48,186 bases of DNA from Actinomycetota bacterium. GTDB taxonomy: Bacteria > Actinomycetota > Acidimicrobiia > Acidimicrobiales > CADCSY01. Below the pieces are notes generated by a model, which was not told where the DNA came from, did no database searches, and saw only the letters and a program-made list of their open reading frames with translations. Both the position numbers and the translations under genes were made by a program. Shown one piece after another: positions 1 to 48,186 of the stretch; position 1 is the first letter of the stretch, and each line of letters opens with the position of its first letter. The stretch covers positions 1-48,186 of the forward strand of contig JAHWKL010000004.1 in assembly GCA_019347915.1 (NCBI GenBank). The letters are read 5' to 3'.

Positions 1-784
1 GGCTTGCGTCGTCGAGGAGAAGGGCCTCGTAGAAGCGGCCGAGGTCGGCGGCGGGCCCCCTGCCGGCGCCGCCGGGCTCGACCTTGGCCCGGTGCCAGGG
101 CCGGTTGTGCACGTCCTCGACGTGGTACGGGCGCATCGACAGCTCGCCGTCCTCGACCACGGGGACCACGTGGCCCGTCCAGTGGACCGGGGCCAGGCGC
201 TCGGCCAGGCGCTCCTGGTCGGCCAGAGGGATGCCCAGCCAGGAGTCGACCATGCCCGCCGGGGCCATCACCTCGTTGTCCAGGTACGCCTGGACGGGCC
301 GGCCGTCGACCACCCGGACGATCTCGCCCAGCACCTTCCATCCCGACGTGGGGTGGTAGCCGGCACGGGTCCCGGGCTCGTACTCGGCCGGGTGGGCGGC
401 GATGCGGGCGATGGCCGCCTCCCAGGTGACGTCCTCGTCGAAGGTCTCGGCCCGGGCGAAGCCGCCCATGTGGGTGAGGACGTGGCGCAGCGTGCAGGCC
501 TGCTTGCCCGAACCCCATCCGGCCACGTAGCGGCCCACGGGGTCGTCCAGCCGCAGCTCGCCCCGCTCTACCAGTTGGAGGACCGCCACCGCGGTGAGTG
601 GCTTGGTGGACGAGTACCACATCGTGATGTGGTCGGGTCGCAGCGGCACCCCGGCCCTCGCCTCGCCCACGGCCACGTCGCACACCACCTCGCCGCCGAG
701 GCTCACGTACAGCTGGGCGCCAGGGTGCAGGCCCTCCGTTCGCTGCCGGTCGAGCAGGGCGACGACGGCGTCGATGTCCGCCAC
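1..784 (-). CDS. Serine hydrolase, beta-lactamase/esterase family (3' end runs off the window)
   Basis: Not in the ORF track. Manual translation from GTG 784 gives MADIDAVVALLDRQRTEGLHPGAQLYVSLGGEVVCDVAVG...WYSSTKPLT (SxxK motif), then LDDPVGRYVAG and LRHVLTHMGGF. Start abuts the upstream TGA at 785-787. Confidence 0.85.
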   Translation of the reverse strand, partial: MADIDAVVALLDRQRTEGLHPGAQLYVSLGGEVVCDVAVGEARAGVPLRPDHITMWYSSTKPLTAVAVLQLVERGELRLDDPVGRYVAGWGSGKQACTLRHVLTHMGGFARAETFDEDVTWEAAIARIAAHPAEYEPGTRAGYHPTSGWKVLGEIVRVVDGRPVQAYLDNEVMAPAGMVDSWLGIPLADQERLAERLAPVHWTGHVVPVVEDGELSMRPYHVEDVHNRPWHRAKVEPGGAGRGPAADLGRFYEALLLDDAS

Positions 785-1531
785 TCAGGCGCCCGGGCGG
801 CGTGGCCGCACGGCCGGGTGAGGGAGGACGGTGGTGATCACCTGGCGCTCGGCCACCGCCGCCAGCAGCCGCTGGTGGACGGGGGAGCCCACCAGGTGCT
901 CGAGCTCGGCGGCCATGCTCGACAGGACGGTCTCGCCTCCCACGAAGGCCTCGGCCTCCTCGATGCACCACCAGTGGAACTCCTGACCACCCTCGCCCCA
1001 GTCGCGCCGCTTCCACTCCCGCACGGTGGAGGTCACGTGACCGACCTCGTCGGTGCTGTCCACCCGCCGGAGCGGCACCTGCCAGCACACCTCCGGCTTC
1101 AGCTCCATGATCGTCCGGCCCCGTCGGTGGGCGGCCTGGTGCAGGGCGCAGCCGGCGCCTCCCGGGAACCCCGCCCGGTTGAGCATGATGCAGGCTCCGT
1201 CCTGGAGCCGGGTGCGCCGGCTCCCGCCAGCGGCCCGGGCGACGATGCCCTTGCGCCGGCCCACGGGAGCGAACTGCCACTCGTCGTCGCCCAGGGTGGC
1301 GGCGATCTCCTCGATCCTCGCCCGGTCGGCGTCGTCGGAGAAGTAGGCCCCGTGCGAGCAGCACCCGATCTCCAGCTCCGGGGCGGGCCCGTCGGGGGCG
1401 ATCCCCGGGCAACCCCGGCCGTAGATGCACGTCCAGCGGCTGAGCAGGAACGTCAGGTCGAACACCCAGGTCCGGTTCTCGTCGGGGTCCTCGAACGAGA
1501 CCCACTCGTGCAGGTCGTCGGGCTCGGTCAT
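785..1531 (-). CDS. Conserved Cys-rich protein, DUF3109-like / putative Fe-S or Zn chelating
   Basis: 248 aa with WTCIYGRGC, GCCSHGA, ACIML, GCALH, KPEVCWQVP; 4-nt overlap with the upstream HAD gene. Confidence 0.75.
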   Translation of the reverse strand: MTEPDDLHEWVSFEDPDENRTWVFDLTFLLSRWTCIYGRGCPGIAPDGPAPELEIGCCSHGAYFSDDADRARIEEIAATLGDDEWQFAPVGRRKGIVARAAGGSRRTRLQDGACIMLNRAGFPGGAGCALHQAAHRRGRTIMELKPEVCWQVPLRRVDSTDEVGHVTSTVREWKRRDWGEGGQEFHWWCIEEAEAFVGGETVLSSMAAELEHLVGSPVHQRLLAAVAERQVITTVLPHPAVRPRRPGA

Positions 1532-2259
1532 GCCGGTGGCCGGTGCCCGCCCCCGTCGTCGTCGTCGCCGCCGTCGCCGCTGTCGCAGAGCCGGCGCAGG
1601 GTGGCCACGTCGAGCGCACCGAAGTCGTCGACGACCAGGGCGGCGCCCTCGAGATCGTGATCCCGGGTGTAGTCGTTGACCACCACGACGCAGGCCAGGT
1701 CGGCGGCGTGGGCGGCCAGCAGCCCGTTGCGCGAGTCCTCCACCGCCAGGGCCGCCGACGGGGGGAGCCGGAGTGCCTCGAGGGCCATCACGTAGGCGGC
1801 GGGGTCAGGCTTTCGGGCCGGCGCCTCGTCTCCGGCCACGATCGTCTCGAAGCGGTCAAGACCGAAGAACCGGTCGAGCAGCGGGGCCACCCATCCGCGG
1901 GAGCCCGTGGTCGCCACCGCCAACCGCACCCCTTCGCCCTCGAGCCGGTCGAGCAGCTCGGCGGTGCCGGGACGGGGCTGCACCTTCCCCTCGGCCACCA
2001 GCTCCTGGAACAGCTCGGTCTTGCGGGCGTGGAGGCGGGGCACCAGCTCGTCGCGCTCGGCGGCGTCCATGCCCTCGTCCTCCAGGTAGGCGTGGAGCCG
2101 GCGCTGGCCTCCGGTGACCTCCAGCAGGCGGCCGTACTGCTCGACGTCCCACCGGTGGTCGAGACCGAACTCCTCGAAGGCCAGGTTGAACGCCACCCGA
2201 TGCCCGTCCCGCTCGCTGTCGGCCAGGGTGCCGTCGACGTCGAGGATCACCGCCTCCAT
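1528..2259 (-). CDS. HAD-IA family phosphatase, CbbY-like
   Basis: DVDGTLADSERDGHRVAFN (motif I plus CbbY-type cap), ATT, KPDP, VEDSRNGL. Confidence 0.85.
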   Translation of the reverse strand: MEAVILDVDGTLADSERDGHRVAFNLAFEEFGLDHRWDVEQYGRLLEVTGGQRRLHAYLEDEGMDAAERDELVPRLHARKTELFQELVAEGKVQPRPGTAELLDRLEGEGVRLAVATTGSRGWVAPLLDRFFGLDRFETIVAGDEAPARKPDPAAYVMALEALRLPPSAALAVEDSRNGLLAAHAADLACVVVVNDYTRDHDLEGAALVVDDFGALDVATLRRLCDSGDGGDDDDGGGHRPPA

Positions 2260-2301
2260 CCCGGCGACGATAGTGCGCTTCCCACGGCCTCCGAGGTGCC
2301 C

Positions 2302-3425
<1,124 letters not shown>

Positions 3426-3429
<4 letters not shown>

Positions 3430-5744
3430 GCTCCGGTCGCCGCCGGCAGCCGCTCGTACAGGGTGGTGCGCTGCTCCAGTCGGCGGCCCAGCGGCTCGAC
3501 CCAGTGGCGGAACTCCCCCTCGGTCATGCGCTGGCCGTGGGAGGCGCCGGCGGCCCGGGAGATGTTCTCGTCCAGCAGGGTGCCGCCCAGGTCGTTGGCG
3601 CCGGCCCGCAGGGCTTGGCGGGCGCCCTCCCGCCCCATCTTCACCCACGACACCTGCACGTTGTCGATCAACCCGTGGTAGGCGATGCGGCCCACGGCGT
3701 GCATGAGCAACGCTTCCCGGAAGGTCGGCCCCCGGCGGCTCCGGCCCTGGAGGTGGATGGGCGCGGCCATGTGCACGAAGGGCAGGGGCACGAACTCGGT
3801 GAACCCGCCGGTCTCCTCCTGCAGGGCGCGGGTCCGCAACAAGTGGCGGGCCCAGTGTCGGGGCCGCTCGACGGAGCCGAACATGATGGTGATGTTCGAG
3901 CGCAGCCCGATGCCGTGGGCGGTGCGGTGGGCCTCGAGCCACTGCTCGGTGTTCACCTTGTCGGGGCACAGGACGGCGCGCACGTCGTCGTCGAGGATCT
4001 CGGCGGCGGTGCCGGGCAGGCTTCGCAGCCCGGCGGCGGCCAGGCGTCGCAGGTAGTCGGCCAGCGGCTCACCCAGGCGCCGGGCGCCCTCGGTCACCTC
4101 CAGGGCGGTGAAGCCGTGGAGGTGCACGCCCGGGGTGACCTCGGAGACGGCCTGGATCACCCGCAGGTAGTACTCACCGTCGAAGTCGGGGTGGATGCCG
4201 CCCTGGAGGCAGACCTCAGTGGCGCCCTGGGCCACCGCCTCCACCGCCCGGGCCTGGATCTCGTCGATCGACAGCAGGTACGGCGCACCCCGCAGGTTCA
4301 GGGACAGGGGCCCCTTGGAGAAGGCGCAGAACCGGCACTTGAAGGTGCACACGTTGGTGTAGTTGATGTTGCGGTTGGCCACCCACGTGACCGTGTCGCC
4401 CACCGCTCGGGCCCGCAGGTCGTCGGCCACCTCGGCCACCGCCTCCACCTCCGGGCCACGGGCGGAGAAGAGGGTGACCAGCTCGTCCTCGGCCGGCTCC
4501 TGGCCGGCGGCCACACCATCGAGCACCTCGCTGACCGCCGTCCCTCCCTTCGACGTTCTTTGTCGACTGGACCCCCGCTGCGGAGGGTCATCCGACAAAG
4601 AACGAGGGGGGCGGGGCAACAGGAGGGGCGGTGGGTGCTCGGCGCCGGCGTGCCAGCGGTCGTCCCGGGCCAGGCCCTCGGCGTCACTGTGGTCGAGCAC
4701 CGCCGCTCGTAGTGACGGGTCGAGCCAGCGCTCCGGCTCGGTCACGTACTCGGGATAGGCGGTCAGCCGGGGGGCGAGGGTCAGCCCCCGCGCCTCGGTG
4801 GCCACTCGCAGTCGCTCCACGTCCGGCCAGGGCCGCTCGGGGTTGACGTGGTCGGGCGTGACCGGCGACACGCCGCCCCAGTCGTCGATACCGGCGTCGA
4901 GGAGGCGGCCGAAGTCGTCGCTCAGGTTGGGCGGCGCTTGGAGGTGGACGTCGGCCGGCAGGACCAGACGGGCGGTGGCCACGGTCCACAGCAGGTCGTC
5001 GGCCGGGCACGGTGGCGTCCCGTGCATGGCCGTGCCCGCCTTGGGCAGGAAGTTCTGGACGATCACCTCCTGCACGTGCCCGTGGCGGCGGTGGGCGGCG
5101 GCGATGGCCTCGATGGCCCGGAGACGATCGCCCCGCGACTCCCCGATGCCCACCAGCACGCCGGTGGTGAAGGGAATGGCCAGCCGTCCGGCTGCCTCCA
5201 GCGTGGCCAACCGCCGCTCCGGCGCCTTGTCCGGAGCCCCCCGGTGGGCGGGGAGATCCGGGGCCAGCGACTCCAGCATCATCCCCTGGGACGCCGAGAC
5301 GCGGCGCAGGCAGGCGAGCTCGTCGGGGAGGAGGGCGCCGGCGTTGGCATGGGGCAGCAGGCCGGTCTCCTCGACCACCAGCCGGCACATGGCGGCCAGG
5401 TAGCCCACCGTGGTCTCGTGGCCGTGCTCGGCCAGCCAGCGGCGGGCGACCGGGTAGCGCAGCTCCGGGCGTTCGCCCAGGGTGAACAGTGCCTCGTGGC
5501 ACCCCGCCGCCGCCCCGGTGCGAGCGATGGCCAGCACCTCGTCGGGGGACAGGTAGGGGGAGGCGACGTGCGCCGGGGGTTCGGCGAAGGTGCAGTAGCC
5601 GCAGCGGTCCCGGCACAGCCGCGTCAGGGGGATGAACACCTTGGGCGACCAGGTCACCCGGTGGCCGTGGGCCGCCGCTCGCACGCCGACGGCGGCGGGC
5701 AACAGCTCGTCGGAGGCCAGGGCGAGGAGCTCGGCGCCGTCCAT
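3426..5744 (-). CDS. fbiC: Bifunctional FO synthase (CofG-CofH fusion), F420 biosynthesis
   Basis: Two radical-SAM CxxxCxxC motifs (CRDRCGYC, CTFKCRFC), VTWSPKVFIPLT, DWGGVSPVTPDHVNPERPWP, NRNINYTN, DLGGTLLDENISRAAG. Confidence 0.95.
4554..4604. repeat. Palindromic element within fbiC coding sequence
   Basis: Perfect 12-bp inverted arms CGTTCTTTGTCG (4554-4565) and CGACAAAGAACG (4593-4604) around an inner GACCC-CCGC/GCGG-A-GGGTC stem. Confidence 0.8.
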
Positions 5745-5813
5745 GGCGGTGACCCTACCTAGGAGGCGGGCTGATCCCGTGGCCCCGTGCCGCAGTGCGC
5801 CTCGGGTCGTCGC

Positions 5814-6770
5814 CTATCCCGGGTGGGACCTTCGGACGGCCATGGCCAGTGCCCCGTCGAACACCGGGTCCGGGCGCAGCTGGAGCAGGGCGGACGCCAG
5901 CAAACCGGCGGTCGTGGCCGGCGGGGCCCCGATCGACGATTCCCACGCCGGTCCCTCACCCTCCACCACCGAGGTGGTGACCGAGGCGGCCGCCTGCTCC
6001 ACGGTGACCTCGACGTCACCGCCGGCCAGCACGACTGAGGGGCCGGCGGTTCGGTCGCCTTCGTCGTCGATGGGGACGCCGGGGAGCCGGTCGGCGATCC
6101 AGCCGGCGAGCAGGGCGCGGTCGAGGTCCCCTCCCGTCACCGTGACCGCCGACACCTGGTCGAGCACGGGGCGCAGCTCCGGCCGGCGCAGCACCATGGC
6201 CAGGTGCCGCCGCAGTGGCAGCAGCCGGAGCCAGGCGAAGTCGGTGACCTGCACCCGCCGGCGCAGGCGGTCGAGCTGCACGATCCCGGCACGGCCGCCG
6301 GCGACGGCGCTGTCGACGATCAGGTGGTCGGTCGTCAGGAGCAGAGCATCCTCGGGGTCGGGGTGGTCCTTGCGGCACCACACCACGACGGGAAGGTCGG
6401 GCAGGGTCAGGGGCTCGACCACCGAGTCGAGGTGGGAGGTGACGTCGCCCGACAGCTCCAGGGCGACGTCGTCGATGCCCAGGCACTGGTCGCCCCGGGG
6501 CAGGAGGTGGACGCCCACCCGGGCGGCCAGGCGGTGCCCGGTGCCCGGGAGCAGGCGCAGGGCCACGACCCTGCTGGGCTGGTTCTGGCCCAGGCCGTGG
6601 ACGGTGTCGAACACCTCGTCCACCTCGGTGGCGGCGTCCCCCACCACCAGCAGGGTCAGGAACGAGGTGCGCACCGCACCCCGGTGGTCGCGACACCGCA
6701 GGTCGTCGAGGGCCTTCAGCACCGACCCCATGGAGGCGGTGTCGTCGCGCCATGTCCCCACGGTGACCAT
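5814..6770 (-). CDS. opcA: Glucose-6-phosphate dehydrogenase assembly protein OpcA
   Basis: RTSFLTLLVV, PSRVVAL, SVVEPLTLPDLPVVVW, LIVDS, TDFAWLRL; directly downstream of zwf. Start could be GTG 6782. Confidence 0.85.
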   Translation of the reverse strand: MVTVGTWRDDTASMGSVLKALDDLRCRDHRGAVRTSFLTLLVVGDAATEVDEVFDTVHGLGQNQPSRVVALRLLPGTGHRLAARVGVHLLPRGDQCLGIDDVALELSGDVTSHLDSVVEPLTLPDLPVVVWCRKDHPDPEDALLLTTDHLIVDSAVAGGRAGIVQLDRLRRRVQVTDFAWLRLLPLRRHLAMVLRRPELRPVLDQVSAVTVTGGDLDRALLAGWIADRLPGVPIDDEGDRTAGPSVVLAGGDVEVTVEQAAASVTTSVVEGEGPAWESSIGAPPATTAGLLASALLQLRPDPVFDGALAMAVRRSHPG

Positions 6771-6813
6771 GCCGGCGCTCACGGGAGGCCCCCCCACCGA
6801 TCGCCTCTCAGGG

Positions 6814-8394
6814 TCACGGTCGCCGCCAGCGCCGGCCGTCGGCCTCCAGCAGGCGATCGCCCTCCACCGGTCCCCAGGTGCCGGCTTCGTAGGGCACCGG
6901 GCGCACGGGTTCCTCGGCCCACGTCTCCAGCAGGGGTTGGACGATGCGCCACGCCTGGTGCACCTCGTCGGTCCGGATGAACAGCGTGGGGTCGCCGAGC
7001 AGAGCGTCGAGCAGGAGGCGTTCGTAGGCCTCGGCCGCCTCCTCCAGGAAGGCGGCGCCGTAGGAGAAGTCCATGGAGACGGTGCGCACGTCGAAGGCCT
7101 GGCCGGGGATCTTGGCGCCGAAGCGCAGGGTGATCCCCTCGTCGGGCTGGATGCGCAGCACCAGGGCATTGGGCCCGAGTTGTGCCGCCTGGGTGGGGGC
7201 AAAGGGAAGGTGGGGCACGCGGGAGAACTCCAGGGCCACCTCGGTGACCCGCTTGGGCAGCCGCTTGCCGGTGCGCAGGTAGAACGGGACCCCGGCCCAG
7301 CGCCAGTTGTCGACCCGCAGGCGCATGGCCACGTAGGTCTCCGTCCGGCTGTCGGGGGCGACGTCATTCTCCTCCAGGTAGCCCGGCACCTCCTCACCCC
7401 CGAGCCAGCCCCGCGCGTACTGGCCCCGCACGGTGTCGGCCAGGACCTCCTCGGGCTCGAGCACGTCGACGGCGTCGAGGGCCTTCACCTTCTCGTTGCG
7501 GATCCCCGTCGGGGACATCGACGCCGGCGGCTCCATGACGGTGAGGGCGAGCACCTGGAGGAGGTGGTTCTGCACGATGTCACGGAGGGCGCCCGCGGTC
7601 TCGTAGAAGCCGGCCCGGTCGCCGACGCCCTCGGACTCGGCCACGGTGATCTGCACCGAATCGACGTACTGGCGGCTCCACACCGGCTCGAAGATGGTGT
7701 TGGCGAAGCGCAGGGCCAGCACGTTCTGCACCGTCTCCTTCCCGAGGTAGTGGTCGATCCGGTAGATCTGGTCCTCCTCGAGCACCTCGTGCAGCTCCTG
7801 GTCGAGCCGGTGGGCGCTGGCCAGGTCCCGCCCGAAAGGCTTCTCGATGACGACGCGGCAGAACTGGCCACCCGGAGCTGGGCGGTGCAGCCCGGCGGCG
7901 CCCAGCTGGTGGACCACGGCGGAGAACACGCCCGGGGGCGTGGACAGGTAGTGGAGACGGTTGCCGGCCGTCCCGTGCTCGCGGTCGAGGTCGTCGAGCG
8001 TCTCGCCCAGGTCCTTGTAGGTGGCCAGGTCGTCGTAGCCGCCGGACACGTAGCGGAAGCCGCCCTCCAGCTGCGACCACGCCTGCTCGTCGACCCCGCC
8101 TCCCGGGCGGCGGCGAGCGGCGGCCTCCACCGCCTGGCGCATCCGGCGGCGGAAGCCCTCGTCACCCAGGTCGGTGCGGCCCACGCCGACCACCGCCGTC
8201 CCCGGCGAGAGCTGGTCCCGGGAGGCGAGTGCCTGGAGAGCGGGCATGAGCTTGCGGCTGGTGAGGTCACCGCTGGCCCCGAAGATGACCACGGCCGCCG
8301 GCGGGGCGGCCCTGTCCACACCGAGACCCTCGAACAGCGGATGGGCCAGGGCGTCGTCGACCGCACGGCCGAGCGTCCCGGTCGAGTCGCCCAT
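6814..8394 (-). CDS. zwf: Glucose-6-phosphate 1-dehydrogenase
   Basis: GASGDLT, IEKPFG, RIDHYLGKE, RWAGVPFYLRTGK. Confidence 0.97.
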   Translation of the reverse strand: MGDSTGTLGRAVDDALAHPLFEGLGVDRAAPPAAVVIFGASGDLTSRKLMPALQALASRDQLSPGTAVVGVGRTDLGDEGFRRRMRQAVEAAARRRPGGGVDEQAWSQLEGGFRYVSGGYDDLATYKDLGETLDDLDREHGTAGNRLHYLSTPPGVFSAVVHQLGAAGLHRPAPGGQFCRVVIEKPFGRDLASAHRLDQELHEVLEEDQIYRIDHYLGKETVQNVLALRFANTIFEPVWSRQYVDSVQITVAESEGVGDRAGFYETAGALRDIVQNHLLQVLALTVMEPPASMSPTGIRNEKVKALDAVDVLEPEEVLADTVRGQYARGWLGGEEVPGYLEENDVAPDSRTETYVAMRLRVDNWRWAGVPFYLRTGKRLPKRVTEVALEFSRVPHLPFAPTQAAQLGPNALVLRIQPDEGITLRFGAKIPGQAFDVRTVSMDFSYGAAFLEEAAEAYERLLLDALLGDPTLFIRTDEVHQAWRIVQPLLETWAEEPVRPVPYEAGTWGPVEGDRLLEADGRRWRRP

Positions 8395-9509
8395 CAGTGG
8401 GCGTCCAACTCGGCGGCTTTCTCCTCCAGGGTGGCGACGGCCTCGTCGTAGGCCTTGGAGAAGGCGCTCACACCCTCTTCCTCGAGCACGCGCCCCACGT
8501 CGTCGATGTCGATGCCGACCCTCTGCAGGTCGTCGAACACCGCCTCGGCCTCGTCGAGGCCCTGTTCCAGGGTGGCGGCGACCGTGCCCTGCTCCTCGAA
8601 GGCCTCCAGCGTGGCCGACGGCATGGTGTCGACCGTGTCAGGACCGATCAGGTTGTCGACGTAGAGGGTCGGAGGGAAGTCGGGGTTCTTGGTCGACGTC
8701 GACGCCCACAGGGGCCGCTGGAGCCGTGCCCCCTTGGCCGCCAGCGCCTCCCAACGGGGCCCCGAGAAGGTCTCCCGGAAGAGGCGATAGGCCAATTTCG
8801 CCTGGGCCAGCGCAGCCCGGCCTCGGAGGGCCAGCGCCTCGGGGGAGCCGATGGCCTCCAAGCGCCGGTCGACCTCGGTGTCCACCCGGCTGATGAAGAA
8901 GGAGGCGACGCTGTGCACCCGGCACAACGACGCCGCCCCGGTGTCGGAGTCGGCCAGCTCCTCCAGGCCCGAGAGGTAGGCCTCCATGACCTCGGCGTAC
9001 CGCGGGATCCCGAAGATCAGGGTGACGTTGATCGACGCGCCTTCGGCGATCATCGTGTGCACCGCGGGGACGCCCTCGGCGGTGCCGGGGATCTTCACCA
9101 GCAGGTTGGGGCGGGACAGGTCGGTGTGGAAGCGGCGGGCAGCCTCGATGCTGGCCGAGGTGTGGCGGGCCAGATCGGGCGCCAGCTCCAGGGACACGAA
9201 CCCGTCGTTGCCGTCGCTCTCGTCGTACAGGGGGCGCAGGGCGTCGAGCGCATCGGCGATGTCGGTCTTGACCATGGCCCAGTAGGCGCGGGGAGCCGAG
9301 CAGCCGTCGGCCACCAGCCGGGCGAACTGGTCGTCGTAGTGCGAGCCCCCGGCCATGGCCTTCTGAAAGATGGACGGGTTCGACGTCACCCCCCGGACGC
9401 CCCGGTCGAGCAGACGGTCGAGGGTGCCGTCCACCAGCCAGTCTCGCCGCAGGTCGTCGACCCACGGGCTCTGGCCCTGCTGGGCGTACAGGTCGTGGAG
9501 CTTGGTCAT
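8394..9509 (-). CDS. tal: Transaldolase
   Basis: GVTSNPSIF, LVKIPGT, NVTLIF, SVASFFISRVD, QRPLWASTSTKNP. Confidence 0.96.
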   Translation of the reverse strand: MTKLHDLYAQQGQSPWVDDLRRDWLVDGTLDRLLDRGVRGVTSNPSIFQKAMAGGSHYDDQFARLVADGCSAPRAYWAMVKTDIADALDALRPLYDESDGNDGFVSLELAPDLARHTSASIEAARRFHTDLSRPNLLVKIPGTAEGVPAVHTMIAEGASINVTLIFGIPRYAEVMEAYLSGLEELADSDTGAASLCRVHSVASFFISRVDTEVDRRLEAIGSPEALALRGRAALAQAKLAYRLFRETFSGPRWEALAAKGARLQRPLWASTSTKNPDFPPTLYVDNLIGPDTVDTMPSATLEAFEEQGTVAATLEQGLDEAEAVFDDLQRVGIDIDDVGRVLEEEGVSAFSKAYDEAVATLEEKAAELDAH

Positions 9510-9588
9510 GGGGAGGACTCCTCGCGCCGGGAATGCTCCTTGCTACCTATCCGAGATGAGGAGGTCGTAGACGCGCGTGGGCGGGCGC

Positions 9589-9628
9589 GAGAAGGGCCGG
9601 GGTGGTTGCCCCGGCCCCGGCCCTTCTC
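9589..9628 (-). terminator. Stem-loop between tkt and tal (terminator or processing/stability hairpin)
   Basis: 14-bp inverted repeat GAGAAGGGCCGGGG (9589-9602) / CCCCGGCCCTTCTC (9615-9628), 17 nt past the tkt stop; weak U-tract. Confidence 0.65.
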
Positions 9629-9645
9629 CTGTCAGATCTCCTGGG

Positions 9646-11481
9646 TCAACCGGCGACGAGCTTGCGGGCGGCGTCGGCGATGTGGCCGGCGTCGATGCCG
9701 GCGGCGGCCAGCAGCTCGGCGGGCTTGCCCGACGTGGGCATGTCGCGGACGGCCAGCTTGACGATCCGGGGGTGATCGTCGACGTCGGCGAACACCTCCA
9801 GCACGGCGTCACCCAGGCCGCCCTCGGGCCAGTGGTCCTCCACCGTGATCACCCGCCCGCCGGCGGCCTTGGCCGCTGCCCGCAGGCCGGCGGCGTCGAT
9901 GGGCTTGACCGAGTAGCAGTCGACCACCCGGGCCTCGATGCCCTCTCCAGCCAGCGTCTCGGCGGCCTCGAGCGCCTCGTGCAGCGTGATGCCGGCGCCC
10001 ACGATGGCCACCTGGTCGTCGTCCGACTGGCGGACGACACGGCTGCCGCCGATCTCGAACTCCTCGTCGGGGCCGTAGAGGACCGGCGTGGCCGCCCGGG
10101 TCGTGCGCATGTAGGAGATGCCGGAGACATCGGCCATGTGGCGGACGAGCTGGGCGGTCTGGTTGGCGTCGGACGGGTAGAGGACCGTGCTCCCGAACAC
10201 GGCCCGCAAGGACGCCAGGTCCTCGAGCCCCATCTGTGAGGGCCCGTCCTCACCGATGGACACGCCGGCGTGGGAGCCGACGAGTGAGAAGCTGGCCTGG
10301 CTGACGGCCGCCATGCGCACGAAGTCGTAGGCCCGGGTGAGGAAGGCGGCGAAGGTGGAGGCGAAGGGCACCCAGCCCCGCACCTGCATGCCGATGGCCG
10401 CCGCCACCATCTGCTGCTCGGCGATGTACATCTCGAAGAAGCGCTCGGGATGAGCCTTCTTGAAGATCTCGGCGTGGGTCGAGTTCGACACCTCACCGTC
10501 GAGTGCCACCACGTCACCGCGCGCCGAGCCCAACGCCGCCAGGGCCTCGCCGTAGGCCTTGCGGGTGGCCATCTCGCTGCCGACCTCGTAGCGGGGCAGC
10601 TCGAGTGCTCCGCTCTCGAAGGTGTGCGGCGAGCCGGAGGGGGGCCCGGGGACCGAGACCCGGATGTCGCGCAGGCCGCCCAGCTCCTCGATGGCGTCCT
10701 CGGTGTCGGCCAGTGCCTTGCCGTGGGCGTCGTCCTCGTCCTCGACCGCGTCCACGCCCTTGCCCTTGAGCGTGCGGGCCACGATCACCGTGGGCCGGTC
10801 AGTCGTCGCCACCGCCTCGGCGTAGGCGGCGTCGATGGCCGCCACGTCGTGACCGTCGATCGGGATGGCGTGCCAGCCGGAGGCCCGGGCCCGGTTCACG
10901 TAACTGTCGAGGTCCCAGCCGTGCATGGTCTCGCCCCGCTGGCCGAGGCGGTTGACGTCGATGATGGCGGTGAGGTTGTCGAGGCCGGCGTGGGCGCCAT
11001 GCTCGAACGCCTCCCACATGGACCCCTCGGCCATCTCGCTGTCGCCGCACAGGACCCACACCCGGTAGGGGAGACGGTCGAGGCTCTTGGCCGCCAGGGC
11101 GATCCCCACGCCGATGGGCAGACCCTGGCCGAGGGAGCCGGTGGCCACGTCGACCCAGGGCAGGATCGGTGTCGGGTGGCCCTCGTAGCGGCTGCCGAAG
11201 CTCCGGAAGCTGAGCAGCTCCTCGTCGCTGGTCACGCCCACCGCCTTGTACACGGAGTACAGCAGCGGGGAGGCGTGGCCCTTGGAGAACACGAGGTGGT
11301 CGTTGTTGGGGTTCGTCGGCTCGTCGAAGTCGTAGTGGAGGTACTTGCTGATCAGTACGGCCAGCAGGTCGGCAGCCGACATCGACGATGTCGGGTGGCC
11401 GGAGCTCGGTCCGGCTGCTGCCCGCACCGAGTCCACCCGGAGCTGCTGAGCGAGCTCTTCCCACTGCTGCTGGTCGGTCAT
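9646..11481 (-). CDS. tkt: Transketolase (611 aa, animal-like type)
   Basis: [36 protein letters not shown]...N (ThDP motif), [18 protein letters not shown]. Confidence 0.93.
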
Positions 11482-11556
11482 CTGGCATCCCCCGTTGCGC
11501 CGGTCGCGTCGATGGTGCTCACCCTACCCGCCGTCCGGGGAGGGACGCCTACCTGC

Positions 11557-12702
11557 TCAGACGTCTCGGAACAGGACCACCGACGCCGTGAAGCCGTGGA
11601 GGAAGCTACGCCCTCCGACGGGGCCGATCTCGCCGGCGCACGACATCCCCGCCACCGGCCCGTCGGCGATGGCCGACGAGACGATGGCGGCGTCGTGATC
11701 GGCGACGGCGAACAGGTGCGAGCCCCGGCCGTTGCACGTGAACAGGAGGGCGGCGTCAGCGTCGCAGGTGGCCATGAGGTGCCGGAGGTCCTCGTCGGCG
11801 GTGTGGGCGTCACGGACCTGGAACTGGACGGTGTCGCCCACGTCGATCTCGTCGCCCACGGCCACCGCCTTGACCTCCCGGTCGGCCCCGAGCACGTTGC
11901 GGATGAGGAAGTCGCCCCGGCCGTAGTCCACCTTTCGCTCGTCGATCACCCGCCCCACGTGGAGGCCCTGCTGGGCCAGCTGGAGATCGTCGGGGCCGAG
12001 GGACTGAACCAGCTCCTGCACCCGGTCGAGGGCGGGGCGCCCGGCCAGCTCGTAGATCACCTGCCGCTCGCCGCGGGTGACGATCATGGGGTCCCCCACG
12101 GGACGGCAGCCCTGGGACACCACGGTGGAGACCTCGACGCCACCGAGGATCACGCCCACCGCCCCGTCGCTGAGCACCTCGTCGCCCAGCACGAGGCGGT
12201 TGCCCCCGGGCCCCCGGGCGGCAGAGGCCAGCCCGCCGACCACGGGCAGGTCGACGCCGACCTGGTCGCGCAGCCCGGACAGGAAGGAGTCGACCGGGAA
12301 GGTGAAGGGGTCGGCGAGCACGAGCAGAGCCCGGCCGTCGGCCGGGAGCCCGTCGGCGGTGGGGAACCCCCTCACCGCCACCTGGTCGCCCACCTGCTCG
12401 GCGGTCAGGCGGAGCGGCGCCACGCTGCTCATGGTGCCTGCCCACAGCGAGATGGCCGGCTGGTCCTCGACCTCACGGGCGCCGCCGACCACCGACGCCG
12501 CGGTACAGCCGACGAGCACCTCGGGGAGCAGGATCGACCGGACGGCGGCGGCGATGTCCTCCATGGCCCCGGTGTGGGCGGCGCTGACGAAGAGCACGGC
12601 CAGCTCGGGCGCCTTCCCCACCTTGTCGAGCACCTGGCCCGTGACCTCGCCCACGGCGTGGGTGGCGAGGGGGTGTTGCGACAGCGCGGCGGCGAAGGGC
12701 AC
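11557..12702 (-). CDS. Stand-alone FIST N/C domain protein
   Basis: [45 protein letters not shown]...LHGFTAS. Confidence 0.9.
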
Positions 12703-12711
12703 GCTTCGACG

Positions 12712-13122
12712 CTATCGCCGCGGCGTGAGCGCGTCTCCGCGTTCGAAGCGCACGGCGGCGGCCTCGGCCTGCTCTGCCGGCTCGAGCGGCTGCATGACCA
12801 GGTGCAGGGCCAGCCACAGCGTCCTCGACATCGGGTAGCAGGCGAGGGGGGTGGCGACGGCGACGGCCAGGGCGCCGGCGAGGATGACTCCGACGGGGGC
12901 GTCGGGCAGCGTGAGGGCGAAGGCGACGGAGATGAAGGTCACCAGAGCGGACTGGGTGAGGGTGACGTTGACGAAGTAGACGCCGAGGAAGAAACCCTCC
13001 TCCCGCTCGAAGCGCATCCCGCACCCGGGGCAGTGGTCGACCATGCGCCACCACCTCGTGAACAGCCCGCCGGCCCCGCAATGTGGGCAACGTCTCCGCA
13101 CGCCACGCCAGAGCGCCGTCAC
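12712..13122 (-). CDS. DUF983 family membrane protein (two CxxC plus two TM segments)
   Basis: [11 protein letters not shown]...[13 protein letters not shown] followed by hydrophobic helices; start GTG 13122 inferred. Confidence 0.8.
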
Positions 13123-13167
13123 CCATCCCGCCGGCTCGATGTGGTCCCTGGCATAGCCTGCACGGCG

Positions 13168-13779
13168 ATGGCCACGGCTGAGACGGCTCCGACCACCCGT
13201 GACGCCATCCTCACGGCGGCCACTCGGGCCTTCGCCGACCACGGGTACGACGGTACCGCTCTCACCGAGATCGCGGTTGCCGTGGGCATCCGCCGGCCCA
13301 GCTTGCTGCACCACTTCGCTTCCAAGGAGGTGCTGTACCGGGAGGTCTTCACCCGGCTGCTGACCGACTGGGCGGTACGGGTGGAGGAGGCGGTGGACAG
13401 CCCCCGCGAGGGGTGGAAGCTCGTCGACCACGTCATCGAGGCAGGTTTCACGTTCTTTCGGGAGAACCCCGACTTCGTCCGGCTCGTGCGCCGGGAGGCG
13501 ATCGAGGGGGGCAGGCACCTCGGCATCGACCTCGGTGCCGCCCTGCGCCCTCACCTCCAGCGGGCGGTGCGGTTCTTCGAGCAGGAGATGGACGCTGGGC
13601 GGTTCCGGCGCCACGACCCCGAGCAGCTGCTGCTCACCGGCTATGGCGCGCTGCTCAGCTACTTCTCGGACGTGCCCTTCCTCGAAGGCCTGCTGGACGA
13701 GGACCCGCTGGGGGAGGCGGCCCTGGCCCGCCGCCTCCAGCACGTACGCAGCTTCTTCAGGGCCGCGCTGGAGCCCTGA
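13168..13779 (+). CDS. TetR/AcrR family transcriptional regulator
   Basis: [44 protein letters not shown]; this is the real C-terminal part of the 1109-aa track ORF. Confidence 0.92.
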
Positions 13780-14317
13780 CGGCGCCGCCGTCCAGCTCGA
13801 CGCCCTCTCGCTGGAGGAGGGCCCGCTTGCACTCGGCGCCGAGGGCGTAGTCGCCCACCCGTCCGTCGCTGCGGACCACCCGGTGGCACGGGATCACCAC
13901 GGGAAGGGGGTTGCGGGCGAGGGCCGAGCCCGCCGCCCGCACGGCGCCGGGCCGCCCCACCTGCTCGGCCACCCAGGCGTAGGGCCTCACCTGCCCGAAG
14001 GGGATCTCGGCGGTCACCATCAGCACCGCTCGCCCGAACGCCGACAGCCCGCCGAGATCGACGGCGAGCCCGCGTGGCGATCCGTTGTGGAGCGCGGCCA
14101 TCAGCCCTGGCGGGGGACCCGCAGCCGGCCGTGCCCGGCGCCCGAGCCGGAGCTCGTACTGCCGTTCGAAGTCCGCCCGGGCAAGATCGGTGGTGCCGGC
14201 GGGCGCCACGCGGGTCAACCCCCGGTCGCCGAAGGCCACGAAGAGCGGCCCGACAGGGCCCTCCACCACGACGTACTCGTCGGTCTCGACTCCCAGTGCC
14301 TCGATCGCCACCACCAC
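13757..14317 (-). CDS. ogt: Methylated-DNA--protein-cysteine S-methyltransferase
   Basis: [27 protein letters not shown] active-site motif; GGAGG RBS upstream of GTG 14317; overlaps the convergent tetR end by 23 bp. Confidence 0.9.
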
Positions 14318-14441
14318 GGGTTCCTCCCTGCTCCGAGCGGGCCGGTGCGCCGCCTCCCACCCCGTTGTAGCCCACGGCGCCGATTCGTGCCGGAGCGGCC
14401 TGCCAACGGCACGTCGATGCCGGCCCGTATCCTCGCCGGCC

Positions 14442-15851
14442 GTGCGCCGTCTCCTGGTTCCGGCGATCCTGGCCGTCGTCGCCGTGTCCTCCACCCTGGC
14501 GGGGCTGCGCGCCGGCCCGCCGGCGACCAGTGACGGCGACGACGAGATCGAACTGGCCACCGCCGTCGAGGCGCCCCTGTTGAGCCCCCGCCGGGCACCG
14601 GCCTTGCTCGTGGAGCCCATCGGCAGGGCCCGCCTGGTCCAGGCGCTGCACGGGATCTCGGTGGCCGGCCCCGACGCCGCCTGCCTGCTGGTCACGCAGG
14701 CCGACCAGCCGCTCTACGAGCACCAGCCCGACCTCGCGCTGGCGCCGGCATCCGGCCTCAAGCTGCTCACCGGCGCGGCCGTGCTCGCCCACCTCGACCC
14801 CGGCGAACGGCTGCGGACGACCGTCCGGGCGGCGGCACCGCCGGCTGGAGGAGTGGTGGAGGGCGACCTGTGGTTGGTCGGGGGAGGGGACCCGGTGCTC
14901 GGCACGGCGGCGTGGGCGGCCCACTTCACCCGCCAGCCGGCGCTGGTCACCTCCCTGGAGGCGCTGGCCGACCGGGTGGTCGAGGCCGGGGTGGCCGAGG
15001 TGCGGGGCCGGGTGGTGGGCGACGAGAGCCGGTACGACTCGGTGCGGGCCGTGCCGTCGTGGCCGGCCCGCTACCTCGAGGCCAAGGAGGTGGGGCCGCT
15101 CTCGGCACTCTCGGTCAACGACGGCTTCGCGGTGTGGGAAGGCCGGAAGGAGACCTTCGCCGACCCCCCTGCCGGCGCCGCCGGCGTGCTCACCGACCTG
15201 CTCCGCCAGCGGGGTGTGACCGTGGCCGGCGAGGCGGCGTCGGGGACAGCTCCCGCTGGCGCTGCCGCCGTCGCCGGCGTCGACTCGCCCCCCATGGCCG
15301 AGCTGGTGGGCCAGTTGCTGCGGGAGAGCGACAACGGCACCGCTGAGCTGCTGGTCAAGGAGTTGGGACTGCGGGTGGCGGGGGAGGGCTCCACTGCCGC
15401 CGGTACCCGCGTCATGGCCGAGACCCTGGCGGCGATCGGGTTCCCCACGGCGGGCCTGGTGGTGATCGACGGCTCAGGCCTCGACCCCGGCAACCGGGTC
15501 ACGTGTCGCCTGCTGCACGCCGTCCTCCACGCCAGTAAGGAAGGCGAGCCCCTCCGCCAGGGACTGCCGGTGGCCGGGACCAGCGGCACCCTGTCCCGGC
15601 GACTCGTCGACGACGCCCTGAGCGGGCAGGTGCGAGCCAAGACCGGTTCCATCCGGGGGGTGGCGTCGCTGTCGGGCTTCGCCGTCACCCGGGGCGGTTT
15701 CGACTTGACCTTCTCGTTCATCCTCAACGGGATCAACCGCTTCGACGACGCCGTCCCGCTGCAGGAGCAGCTCGGACGCGCCCTGGTGCGCCATCCGGAC
15801 CTTCCTCAGCTGGAGGAGATCGGGCCCAGCCGCTACCCCGAGGCCGCCTGA
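14442..15851 (+). CDS. dacB: D-alanyl-D-alanine carboxypeptidase/endopeptidase (PBP4, peptidase S13)
   Basis: N-terminal signal-like segment; PASGLK (SxxK), GGGDP, SDN, DGSGL, AKTGS. Confidence 0.92.
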   Translation: MRRLLVPAILAVVAVSSTLAGLRAGPPATSDGDDEIELATAVEAPLLSPRRAPALLVEPIGRARLVQALHGISVAGPDAACLLVTQADQPLYEHQPDLALAPASGLKLLTGAAVLAHLDPGERLRTTVRAAAPPAGGVVEGDLWLVGGGDPVLGTAAWAAHFTRQPALVTSLEALADRVVEAGVAEVRGRVVGDESRYDSVRAVPSWPARYLEAKEVGPLSALSVNDGFAVWEGRKETFADPPAGAAGVLTDLLRQRGVTVAGEAASGTAPAGAAAVAGVDSPPMAELVGQLLRESDNGTAELLVKELGLRVAGEGSTAAGTRVMAETLAAIGFPTAGLVVIDGSGLDPGNRVTCRLLHAVLHASKEGEPLRQGLPVAGTSGTLSRRLVDDALSGQVRAKTGSIRGVASLSGFAVTRGGFDLTFSFILNGINRFDDAVPLQEQLGRALVRHPDLPQLEEIGPSRYPEAA

Positions 15852-15904
15852 GGGCGGGTTCCCATGGGGAGGATGGTCGCGGCGCCGGACGTAACGTCAC
15901 CGGC

Positions 15905-16525
15905 GTGGCCGATGACCTCCCCATGTTCCCGCTGGGGACGGTGCTCCTGCCCGGGGCCCACCTGCCCCTGCAGGTCTTCGAGCCCCGGTACCGGCGCCTG
16001 GTCGAGGCCTGCCTGGACGGCACGCCCGAGTTCGGTGTCGTGCTCATCGAGCGGGGGAGCGAGGTGGGCGGGGGCGATCGCCGTTTCGACGTGGGCTGCG
16101 TGGCCCGCATCCTCTCCGCCGTCCGCCTGGATGAGGAGCGCTGGTTGCTGAACACGGTGGGCACCCGGCGCGTCCGGGTGGTCCGGTGGCTCCCGGAGGC
16201 TCCCTACCCCCGCGCCGAGGTGGAGCCTTGGGACGACCCCAGGCCCGGTCCGGGTGCTGACGAGCGGCGGGCTGCGACGCTCACCGCGCTGCGGCGGGTA
16301 CTGGCCCTGGCCGCGGAGATGGGCGACCCCGTGGCCGACGCCACCACGCCGGTCGGAGAAGAACCCGTGCGTGCGAGCTACCAGATGGCCGCCCTGGCGC
16401 CCCTCGGCGAGCTGGACCGGCTGCGCCTGCTGGCCGCCCCGAGCCCCGATGACCGCCTCGACCGGTTGGCCTGCCTGCTGGAGGAGGAGGCGTCGGTGCT
16501 TGCCAGCCGGCTGGAGGGGGGATAG
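15905..16525 (+). CDS. Stand-alone LON peptidase substrate-binding (LON-N) domain protein
   Basis: LPMFPLGTVLLPGAHLPLQVFEPRY, FGVVLI; no AAA+ or protease domain. Confidence 0.9.
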   Translation: MADDLPMFPLGTVLLPGAHLPLQVFEPRYRRLVEACLDGTPEFGVVLIERGSEVGGGDRRFDVGCVARILSAVRLDEERWLLNTVGTRRVRVVRWLPEAPYPRAEVEPWDDPRPGPGADERRAATLTALRRVLALAAEMGDPVADATTPVGEEPVRASYQMAALAPLGELDRLRLLAAPSPDDRLDRLACLLEEEASVLASRLEGG

Positions 16526-16557
16526 GAAGGACCCCTCCGAGCATGCGAGGACCGTGA

Positions 16558-16884
16558 GTGGCCGAACGACGCCCGAAGGACAAATCGATTCCCAACCTGG
16601 CCACCGACCTGTGGGACCTCGTACGGGCCTACGCCAAGCAGCAGACCATCGAGCCGGCCAAGGGCCTCGGCCGGTTCGTCGGCTGGGGAGTGGCGGGGTC
16701 GCTCCTGCTGGGCGTGGGCACGGTCCTGCTCGTGCTGGCCGTGCTGCGCGCCCTCCAGGACCAGACCGGGACCACCTTCGACGGCAACTGGTCGTGGGCC
16801 CCGTACCTTCTCACCCTGGTGATCTGTGTCGGCGTCATCGGGGCCGCCCTGTCCGCCGTACGAAAGAAGGGGTCCCGCCCGTGA
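16558..16884 (+). CDS. Two-TM membrane protein, phage-holin-like/YqjE-like
   Basis: DLWDLVRAYAKQQTIEP amphipathic N-terminus, two hydrophobic helices, basic tail. Confidence 0.7.
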   Translation: MAERRPKDKSIPNLATDLWDLVRAYAKQQTIEPAKGLGRFVGWGVAGSLLLGVGTVLLVLAVLRALQDQTGTTFDGNWSWAPYLLTLVICVGVIGAALSAVRKKGSRP

Positions 16885-17108
16885 CCACGAGCTCCCGCGC
16901 CGGCCAGGGTGCCACCGTGTCCCGTGACGACATCGAGCAGAAGCTCCGTGAGATCCGGGGCGAGGCCGGCGAGGTGGTGGAGTCCAACCGCGACTACGCC
17001 GTGCTGGCCGCCGTGGCCACGGCCGTGGTGCTCGTGGCGGCGGCGTACTTCTTCGGCCGGCGCAAGGGCAGGAAGCGCACCACGGTGGTCGAGGTCCGCA
17101 GGGTCTGA
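16881..17108 (+). CDS. Small tail-anchored membrane protein (DUF3618/YqjD-like architecture)
   Basis: GTGA overlap with previous stop; SRDDIEQKLREIRG helix, one TM, then GRRKGRKR. Confidence 0.75.
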   Translation: MTTSSRAGQGATVSRDDIEQKLREIRGEAGEVVESNRDYAVLAAVATAVVLVAAAYFFGRRKGRKRTTVVEVRRV

Positions 17109-17320
17109 TGCTGCGGTACCTGTACCGAGCGGGGCAGATGAAGGGCCTCCTCGGTGGCTCCAGGCCCTGGACCCTCATCTGGGCGCTCCTCTTCGGGGCC
17201 CGCATGCTCAAGAAGGCGACCGGACGTGAGTCCGAGGTCGTTCACTCCACGGTGCTCGAACCTGGCGACGGGCTCGTCATCCGCCACGAGCGCCGACCCG
17301 AGCGGCAGCGAAGGCGGTGA
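17108..17320 (+). CDS. Small hypothetical protein
   Basis: 70 aa; TGATG overlap upstream and GTGA overlap downstream indicate translational coupling. Confidence 0.65.
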   Translation: MLRYLYRAGQMKGLLGGSRPWTLIWALLFGARMLKKATGRESEVVHSTVLEPGDGLVIRHERRPERQRRR

Positions 17321-18129
17321 CTCGCCCCTTCCGGCCGGGCGAGCGGGTGATCCTGGCCGACAGCAAGGGGCGGCGGTACCTCCTGGCGTTGTCCGAGGCT
17401 GGGAGCTTCCACAGCCACACCGGCATCGTCCAGCACGAGGCGGTGCTGGGCTGCGAGGAGGGGGTCACGGTGCGGTCGACCACCGGCGCCCGCTACACCG
17501 CCATGCGCCCCACCCTGGCCGACTTCGTGGTGCAGATGCCCCGCGGCGCCCAGGTCATCTATCCCAAGGACCTGGGTGCCATCCTCATGCTTGCCGACAT
17601 CCACCCCGGCGTGCGGGTCCTGGAGGCGGGAGTGGGCTCGGGCGCCCTGTCCTTGGCCCTGGTGCGGGGCGGCGCCGAGGTCGTCGGCTACGAGGTCCGG
17701 ACCGACTTCGCCGAGCGGGCCCGGGCCAACGTGGCCGCCTTCCTCGGTGAGGAGGTGGTCGCCTCCCGGTACCGGGTGGAGGCCGCCGACGTCTACGCCG
17801 GTATCGCCGAACGGGGACTCGACAGCATCGTGCTCGACCTGCCCGAGCCGTGGCAGGTGGTCAAGCACGCCGAGTCGGCCCTGCGCCCGGGCGGCATCTT
17901 CGTGGCCTACACCCCATCGGTCCTCCAGGTGGCGCAGCTGCGGGAGGTCCTGGCCACCAGCAACTTCGAGCTGGCCGAGACGGTGGAGGTCCTGGCCCGG
18001 ACGTGGCACGTCGAGGGTCAGGCGGTGCGGCCGGACCACCGCATGGTGGCCCACACCGGCTTCCTCACCTCCGCCCGCCTGCTCGGCCCGGTGCCCGGTG
18101 GCCTCAAGCCGGCCAGGAGCCCTCGGTGA
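17317..18129 (+). CDS. trmI: tRNA (adenine(58)-N1)-methyltransferase
   Basis: MPRGAQVIYPKD, VLEAGVGSGALS, LDLPEPW, VRPDHRMVAHTGFL; usual neighbour of arc. Confidence 0.95.
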   Translation: MTRPFRPGERVILADSKGRRYLLALSEAGSFHSHTGIVQHEAVLGCEEGVTVRSTTGARYTAMRPTLADFVVQMPRGAQVIYPKDLGAILMLADIHPGVRVLEAGVGSGALSLALVRGGAEVVGYEVRTDFAERARANVAAFLGEEVVASRYRVEAADVYAGIAERGLDSIVLDLPEPWQVVKHAESALRPGGIFVAYTPSVLQVAQLREVLATSNFELAETVEVLARTWHVEGQAVRPDHRMVAHTGFLTSARLLGPVPGGLKPARSPR

Positions 18130-19292
18130 ACCTCTTCGACATCTTTGTCGCCACCCTGGTGATCGTCGGGGTCGTGGGTGGCTACCGGCTGGGGTTCCTC
18201 ACCCGGGCCCTGTCGTGGGCGGGGCTGGCCGTTGGCCTGGTGGTGACCATCCGCTTCCTGCCCGACCTGGTCGAGCTGGTGCCCCTGCCCGCCGAAGGAT
18301 CCGATGCCAACGCCCGCCTGCTGGTGGCCATCGGCGTGCTCCTGATCGGTGCTTTCCTCGGCCAGGGCCTGGGGATGCTGATCGGCACCCAGGCCCACCT
18401 GGCCATCCCCAACGCCGGCCGGCCACTCGACCGCCTCGGCGGGGCGCTGGCCGGGGGACTGGGCGTCCTGGTCGCCGTCTGGCTGCTGTTGCCAACCTTC
18501 GCCCAGGTGCCCGGGACCGTCTCCCGCCAGGCCCGCAGCTCGTCGGTCGCCCAGACGCTCGATGCCGTCACGCCCCAGCCGCCGGACACGCTCAGGGCCC
18601 TCCGGCGTCTCGTGGGCGACACGCAGTTCCCCGACGTCTTCGCCACCCTTCGCCCGGCTCCCGACCTGGGGCCGCCCCCCGCCGAGTCCGGGCTCAGTGC
18701 CGACCTGGCCCGGTCGCTGGCCGCCTCCACCTACCGGGTCGAGGGTGAGGCGTGCGGCCGGCTCCAGGAGGGGAGTGGCTTCGTCGCCGAGCCCGGGGTC
18801 GTGGTGACCAACGCCCACGTCGTCGCCGGCCAGGACACCACCGAGCTCATCGCGGTGGACGGCAGCCGGGCTCAGGCGCAAGTGGTGATGTTCGACCCCG
18901 ACACCGACCTCGCCGTCCTGACGAGCGGCGTGGGGGCGGCGGCGCTGCCCATCGGGCAGAGCGGGGTGGGTGTGCAGGGAGGGGTGTTCGGTTATCCCGG
19001 CGGCGGAGCGCTCGAGGTCTCCCCGTTCGATGTGCGTGAAGCGGTCCAGGCCGTGGGTCGCGACCTCTACGGCGACGGACCCACCCGCCGCCAGGTCCTC
19101 ATCCTCTCCTCGCGGCTGGCGCCCGGCGACTCCGGTGCCGCCCTGGTCGACGGGACGGGGTCGGTGGTGGGCGTGGCCTTCGCCATCGCACCCGACCGGG
19201 CGGGTACCGCCTACGCCCTGCACGTCGACGAGTTGCGCGAGGCGCTGTCAGCTCCCCGCACCCCCACCGACACCGGGCCCTGCCTGCGCTGA
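18126..19292 (+). CDS. MarP-like membrane serine protease (CvpA-type TM domain plus trypsin domain)
   Basis: Four TM helices, then GSGFV, TNAHVV, DLAVL, GDSGAAL triad motifs; Cys in GEACG and GPCLR. GTG 18126 overlaps the trmI stop. Confidence 0.9.
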   Translation: MNLFDIFVATLVIVGVVGGYRLGFLTRALSWAGLAVGLVVTIRFLPDLVELVPLPAEGSDANARLLVAIGVLLIGAFLGQGLGMLIGTQAHLAIPNAGRPLDRLGGALAGGLGVLVAVWLLLPTFAQVPGTVSRQARSSSVAQTLDAVTPQPPDTLRALRRLVGDTQFPDVFATLRPAPDLGPPPAESGLSADLARSLAASTYRVEGEACGRLQEGSGFVAEPGVVVTNAHVVAGQDTTELIAVDGSRAQAQVVMFDPDTDLAVLTSGVGAAALPIGQSGVGVQGGVFGYPGGGALEVSPFDVREAVQAVGRDLYGDGPTRRQVLILSSRLAPGDSGAALVDGTGSVVGVAFAIAPDRAGTAYALHVDELREALSAPRTPTDTGPCLR

Positions 19293-19300
19293 GCCAGGAG

Positions 19301-19367
19301 CCGACGGCCCGGCGGCTGGCGGCATGGCGGCATGGCGGTGGGACCCCCGCCGCGATGGGGCCGTCGG
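19301..19367. terminator. Possible bidirectional stem-loop between convergent genes
   Basis: CCGACGGCCC (19301-19310) / GGGCCGTCGG (19358-19367) arms; long loop with a GGCGGCAT duplication; no U-tract. Confidence 0.4.
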
Positions 19368-19383
19368 GAGAAGGCCCGAACCG

Positions 19384-20583
19384 CTACTGCCCGGCAGGGA
19401 CGGGCTGCCTGCGTTCGGGACGCTCGGTCACCAGCGCGGGCACGTAGCGGGCGGCGACGGGACCGGCGATGGCGAGCAGCAGGACGTACGCCGCCGCCAC
19501 CGGGCCGAGCGCGGGTTCGATGCCGGCGGAGACGCCGAGGCCGGCGATGACGATGGAGAACTCGCCCCGGGCGATGAGGGCCGTGCCCGCCCGCAGGCGG
19601 CCCGGTCGGGCGATACCCATGCGCTTGGCGGCCCACCAGCCGGTGACGACCTTGGTGCCGGCGGTGACCGCGGCCAGGGCGAGGGCGACGCCGGCGACCG
19701 GCACCAGCTCAGAGGGATCGATCTGGAGCCCGAAGAATAAGAAGAAGGCAGCGGCGAACAGGTCCCGGAGCGGTCCCACCAGCAGGCTGGCTCGCTCCTG
19801 CACGGCTCCACCGATGGCGATGCCGACGAGGAAGGCGCCGACGGCGGCGGAGACCTGCAGCTGGGCGGCGACGCCGGCGACGACGAGGGTGGTGCCGAGC
19901 ACGCCGAGCAGAAGGGCTTCGTCGGAGTGGCTGAACAGCGCCTGGCTGAGCACGCCCCCGTGGCGCAGAGCCACGAACAGCACCAGCGCCACCGTGGCCA
20001 GGGCGATCGCGACCGAAGGCAGGCCGGCCATCAGGGAGCCACCGGTGAGCAGTGCCGCCACCACGGGCAGGTACACGGCCATGGCCAGGTCCTCCATGAC
20101 CAGGATCGACAGCACCGACGGCGTCTCCCGGTTCCCCAGGCGGTCGAGATCGGCCAGCAGCTTGGAGATGACGCCCGAGGAGGAGATGTAGGTCACGCCG
20201 CCCAGGAGGATCACCGCCCGTGCATCCCAGCCCAGGGCCAGGCCGGCGAGCACGCCGGGGGTGGCGTTGGCGACGATGTCGAGCAGACCTGCGGGAAGAC
20301 CCACCTTGAGGTTGCCGCCCAGCTCCTCGGAGGAGTACTCCAGGCCCAGGGTGAGCAGGAGCAGCACCACGCCGATCTCCGACCCGACGGCGATCAGCGT
20401 CTCGCTCACGTCGAGGTCGACGACGCCGCCTCTGCCCACGATGAGGCCCCCCACCAGGTAGAAGGGGATGGGGCTGAGACTCAAGCGGTCCGCCAGCCGG
20501 GCGAGGAGCGCCAGGCCCAGCACCACCAGCCCCAGCTCGGTGAGCACGAGGGCCACCTCGGCGGGTGCGGCGGCGAAGATCAC
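19384..20583 (-). CDS. CPA2 cation:proton antiporter (KhtU-like)
   Basis: Highly hydrophobic; LLLTLGLE, ISSSGVISK, ILVMEDL, LRDLFAAAFF, RGEFSIVIA. Confidence 0.9.
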   Translation of the reverse strand: MIFAAAPAEVALVLTELGLVVLGLALLARLADRLSLSPIPFYLVGGLIVGRGGVVDLDVSETLIAVGSEIGVVLLLLTLGLEYSSEELGGNLKVGLPAGLLDIVANATPGVLAGLALGWDARAVILLGGVTYISSSGVISKLLADLDRLGNRETPSVLSILVMEDLAMAVYLPVVAALLTGGSLMAGLPSVAIALATVALVLFVALRHGGVLSQALFSHSDEALLLGVLGTTLVVAGVAAQLQVSAAVGAFLVGIAIGGAVQERASLLVGPLRDLFAAAFFLFFGLQIDPSELVPVAGVALALAAVTAGTKVVTGWWAAKRMGIARPGRLRAGTALIARGEFSIVIAGLGVSAGIEPALGPVAAAYVLLLAIAGPVAARYVPALVTERPERRQPVPAGQ

Positions 20584-20613
20584 CTCCAGCGATGCAGGGA
20601 GACGGTCACGGCG

Positions 20614-21099
20614 TTAACCCTGCTGGAGGAGGCGGAACAGCTCCTTGATGCCCTCCGGGGTCCCTACCGCGACCGCAGTGTCTCCCTCCTCCAGCGTGAA
20701 GTCGCCCCCCGGGGCGGGGATGGTCTCGTCGCCCCGCACCACGGCGACGATGGAGACCCCCGTCTCGGTGCGCAGTGCCGACTCCCGTAGCGTCCGCCCC
20801 GCGCACGCCGCGTTCCCACCCACCGGCAGCCAATCGATGGTCAGGCCCTCGATGTGCTGCTGGAGGTCGGCCAGCCGCTCGCTGACATGAGACGTCCCGA
20901 GCAGCTCGGCCAACGTCTGGGTGTCATCGGCATCGAGCCGTACGACGTCACGGCAGGCGTCGGGATCGACGCTGTCGTACACGAGCAGCTCCCGCCGACC
21001 GGTCCGGTGGGCGAGGACACCCACTCGGTCGCCCTCCTTGGTGACGAAGTCGTAGCGGATGCCCACGCCGGGCAGTTGCGTCTCCTCGACCTCAGCCAT
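20614..21099 (-). CDS. Antiporter regulatory subunit (KhtT-like, RCK_C domain)
   Basis: [38 protein letters not shown]; ATG 21099 preferred over TTG 21117. Confidence 0.9.
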
Positions 21100-21138
21100 C
21101 GACAGCCAGTCTGTCAACCATGCGAGCTGGGCCGGCGG

Positions 21139-21381
21139 TCAGGCGGGCTCGATGAAGATGCACTCGCCGGGGCACTCCTCGGCGGACTCGACCACGTCGT
21201 CGAGCCGTTCATCGGGGAAGCTGGCCAGGCCTTCGGCGCCACCGGGGTCGCTGAGGACCTTGTCCCCCTCCTTGACGTATGCCAGGCCGTCGTCCAGCAG
21301 CGTGAACACGTCGGGGGCGATCTCCTCGCACAGGCCGTCGCCCGTACACAGATCCTGGTCGATCCAGACCTTCATCGGCAT
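21139..21381 (-). CDS. Single-cluster ferredoxin
   Basis: [24 protein letters not shown]...EECPGECI (CxxDxxC...CP); AGGAG RBS upstream; start 21381 or 21375. Confidence 0.93.
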
Positions 21382-21567
21382 CAGCGCACGCTCCTGTACT
21401 TCGCTGGTCGGCGGTCCTCCCCAATTTACCCGGTGCGGGGGAGGAAAACTCAGGAGGGTGGCATTCCCGGGTTCCCGTGCCCGCCGGTGTCGTCCGTTTC
21501 CGGCGGTCCCCCGTGTATCGTCGCCCGCGGATCGACAGGAGCCCGAGCATCGACAGGAGGGAGTCCT

Positions 21568-23310
21568 GTGGCCGACCACGACGAGGCCGAGCTCGAGGAG
21601 CTGCGCGAGCAGGCGATGACGCTGGAGGAGGAGGTCGCCCTGCTCCGGCGGCGGCTGCAGGATGCCCCCAAGCGGGTCCGCACCCTCGAGGAGCGTCTGC
21701 TGGAGACCAAGGGCCAGCTGGCGCAGGCGGTGTCCCAGAACGAGAAGCTCACCTACACGCTGCGCGAGGCCCGTGAGCACATCGCCGCGCTGCGTGAGGA
21801 GGTGGAGAAGCTCACCCAGCCCCCGTCCGCCTACGGCACCCTGCTCGGCCACAACGACGATGGCACGGTCGACGTCTTCTCCGCCGGCCGGAAGATGCGG
21901 GTGGCGGTGCATCCCGACCTGACCGAAGCCGACCTGCCCCGCGGCGCCGAAGTGGCGCTGAACGAGTCCCTCAACGTGGTGCTGGCCCGGGCGGCGGAGA
22001 TCTCGGGTGAGGTGGTCACGGTCAAGGAGCTTCTCGACGACCGGCGGCGGGCCCTCATTCTCGGCCGGGCCGACGAGGAGCGGGTGGTGGAGCTCTCCGA
22101 CTCCATGGTGGACACCGTGCTGCGGGCCGGCGACACCGTGCTGATGGATCCCCGGTCGGGCTTGATCCTCGAGAAGCTGCCCCGCCCCGAGGTCGAGGAG
22201 CTGGTGCTCGAGGAGGTGCCCGACATCTCCTATGCCGATGTGGGTGGCCTCGACGCCCAGATCGAGCAGATCACCGATGCGGTCGAGCTGCCGTTCATCC
22301 ATCGCCGCCTGTTCGAGGAGTACCGCCTGCCCGCCCCCAAGGGCATCCTGCTGTACGGACCTCCGGGCTGCGGCAAGACCCTCATCGCCAAGGCGGTGGC
22401 CAACTCGCTGTCCAAGAAGGTCAGCCAGGTGACGGGGCAGCCCGCGGCTCGCAGTTACTTCCTGAACATCAAGGGCCCCGAGCTGCTCAACAAGTACGTG
22501 GGCGAGACCGAGCGCCAGATCCGGCTGGTGTTCCAGCGGGCTCGGGAGAAGTCGGAGGAGGGCGTGCCCGTCATCGTGTTCTTCGACGAGATGGACAGCC
22601 TCTTCCGCACCCGCGGCAGCGGCATCAGCTCCGACATGGAATCGACCATCGTCCCTCAGCTCCTGGCCGAGATCGACGGGGTGGAGACGCTGCGCAACGT
22701 CATCGTCATCGGCGCCTCCAACCGCGAGGATCTCATCGACCCGGCGATCCTGCGGCCGGGCCGCCTGGACGTGAAGATCAAGATCGAGCGCCCCAACGAG
22801 GAGGCGGCCGTCTCGATCTTCAACCGCTACCTCGACACCTCCCTGCCGCTGGCCGCCGACGAGGTCGCGGACCTGGGCGGCGGCGACCCGGAGAAGGCGG
22901 TGCGGGTCATGATCGAGCGCACGGTCGAGGTCATGTTCCGGGCCGACGAGGCCAACCGGTTCCTGGAGATCACCTACCAGAACGGCGACAAGGAGGTCAT
23001 GTACTTCAAGGACTTCGCCTCGGGGGCCATGATCGAGAACATCGTGCGCCGAGCCAAGAAGCTGGCCATCAAGCGGCTCATCTCCGGCGGTGCGCCGGGG
23101 ATCCGGACCGCCGATCTCCAGGCTTCGATCGCCCAGGAGTACAAGGAGCACGAGGACCTGCCCAACACCACCAACCCCGACGACTGGGCCAAGATCTCGG
23201 GCAAGAAGGGTGAGCGCATCGTCTACGTCCGCACGCTGGTGTCCCAGGGCACCGACGAGGTCGGGGGCGGCCGTTCGATCGAGCGGGTGGCCACCGGCCA
23301 GTACCTGTGA
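21568..23310 (+). CDS. arc: Proteasome AAA+ ATPase ARC/Mpa
   Basis: N-terminal coiled coil, [23 protein letters not shown]-terminal GQYL docking motif; AGGAGG RBS. Confidence 0.97.
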
Positions 23311-23366
23311 GGTGACGGCGCCGGACTGTCGCCGATTCCGGCGTCACCGGAGGTAGGGTCAACCTC

Positions 23367-24854
23367 GTGGCCATCCCCAAGGTCTGCGGGATCGAGACCG
23401 AGTACGGCATCGTGGTCCGGGGCGCCGCTGAGCCCAACCCGATGGCGGCCTCCTCGCTGCTGATCAACGCCTACGTGTCGTCGCTGCAGCCCCGCGTCGG
23501 TTGGGATTTCGAGGACGAGTCCCCCGGCAACGACGCCCGGGGCTACCGGGTCGAGGGCCCTGCCGCGCCGGAGGTCGAGACCCATCTGGTCAACGCCGTG
23601 CTGACCAACGGCGCCCGTTACTACGTCGACCATGCCCACCCGGAGCTGTCCATCCCCGAGTGCCGTGACGCCCGTGAGGTCGTCGTCTGGGACAAGGCCG
23701 GCGAGCAGATCCTCCTGCGTTCCATGCGTGCGGCCCAGGCCACGCTGCCGCCCGGGCAGGAGCTGGTCGTCTACAAGAACAACAGCGATCGCAAGGGCAA
23801 CAGCTACGGCTGCCACGAGAACTACCTCGTCGACCGGGCCGTGCCCTTCCACCGCATCGTGGCGGGGATCTTGCCCTTCTTCGTCACCCGCCAGCTGTTC
23901 GCCGGGGCGGGCAAGGTGGGCTCCGAGGCCCCGGGCCTCTCCTCGGCCGAGGTCCCCTTCCAGCTGTCCCAGCGGGCTGACTTCTTCGAGGAGGAGGTGG
24001 GGCTCGAGACCACGCTGAAGCGCCCCATCGTCAACACCCGTGACGAGCCACACTGCGACGCCCAGAAGTACCGTCGCCTCCATGTGATCCTGGGTGACGC
24101 CAACTGCTCCGAGCTCGCCACCTTCCTCAAGGTGGGCACGACCGCCCTGGTGCTGGCCATGATCGAGGACGACGAGCTGCCCCGGAACCTGGCGCTGGCT
24201 TCGCCGGTCCGGGCGCTGCGCCAGGTGTCCTACGACCTCGACCTGGGGCTGTCGCTCGAGCTGGCCGACGGCGGGCGGATCAGCGCCCTCGACATCCAGT
24301 GGGAGTACCTCACCTGGGCCCGGAAGTACGCCGACACCCACGGGCTCGAAGCCGTCGGTGAGGAAGTGGGCGGCGAGATCCTTCAACGCTGGGAATCCGT
24401 GCTCACCGCCCTCGAGACCGATCCCATGTCGCTGGCCGGCTCCCTCGACTGGGTGGCGAAGTACACGCTGCTGTCCGCCTACCGTGACCGCCACGGGTTG
24501 GCGTGGGACGCCGCCCGGCTGGCAGCGATGGACCTGCAGTACCACGACCTGCGCCCGGAGCGCTCCCTCTCCGCCCGTCTCGGTCTCGAACGACTCACCG
24601 AGGACGCCGAGGTCGAGGCGGCGGTCACCGAACCCCCGGCCACGACCAGGGCCTGGTTCCGCGGCAAGTGCCTGCAGCGGTGGGCGTCCCAGATCGTTGC
24701 CGCCAACTGGGACTCGCTGGTCTTCGACGTGGGTGCCGACCCGTTGCGCCGGGTGCCGATGATCGAGCCACTCAAGGGGACAGCGGCCATGGTCGACGAC
24801 TTGTTGGAGGCATGTGCCACGCCCAGCGAGCTGCTCCAGCGGTTGGGCACGTGA
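23367..24854 (+). CDS. dop: Pup deamidase/depupylase
   Basis: GIETEYGI, WDFEDESP Dop loop, LTNGARYYVDHAHPE, AANWDS. Confidence 0.95.
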   Translation: MAIPKVCGIETEYGIVVRGAAEPNPMAASSLLINAYVSSLQPRVGWDFEDESPGNDARGYRVEGPAAPEVETHLVNAVLTNGARYYVDHAHPELSIPECRDAREVVVWDKAGEQILLRSMRAAQATLPPGQELVVYKNNSDRKGNSYGCHENYLVDRAVPFHRIVAGILPFFVTRQLFAGAGKVGSEAPGLSSAEVPFQLSQRADFFEEEVGLETTLKRPIVNTRDEPHCDAQKYRRLHVILGDANCSELATFLKVGTTALVLAMIEDDELPRNLALASPVRALRQVSYDLDLGLSLELADGGRISALDIQWEYLTWARKYADTHGLEAVGEEVGGEILQRWESVLTALETDPMSLAGSLDWVAKYTLLSAYRDRHGLAWDAARLAAMDLQYHDLRPERSLSARLGLERLTEDAEVEAAVTEPPATTRAWFRGKCLQRWASQIVAANWDSLVFDVGADPLRRVPMIEPLKGTAAMVDDLLEACATPSELLQRLGT

Positions 24855-24881
24855 ACAGTGCGAACAGTGAGGTGATGAGCG

Positions 24882-25079
24882 ATGGTTGAACGGGAACATC
24901 GGAGGAAGCCGGCGCCGAGCCGCCACGAGGAAGAGGCGGTCGACGAGCAGCCGACGAAGTCCGAGAAGGGGGAGAAGATCAAGGCCGAGCTCGACGACCT
25001 GCTGGACGAGATCGACGAGGTCCTGGAGGTGAACTCCGAGGAGTTCGTCCGGTCCTACGTCCAGAAGGGTGGACAGTAG
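24882..25079 (+). CDS. pup: Prokaryotic ubiquitin-like protein Pup
   Basis: 65 aa; DDLLDEIDEVLE..SEEFVRSYVQKGGQ. Confidence 0.97.
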   Translation: MVEREHRRKPAPSRHEEEAVDEQPTKSEKGEKIKAELDDLLDEIDEVLEVNSEEFVRSYVQKGGQ

Positions 25080-25136
25080 GCTCCGGCTCGGTTCTCCACT
25101 CAGGGCGAGAACATCGAGCGGGTAGCCTCCCCGAGC

Positions 25137-25970
25137 GTGGCCTTCCCCTTCTACCTGCCCGGTGACGATCCGGGCCCCAGCTTCGCCGAGCTCCTGCGCC
25201 GCACCGGCGGGTGCCCTCCCACCCCGGCGGGCCCGATCGACGACGTGACGCACGGCACCACGGTCGTGGCCCTGCGCTACGCCGACGGCGTGGTCATGGC
25301 TGGCGACCGCCGGGCGACGTCGGGGAACCTCATCAGCCATCGCACCATGGAGAAGGTCTTTCCTGCCGACCGGCACTCCGGGGTGGCCATCGCCGGAGCG
25401 GCAGGGCCGGCAGTCGAGATGGTGCGCCTCTTCCAGCTCCAGCTCGAGCACTACGAGAAGGTGGAGGGCGTCGAGCTGAGCCTGGAAGGCAAGGCCAACC
25501 AGCTGAGCGTCATGGTCCGCAACCACCTCCCGGCGGCCATGCAGGGCCTCATGGTGGTGCCTCTGTTCGCCGGCTACGACCTTGGCCGCGGCGCCGGCCG
25601 CCTCTTCCAGTACGACGTGACCGGGGGACGCTACGAGGAGAGCGACTTCGCCACCAACGGGTCCGGCCGGCTGCACGCCGGAACGGTGGTCAAGCTCGGG
25701 TACCGAGAGGGCGTCGAGCGGACCGGTGCGCTCGACCTGGCCATCTCGGCGTTGTTCCAGGCCGCCGACGAGGACTCGGCCACCGGCGGTCCCGACCTGG
25801 TCCGGGGCATCTACCCGACCATGGCCACCATCACGAGCGCCGGCTTCGAGCGGGTGGACGCCGACGAGGTGGCCGACCGCTTCCGCCGGCTGGTCGAGCG
25901 CTTGTCGACGCCCGAGGGCACGGCCAGCACGGGGGCCACACCCACCATCGGCGGTGGAGGTGCGTCATGA
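25137..25970 (+). CDS. prcB: 20S proteasome beta subunit
   Basis: Propeptide cleavage HG|TTVVAL, AGDRRAT, DSATGGPD. Confidence 0.96.
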   Translation: MAFPFYLPGDDPGPSFAELLRRTGGCPPTPAGPIDDVTHGTTVVALRYADGVVMAGDRRATSGNLISHRTMEKVFPADRHSGVAIAGAAGPAVEMVRLFQLQLEHYEKVEGVELSLEGKANQLSVMVRNHLPAAMQGLMVVPLFAGYDLGRGAGRLFQYDVTGGRYEESDFATNGSGRLHAGTVVKLGYREGVERTGALDLAISALFQAADEDSATGGPDLVRGIYPTMATITSAGFERVDADEVADRFRRLVERLSTPEGTASTGATPTIGGGGAS

Positions 25971-26644
25971 CCATGCCCTTCTACGTCTCCCCCGAGCAGG
26001 TCATGAAGGACCGGGCCGACTACGCCCGCAAGGGGATCGCCCGGGGCCGCAGCCTGGTCGCTGCCACCTACGACGACGGCATCCTGATCTGCGCCGAGAA
26101 CCCGTCCCGCCGGTTGCGCAAGATCAGCGAGATCTACGACCGGATCGCCTTCGCCGCGGTGGGGAAGTACAACGAGTTCGACCAGCTCCGGATCGCCGGG
26201 ATCCGTGCCGCTGACCTCAAGGGCTACGCCTACAGCCGCCAGGACGTCGACGCCCGCAGCCTGGCCAACAACTACGCCCAGATCCTGGGGCAGATCTTCA
26301 CCCACGAGATGAAGCCCATGGAGGTCGAGATCCTCGTGGCCGAGGTCGGCACCATCCCGGAGCAGGATCGCCTCTTCCACCTGCTCTACGACGGCACGGT
26401 CGTCGACGAGAGCCGGTTCACCGTGCTGGGGGGCGAGGCGGAGACCATCGCCGAGCGGCTCCGGGAGCACTACGCCGACGGGCTCGACCAGCCGTCGGTC
26501 ATCCGGCTGTCGACGGTGGCGCTGGGCGGGCCGGACCGGACCCTCAGCGCCGGCGAGCTCGAGGTGGCGGTGTTGAGCCGCAGCGAGGAGGGCCGGGCGT
26601 TCCGGCGGCTGGACGAGGAGACCCTTGCCCGCCTGCTGGGATGA
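25967..26644 (+). CDS. prcA: 20S proteasome alpha subunit
   Basis: MTMPFYVSPEQVMKDRADYARKGIARGRS, KISEIYDRI; ATGA overlap with prcB. Confidence 0.96.
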   Translation: MTMPFYVSPEQVMKDRADYARKGIARGRSLVAATYDDGILICAENPSRRLRKISEIYDRIAFAAVGKYNEFDQLRIAGIRAADLKGYAYSRQDVDARSLANNYAQILGQIFTHEMKPMEVEILVAEVGTIPEQDRLFHLLYDGTVVDESRFTVLGGEAETIAERLREHYADGLDQPSVIRLSTVALGGPDRTLSAGELEVAVLSRSEEGRAFRRLDEETLARLLG

Positions 26645-26654
26645 CGCGGGAGGC

Positions 26655-26981
26655 TCAGGCGACGGCGCTGGCGTAGGCCTGGACCACCAGGGCCAGTACC
26701 AGCAGCAGGGCGAACCACAGCGACACCGGCACGACCCGGCCGGGGCCTTCGCCGTCATCGTCGAAGGCCGACTCCACCTCGTCGACCAGCAGAAGCTCGC
26801 GGGCCAGCGCCAGGTCGGGCTCGTCCACCAGCACCTCGACGGCGCCCATGGGGTACGGGCCGTCGACGCCGCCGCCACGGAGCTGGGTGACCACACCCTC
26901 TGATCCGAGCCGAGCGGCCAGGACCCGGGCGTGGAAGCCGGAGGGCACCCTGGCCAGCGGCACCATCCTCACCTCGGCCAC
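26655..26981 (-). CDS. DUF2007-like putative signal-transducing protein with C-terminal TM
   Basis: ARVLAARLGSEGV...VEVLVDEPDLALARELL plus hydrophobic tail; TAGGCT box 6 nt upstream of GTG. Confidence 0.7.
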   Translation of the reverse strand: MAEVRMVPLARVPSGFHARVLAARLGSEGVVTQLRGGGVDGPYPMGAVEVLVDEPDLALARELLLVDEVESAFDDDGEGPGRVVPVSLWFALLLVLALVVQAYASAVA

Positions 26982-27025
26982 CTCATGAGCCTACTGAGGG
27001 CCGCCTCCGGCGGCGAGCGTGGCAG

Positions 27026-27221
27026 GCTCGCTTCGCTCGCGGAAGGACTCGGTGCCGCCTGCGGCGGCGCTCAGTCCCGCTCCGTCCGGCCAAGCCGGCT
27101 GCGCCGGCGGCCGGACGGCGGATTATCGCCTGGCGAGGCTGCGGAGGCCGCCAGGCGGAGCAGCGACGAGGACTGGTCCAGCTCCGTGCGAACGGGCGCC
27201 GGCGGATTATCGCCGGCGCAA
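27026..27221 (+). repeat. REP/BIME-like modular intergenic repeat, copy 1
   Basis: 27026-27130 matches the reverse complement of 39833-39937 (6 mismatches in 105 bp by hand); 27147-27164 matches 39941-39958; 27201-27221 matches 39826-39846. Confidence 0.9.
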
Positions 27222-27240
27222 GACAGATAGCGTGACGCCG

Positions 27241-28608
27241 ATGGACCGGAGGATCTTCGGGCTGGAGAACGAGTACGGCGTCACGTGCACCCTGCGTGGT
27301 CAACGTCGCCTCAGCCCGGACGAGGTGGCCCGCTACCTCTTCCGCCGCGTCGTCTCGTGGGGCCGGAGCAGCAACGTGTTCCTGGAGAACGGCGCCCGTC
27401 TGTACCTGGACGTGGGCAGCCATCCCGAGTACGCCACCCCCGAGTGCGACTCCATCCACGACCTGGTGGTGCACGACAAGGCCGGGGAACGGATCCTCGA
27501 ACAACTGCTGACCTTCGCCGAGCAGCGCCTCCGAGAGGAGGGCATCCGCGGGGTCATTTACCTGTTCAAGAACAACACCGACTCCGCCGGCAACTCGTAC
27601 GGGTGCCACGAGAACTACCTGACCAGCCGGCGTGACGACTTCGGTCATTACGCCGAGGTGCTCATCCCCTTCCTGGTGTCCCGCCAGGTCTACGCCGGCG
27701 CCGGCAAGGTGCTCCAGACGGCCCGCGGGGCGATGTACTGCATCTCCCAGCGGGCGGAGCACATCTGGGAGGGGGTCTCCAGCGCCACCACCCGGAGTCG
27801 CCCCATCATCAACACGCGAGACGAGCCCCATGCCGACGCCGAGCGCTACCGGCGCCTGCACGTCATCGTGGGCGATTCCAACATGAGCGAGTACGCCACC
27901 TTCCTCAAGGTGGGCGCCACGTCGATCCTGCTGCGGATGCTCGAGGACCCGGGGGTGGTGCTCCGTGACATGACACTGGAGAACCCCATTCGTGCCATCC
28001 GCGAGATCAGCCACGACACGACGTGCCGGAAGCGGGTGCGCCTGGCCCATGGCCGAGAGGTGAGCGCCCTCGACATCCAGAGTGAGTACCTGAACCGGGC
28101 ATTGCGCTACGCCGAGGCGAAGGGTGTGAGCGCACTCGAAGAGCAGGCGCTGCGCATGTGGGAGCACTGCCTGACCGGCCTGGCCAAGGACCCCCTCTCG
28201 CTCGACCGGGAATGCGACTGGGTCATCAAGCACAACCTCATCGAGGCCTACCGCGACCGCCACGACCTGCCGCTGATGCATCCCCGAGTGGCCTTGATGG
28301 ACCTGCAGTACCACGACGTGAACCGGGAGCGGGGGCTGTTCTACCGGCTGCAGGCTCGTGACCTGGTCGACCGCATGTGCACCGAGGAGGAGGTCGATCG
28401 AGCCGGGCCCGGCTCCCTCGAGCCTCCGCAGACCACCCGTGCCCGCCTGCGTGGCGAGTTCATCCGCCGGGCCAAGGAACGCAAGCGGGACTACACCGTC
28501 GACTGGGTGCACCTGAAGCTCAATGACCAGGCCCAGCGGACCGTGCTGTGCAAGGACCCGTTCAAGTCCAGGGACGAGCGAGTCGAACGGTTGATCGCCT
28601 CGTTGTGA
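27241..28608 (+). CDS. pafA: Pup--protein ligase
   Basis: [62 protein letters not shown]. Confidence 0.97.
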
Positions 28609-28641
28609 CCCTCCGGCCGTCGAAGAACGGCTGACACGGCC

Positions 28642-29721
28642 GTGCCTTCGTTCCGTACCGCCACCGTCGTCGCCATCACCGAGGACCGGCCCGGCCTGCA
28701 GCGCATCCAGACCACCTTCGGTGATCCGGGAGGCACCGGAGGCCAGGCAGAGGGGCGCGCCTACGTGCTCACCGAGCTCCTCGGTCCGGTCGCGGTGGGT
28801 GATCGCGTCGTGTTGAACACCACTGCCGTCGAGTTGGGGCTGGGCACCGGCGGGTGGGACGTGGTGCACTGGAACCTGTCACGGGACGAGTGGCGCTCGC
28901 CTGGGCCGGGCCACAGCATGAAGTTGCGCTACACGAGCCTCCAGGCCGACATGGGTTCGGCCGAGGAGTTCCACGCCGGCGCCCTCGCTGAGGCGGACGA
29001 CCTCGACGGCGTCCCCGTCGTGGTCTGCAGTCTCCACAGCCAGGTTCCCTGCGTGGCCGTGGCCGCCAAGCACCTGCGCCCGGAGCTGAGGTTGGCCTAC
29101 GTCATGACCGACGGCGGCGCCCTGCCGCTCGCCACCTCCGACCTGGTGGCGCACATGAGGGCCCGGGGGCTGGTCGATGCCACCGTGACCGCCGGGCACG
29201 CCTTCGGTGGCGACCACGAGGCCATCAACGTGCCGTCGGCCCTGGCCGTGGCCCGGCGGGTGGCCGAGGCCGACGTCGTGGTGGTGGGCATGGGCCCGGG
29301 ATCGGCGGGGACCGCCACCCGTCTCGGCTACAGCGCGCTGGAGGTGGCTCCCGCCCTCGACGCCGCCGAGTCACTGGGAGGCCGGCCGATCGCCGCCGTG
29401 CGCTTCTCGCTTGCCGACCCCCGCCTCCGTCACCAGGGGGTCAGCCACCACACCCTCACCGTGCTGTCCCTGCTCGCCCGGGCCCGGGCCACCATCGGCG
29501 TGCCCCGGGGAGCGTTCGAGGCCCGGCTCCGAGGAGATCTGGAGGGCAGCGGCGTGGCCGACCGTCACCGCCTGCTCTCGGTGGCCGACCCAGGCGTTCC
29601 GGATCTCTTGGCCGAACACGGGCTTCACGTCCCTTCGATGGGTCGGCTGCCGGCAGCCGACCCGGGTTTCTACGCGGTGGCCGGCGCCGCCGGGACCGCC
29701 GCTGCCCACGTCGCCCGCTGA
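28642..29721 (+). CDS. DUF3866 family protein
   Basis: LNTTAVELGLGTGG, GHSMKLRYTSLQ, LHSQ, YVMTDGGALP, GHAFGGD, RHQGVSHHT. Confidence 0.85.
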   Translation: MPSFRTATVVAITEDRPGLQRIQTTFGDPGGTGGQAEGRAYVLTELLGPVAVGDRVVLNTTAVELGLGTGGWDVVHWNLSRDEWRSPGPGHSMKLRYTSLQADMGSAEEFHAGALAEADDLDGVPVVVCSLHSQVPCVAVAAKHLRPELRLAYVMTDGGALPLATSDLVAHMRARGLVDATVTAGHAFGGDHEAINVPSALAVARRVAEADVVVVGMGPGSAGTATRLGYSALEVAPALDAAESLGGRPIAAVRFSLADPRLRHQGVSHHTLTVLSLLARARATIGVPRGAFEARLRGDLEGSGVADRHRLLSVADPGVPDLLAEHGLHVPSMGRLPAADPGFYAVAGAAGTAAAHVAR

Positions 29722-29761
29722 TGGCCGCGGCGGGCGGCCGCCCGCCGGGAGCACCAGCGGC

Positions 29762-29971
29762 TCACTCCCGGGGAGGTTCCTGAGACGGCGGGGGGTGCTC
29801 GGCAGCGCCGGCGGCGTCCTGCTGGGCGCGCAAGGACTCGAGCTGCGCCTCCATCCCTTGCAGTGCCTCCAGCGCCTGGCGAGCGGCGCGCTGCAGCCGC
29901 ACGAGGACGGGCAGCAGCACGGCGGCGGCGCCTACGACCACGACGAGGATGATCAGCGGTACGGGGTCCAC
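29762..29971 (-). CDS. Small single-TM protein with coiled-coil tail
   Basis: VDPVPLIILVVVVGAAAVLLPVLVRLQRAARQALEALQGMEAQLESLR; TACGGT box 7 nt upstream. Confidence 0.65.
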   Translation of the reverse strand: MDPVPLIILVVVVGAAAVLLPVLVRLQRAARQALEALQGMEAQLESLRAQQDAAGAAEHPPPSQEPPRE

Positions 29972-30067
29972 GGCCAGGACCGTAGCCCTCGGCGGTCCGG
30001 CGAGCCGCACCACGGTGACCCCGGGCCCTGGCCGTCGTCTGTCCCGCCGCCGGTACCATCGCCGGCG

Positions 30068-30997
30068 GTGTCGCGCGTGGAGCGTCTGCTCAACCTCACG
30101 GCCGCCCTGCTCACCGCCACCCGTCCACTCACCCGGGCGGAGATCCGCGAGCGGGTCCCTGGCTATCCCCCCGGTGACGACGACCGGGGCTCGTTCCGCC
30201 GGGCGTTCGAGCGCGACAAGGACGCCCTGCGAGAGATGGGGATCCCTCTCGTGCTCCGGGAGGTCCCCGGCACCGATCCCGTGGTCGAGGGCTACCTGAT
30301 CCCCCGCGACCAGTACGCCCTGCGCGACCCTGGCCTGGAGCCCGACGAGCTGGCCGCCATCCACCTGGCCGCCGCCGCCGTGCAGCTGGACGGGATGCGG
30401 GGCACCGAAGCCATCTGGAAGCTGGGCGGAGTACCGGCTGGAGGAGACGGAGCCGACACCCTCGCCGCGCTGCCGACCATCCCGCAGCTCGTTCCGCTGT
30501 TCACGGCGGTGTCGGAGCGCCGGCCCGTGACCTTCGGCTACCGCGGCGAGCAGCGGACCGTTGATCCTCACCGTCTCTCGTTCACCCGAGGCCGCTGGTA
30601 CCTCGACGGCGAGGACCACACGAGAGGCGCCTCTCGCCAGTTCCGTCTCGACCGCGTGGAGGGCGACGTGACGCTGGGCGAGCCGGGCAGCTTCGAACGG
30701 CCCCGCTCGCTCGACGCCGGTGGTAGCCGGCCCTGGGAGATGGGCGGCGAAGAGCCGCTCGACGCCAGGGTCCGGGTCGATGCCGACCTGGCGGGGTGGG
30801 CGGTCGACCACCTGGGTGGCGATGCCGTGGTGGCCGAGGACGCCGACGGGGTCGAGGTCGCCCTCAGGGTCACCAATCGCGACGCCTTCCGATCGTTCGT
30901 CCTGGGCTTCCTCGACCACGCCGAGGTGCTGGGGCCACCGGAGCTGCGGGCCGACATGGTGGCCTGGCTGCAGGAGCTGGCAGGGGAGGGCGCCTGA
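30068..30997 (+). CDS. pafB: WYL-domain transcriptional regulator PafB
   Basis: SRVERLLNLTAALL, RRAFERDKDALREMGIP, GRWYL, FRLDRV. Confidence 0.92.
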   Translation: MSRVERLLNLTAALLTATRPLTRAEIRERVPGYPPGDDDRGSFRRAFERDKDALREMGIPLVLREVPGTDPVVEGYLIPRDQYALRDPGLEPDELAAIHLAAAAVQLDGMRGTEAIWKLGGVPAGGDGADTLAALPTIPQLVPLFTAVSERRPVTFGYRGEQRTVDPHRLSFTRGRWYLDGEDHTRGASRQFRLDRVEGDVTLGEPGSFERPRSLDAGGSRPWEMGGEEPLDARVRVDADLAGWAVDHLGGDAVVAEDADGVEVALRVTNRDAFRSFVLGFLDHAEVLGPPELRADMVAWLQELAGEGA

Positions 30998-31959
30998 TGG
31001 CACGCCGCAGCGCCGACGCACGGCTCCGCCGGCTGCTCGCCCTGGTGCCGTGGGTGGTGGCTCAGGACGGGCCGACCCTCGACGAGGTGTGCGCCCGGTT
31101 CGGGCTGACCCAGGACGAGCTGGTGGCCGAGCTCGACCTGCTCTTCCTCTGCGGCGTGCACCCCTTCACGCCGGATTCGCTCATCGACGTGCTGGTGGCC
31201 GACGGGCGGGTGTGGATCCGCTACGCGGACTACCTCGAGCGCCCGCTGCGTCTCACGCCCGAGGAGGGGCTGGCACTGGTGGCCGCCGGGACGGCGTTGC
31301 TCGCCGTCCCCGGGTCCGACGCCGAGGGGCCACTGGCCCGGGGGTTGGCCAAGCTGGCGAGCGTGCTCGGCGTCGACCCCCGGGAGGCGCTGGACATCGA
31401 CCTGGGGTCCGCTCCCGAGGCGGTGCTGGAAGCGCTCAGGGCGGCGATCTCGGCCCGGCGCCAGGTCGAGATCGACTACTACGCGTACGGCCGAGACGAG
31501 CGCACCCGGCGGGTGGTCGACCCGCATGCCGTGTTCGCCGCCGAGGGAGAGTGGTACCTCAGCGCCTACTGCCACCTGGTCCGGGCGCCGCGGCGCTTCC
31601 GGGTCGACCGTGTCCGCTCGATCATCCTGCTCGACCGTCAGTTCGACCGCCGCCAGGAGGTCCAGGCCCGCACCGTGTTCGAACCGGCGCCCAGCGACCC
31701 CCGCGTCGTCCTCGAGCTCGAGCCACGGGCCCGCTGGGTCTGCGAGCGGTACCCGGTGGAGGAGTGCGTCGAGCTCGGCGGTGGGCGTGTCCGGGTGACG
31801 CTGGCGGTGAGCGAACGGGCGTGGCTGGAGCGGCTGCTGCTGAGACTGGGCGGGGCGGCCACGATCGTGCAGGGAGACGACGGAGTCGGGCCTGCCGCCG
31901 CCGCTCGTGTCCTCGATCGTTACCGGCGAGGACCAGCCGTTAGCCTCGGTCCGGAGTGA
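30997..31959 (+). CDS. pafC: WYL-domain transcriptional regulator PafC
   Basis: RLRRLLALVPW, LDLLFLCG, RPLRLTPEE, WYLSAYC, FRVDRV; TGATG coupling to pafB. Confidence 0.92.
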   Translation: MARRSADARLRRLLALVPWVVAQDGPTLDEVCARFGLTQDELVAELDLLFLCGVHPFTPDSLIDVLVADGRVWIRYADYLERPLRLTPEEGLALVAAGTALLAVPGSDAEGPLARGLAKLASVLGVDPREALDIDLGSAPEAVLEALRAAISARRQVEIDYYAYGRDERTRRVVDPHAVFAAEGEWYLSAYCHLVRAPRRFRVDRVRSIILLDRQFDRRQEVQARTVFEPAPSDPRVVLELEPRARWVCERYPVEECVELGGGRVRVTLAVSERAWLERLLLRLGGAATIVQGDDGVGPAAAARVLDRYRRGPAVSLGPE

Positions 31960-32810
31960 GCGAGCCCCCCGCCCCCCCCGAGATCACCCCCGGTACCCCG
32001 GAGGTCGACAACGCCGCCACGGTGGTGACCCCCGAGCAGGGGGCTCGTGATGGTGACGAGTCCAAAGCCCACGCGTCCGCTCCTGACGTCGACTCGCGTG
32101 AGGAGGACGTGGCCGAAGGCGACCCAGCCGAACACGACCCGGCCGAAGACGAGCCTCCCGAGGACGACCGAGCCGAACACCCGCCCGAAGACGAGGCTCC
32201 CGAAGACGAAGCTCTCGAGCACGACCCGGGGGCACCGGACGTCGCCACCACGGGTTCCACGGCGAGTGGCGGGCGCAGCGCGGGGATCAGCGCGGCCCGC
32301 AACGTCGTCGAGTGGCTGACCATCCTGGGAGGGGCCCTGGTGGTGGCCCTGGTGGTCACCCGGTTCCTGGTGCAGGCCTTTTTCATCCCTTCCCTGTCGA
32401 TGTTCCCGGCGCTGAACAACGGGGACCGGGTGCTCGTGAACAAGCTGAGCTACCGCCTCCACGAGATCCATCGGGGGGACCTGATCGTGTTCGAACGGCC
32501 CTCCGACGACGGGTCCAGCCAGGTGAAGGACCTCATCAAGCGGGTGGTGGCGCTGGAGGGAGAGCGGATCGAGGCCCGGGACGGACGGGTGCTGATCGAC
32601 GGCAAGGCCCTGCCCGAGCCCTACCTGGCACCCAGCGTGCAGACGACCAACCTCGAACCGCTGGTCGTGCCCGAGGGCCACGTCTTCGTCATGGGCGACA
32701 ACCGGGACGACTCCCGCGACAGCCGGTTCTTCGGCCCCCTACCGGAGGAGCTGGTGATCGGCCGGGCCTTCGTCAAGGTCTGGCCGCTCGACGATCTCGA
32801 GCTCCTCTAG
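31956..32810 (+). CDS. lepB: Signal peptidase I with acidic N-terminal extension
   Basis: One TM, IPSLSM (Ser), LIKRVV (Lys), MGDNRDDSRDSR. Confidence 0.93.
   Translation: MSEPPAPPEITPGTPEVDNAATVVTPEQGARDGDESKAHASAPDVDSREEDVAEGDPAEHDPAEDEPPEDDRAEHPPEDEAPEDEALEHDPGAPDVATTGSTASGGRSAGISAARNVVEWLTILGGALVVALVVTRFLVQAFFIPSLSMFPALNNGDRVLVNKLSYRLHEIHRGDLIVFERPSDDGSSQVKDLIKRVVALEGERIEARDGRVLIDGKALPEPYLAPSVQTTNLEPLVVPEGHVFVMGDNRDDSRDSRFFGPLPEELVIGRAFVKVWPLDDLELL
32100..32231 (+). repeat. Degenerate 15-bp tandem repeat within lepB 5' region
   Basis: Units such as GAACACGACCCGGCC, GAAGACGAGCCTCCC, GAAGACGAGGCTCCC encode EHDPA/EDEPP/EDEAP pentapeptides. Confidence 0.7.
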
Positions 32811-32830
32811 GAAGTCCGGGAGGCCGGTGG

Positions 32831-33565
32831 TCATTCCCGGGGCGTCGAGTCGGGGTGGTTCCCGAGCGCTTCCACCAGGCGGTCGACGTGATCGCTGTAG
32901 ACGCCGTCGACGCCCATGGTCAGGAGGGCGTCGAGCTGCCGCCGGTGCTGGGCCCCCCAGGCGAAGGCCAGACGGCCGAAGCGGTGGAACAGGGTCGTCA
33001 GACCCGGCGTCCAGTCCCCCTCGGGGAGGTTGACGGCGTCGACGCCGGCGGCGGCCAACGCCGACGCCCGTCGCTCGGGGCCCTCGGCGATGCGGCGCAT
33101 CCGCGTCGAGTCGACGACATGAGCTTCTGACGAGAGCTTCCGCCAGGACGCTGCCCGCTGCCAGTCGGAGGAGCACAGCCACAGCCGCCCCGGCGCCTCG
33201 CCCCCGGCCTCCCGGGCCACAGCGACGACCAGGGGCGCGGCTGCATCGTCGCCCACGTCGAGCGAGAGCTCGAAGGCGGTGCCGCAGGCGGCGTAGACCT
33301 CGGCGAGCGAGGGGATCGAGGGCGGCAGCCGGGATCGGGGCATCTCGCTCAGCGGCCGTCGGCGGATGCCCGAGCGCACCATGGGCTCGTGGTGCAGCAC
33401 CGGCTCGCCGTCGGCGCACAGCCACACGTGGCTCTCCAGGCCGGGTGCGCCCAGGTCGAGGGCCCGGCGGAACGCCTCCAGGGTGTTCTCCGGTGCCTCC
33501 CCCCGGGCGCCTCGACGGGCGAAGCCCAGGGGCGGGTCGAGCAGCGAGGGATAGCGGGGGGGCAC
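32831..33565 (-). CDS. Glycerophosphodiester phosphodiesterase-fold protein, probably catalytically altered
   Basis: APENTLEAF and GVDGVYSD family motifs present, but FARRG replaces AHRG and ESH replaces ExD. Confidence 0.85.
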   Translation of the reverse strand: MPPRYPSLLDPPLGFARRGARGEAPENTLEAFRRALDLGAPGLESHVWLCADGEPVLHHEPMVRSGIRRRPLSEMPRSRLPPSIPSLAEVYAACGTAFELSLDVGDDAAAPLVVAVAREAGGEAPGRLWLCSSDWQRAASWRKLSSEAHVVDSTRMRRIAEGPERRASALAAAGVDAVNLPEGDWTPGLTTLFHRFGRLAFAWGAQHRRQLDALLTMGVDGVYSDHVDRLVEALGNHPDSTPRE

Positions 33566-33676
33566 CCCGCCATCCTGCCCGACGCGCGCTCAAGGTCGGT
33601 CCCCTGGCCGTCGATGTTCAAGGGGAGGTCGTCCGGTCTTCCCGCCGGGTGCCCATCGACTCGGAGGAGGACGGCC

Positions 33677-34003
33677 ATGGCGAAGGTGCGGGCAAGCTGT
33701 CCCGACTGCGGCAACGTCGAGCTGAGCACCGACGACGTCCAGGTCCGGGTCTGCGTGGACGACGGCGCCGGTACGTACGCCTTCCGATGCCCCGCGTGCC
33801 GGGTGGCGGCGGCCAAGCCGGCCGACGCCCGTGTCGTGCACCTGTTGGTGTCCTGGGGCGCGCCCCTCACGATGTGGCGGATGCCGGCGGAGCTCACCGA
33901 GCCGCACCACGGGCCGCCGCTGACCCACGACGACCTCCTGAGTTTCCACGGCGAGCTGGCCGACGACCGGTCGATTCCCCGTTCGTCCCGTATCGACGAC
34001 TGA
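33677..34003 (+). CDS. Hypothetical zinc-ribbon protein (CPDC...CPAC)
   Basis: GGAGGAGG RBS, ATG 33677; two CxxC pairs; C-terminal GPPLTHDDLLSFH. Confidence 0.8.
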   Translation: MAKVRASCPDCGNVELSTDDVQVRVCVDDGAGTYAFRCPACRVAAAKPADARVVHLLVSWGAPLTMWRMPAELTEPHHGPPLTHDDLLSFHGELADDRSIPRSSRIDD

Positions 34004-34055
34004 CGCGAACTGCAGGAGATCGGCGGCTCGTCGGGCCGCCGGTAGCATTTGGCTC

Positions 34056-34529
34056 GTGTTCAACGTCGGGACGGCCGAGCTGCTGGTCATCCTGCTCGTG
34101 GCGCTACTGGTCCTGGGCCCGAACAAGTTGCCCGACGCCGCCCGCCAGGTCGGCAGGGCGCTCGGCCAGCTCCGGCGCCTGAGCTCCGGCTTCCAGGCCG
34201 AGATGCGCGACGCCCTGCGGGAACCGGTCGAGGGCAAGCCCACCTCCGGTGCCGCCACCACGCCGGTGAAGAACGACGGCGATGGGGCACTGTCGTCGCC
34301 CAAGGCTGGCCATGCGGGCGCCGACGCCACCGCCACGCCGCCCCCGGTGACCGACGGCGCCGGCACCACCGGTGCCGACGTGGAGCACGCTCCGCCGCCG
34401 CCGACCGGCCGCGGCGACGACCCCGTCGGCGGTGACGGTGGGACCACGACCGCCCCGACCGGCCGTGGCGGCACGGCCACCTCCCCGCCCGCCCCCGACG
34501 CGGGCGCAAACGGCAGCACTCCGACCTGA
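34056..34529 (+). CDS. tatB: Twin-arginine translocase subunit, TatB type
   Basis: MFNVGTAELLVILLVALLVLGPNKLP (E8, GP hinge), amphipathic helix, long disordered tail. Confidence 0.85.
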   Translation: MFNVGTAELLVILLVALLVLGPNKLPDAARQVGRALGQLRRLSSGFQAEMRDALREPVEGKPTSGAATTPVKNDGDGALSSPKAGHAGADATATPPPVTDGAGTTGADVEHAPPPPTGRGDDPVGGDGGTTTAPTGRGGTATSPPAPDAGANGSTPT

Positions 34530-35302
34530 TGGCGCTGCGCTCACGGCGCACCGAGGAGCCGCTCGGCTCCTCGCCGCAGCCGGCCGCCGACGAGAGCATG
34601 ACGCTCGTCGAGCACCTGAACGAGCTTCGCAGCCGGTTGGTCAAGGCGATCATCGCCCTGGTGATCGGCGGCGTGGTGGGTTTCCTGCTCTACCAGCCGG
34701 TGCTCGAGATCCTCCAGGCGCCGTACTGCGAGATCTCCGAGGAGTGCACCTTCATCGTCACCGATCCGCTGGAGAGCTTCTCCATCCGTTTGAAGGTGTC
34801 CGCCTACGTCGGCCTGCTGCTCGCCTCACCGGTGGTGCTGTGGCAACTGTGGCGGTTCATCACCCCGGGGCTGTACGAGAACGAGAAGCGCTACGCCATC
34901 CCCTTCGTGCTCAGCTCGGTGGTGCTCTTCCTTCTCGGCGCCGGTCTGGCCCTGTGGACCTTCCCGAACGCGTTGGAGTTCCTGGTCAAGATCGGCGGCG
35001 AGAGCCTGGAGCCCCTGTACACGCCGAACAAGTACCTGAGCCTGGTGATCTTCATGATGCTGGCGTTCGGGGTCGGCTTCGAGTTCCCCATCGTGCTGGT
35101 CTTCCTGCAGGTGGCCGGCATGCTGACGTGGCAACGCCTGGCGTCGTGGCGCCGGTGGGCCGTGGTGGGCATCTTCGTCATGGTGGCGGTGGTCACCCCG
35201 TCCGGCGACCCCTTCACCCTGTTTGCCCTGGCGCTGCCCATGTACCTGTTCTACGAGTCCTCCATCCTCGTGGGCCGTTTCGTGCTCAAGCGCGGGGCGT
35301 GA
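34529..35302 (+). CDS. tatC: Twin-arginine translocase TatC
   Basis: MTLVEHLNELRSRL, WRFITPGLYENEKR, FEFP, TPSGDP. Confidence 0.96.
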   Translation: MALRSRRTEEPLGSSPQPAADESMTLVEHLNELRSRLVKAIIALVIGGVVGFLLYQPVLEILQAPYCEISEECTFIVTDPLESFSIRLKVSAYVGLLLASPVVLWQLWRFITPGLYENEKRYAIPFVLSSVVLFLLGAGLALWTFPNALEFLVKIGGESLEPLYTPNKYLSLVIFMMLAFGVGFEFPIVLVFLQVAGMLTWQRLASWRRWAVVGIFVMVAVVTPSGDPFTLFALALPMYLFYESSILVGRFVLKRGA

Positions 35303-35343
35303 CGCCCACCGGTCGCACCGGTTCTTCGCCGGCCGCCGGCGCC

Positions 35344-38010
35344 ATGGAGACGACCGCCGCCGCCCGCCCGTCCGGCTACGACTTCGAGCTCGACGACTTC
35401 CAGCGGCGGGCCATCGCTGCCATCGACGACGGCCAGTCGGTACTGGTCGCCGCACCGACCGGCTCGGGCAAGACGGTGGTGGCCGAGCACGCGGTCGCCG
35501 ACGCCCTCGCCCGAGGTGGCAAGGCCTTCTACACCACGCCCATCAAGGCGCTCTCCAACCAGAAGTACGCCGACTTCTGCCGTCGCTACGGCCCCGAGCG
35601 GGTCGGCCTGCTCACCGGCGACACCAACCGCAACGGTGAGGCCCCCGTGGTGGTCATGACCACCGAGGTCCTGCGCAACATGATCTACGCCGCCTCGCCC
35701 ACGCTCGACGGGCTCCGGTATGTGGTGTTGGACGAGGTGCACTACCTCCAGAACGCCTACCGGGGCCCGGTGTGGGAGGAGGTCATCATCCACCTGGCGC
35801 CCGAGGTGCGCCTGGTGTGCCTGTCGGCGACCGTCTCGAACGCCGAGGAGCTGAGCCACTGGATCACCACCGTGCGGGGGGCGACCGCCGCCGTCATCGA
35901 GGAGCGCCGCCCGGTGGTGCTCCACAACCTCTACCTCGTGGGGGACCGGACCGCCCAGCGCCTCCACCTGCTGCCCACGCTGGTGGACGGGCGGCCCAAC
36001 CCCGAGGCCGCCCGCCTCGATACCGGCGCCGCCCGGGCCCCGGGCGCACGCCACGAGGGCCGCCGGCCGGGCCGTCGCCTCTTCACCCCCAAGCGCTACG
36101 AGGTGGTCGAGCGGCTCGAGGACGAGGGGATGCTGCCGGCCATCTCGTTCATCTTCAGCCGGGCTGGCTGTGACCAGGCCGTGCGCCAGTGCCTCGATGC
36201 CGGCCTGCGCCTGACCACCCCCGAGGAGCGGAACCGCATCCGTTCCATCTGCGACGAGCGCACCGCCGGGCTGTCCGACGACGATCTCGGCGTGCTGGGG
36301 TGGCCGGCGTGGATGGCGGGCATGGAGGCGGGGCTGGCCTCCCACCACGCCGGCATGGTGCCGCCGTTCAAGGAAGCGGTCGAGGCCTGCTTCGCCGCCG
36401 GCCTGGTCAAGATGGTGTTCGCCACCGAGACGCTGGCCCTGGGCATCAACATGCCGGCACGGGCGGTGGTGATCGAGAAGCTGAGCAAGTTCGGCGGCGA
36501 GCGCCACCAGATGCTCACCCCCGGCGAGTACACCCAGCTCACCGGGCGGGCGGGGCGGCGGGGGATCGACGACGTGGGCTACGCGGTCGTCCTGTGGTCG
36601 CCGTTCGTCTCCTTCGACCAGGTGGCGGCCCTGGTCTCGACCCGCACCTTCCCCATCTCGTCGTCGTTCCGGCCGACCTACAACATGGCCGCCAACCTGG
36701 TGCATCGGTACTCGGCTGGTGAAGCGCACCACCTCCTGAACCTCTCCTTCGCCCAGTACCAGGCCGACCAGGAGGTGGTCGCCATGGAGGCGCGCCTCGA
36801 GCGGGCCGAGCGGCGGCTGGCGGCCTCCCGGGCCGAGCTGGTCTGCGACCAGGGCGATGTCGCCGAGCTGCTCGAGCTCCAGCGGCGCCTGGACCAGCGC
36901 CGGACCGAGCCCCGGGCGCGCCGGCACGACCTGGAAGAGGCCCTCGCCCACCTGCGGCCCGGTGACGTGGTGCGCGTCCCCGGCGGCAAGTCGGCCGGGC
37001 CGGCGGTGGTGCTGTCGGCCACGACCCGCCGCGGCGGCATCCAGTTGCGGGTTCTGACACCCAAGCGCCGGCGGCTCACCCTTGACAGCAGCGACTTCGA
37101 CGAGCCCCCCGACCGCCTCGGCCGGGTGGAGCTCCCGCGGCCTTACCAGCCCAACAGCAACGGCTTCCAGCGCCAGGTGGCCACCAGCCTCTCCCGGGCC
37201 CGCCTGGCCAACCCTCGCCGCCGGCAGCGGCACCGTGACCCGGAGGTCGACGAGATGGCCCTCGCCGTCGACCGCCATCCCGCCGCCGCCTGCACCGACC
37301 TTTCCCGCCACCGGCGGGCGTGGGGCCAGGTCGAGCGACTGGAGCGGGAGGTCGCCCGCATCAAGCGCCAGGTCAAGGGCCGCACCGCCACGCTCGCCCG
37401 GCAGTTCGACCGGGTGCTGTCGGTCCTGGAGGAGGCCGAGTACGTCGACGGGTGGTCGTTGACCGAGCGGGGGGCGCGCCTCGGGCGGATCTACCACGAG
37501 TGCGATCTCCTCATCGCCGAGTCCCTCCACGAAGGCGTCTTCGACGACGTGTCGCCTGCGGCCCTGGCCGGGCTGGCCTCGGTCTTCACCTTCGAGGCGC
37601 GGGGTCGGGCGGAGCCACCCGCTCCTGACATCCCCTCCGCCGACCTGCGACGCCGGTGGGGGACGATCCAGCGCCTCTCCGCCCGCCTGGCCGCGGCCGA
37701 GGACCGTGCCGGCCTTCCCCCCACCCGCGAGCCCGACCCCGGTTTCATGGGCCTGGCCGCGGCGTGGGCCGCTGGTGATCCCCTCGACGACGTCCTGGAG
37801 GAGGAAGACCTCTCGGGCGGCGACTTCGTCCGCAACGTCAAGCAGCTCATCGACCTGCTCCGCCAGCTCGGTGACGTCGCCCCGCTGCCGGCGACCGCCA
37901 CCGCCGCCCGATCGGCGGCCGACGCCTTGTTCCGAGGGGTGGTCGAGGCATCGTCGAGGGTCACCGCCGCCGACGTACCGGAGGAGCAGGTCCTGCCGCC
38001 GGCGAGGTGA
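35344..38010 (+). CDS. helY: Ski2-like DEVH-box helicase HelY
   Basis: APTGSGKT, PIKALSNQK, DEVH, SAT, ATETLALGINMPA, QLTGRAGRRG, C-terminal GDFVR (DSHCT). Start could be GTG 35299. Confidence 0.93.
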   Translation: METTAAARPSGYDFELDDFQRRAIAAIDDGQSVLVAAPTGSGKTVVAEHAVADALARGGKAFYTTPIKALSNQKYADFCRRYGPERVGLLTGDTNRNGEAPVVVMTTEVLRNMIYAASPTLDGLRYVVLDEVHYLQNAYRGPVWEEVIIHLAPEVRLVCLSATVSNAEELSHWITTVRGATAAVIEERRPVVLHNLYLVGDRTAQRLHLLPTLVDGRPNPEAARLDTGAARAPGARHEGRRPGRRLFTPKRYEVVERLEDEGMLPAISFIFSRAGCDQAVRQCLDAGLRLTTPEERNRIRSICDERTAGLSDDDLGVLGWPAWMAGMEAGLASHHAGMVPPFKEAVEACFAAGLVKMVFATETLALGINMPARAVVIEKLSKFGGERHQMLTPGEYTQLTGRAGRRGIDDVGYAVVLWSPFVSFDQVAALVSTRTFPISSSFRPTYNMAANLVHRYSAGEAHHLLNLSFAQYQADQEVVAMEARLERAERRLAASRAELVCDQGDVAELLELQRRLDQRRTEPRARRHDLEEALAHLRPGDVVRVPGGKSAGPAVVLSATTRRGGIQLRVLTPKRRRLTLDSSDFDEPPDRLGRVELPRPYQPNSNGFQRQVATSLSRARLANPRRRQRHRDPEVDEMALAVDRHPAAACTDLSRHRRAWGQVERLEREVARIKRQVKGRTATLARQFDRVLSVLEEAEYVDGWSLTERGARLGRIYHECDLLIAESLHEGVFDDVSPAALAGLASVFTFEARGRAEPPAPDIPSADLRRRWGTIQRLSARLAAAEDRAGLPPTREPDPGFMGLAAAWAAGDPLDDVLEEEDLSGGDFVRNVKQLIDLLRQLGDVAPLPATATAARSAADALFRGVVEASSRVTAADVPEEQVLPPAR

Positions 38011-38618
38011 CGGTGCGCAAGGGCCAGGCCTGGGGGACCCCGGGTGCCTTGCCCGACCACGGGGTGGTGGTGCGTTCCGACGCCGAGGCACGGGCCGTCG
38101 TGAGCGCCGCCCGGCGGGCGGACGAGCCGGTGCCGCCGTTGGGTCTTCTGGGGGGCGACCTGTGCCGGACCCTGGGCGGGCGAGGGGACGAGGGCCGCCT
38201 GCGGTCGGGAGCGGCAGTCGTCGTGCAGTGCGACCTGGGCTCAGTGCTCGTCGACGGGCGGTTGCACTGGTTCGTGGCCCATCTCGTCGCCCGGCCCCGA
38301 TGGTGGTGGGGACGGACCTTCGTGGCCATGAACGCGGCGTGGTTGGGGGAGTGGAACCTCGGCCCCCGGGCCCACCCTGGTGACGGCGTGCTCGACACCT
38401 ACGACGGGCGCCTGCCGGTGCGACAGCTCCTCGCCGCCCGCGCCCGTCTGCCCCGGGGCGCCCACCTTCCCCATCCCGCCATCTCCGAGCGGCGAGCTCG
38501 CGCCCTCCAGGTGGACCTGGGCCGCGACCTTCCCGTCCGCCTGGACGGCGAGGTGATCACCGCCGGCCGCCGGCTCTCGTTGCGGGCCGAGCCCGACGCC
38601 CTCACCGTGGTGGTGTAG
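38007..38618 (+). CDS. Truncated diacylglycerol kinase (YegS)-like protein
   Basis: GDLCRTLG, PRAHPGDGVLD, VRLDGE, EPDALTVVV resemble the DAGK accessory domain; no GGDG motif; GTGA coupling to helY. Confidence 0.7.
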   Translation: MTVRKGQAWGTPGALPDHGVVVRSDAEARAVVSAARRADEPVPPLGLLGGDLCRTLGGRGDEGRLRSGAAVVVQCDLGSVLVDGRLHWFVAHLVARPRWWWGRTFVAMNAAWLGEWNLGPRAHPGDGVLDTYDGRLPVRQLLAARARLPRGAHLPHPAISERRARALQVDLGRDLPVRLDGEVITAGRRLSLRAEPDALTVVV

Positions 38619-38643
38619 GCGCGAGCCCTCCTAGGGTGATTGG

Positions 38644-39822
38644 GTGGACCTGCGCCGGCTGAAGGAGCGCGCGTGCGCCCGCGTCGACGAGCTGGCGCCG
38701 GCGCTCATCACCACGTCCCACCAGATCCACGCCCACCCGGAGCTGTGTTTCGAGGAGCACTTCGCCCACGACCTGCTCACCTCGTTGCTCGAGCGGGAGG
38801 GCGCCGAGGTGACCCGTGGCGCCTACGGCCTCGACACCGCCTTCGACGCCCGGTCCGGCGGCGAGGGGCCCACCGTGGTCGTGTGCTGCGAGTACGACGC
38901 CCTGCCGGGCATCGGCCACGCCTGCGGGCACAACGTCATCGCCGCCGCCACCGCCGGCGCCGGCCTGGCCGCCGCCGCCGTCGCCGAGGAGGCAGGCGGC
39001 CGGGTCCGGGTGCTCGGCACCCCCGCCGAGGAGGGCGGGGCCGGCAAGGTCGAGCTCGCCCGTCGCGGGGCACTCGACGGTGTGGACGCCGCCATGATGG
39101 TTCACCCCGCCGGCGCCGATCTGGCCACCATGGACTCCCTGGCCGCGGCCATGCTCGAGGTCGAGTACTTCGGCGAGGCGGCCCACGCCGCCGCCGCCCC
39201 GCAGCAGGGCCGCAACGCCCTCGACGCCGCCGTCCTCGGGTACCTCAACGTCGCTGCGCTGCGCCAGCACATCGCCGACACCGACCGGGTGCACGGCGTG
39301 TTCACCAAGGGTGGTGACAAGGCCAACATCGTGCCCGACCACACGGCCATGGGGTGGATGGTCCGCTCGGCCCGGGCGCCGTCGCTCGACCCGCTCAAGG
39401 CCCGGGTCCTCGCCTGCTTCGAGGCCGGGGCGCTGGCCACGGGCTGCTCGGTGGAGCACCGCTTCGTCAGCCACGACTACGCCGAGATGGTGGACAACCC
39501 CGTGCTGATCGACCTCTACGCCGCCAACTCCGCCGCCCTGGGCCGGCCGTTGTCCCGGGTGGCCGGTCCTGGGGAGCGGGTCGTGGGCAGCACGGACATG
39601 GGCAACGTGAGCTACCTGGTGCCCTCCATCCACCCCATGATCAAGGTCAGCCCTTCGGGAGTCTCCATCCACTGCGCCGAGTTCGCCCGCCACGCCCGCG
39701 CCCCGGCCGGCGACCGGGCGGTCGTCGACGGGGCCAAGGCACTAGCCATGACCATCGTCGACCTGTGGGTGGCCGAGGGAGCGCTCGACCGGGTCAAGGC
39801 GGCGTTCGCCCCGCCGGCTTAA
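38644..39822 (+). CDS. M20 family amidohydrolase (ACY1L2/PM20D2-like)
   Basis: HPELCFEE, EYDALPGIGHACGHN, GTPAEEG, GSTDMGNVS. Confidence 0.92.
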   Translation: MDLRRLKERACARVDELAPALITTSHQIHAHPELCFEEHFAHDLLTSLLEREGAEVTRGAYGLDTAFDARSGGEGPTVVVCCEYDALPGIGHACGHNVIAAATAGAGLAAAAVAEEAGGRVRVLGTPAEEGGAGKVELARRGALDGVDAAMMVHPAGADLATMDSLAAAMLEVEYFGEAAHAAAAPQQGRNALDAAVLGYLNVAALRQHIADTDRVHGVFTKGGDKANIVPDHTAMGWMVRSARAPSLDPLKARVLACFEAGALATGCSVEHRFVSHDYAEMVDNPVLIDLYAANSAALGRPLSRVAGPGERVVGSTDMGNVSYLVPSIHPMIKVSPSGVSIHCAEFARHARAPAGDRAVVDGAKALAMTIVDLWVAEGALDRVKAAFAPPA

Positions 39823-39825
39823 TCA

Positions 39826-39958
39826 TTGCGCCGGCGATAATCCGCCGTCCGGCCGCCGGCGCAGCCGGCTTGGCCGGACGGAGCAGGATCGAGCGCCGCC
39901 GGAGGCGGCACCGAGCCGTTCCGCGAGCGAAGCGAGCTGTGCTGCTCCGCCTGGCGGC
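39826..39958 (-). repeat. REP/BIME-like modular intergenic repeat, copy 2
   Basis: Inverted copy of modules at 27026-27221; begins 3 nt after the M20 TAA, between convergent genes. Confidence 0.9.
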
Positions 39959-39977
39959 TGCGCAGCCGGCCGCCCTG

Positions 39978-40409
39978 TCACCGCCGGCGCCGGCGCCGGC
40001 GGACGACCACCCCCACGACGGCGCCGAAGGCCAGGTGGTCGGCGACCTGCACCGCGGTGGGAAGGGCGGCGATGGCGGGGTAGCGGCGCCCCACCACGCC
40101 CAGGTCCAGGCCGGCGATGAGCAGCCCGGCAGCGGCGCCGGCCAGGACCGTGCCGCGCTCGGGGAGGACCAGGGCCAGCAGCGTGGCCCAGCCCAGGGAC
40201 AGGCCGGTGTGGGCGATCACCCCACCTGCCAGCAGCGCCGGGACCGGGCTTTCGGGGGCCACCAGGAGCGTCCCCGCCGCCTGCACCGGTGCGAGGGGGT
40301 CGCCGCCGGTGGCCACGGCATGGAGGGTCGAAGGCAGGCCGCTCGACGCCCACGCCACGGCGCCGGCCACCACCCCGTCGCCCATCGCCGCCGCGGTGCA
40401 GGGGCTCAT
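39978..40409 (-). CDS. Hypothetical membrane protein (about 4 TM)
   Basis: Hydrophobic, SGLPST, HTGLSLGW, ADHLAFG; 4-nt overlap with the upstream gene. Confidence 0.7.
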   Translation of the reverse strand: MSPCTAAAMGDGVVAGAVAWASSGLPSTLHAVATGGDPLAPVQAAGTLLVAPESPVPALLAGGVIAHTGLSLGWATLLALVLPERGTVLAGAAAGLLIAGLDLGVVGRRYPAIAALPTAVQVADHLAFGAVVGVVVRRRRRRR

Positions 40410-40756
40410 GGCGGGCCCGAGAGGTCGACGGCGACGGCGAGGGCGGTACGCCCCCAGCCCTCCAGGTCGTCGCTGCCGGGGGCCTGGTAACGGGCCAACA
40501 GCAATTGCCGGGCGCGGGCGTCCTCGTCGGAGCCGGCGGGCACGAGGCGGGCCCGGCCCGAGAAATCCGACTCGCCCACCCGTACCTCCACCGCCGGGGT
40601 GGCGACGAGGTTGCGCACCCAGTCGGCTCGGTGGCGACCTCCTGCCAGGAGGTAAAGCGTCGGGCCGGAGCGGGCGAACCAGATCTCGATGGTGTGGGGC
40701 GCCCCGCTGCGACGGCCGACCGTGGTCAGGTAGCAGAACGGCGGGTCACCACTCAC
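40406..40756 (-). CDS. Deazaflavin (F420)-dependent nitroreductase-family oxidoreductase
   Basis: LTTVGRRSGAPH.IEIWF, ADWVRNLVATPAV. Confidence 0.85.
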   Translation of the reverse strand: MSGDPPFCYLTTVGRRSGAPHTIEIWFARSGPTLYLLAGGRHRADWVRNLVATPAVEVRVGESDFSGRARLVPAGSDEDARARQLLLARYQAPGSDDLEGWGRTALAVAVDLSGPP

Positions 40757-41624
40757 GTTCCCCGGCCTGCTCCCCGTACCGGGCCTCGAGCTCGTAATGA
40801 GCCTCGAGCTCGACGATGCGGCCGAACTCGTCGAACCCCGTCACCAGTTCGAGGTGGTCCCGCAGCGACCCTTCCTGGCGCAGCACCCGATAGGCGTCGA
40901 CCAGTGCCCGGGTGGCGGCGAACAGCCCGGTCAAGGGGGACACCACCAGGTCGTAGCCGAGGTCGTGGAGCTCGCCGGGGGTGAGCAGTGGGGTCCGGCC
41001 CGCCTCGATCATGTTGGCCACCCGCACCACGTCGGGTACGGCGGCGGCCACCGCCTCCAGCTCGGCCACTGACTCCGGCGCCTCCACGAACACGGCATCT
41101 GCGCCGAGGTCGGCGGCCATCCGGGCCCGTTGGCAGGCCTCGTCGAGGCTCACCGCCGCCCGGGCGTCGGTGCGGGCCACCACGAACAGCTGGTCCCGTT
41201 GATCCAGGGCGGCACGGAGCTTGGCCAACCAGTCCTCGACCGGGACCACCCGCTTGCCCCGGAGGTGGCCGCAGCGCTTGGGCCAGATTTGGTCCTCCAG
41301 GAAGATGCCGGCCGCCCCCGCCGACTCGAACTGGTCGACCGTCCGGCGGGTGTTGAGGGCGTTGCCGTGGCCGGTGTCACCGTCCACGACGACGGCCACG
41401 TCGGGCGTCGCCCGGCACACCCGGCGAGCGACCTCGGCCATCTCGCTGGCGGTGAGGTACCCGAAGTCGGGGAGCCCCAGCAAGGTGCCGGCGGTGGCGT
41501 AGCCGGACACGAACACGGTCGTGAACCCGGCCTGGGCGGCCACCCGGGCCGAGAGGGCGTCCCACACGCCCGGCATGAGCACCGTGCCCTCGGCCAGCTG
41601 CCGGCGCAGGTCGTCCCCGTGCAT
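40746..41624 (-). CDS. Isocitrate lyase/PEP mutase family enzyme (methylisocitrate/dimethylmalate lyase-like)
   Basis: PGVWDALSA, DGDTGHG, LEDQIWPKRCGH, VARTDAR; ATG 41624. Confidence 0.9.
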   Translation of the reverse strand: MHGDDLRRQLAEGTVLMPGVWDALSARVAAQAGFTTVFVSGYATAGTLLGLPDFGYLTASEMAEVARRVCRATPDVAVVVDGDTGHGNALNTRRTVDQFESAGAAGIFLEDQIWPKRCGHLRGKRVVPVEDWLAKLRAALDQRDQLFVVARTDARAAVSLDEACQRARMAADLGADAVFVEAPESVAELEAVAAAVPDVVRVANMIEAGRTPLLTPGELHDLGYDLVVSPLTGLFAATRALVDAYRVLRQEGSLRDHLELVTGFDEFGRIVELEAHYELEARYGEQAGEREW

Positions 41625-41693
41625 GAGCGGGCAGCGTAGGCTCGGGCGCACTCGGGCGCCGGGCCGGAGACCGGCGATGGCTCCGGGCACGTG

Positions 41694-41711
41694 GTTGCAT
41701 AGTCATGCGTG
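41694..41711 (+). promoter_or_regulatory. ARG box (ArgR operator)
   Basis: GTTGCATAGTCATGCGTG fits the actinobacterial nnTGCAT-N4-ATGCAnn palindrome with one mismatch; just upstream of a TATGCT -10 box (41718-41723); argR is in the operon. Confidence 0.8.
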
Positions 41712-41729
41712 CACACGTATGCTCGCCCG

Positions 41730-42746
41730 GTGCGGCACATCGCCATTCTGGGGGCGTCCGGCTACGCCGGCGCCGAGCTGTTCCGCTTGTGCCTGTCCCA
41801 TCCCGAGCTCGACGTCGCATGGGTCGCGGCCGACACCTCGGCCGGCACCCTGGTGCGGGAGCTGTACCCGAACTTGGCGGCCGTTGCCGGCGACCTGAGG
41901 TTCACCCGCTACGACCCCGACCTGGCCGAGGGCCTCGACGCCGTGTTCCTGGCCCTGCCCCACGGCGCCAGCGCCTCCGTGGTGCCCGACCTGGTGAAGC
42001 GGGCGGGTGTCGTGGTGGATCTCTCCGCCGATTTCCGGCTGAAGGACCCTGCTCTGTACGACCAGTGGTACGGCGGCGCCCACCCCGCCCCCGAGCTGCT
42101 GGCCGACTTCGCCTACGGGCTCCCGGAGCTGTTCCGGCCGGCGCTGGCCGGCGCCACCGCCATCGCCGTTCCGGGGTGCTACCCGACGGCGGCGGCGCTG
42201 GCCCTGACCCCGCTGCTGCGGGCCGGCCTGGTGGAGCCCACCGGGGTGATCGTCGACGCCGCCACCGGCGTGTCCGGCGCCGGGCGGCCGGCCAAGGCCA
42301 CGACGACGTTCTGCACCGTCGACGAGGACTTCCGGGCCTACGGCCTGATCAGTCACCGCCACACCCCTGAGATCGAGCAGGCCACCGGCGCCTCGGTCCT
42401 GTTCACCCCGCACCTGGCGCCCATGAACCGCGGCATCCTCGCCACGTGCTACGCCCGGCCGGCGGCGGGGGCGTCGGGTGAAGCCGTCCAAGAGGCGCTG
42501 GCCGACGCCTACCGGGACGAGCCCTTCGTGGTCGTGGGTCCCGAGTCGCCGTCGACCAAGGCCACCGCCGGGTCCAACTGCGCCCACCTCACCGCCCGCC
42601 ACGACCCCCGCACCGGCTGGGTGATGGTGCTGTGCGCCCTCGACAACCTGGTCAAGGGGGCGGCCGGCCAAGCCGTCCAGTGCGCCAACCTGGCGTTCGG
42701 CCTGGACGAGACCACGGGGCTGCCGCTGGCCGGGATGGCGCCGTGA
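41730..42746 (+). CDS. argC: N-acetyl-gamma-glutamyl-phosphate reductase
   Basis: ILGASGYAG, DLSADFRL, PGCYPT, DNLVKGAAGQA; GTG 41730 chosen from -10 spacing. Confidence 0.96.
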   Translation: MRHIAILGASGYAGAELFRLCLSHPELDVAWVAADTSAGTLVRELYPNLAAVAGDLRFTRYDPDLAEGLDAVFLALPHGASASVVPDLVKRAGVVVDLSADFRLKDPALYDQWYGGAHPAPELLADFAYGLPELFRPALAGATAIAVPGCYPTAAALALTPLLRAGLVEPTGVIVDAATGVSGAGRPAKATTTFCTVDEDFRAYGLISHRHTPEIEQATGASVLFTPHLAPMNRGILATCYARPAAGASGEAVQEALADAYRDEPFVVVGPESPSTKATAGSNCAHLTARHDPRTGWVMVLCALDNLVKGAAGQAVQCANLAFGLDETTGLPLAGMAP

Positions 42747-43909
42747 GCGTCACCGCCGCCCGGGGGTTCGATGCCGCCGGCGTCGCCTGCGGGATCAAGC
42801 ACGACGGGCGGGCCGACCTCGCCCTGGTCGCCACCACCGACCGCCGGCCGGTCCCCGCAGCCGGCGTCTTCACCGTCAACCTGGCGACCGCACCTCCGGT
42901 CGTGGTGTCCCGGTCCCACCTGCACGCCACCGGGGGACAGGCGGCAGCGGTGGTGCTCAACAGCGCCAACGCCAACGCTGCCACCGGCGACGCCGGCCGG
43001 GCGGATGCCGAGGAGACCTGCGCCCTCGTCGCCGACCGGCTGGGGTGCCGGAGCGAGGAGGTGCTGGTGTGCTCCACCGGCCTCATCGGCATTCCCCTGC
43101 CGATGGCGGCGATCCGCGCCGGCGTGCCCACGGTGACGGGCGCGCTGTCCGCTTCCGGAGCGGCCGACGCCGCCGGGGCCATCCTGACCACCGACACCAC
43201 GGCCAAGGAGGTCGCCGTCCGGGGCACCGGCTTCGCGGTGGGGGGCATGGCCAAGGGCGCGGCCATGCTCGCCCCGGCGCTCGCGACCATGCTGGCCGTG
43301 GTCACCACCGATGCCGTCGCTGACACCGGGACGCTCGACGCGGCGCTGCGGGCGGCGACGAGCGGCAGCTTCGACCGGGTCGACACCGACGGCTGCATGT
43401 CGACCAACGACACCGTCCTGCTGCTGGCCAGCGGCACCAGCGGCGTGACGCCGTCGCCGGAGGAGCTCACGGCCGCCGTGGTCGAGGCCTGTGCCGATCT
43501 CGCCGGCCAGATGGCCGCCGACGCCGAAGGGGCGACGAAGGTCGTCCGCGTGTTCGTCACCGGCGCCGCCTCGCCCGACGACGCCCACCGGGTGGCGCGA
43601 CGGATCGCCGACAGCCAGCTCTGCAAGTGCTCGTGGTACGGCGCCGACCCGTACTGGGGGCGGGTGGTCAGCGAGGCGGGCAGCGCCGGGGCGGCGTTCG
43701 ACCCCGAACAGGTCTCGGTCGCCTACGGCGGCGTCACCGTCTGCGCCGGCGGCGTGGCCGCGCCCCACGACGCCGCCGCCTTGACCGAGGTCATGGCCCG
43801 GCGCCACCTCCAGCTCACCGTCGACCTGGGCCTGGGCCGAGGCGTGGGATCCATCCTCACCAACGACCTCACCCATGCCTACGTCGACGAGAACATGCGG
43901 ACCTCGTGA
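42743..43909 (+). CDS. argJ: Ornithine acetyltransferase
   Basis: NANAATG, STGLIG, GMAKGAAMLAPALA|TML, STNDT, DAEGATK. Confidence 0.95.
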   Translation: MSVTAARGFDAAGVACGIKHDGRADLALVATTDRRPVPAAGVFTVNLATAPPVVVSRSHLHATGGQAAAVVLNSANANAATGDAGRADAEETCALVADRLGCRSEEVLVCSTGLIGIPLPMAAIRAGVPTVTGALSASGAADAAGAILTTDTTAKEVAVRGTGFAVGGMAKGAAMLAPALATMLAVVTTDAVADTGTLDAALRAATSGSFDRVDTDGCMSTNDTVLLLASGTSGVTPSPEELTAAVVEACADLAGQMAADAEGATKVVRVFVTGAASPDDAHRVARRIADSQLCKCSWYGADPYWGRVVSEAGSAGAAFDPEQVSVAYGGVTVCAGGVAAPHDAAALTEVMARRHLQLTVDLGLGRGVGSILTNDLTHAYVDENMRTS

Positions 43910-44808
43910 TGGACGCCGTCGACGGGCTGGCGGGGCTGAGCGCCGCCGACAAGACCGAGATCCTGGTCGAGGCGTTGCCCTACATCCGCCGCTTCCGCAA
44001 CACCGTCGCCGTGGTCAAGTACGGCGGGAACGCCATGACCGCGTCAGTGGGGGCGGGGCGGGCCGACGACGACGCCTTGGCCCTGTTCGCCGAGGACATC
44101 GCCCTGCTGCGGTCCGTCGGCATGGGAATGGTCGTCGTCCACGGCGGCGGCCCCCAGATCGGCGACCTCATGGCCCGCCTGGGCAAGGTGCCCGAGTTCG
44201 TCGACGGCCTGCGGGTGACCGACGCCGAGACCCTCGACATCGCCCGCATGGTGCTGGTGGGCAAGGTCAACCGCGACATCGTCTCCGCCCTCAACCTGCA
44301 CGGGACGCCCGCGGTCGGGGTCTCGGGCGAGGACGCCGGTCTGCTCCGGGCCCGAGCCCGCTCCCCCGAGCTGGGCTACGTGGGCGACATCGAGGAGGTG
44401 CGGCCCGCCATCCTCGAGCGCCTGCTGAACGAGGAGATCGTTCCCGTGGTGGCCACCATCGGCGCCGACGACCACGGGCAGCCCTTCAACATCAACGCCG
44501 ACACCGCGGCCGGCGCCATCGCCATCGCCCTCGGGGCCGAGAAGCTCGTCTACCTGACCGACGTCGAGGGGCTGTGGGGCCGGGCCGGCGACCCCGCCAG
44601 CGTGCTGTCGACGGCGTCGGTCGAGCAGGCCGAAGCCATGATCGAGGCGGGGACCATCACCGCCGGCATGGTGCCCAAGATCGACTCGTGCGTGCGGGCC
44701 GTGCGGGCCGGCGTCGGCCACGCCCACATCCTCGACGGCCGCGTGCCCCACGTGCTGCTGCTGGAGATCTTCACCAACTCCGGCATCGGCACCATGATCT
44801 CGGCATGA
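43909..44808 (+). CDS. argB: Acetylglutamate kinase
   Basis: EALPYI, VKYGGNAM, VHGGGPQI, NINAD, GMVPK. Confidence 0.96.
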   Translation: MDAVDGLAGLSAADKTEILVEALPYIRRFRNTVAVVKYGGNAMTASVGAGRADDDALALFAEDIALLRSVGMGMVVVHGGGPQIGDLMARLGKVPEFVDGLRVTDAETLDIARMVLVGKVNRDIVSALNLHGTPAVGVSGEDAGLLRARARSPELGYVGDIEEVRPAILERLLNEEIVPVVATIGADDHGQPFNINADTAAGAIAIALGAEKLVYLTDVEGLWGRAGDPASVLSTASVEQAEAMIEAGTITAGMVPKIDSCVRAVRAGVGHAHILDGRVPHVLLLEIFTNSGIGTMISA

Positions 44809-45956
44809 GCGACGGGACCGGTTCGCCGCTCATGCCGACGTACCCGCCGCCGCTGGTGACCTTCGTGCGGGGCCGGGGGACCGAGTTGTGGGACGACCAG
44901 GGTCGCCGGTACCTCGACTTCCTCTCCGGTCTCGGCGTCACCGCTCTCGGCCATGCCCATCCGGCGGTGGCCGAGGCCGTGGCCGCCCAGGCCCGGACCC
45001 TCGTCCACGTGTCCAACCTCTTCGGCACCGAGGTCGGTCCCGAGGTGGCCCGCACCCTCGACCGGCTGCTCGGCGGCGGCGGTCAGGTGTTCTTCGCCAA
45101 CTCCGGGGCCGAGGCCAACGAGTGCGCCCTCAAGCTCGCCCGCAAGTGGGGCGGGCGTGGCCGCCACACGGTCGTGAGCGCCTACGGGTCCTTCCACGGC
45201 CGCACCCTCGCCACCCTGCACGCCACCGGCCAGCCGGCCAAGCACGAGGCCTTCCAGCCGCTTCCCGAGGGCTTCCGTCACGTCGCCTGGTGCGACGTCG
45301 ACGCCCTCGAGGCGGCCATCGACCCCGGTGTGGCCGCCGTGCTGCTCGAGCCGGTGCAGGGTGAGGGGGGCGTGCAGCCGGCCACCGCCGAGTACTTCCA
45401 GGGCGTGCGCCGGCTCTGTGACGAGCGCGGGCTGCTGATGATGGTCGACGAGGTCCAGACCGGGCTGGGGCGCACGGGCCGGTGGTTCGCCTTCCAGCAC
45501 TTCGACGTCCGTCCCGACGTGGTGACGCTGGCCAAGGCCCTCGGCAACGGCGTGCCCATCGGTGCCTGCTGGGCCCGCGCCGAGGTCGCCGCCACCTTCC
45601 GCCCGGGCGACCACGGCAGCACCTACGGCGGCCAGCCCCTGGCTGCCTCGGCGGCGCGCGCCGTGCTGGCCACCATGGAGGCCGAGGACGTCCCCCGCCG
45701 AGCGGCGGCCGCCGGTGCCCGTCTGGCCGAGGCGCTCGGCCGGGTACCCGGGGTGCGCCTCGTGCGGGGCCTCGGCCTGCTGCTGGCGGCGGAGCTGGTC
45801 GAGCGTCCGGCGGCGGAGGTGACCGCCGAGGCCCTGAAGCTGGGGCTGGTCGTCAACGCGGTGACGCCCACCGCCGTGCGTCTGGCGCCGCCGCTGCTGG
45901 TCTCCCAGGCCGAGGTCGACGAGGCCCTCGACATCCTCGCCAAGGTCCTGCGGTGA
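44805..45956 (+). CDS. argD: Acetylornithine aminotransferase
   Basis: NSGAEANE, FHGRT, EPVQGEGG, DEVQTG, LAKALG. Confidence 0.95.
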   Translation: MSDGTGSPLMPTYPPPLVTFVRGRGTELWDDQGRRYLDFLSGLGVTALGHAHPAVAEAVAAQARTLVHVSNLFGTEVGPEVARTLDRLLGGGGQVFFANSGAEANECALKLARKWGGRGRHTVVSAYGSFHGRTLATLHATGQPAKHEAFQPLPEGFRHVAWCDVDALEAAIDPGVAAVLLEPVQGEGGVQPATAEYFQGVRRLCDERGLLMMVDEVQTGLGRTGRWFAFQHFDVRPDVVTLAKALGNGVPIGACWARAEVAATFRPGDHGSTYGGQPLAASAARAVLATMEAEDVPRRAAAAGARLAEALGRVPGVRLVRGLGLLLAAELVERPAAEVTAEALKLGLVVNAVTPTAVRLAPPLLVSQAEVDEALDILAKVLR

Positions 45957-46882
45957 CGCTGCGACACCTGCTCGAGGTCGATGACCTGTCCCCGCTCGAG
46001 CTGGCGGCGGTGCTCGACCTGGCCGCCGCGCCCGGAGCCGACCCGGTCCTGAGAGGGAAGGGCGCGGCGCTGCTGTTCGAGAAGCCGTCGGCCCGCACCC
46101 GCAACGCCACCGAGATGGCGGTGGTGCAGCTCGGGGGCCATCCCGTGGCCCTGCGCGGCGACGAGGTCGGGATCGACGTCAGGGAGACGGCCGAGGACCT
46201 GGCCCGGGTCCTGTCGTGCTACCACGCGGTGATCGGGGCCCGGGTCGCCGCCCACAGCGTGCTCGAGCGGATGGCCGCCGTCGCATCGGTGCCGGTGCTC
46301 AACCTGCTCAGCGACCTCGCCCATCCCACCCAGGCGCTGGCCGACGTGCTGACCGTGCGCCAGCACTTCGGTGACCTGGCCGGTCGCCAGCTGGCCTGGG
46401 TGGGCGACGCCAACAACGTCTTCCGGTCCCTCTCCCTGGCCGCGACCATGGCGGGGATGAGCGTGCGGGGGGCGTGGCCGTCCGGGTTCGGGCCCGAACC
46501 CGACCACCTCGACCGGGTTCGCTCGCTGGGTGGGGAGGTGCTGGCCACGACCGACCCCCGGGAGGCGGTGCGTGGTGCCGACGTGGTCGTCACCGACGTG
46601 TGGGCCTCGATGGGCCAGGAGGACGAAGCCGACGACCGCCGGCGGGCGTTCACCGGCTTCACCGTCGACGAGCGCCTGATGGGCCTGGCCGCGCCGGAGG
46701 CGGTGTTCCTCCACTGCCTGCCCGCCCACCGGGGTGAGGAGGTCTCCGCCGGGGTTGTCGACGGCCCCCGCAGCCTGGTCTGGCAGGAGGCGGCCAACCG
46801 CATGCACGCCGCCCGGGGCCTCCTCGGCTTCCTGCTGGGGGGTTCCGGGCCCGGCACCTCCGTGGCGGAGGGCCCGGTTTGA
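45953..46882 (+). CDS. argF: Ornithine carbamoyltransferase
   Basis: FEKPSARTR, HPTQALAD, DVWASMG, HCLP. Confidence 0.93.
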   Translation: MTLRHLLEVDDLSPLELAAVLDLAAAPGADPVLRGKGAALLFEKPSARTRNATEMAVVQLGGHPVALRGDEVGIDVRETAEDLARVLSCYHAVIGARVAAHSVLERMAAVASVPVLNLLSDLAHPTQALADVLTVRQHFGDLAGRQLAWVGDANNVFRSLSLAATMAGMSVRGAWPSGFGPEPDHLDRVRSLGGEVLATTDPREAVRGADVVVTDVWASMGQEDEADDRRRAFTGFTVDERLMGLAAPEAVFLHCLPAHRGEEVSAGVVDGPRSLVWQEAANRMHAARGLLGFLLGGSGPGTSVAEGPV

Positions 46883-47424
46883 CCCCGGCAGGCGAGGGCC
46901 AGCTGGGTAAGCCCCAGCGCCAGCACCGGATCGCCGGGCTGCTCGGGGCCCATCCGGTGACCAGCCAGGCCCGCCTGGTCGAGCTGCTGGCCGCCGAAGG
47001 CGTGAGCGCGACCCAGGCGACGGTGTCGCGCGACCTCGACGAGCTGGGCGCGGTGAAGGTGCGGGTCCCGGGAGGCGAGACCGTGTACGCCATCCCCGAG
47101 CTCGCCTTCGAGCAGGTGGCGCCGGGCGACCACCTCCGGCGGGTGTTCTCCGACTGGGTGGTGCAGGTGGCGTGGTCGGCCAACCTGGTGGTGCTGCGGA
47201 CGCCGCCGGGCTCGGCCCACGTGGTGGGTTCCGCCCTCGACCGGGCCGGCTTGCGCGAGATCGTGGGCACGGTGGCCGGCGACGACACTGTCCTGGTGGT
47301 CGTGGACGAGCGGGTCGGCGGTGCCACGGTGGCCGATCGCCTCCGGGCCCTGGCCGGGCTCGACCACAAGACAGAAGACGGCCCGGCCGGAGATGCCGGC
47401 GGGCCGCGCAACGAGGAGGGCTGA
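46879..47424 (+). CDS. argR: Arginine repressor
   Basis: [25 protein letters not shown]. Confidence 0.95.
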
Positions 47425-47426
47425 TC

Positions 47427-48186
47427 ATGGCGACACGAGCGGTGCTGGCCTACAGCGGGGGCCTCGACACCTCCGTGGCGGTGCGGTGGATGATCGAGGA
47501 GATGGGCACCGAGGTGATCGCTGTCGCCGTCGACGTGGGCCAGGGCGGCGACTTCGAGACCATCCGGGAGCGGGCGCTGGCGGCGGGGGCAGTGGAAGCC
47601 GTGGTGGTCGACGCCCGCCGGGAGTTCGCCGAGGACTACGTCGTCCCTGCGCTGCGGGCCAACGCCCGCTACGAGGGCAAGTACCCCCTCGTGTCGTCGC
47701 TGTCCCGCCCGGTCATCGTCAAGCACCTGGTGGCTGCCGCCCGTGAGCACCGGGCCGACGCGGTGGCCCACGGCTGCACCGGGAAGGGCAACGATCAGGT
47801 CCGCTTCGAGGTCTCCACCGCCGCCCTGGCGCCCGACCTGGACATCCTGGCGCCGGTCCGCGGTTGGGGCCTGACCCGGGAGGAGTCCATCGAGTACGCC
47901 GAGCGGCACGCCATCCCTGTCACCGTGACCAAGGCCAGCCCGTACTCAATCGACCAGAACCTGTGGGGCCGCACCATCGAGTGCGGCGTGCTCGAGGACC
48001 CCTGGGAGTCGCCACCGGAAGAGGTGTACGAGACGACCACCCCCACGGCCACCGGCCCCTGCGACCTGGTGATCGACTTCGAGCAGGGCGTTCCCGTGGC
48101 CCTGGACGGGCGCAGCCTGCCCTTCCACGAGCTGGTCGACGAGGTCACCCGGGTGGTGGGCTCGTACGGGTGGGGGCGCATCGACA
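47427..48186 (+). CDS. argG: Argininosuccinate synthase (partial, runs off the window)
   Basis: Not in the ORF track. GAGGAGG RBS; [38 protein letters not shown]. Confidence 0.96.

Follow-up and report, generated by a model that had tools for sequence, protein, structure and literature searches.

A gene for a bifunctional enzyme of coenzyme F420 synthesis, fbiC, carries a palindrome in frame at the junction of its two domains in the window analysed here (the whole stretch of DNA, 48,186 nucleotides). This raises the question whether the palindrome is a mobile piece of DNA that adds protein sequence or a structure in the mRNA at which translation pauses between the domains, both of which had been proposed in a first-pass annotation. 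Our overall reading, which we regard as probable, is that a hairpin repeat restricted to one Acidimicrobiales family has a solo copy lodged in the FbiC linker, with a hairpin-flanked AbiEi/Vsr-like gene elsewhere in the genome as its putative partner.

Table 1 Features of fbiC and of the palindromic element in the window.
Feature	Position	Strand	Remarks
fbiC / cofGH, bifunctional FO (F420 chromophore) synthase	3426..5744	-	772 aa, intact frame; NF006687
CofG domain	4698..5654	-	residues 31-349; TIGR03550
Interdomain linker	4491..4697	-	residues 350-418; between the TIGR03550 and TIGR03551 matches; length varies among orthologues
CofH domain	3450..4490	-	residues 419-765; TIGR03551
Palindromic core, 51 nt	4554..4604	.	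1 of 34 genomic copies, identical geometry
Left arm, 12 nt, CGTTCTTTGTCG	4554..4565	.	exact sequence match
Right arm, 12 nt, CGACAAAGAACG	4593..4604	.	perfect reverse complement of left arm
Inner stem-loop, 27 nt	4566..4592	.	variable, lineage-specific sequence; pairing kept by compensatory changes across the family
C/T-rich flank (plus strand)	4529..4553	.	minus strand encodes SKGGTAVS
G-rich flank (plus strand)	4605..4616	.	minus strand encodes PRPP; with the other flank, lengthens the hairpin

The palindrome in the CofG-CofH linker of fbiC

The translated frame matched the profile of full-length bifunctional CofGH (NF006687) with 1032.3 bits, above the curated cut-off of 1018, and its Pfam matches comprised Radical_SAM in two stretches (the best at residues 460-626) and CofH_C. 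Both perfect 12-bp arms and the nested inner stem of the first-pass annotation were located at the positions given in Table 1; the inner 27 nt form an imperfect stem-loop, and the full palindrome scores as 25-nt arms with 80% complementarity. As had been stated, the window holds a single copy: the arm 12-mer occurs there only at these two arms, compared to 0.06 matches expected by chance, and none of 100 shuffles gave two, yet 33 further copies are present genome-wide. The stretch is also AT-richer than its surroundings, with a G+C content of 6/12 for the arms compared to 72% for the genome, and with 9 of the 17 codons of the element (hand count) ending in G or C compared to a GC3 of 0.93 over the whole fbiC frame. 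On the minus strand, the core comprises exactly 17 in-frame codons, which encode FbiC residues 381-397 (peptide RSLSDDPPQRGSSRQRT); the longer peptide noted earlier at the domain junction, PPRSLSDDPPQRGSSRQRTSKGG, corresponds to residues 379-401. A permissive Rfam scan of positions 4400-4750 returned microRNA-type noise only (E > 1).

Of the two flanks, the C/T-rich one probably belongs to the inserted DNA, as judged by its sequence. It resembles the flank of a recent insertion at another site, C50, and both begin with CTGACC. This similarity ranks 15 among 2244 flank pairs, and G-rich low complexity scores alike elsewhere; as a hint only, it suggests that the C50 copy derived from the fbiC locus. 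CTGACC/GGTCAG was rejected as a defined end of the element, being present in 16/68 flanks and largely made up of the TGA stop of a neighbouring gene abutting the C-run.

In an alignment of FbiC orthologues, the insertion was seen in two genera, g1 and g3, and most orthologues have a linker of 7 residues (genera g2, g4, g5, g8, g9, g10, g12 and g13). Including the element, the linker measures 25-28 residues in the source genome (G000) and in G001 and G002, and outside g1 and g3 it is shorter by about 18 residues. The element is found at the same fbiC site and in the same frame in G015, G024 and G041, and metagenome contigs from three soil studies span both of its junctions inside fbiC. The RNA data set X15 gave no coverage of positions 4474-4643; as the runs compared are all contigs, this does not bear on expression or transcript ends. 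In G002, the arms have decayed, with three mismatches per arm (hand count), and the frame is still open. The two genera form a clade in the fbiC tree computed with the linker columns removed (SH-aLRT 94, not starred), a grouping that is lacking in the other two trees, and fbiC may have received the element once or twice. The insertion is, judged from its distribution, old: it is common to the three species of g1 and is also present in the related genus g3, at an identical position and in an identical frame.

The AF2 model of FbiC has a pTM of 0.84, with pLDDT values below 50 at residues 383-400, and no secondary structure was predicted for residues 361-402. With its 17 codons free of stops in the fbiC frame, the copy is predicted to be read through harmlessly, as a hydrophilic, unstructured loop in an intact enzyme.

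A dispersed family of hairpin repeats

The arm is not unique in the source genome. We found 34 copies of the element, all with an arm spacing of 27 nt (arm offset of 39 nt) and 15 of them with perfect arms, among a total of 44 exact arm matches; nhmmer added one clear diverged copy and two fragments. This genome is a fragmented metagenome-assembled genome (MAG) of 244 contigs, and repeats break contigs. Within the same Acidimicrobiales family, 14 of 24 genomes carried the element, compared to none of 16 genomes of other families, and a reversed-pattern control gave no match in the 41 genomes. Among approximately 185,000 species genomes, the exact pattern was matched 52 times, always in MAGs; 49 of these matches carry the labels Acidimicrobiia, Acidimicrobiales or Actinomycetota, and the remaining three come from one MAG labelled Acidobacteria. 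Viral contigs gave no exact match to the element.

In 82 copies from several genera, every arm column is either invariant or conserved to at least 90%. Base pairing, assessed in 79 distinct copies, holds for 85.2% of the cells compared to 76.1% in shuffles (0/500 as high) and 36-51% with slid partners, and 14 of the 24 pairs show changes on both sides, nearly all of them within the inner stem. In 14 orthologous pairs of copies from G000 and G001, the arms are 96.4% and the inner 27 nt 88.9% identical, and the BLAST identity of the flanks of orthologous copies is 86-96%. This pattern of substitutions indicates conserved arms, ending in CGTTCT...AGAACG, around an inner stem-loop that is free in sequence and constrained to pair, and the distribution among genomes identifies the family as a small hairpin repeat specific to one Acidimicrobiales family.

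The copies usually lie a few nucleotides past stop codons, often between convergent genes. By crude gene calls, which cover 71% of the genome, 20 copies have the 3' end of a gene within at most 93 nt (median 16 nt), and the neighbouring genes are convergent at 13 copies, tandem at 10 and divergent at one, compared to 259, 897 and 225 genome-wide. Only four of the 34 copies are translated, two of them internally, in the linkers of FbiC and GmhA-HldE, and two as C-terminal tails of SURF1 and Lnt; the GmhA-HldE copy was found in three species and uses the same reading frame as the one in FbiC. Five further copies (C53, C86, C115, C132 and C243:8556) were placed inside genes by the crude gene calls, but the positions of the Pfam domains put them upstream of the real starts.

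Filled and empty sites in related genomes

Comparison of the source genome with its relatives revealed two clean insertions. At C55, the site is filled in G000 and empty in G002, and the element is absent in 14 other genomes examined; at C50, G000 has the element, and the corresponding site is clean and empty in G001 as well as in G002. The inserted lengths are 74 and 102 nt, and the possible target-site repeats are GGC or shorter (1-3 nt) at C55 and CG at C50, with other sites being replaced instead of cleanly filled. The inserted DNA usually measures 70-100 nt, more than the 51-nt core, as C-rich and G-rich stretches within it prolong the stem. Seven further sites have the element in G000 but not in G002; five of these are replacements, and two form a pair bracketing a cassette that is missing from G002, and at all nine sites the element is absent or replaced in G002. 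The earlier proposal of a mobile palindrome adding protein sequence is supported by the family of 34 copies, by linkers about 18 residues shorter elsewhere and by clean filled and empty sites in relatives.

A nuclease-like gene flanked by the hairpin

A single-copy gene of the source genome (C243:7591-8517) has one copy of the hairpin on each side. Its product, a protein of 309 aa, matches Pfam AbiEi_4 and, with 35.7 bits and thus under the curated cut-off of 38.2, REase_MTES_1575. Among close homologues (52-100% identity), the element was found on both sides at all six loci where both flanks are visible (G000, G024, G013, G020, G009 and G010, from six genera) and on the one visible side of the locus in G003, and at 0 of 12 other loci. 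The upstream hairpin lies 40-110 nt ahead of the start codon, and all genera examined have another hairpin past the stop codon of the gene. As read from these loci, the hairpin is the terminal repeat of a hairpin-gene-hairpin unit of approximately 1.1 kb. In G000, G003 and G024, the unit has the same neighbouring genes; in G002, these neighbours lack the unit between them. For distant homologues, other palindromes of approximately 50 nt flank the gene in nine of 12 cases, and several of these palindromes retain the CGTTCT/AGAACG ends; a paralogue in the source genome (C144) is flanked by a second hairpin family, of 52 nt, with 8 further copies in the genome.

The AF2 model of the flanked protein has a pLDDT of 90.1. 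Its N-terminal part matched the fold of an AbiEi antitoxin (6y8q, E = 1.2e-5) and its C-terminal part that of the catalytic domain of the homing endonuclease I-Bth0305I (3r3p, TM 0.76, rmsd 2.9 A), as well as Vsr (1cw0) and 3hrl; sequence profiles matched 3hrl (E = 2e-4) and 3r3p (E = 0.008). In 12 homologues, D239 and E250 are invariant and D252 is at least 90% conserved. On these models, the product is an AbiEi-like winged-helix DNA-binding module fused to a predicted Vsr/homing-endonuclease-like nuclease domain. With one gene only between the hairpins and no adjoining AbiEii, the unit of the source genome does not constitute an AbiE toxin-antitoxin pair.

Among the 41 genomes, the only element-bearing ones devoid of any homologue of the gene are G002 (5 copies) and G015 (1 copy), and the fbiC copies are decayed in both. 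In G001 (21 copies), the orthologous site of the unit is a run of N; in G011 (8 copies), homologues of 45% and 40% identity are visible, with no close one; and in G021 (36 copies), three fragments of homologues are present. G010 has the gene, yet only four copies of a variant hairpin. Gene and hairpin are linked by association, and the flanked gene may be the keeper of the repeat.

The first-pass annotation had suggested a search for a RAYT/TnpA-REP gene. None of the 15 element-bearing genomes contained a RAYT or Y1 transposase (PF01797), which was matched in control genomes and otherwise only in G017, G023 and G027, each with 0 copies of the element; it is a different gene that was found beside the repeat. 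A search for an Ssn-type GIY-YIG gene in 8 element-bearing genomes gave one GIY-YIG match in each, in an open frame of 484-1086 residues, which we interpret as UvrC.

Proposed explanation and alternatives

One hairpin copy landed in the disordered CofG-CofH linker, where its 17 codons are translated as a loop. We propose that the AbiEi/Vsr-like protein recognises the conserved arms and, by nicking or cutting the hairpin DNA, causes solo hairpins to be copied, lost or altered by gene conversion. The arms of one genome could thereby stay uniform, and repeats would decay in lineages that lose the gene. For this putative role of the protein, parallels exist in RAYT and its REP/REPINs and in Ssn and its NTS repeats. 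Speculatively, intergenic copies may serve the host, for instance by stabilising the 3' ends of mRNAs. A bolder version, which we advance tentatively and hold to be possible though not probable, is a third independent partnership of a nuclease with its own hairpin, alongside RAYT-REPIN and Ssn-NTS, as well as the first in Actinomycetota, in which a vertically inherited AbiEi-HTH/Vsr-like nuclease maintains 51-nt hairpins throughout the genome, each paralogue has its own family and the copies are homogenised by cutting and repair. Homogenisation by the nuclease would explain how a copy in the essential fbiC gene has kept perfect arms of rare codons and a genus-specific inner stem over the time separating genera.

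A chance palindrome or an assembly artefact would be conceivable in a MAG of 244 contigs and in G+C-rich DNA, which yields many weak inverted repeats. It is refuted by the 44 arm matches, the empty reversed-pattern control in 41 genomes, the same position of the element in sister species and the independent soil contigs of three studies that bridge it in fbiC, and its probability is next to nil. A regulatory role of the hairpin that is specific to fbiC would lie either in a ribosome pause that lets CofG fold before CofH emerges or in processing or attenuation that uncouples the two halves. The hairpin sits exactly at the domain junction, has been retained in several species, and contains one inner-stem pair, A-U in G001 and U-G in G000, that pairs only on the mRNA strand. 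The RNA of positions 4541-4615 folds with -42.3 kcal/mol (z = -4.6 compared to dinucleotide shuffles, 0/200 as stable), but 137 of 2000 sequences that encode the same peptide with codons resampled from fbiC usage match or exceed this stability (z = -1.65), and other 75-nt windows of the fbiC mRNA reach down to -44.5 kcal/mol. The exceptional stability expected of the pausing structure suggested in the first-pass annotation was therefore not seen. A scan of positions 4200-5000 for U-tracts/intrinsic terminators or promoters gave 0 sites; a T-rich arm precedes and an A-rich arm follows the inner hairpin on both strands. Since the element also occurs at 33 other places, mostly outside genes, is missing from most orthologues and has decayed arms in G002 behind an open frame, we consider a role specific to fbiC highly improbable. 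Only slightly better placed, and still very unlikely in our view, is selection for the encoded peptide (RSLSD-PP-R-SSRQRT) as a linker module that multidomain enzymes would have recruited, for instance as a site of phosphorylation, proteolysis or docking. Six species indeed read the element in the same, hydrophilic frame in the FbiC linker, three do so in that of GmhA-HldE, and the C-terminal tail of Lnt uses this frame as well. Purifying selection by itself would, however, produce such a bias, given that the other frames yield hydrophobic or Cys-containing peptides, and the few translated copies (4/34), the freely varying central residues, the low pLDDT (< 50) and the rare AT-ending codons, as expected of foreign DNA, speak against a selected peptide.

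A further alternative holds that the hairpins are host operators or 3'-end sites bound by an AbiEi-like regulator and that they spread by other means, such as an unassembled DDE insertion sequence that mobilises them as MITEs, or recombination. AbiEi proteins are autoregulating antitoxins, so that hairpins flanking a gene with an AbiEi-like N-terminal module could be operators instead of mobility ends; the upstream hairpin has the position of an operator, and the orientation bias towards gene 3' ends is strong. The arms also look like terminal inverted repeats, and MAGs often miss assembled insertion sequences. Against the operator stand the hairpin behind the stop codon in every genus, the separate and likewise dispersed hairpin family of each paralogue, the conserved acidic residues of the nuclease domain and the decay of the repeat where the gene is missing; against the MITE route, the hairpin-gene-hairpin unit was the only longer element seen in G000 with such ends. 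We regard this alternative as unlikely, and favour a hairpin repeat attended by the flanked gene.

Comparison with known repeat systems

Like the element, the REP/REPIN repeats attended by RAYT are described, in passages of Bertels and Rainey (2011, PMC3116915) and Di Nocera et al. (2013, PMC3733652), as short dispersed palindromes, mostly extragenic and near gene ends, with a single-copy, vertically inherited gene at a conserved locus that is flanked by presumed client repeats, and with a smaller repeat population where the gene is absent. The resemblance ends with the enzyme, as a Y1 (IS200/IS605-type) transposase is present in 0/15 element-bearing genomes and the gene found here combines an AbiEi-like module with a predicted Vsr-like PD-(D/E)XK-type nuclease domain. 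A REP is defined, in a section of PMC3733652, as a hairpin of 20-40 bp with a GTAG (or CGTC) tag at one end, and a REPIN consists of two inverted REP hairpins; here, no GTAG/CGTC tag was found, both ends are symmetric (CGTTCT...AGAACG), and the element is one long hairpin of the 24-bp class, with a stem of up to 24 pairs. The text of PMC3733652 contains 0 mentions of Actinobacteria.

The Ssn (GIY-YIG) system comes close in its arrangement: in excerpts of Chenal et al. (2025, PMC11893778), a small nuclease gene is flanked 5' and 3' by a genome-dispersed hairpin (NTS/SRM), and the same flanking test was used. It differs in nuclease superfamily and phylum, and the element has no likeness to the NTS consensus as printed there. 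In a part of Steczkiewicz et al. (2012, PMC3424549), I-Bth0305I is grouped with the Vsr/DUF559 clade (3r3p, 3hrl, 1cw0). The last 100 residues of the flanked protein can be superposed on the catalytic domain of I-Bth0305I, and both are, by context, nucleases of selfish elements; unlike I-Bth0305I, the protein occurs without an intron or intein, has an AbiEi-like N-terminal module and is a nuclease by fold prediction.

At 51-100 nt, the element is shorter than the MITE families known to us. In their small, non-coding and structured nature, inverted termini (here the 12-nt arms) and presence/absence polymorphism between relatives, MITEs as outlined in part of PMC10969869 resemble the element. 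The target-site duplication is inconsistent here, however (1-3 nt GGC at C55, CG at C50), and the only longer unit with these ends holds the AbiEi/Vsr-like nuclease gene and not a known transposase.

For dispersed bacterial hairpin repeats, a keeper enzyme has, as far as we could document, been demonstrated in two cases only, RAYT (PMC3116915, PMC3733652) and Ssn (PMC11893778). A search of a literature collection found nothing in print on palindromic repeats of Acidimicrobiia or on DUF559/AbiEi/MTES_1575 proteins paired with repeats. To our knowledge, a role has never been assigned to the numerous AbiEi + DUF559/Vsr-like proteins of Actinobacteria. If the association is functional, these proteins would gain a substrate, a repeat family that breaks MAG assemblies would be explained, and a sequence-specific hairpin nuclease with several natural specificities would be at hand.

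With regard to fbiC itself, the closest likeness is to the Rickettsia palindromic elements (RPE), palindromes that, according to a passage in PMC10969869, lie in frame in unrelated enzymes and are read as an extra peptide with the protein kept; they are given there as approximately 150 bp long, found in Rickettsia and very frequent within ORFs. The present element has a core of 51 nt, with just 2/34 copies gene-internal and another 2/34 forming C-terminal tails, and there is a candidate partner gene. Both size, with inserts of 74 and 102 nt next to approximately 100-150 bp for RPE, and the Acidimicrobiia-type distribution appear to set the element apart from that family. The fbiC copy is a new example of an in-frame palindromic insertion, from an uncultured lineage of soil actinobacteria, and the interdomain linker of FO synthase evidently tolerates at least 17 extra residues.

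The fbiC palindrome is a copy of a dispersed hairpin repeat

The palindrome in the CofG-CofH linker of fbiC is, with certainty, an in-frame copy of a dispersed hairpin repeat. The surrounding minus-strand ORF was identified as the bifunctional FO synthase CofGH/FbiC (NCBIfam, 1032.3 bits versus a cut-off of 1018), and the 51-nt core corresponds exactly to FbiC codons 381-397, RSLSDDPPQRGSSRQRT on the coding strand. Perfect 12-nt arms, an inner stem, in-frame translation and a position at the domain junction had all been described in the first-pass annotation, and coordinates, codons and NCBIfam domains bear out each of these details. In the window, the arm 12-mer is present in both palindrome arms and nowhere else (0.06 expected). 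Nine of the 17 core codons end in G or C, compared to a GC3 of 0.93 over the full fbiC frame, at a genome G+C of 72%.

Coordinates of the hairpin element, its translated copies and the hairpin-flanked genes (G000, genome of the window; C, contig; L, fetched locus)
Feature	Location	Strand	Remark
Palindrome core, 51 nt	window 4554-4604		defined by paired arms
Left arm, 12 nt	window 4554-4565		CGTTCTTTGTCG
Right arm	window 4593-4604		exact complement of CGTTCTTTGTCG
Inner stem-loop, 27 nt	between the two arms of the window palindrome		imperfect
fbiC/CofGH ORF, 772 aa	window 3426-5744	minus	
CofG domain of FbiC	residues 31-349		NCBIfam
CofH domain of FbiC	residues 419-765		NCBIfam
In-frame copy	FbiC linker		
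In-frame copy	G000 C184:3418-3468 (L173:1619-1669)		linker of GmhA(SIS)-HldE(PfkB plus cytidylyltransferase) fusion; read as RSLSDLPPPRWSSRQRT
Copy in C-terminal tail of SURF1-family protein	C8:2546-2596		24 residues past Pfam domain end
Copy in last 15 residues of apolipoprotein N-acyltransferase Lnt	C200:37117-37167		mutated right arm CGATAAAG provides the stop codon
Partner gene, 309 aa	C243:7591-8517	minus	Pfam AbiEi_4 and REase_MTES_1575
Hairpins bracketing partner gene	C243:7521 and C243:8556		single gene between
Paralogue unit with flanking hairpins	G000 C144:14559-15636		hairpin ends CGTTCTGGCCCC...GGGGCCAGAACG

An arm unique in the genome would have spoken against a mobile palindrome; instead, the genome of the window (G000; 2.70 Mb in 244 contigs, 86% complete) contains 44 exact arms and 34 paired copies, with arm starts offset by 39 nt in all 34 and perfect arms in 15. 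A profile search added one clear diverged copy and two fragments. In the consensus, a C-rich run precedes the left arm; then follow a short variable segment, CCACCG, a 3-nt loop, CGGTGG and a second short variable segment, and the right arm leads into a G-rich run. When 41 related genomes were scanned at up to two mismatches, 15, including G000, carried the pattern in 1 to 41 copies; within its own family 14 of the 24 other genomes had it, against none of the 16 from other families of the order, and the reversed pattern gave no match in the same 41 genomes. Searching ~185,000 species, each represented by one genome, for exact matches yielded 52 loci; the MAGs holding 49 of them are titled Acidimicrobiia, Acidimicrobiales or Actinomycetota, and the other three loci lie in a single MAG titled Acidobacteria. 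Viral contigs gave no exact match to the element, and Rfam holds no family resembling it.

Origin and effect of the insert in FbiC

The stretch between the LLP and AVAEV motifs of FbiC comprises 7 residues (e.g. GTPRAGG) in G003, G005, G006, G009, G010, G013, G014, G019, G020, G022 and G025, versus 25-28 residues including the element in G000 and its congeners G001 and G002. Thus, the linker is not of equal length in orthologues, and the proposal that the palindrome adds protein sequence to FbiC is supported. The G002 copy keeps an open frame, although its arms have degenerated to CGTGGTCTGTCG and CGGCGAAGAAGG. Contigs from three different soil studies span both element junctions inside fbiC, which is contig data and silent on expression. 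In the AlphaFold2 model of FbiC (22-row alignment, pTM 0.84, two confident domains), residues 361-402 have no secondary structure and pLDDT falls below 50 at 383-400; the insert is therefore predicted to be a disordered loop.

As an alternative to a mobile element, an mRNA structure pausing translation had been suggested. As RNA, the 75 nt around the palindrome reach -42.3 kcal/mol (z = -4.6 versus dinucleotide shuffles). When the 25-residue peptide was kept fixed and its codons were redrawn 2000 times from the usage of fbiC itself, the redraws averaged -32.1 kcal/mol (sd 5.7) versus -41.5 for the native sequence (z = -1.65), and 137 of the 2000 folded at least as well. Among other 75-nt windows of the fbiC mRNA, one is stronger (-44.5 kcal/mol) and the next about equal (-41.4). 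The stability of the hairpin is therefore unremarkable for the FbiC peptide in this genome, one of the three outcomes that the first-pass annotation had listed as counting against its proposal, and the pausing idea gains no support. The mobile palindrome is supported by two sites that are cleanly filled in one species and empty in another. At C55:20309, G000 has 74 extra nucleotides between TAGCGGC and TACCGG where G002 is empty, and all 14 further genomes examined lack the element after the gene at this site; at C50:2382, 102 extra nucleotides in G000 face cleanly empty sites in both G001 and G002. The bordering direct repeats, GGC or shorter at C55 and CG at C50, are inconsistent between the two sites.

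In a related genus (g3), the element is found at the matching fbiC site and in the matching frame in G015 (decayed), G024 and G041. A FbiC tree without the linker columns united this genus with that of G000 (SH-aLRT 94, not starred); two trees in which linker columns survived did not. The inner stem of each fbiC copy is of the type typical of its own genome. Both a single old insertion that was homogenised later and two insertions at one permissive site are possible. The fbiC linker of G004 (L012) is longer by 8 residues, DTVAETSSRRWSGRA; this extra stretch contains a small GAGACCTCC/GGAGGTGGAG hairpin but no arms and may be the leftover of a deleted copy. In G021, fbiC is split across contigs C59 and C162 (L122, L121) exactly in the linker; C162 begins with the left arm and half of the inner stem, followed directly by downstream fbiC codons. 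Many element copies of G021 lie at contig ends, and here the repeat probably led to a break or mis-join during assembly.

After crude 'inside gene' calls had been corrected by Pfam domain positions, 4 of the 34 copies in G000 were found to be read as protein. The copy in the GmhA-HldE linker uses the same reading frame as the fbiC copy and occupies the identical site in G001 and G002; the fusion of G015 has a short 17-aa linker and no element. Among 60 copies fetched from other genomes, two had coding-like flanks on both sides in a single open frame, both of them fbiC linkers.

A hairpin-flanked nuclease-like gene as probable partner

One gene in G000, here called the partner gene, has the hairpin on both sides. 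Its REase_MTES_1575 match reaches 35.7 bits, under the Pfam cut-off of 38.2, and NCBIfam has no model for the protein. In the AlphaFold2 model (12-row alignment, pLDDT 90.1, pTM 0.85), Foldseek matched the N-terminal 200 residues to the AbiEi antitoxin 6y8q (E = 1.2e-5) and to Rv2827c (1zel), and the C-terminal 100 residues to the catalytic domain of the homing endonuclease I-Bth0305I (3r3p, TM 0.76, rmsd 2.9 Å), Vsr (1cw0), DUF559 (3hrl) and the nuclease domains of PvuRts1I and AbaSI. A sequence profile matched 3hrl (E = 2e-4) and 3r3p (E = 0.008). D239 and E250 are invariant and D252-G253 at least 90% conserved. REase_MTES_1575 has been defined as a 'novel Vsr-REase' (PMC3710099), and Vsr, DUF559 and the intron homing endonuclease have been placed in one group (PMC3424549).

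The partner protein was searched in the 41 genomes and the fetched loci were scanned for the hairpin. At all six loci where a close homologue (52-100% identity) could be seen together with both its flanks, the hairpin stood on either side (G000, G024, G013, G020, G009 and G010), each with the arm or inner-stem variant of its own genome; a homologue in G003 at a contig edge had it on the single visible side. The upstream hairpin ends ~40-85 nt before the matched start, and the downstream one begins 2-49 nt past the matched end. The canonical hairpin was found at none of 12 other loci. Among 12 more remote homologues (29-48% identity), nine have other ~50-nt palindromes at their flanks, several of which keep CGTTCT...AGAACG ends (e.g. 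G019, G018). In G010, the hairpin variant exists as two flanking and two solo copies. A paralogue in G000 (AbiEi_4/Vsr-like, C144:14683-15570) is bracketed by a different hairpin of 52 nt, whose two flanking copies are 94% alike and which recurs eight more times on other contigs; this makes a second putative nuclease-hairpin pair in G000.

Nine genomes have at least seven copies of the element, and seven of these hold a close homologue or fragments of it; the exceptions are G001, in which the orthologous position is filled with Ns, and G011, with 45% and 40% homologues only. A partner homologue is absent altogether from G002 (5 copies) and G015 (1 copy). In G002, the whole 1.1-kb hairpin-gene-hairpin unit is missing and its two neighbour genes abut. 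The left neighbour of the unit in G003 and the right neighbour in G024 are those of G000, so the unit looks like a vertically inherited resident. Since related genomes are not independent samples, the association is given without a P-value. The genomes compared include G007, which is unpublished; no conclusion hinges on it alone. These data point to a probable, putative nuclease-hairpin partnership. In the openly accessible literature searched, we found no description of the hairpin repeat or its partner gene.

A single gene flanked by hairpins that are also dispersed genome-wide resembles both REP/REPIN-RAYT and Ssn-NTS systems. However, the element has neither a GTAG nor a CGTC tag, the RAYT/TnpA-REP partner considered in the first-pass annotation did not turn up, as no Y1 transposase was found in the element-bearing genomes, and no small GIY-YIG gene of the Ssn type was found in those scanned; the element falls outside both groups. 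As far as the RPE account in PMC10969869 goes, the in-frame behaviour resembles that of Rickettsia palindromic elements, but our element is one third of their size and mostly extragenic.

Conservation, placement and turnover of the copies

Across 82 aligned copies drawn from several genera, each column of the 12-nt arms is either invariant or conserved to at least 90%, and the inner stem depends on the lineage: CCACCG/CGGTGG in G000 and GCAGTGC/GCACTGC, GCTACC/GGTAGC or GACGTC-type elsewhere. Under a 24-pair hairpin model (79 distinct rows), 85.2% of cells are paired versus 76.1% in column shuffles, none of 500 reaching the observed value, and 36-51% pair with slid partners; both-sided changes occur at 14 of the 24 pairs. 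Orthologous copies of G000 and G001 (14 pairs) share 96.4% identity across the arms and 88.9% across the inner 27 nt; BLAST identities of the flanks range from 86 to 96%. Sequence is conserved in the arms, and pairing alone in the inner stem. In a DNA palindrome, such covariation cannot tell a DNA-level from an RNA-level role of the hairpin.

Gene calls from a crude GC3-based caller (1774 genes, 71% coverage of G000) placed 24 copies in intergenic regions, 13 convergent, 10 tandem and 1 divergent, versus 259, 897 and 225 genome-wide. A gene 3' end lies within 93 nt of 20 copies (median 16 nt), the TGA stop of the neighbour often touches the C-run, and GGTCAG occurs in 16 of 68 flanks. A role as 3'-end hairpin is our inference. 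There is no U tract 3' of the fbiC hairpin on either strand and terminator-like sites were not found, which excludes a canonical intrinsic terminator.

Of 26 copies in G001 and G002, 17 are at sites also filled in G000, three face a decayed copy or a different repeat, and six have no usable G000 match (no hit, one flank only, contig edge or repeated region). Fourteen G000 sites checked in G002 were intact in three cases, decayed or remnants in two and absent or replaced in nine; G002 is losing the hairpin family. At C57:3172, ~170 nt including the hairpin in G000 stand against ~1.5 kb of different sequence, which contains open frames, in G002 (C46:9305-10869), and intergenic regions bearing the repeat seem especially prone to structural change. 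A third repeat family with the palindromic motif GCGGAGTCCGCCAGGCGGAGC (52 matches at up to three mismatches) occurs at window 27141, G000 C11:3246-3515, C60:1097-1202, C61:4587-4767 and 40+ other places, commonly arranged as short tandem arrays that repeat every ~83 or 150 nt. At two orthologous intergenic sites, it occupies the position that the 51-nt hairpin has in the sister species (C60 versus G001; G002:C46 versus C57:799). In G011, a different long palindrome, CTTGTGGCGGTT...AACCGCCACAAG, lies 3' of the orthologue of the C55-site gene (L206) at the equivalent post-stop position.
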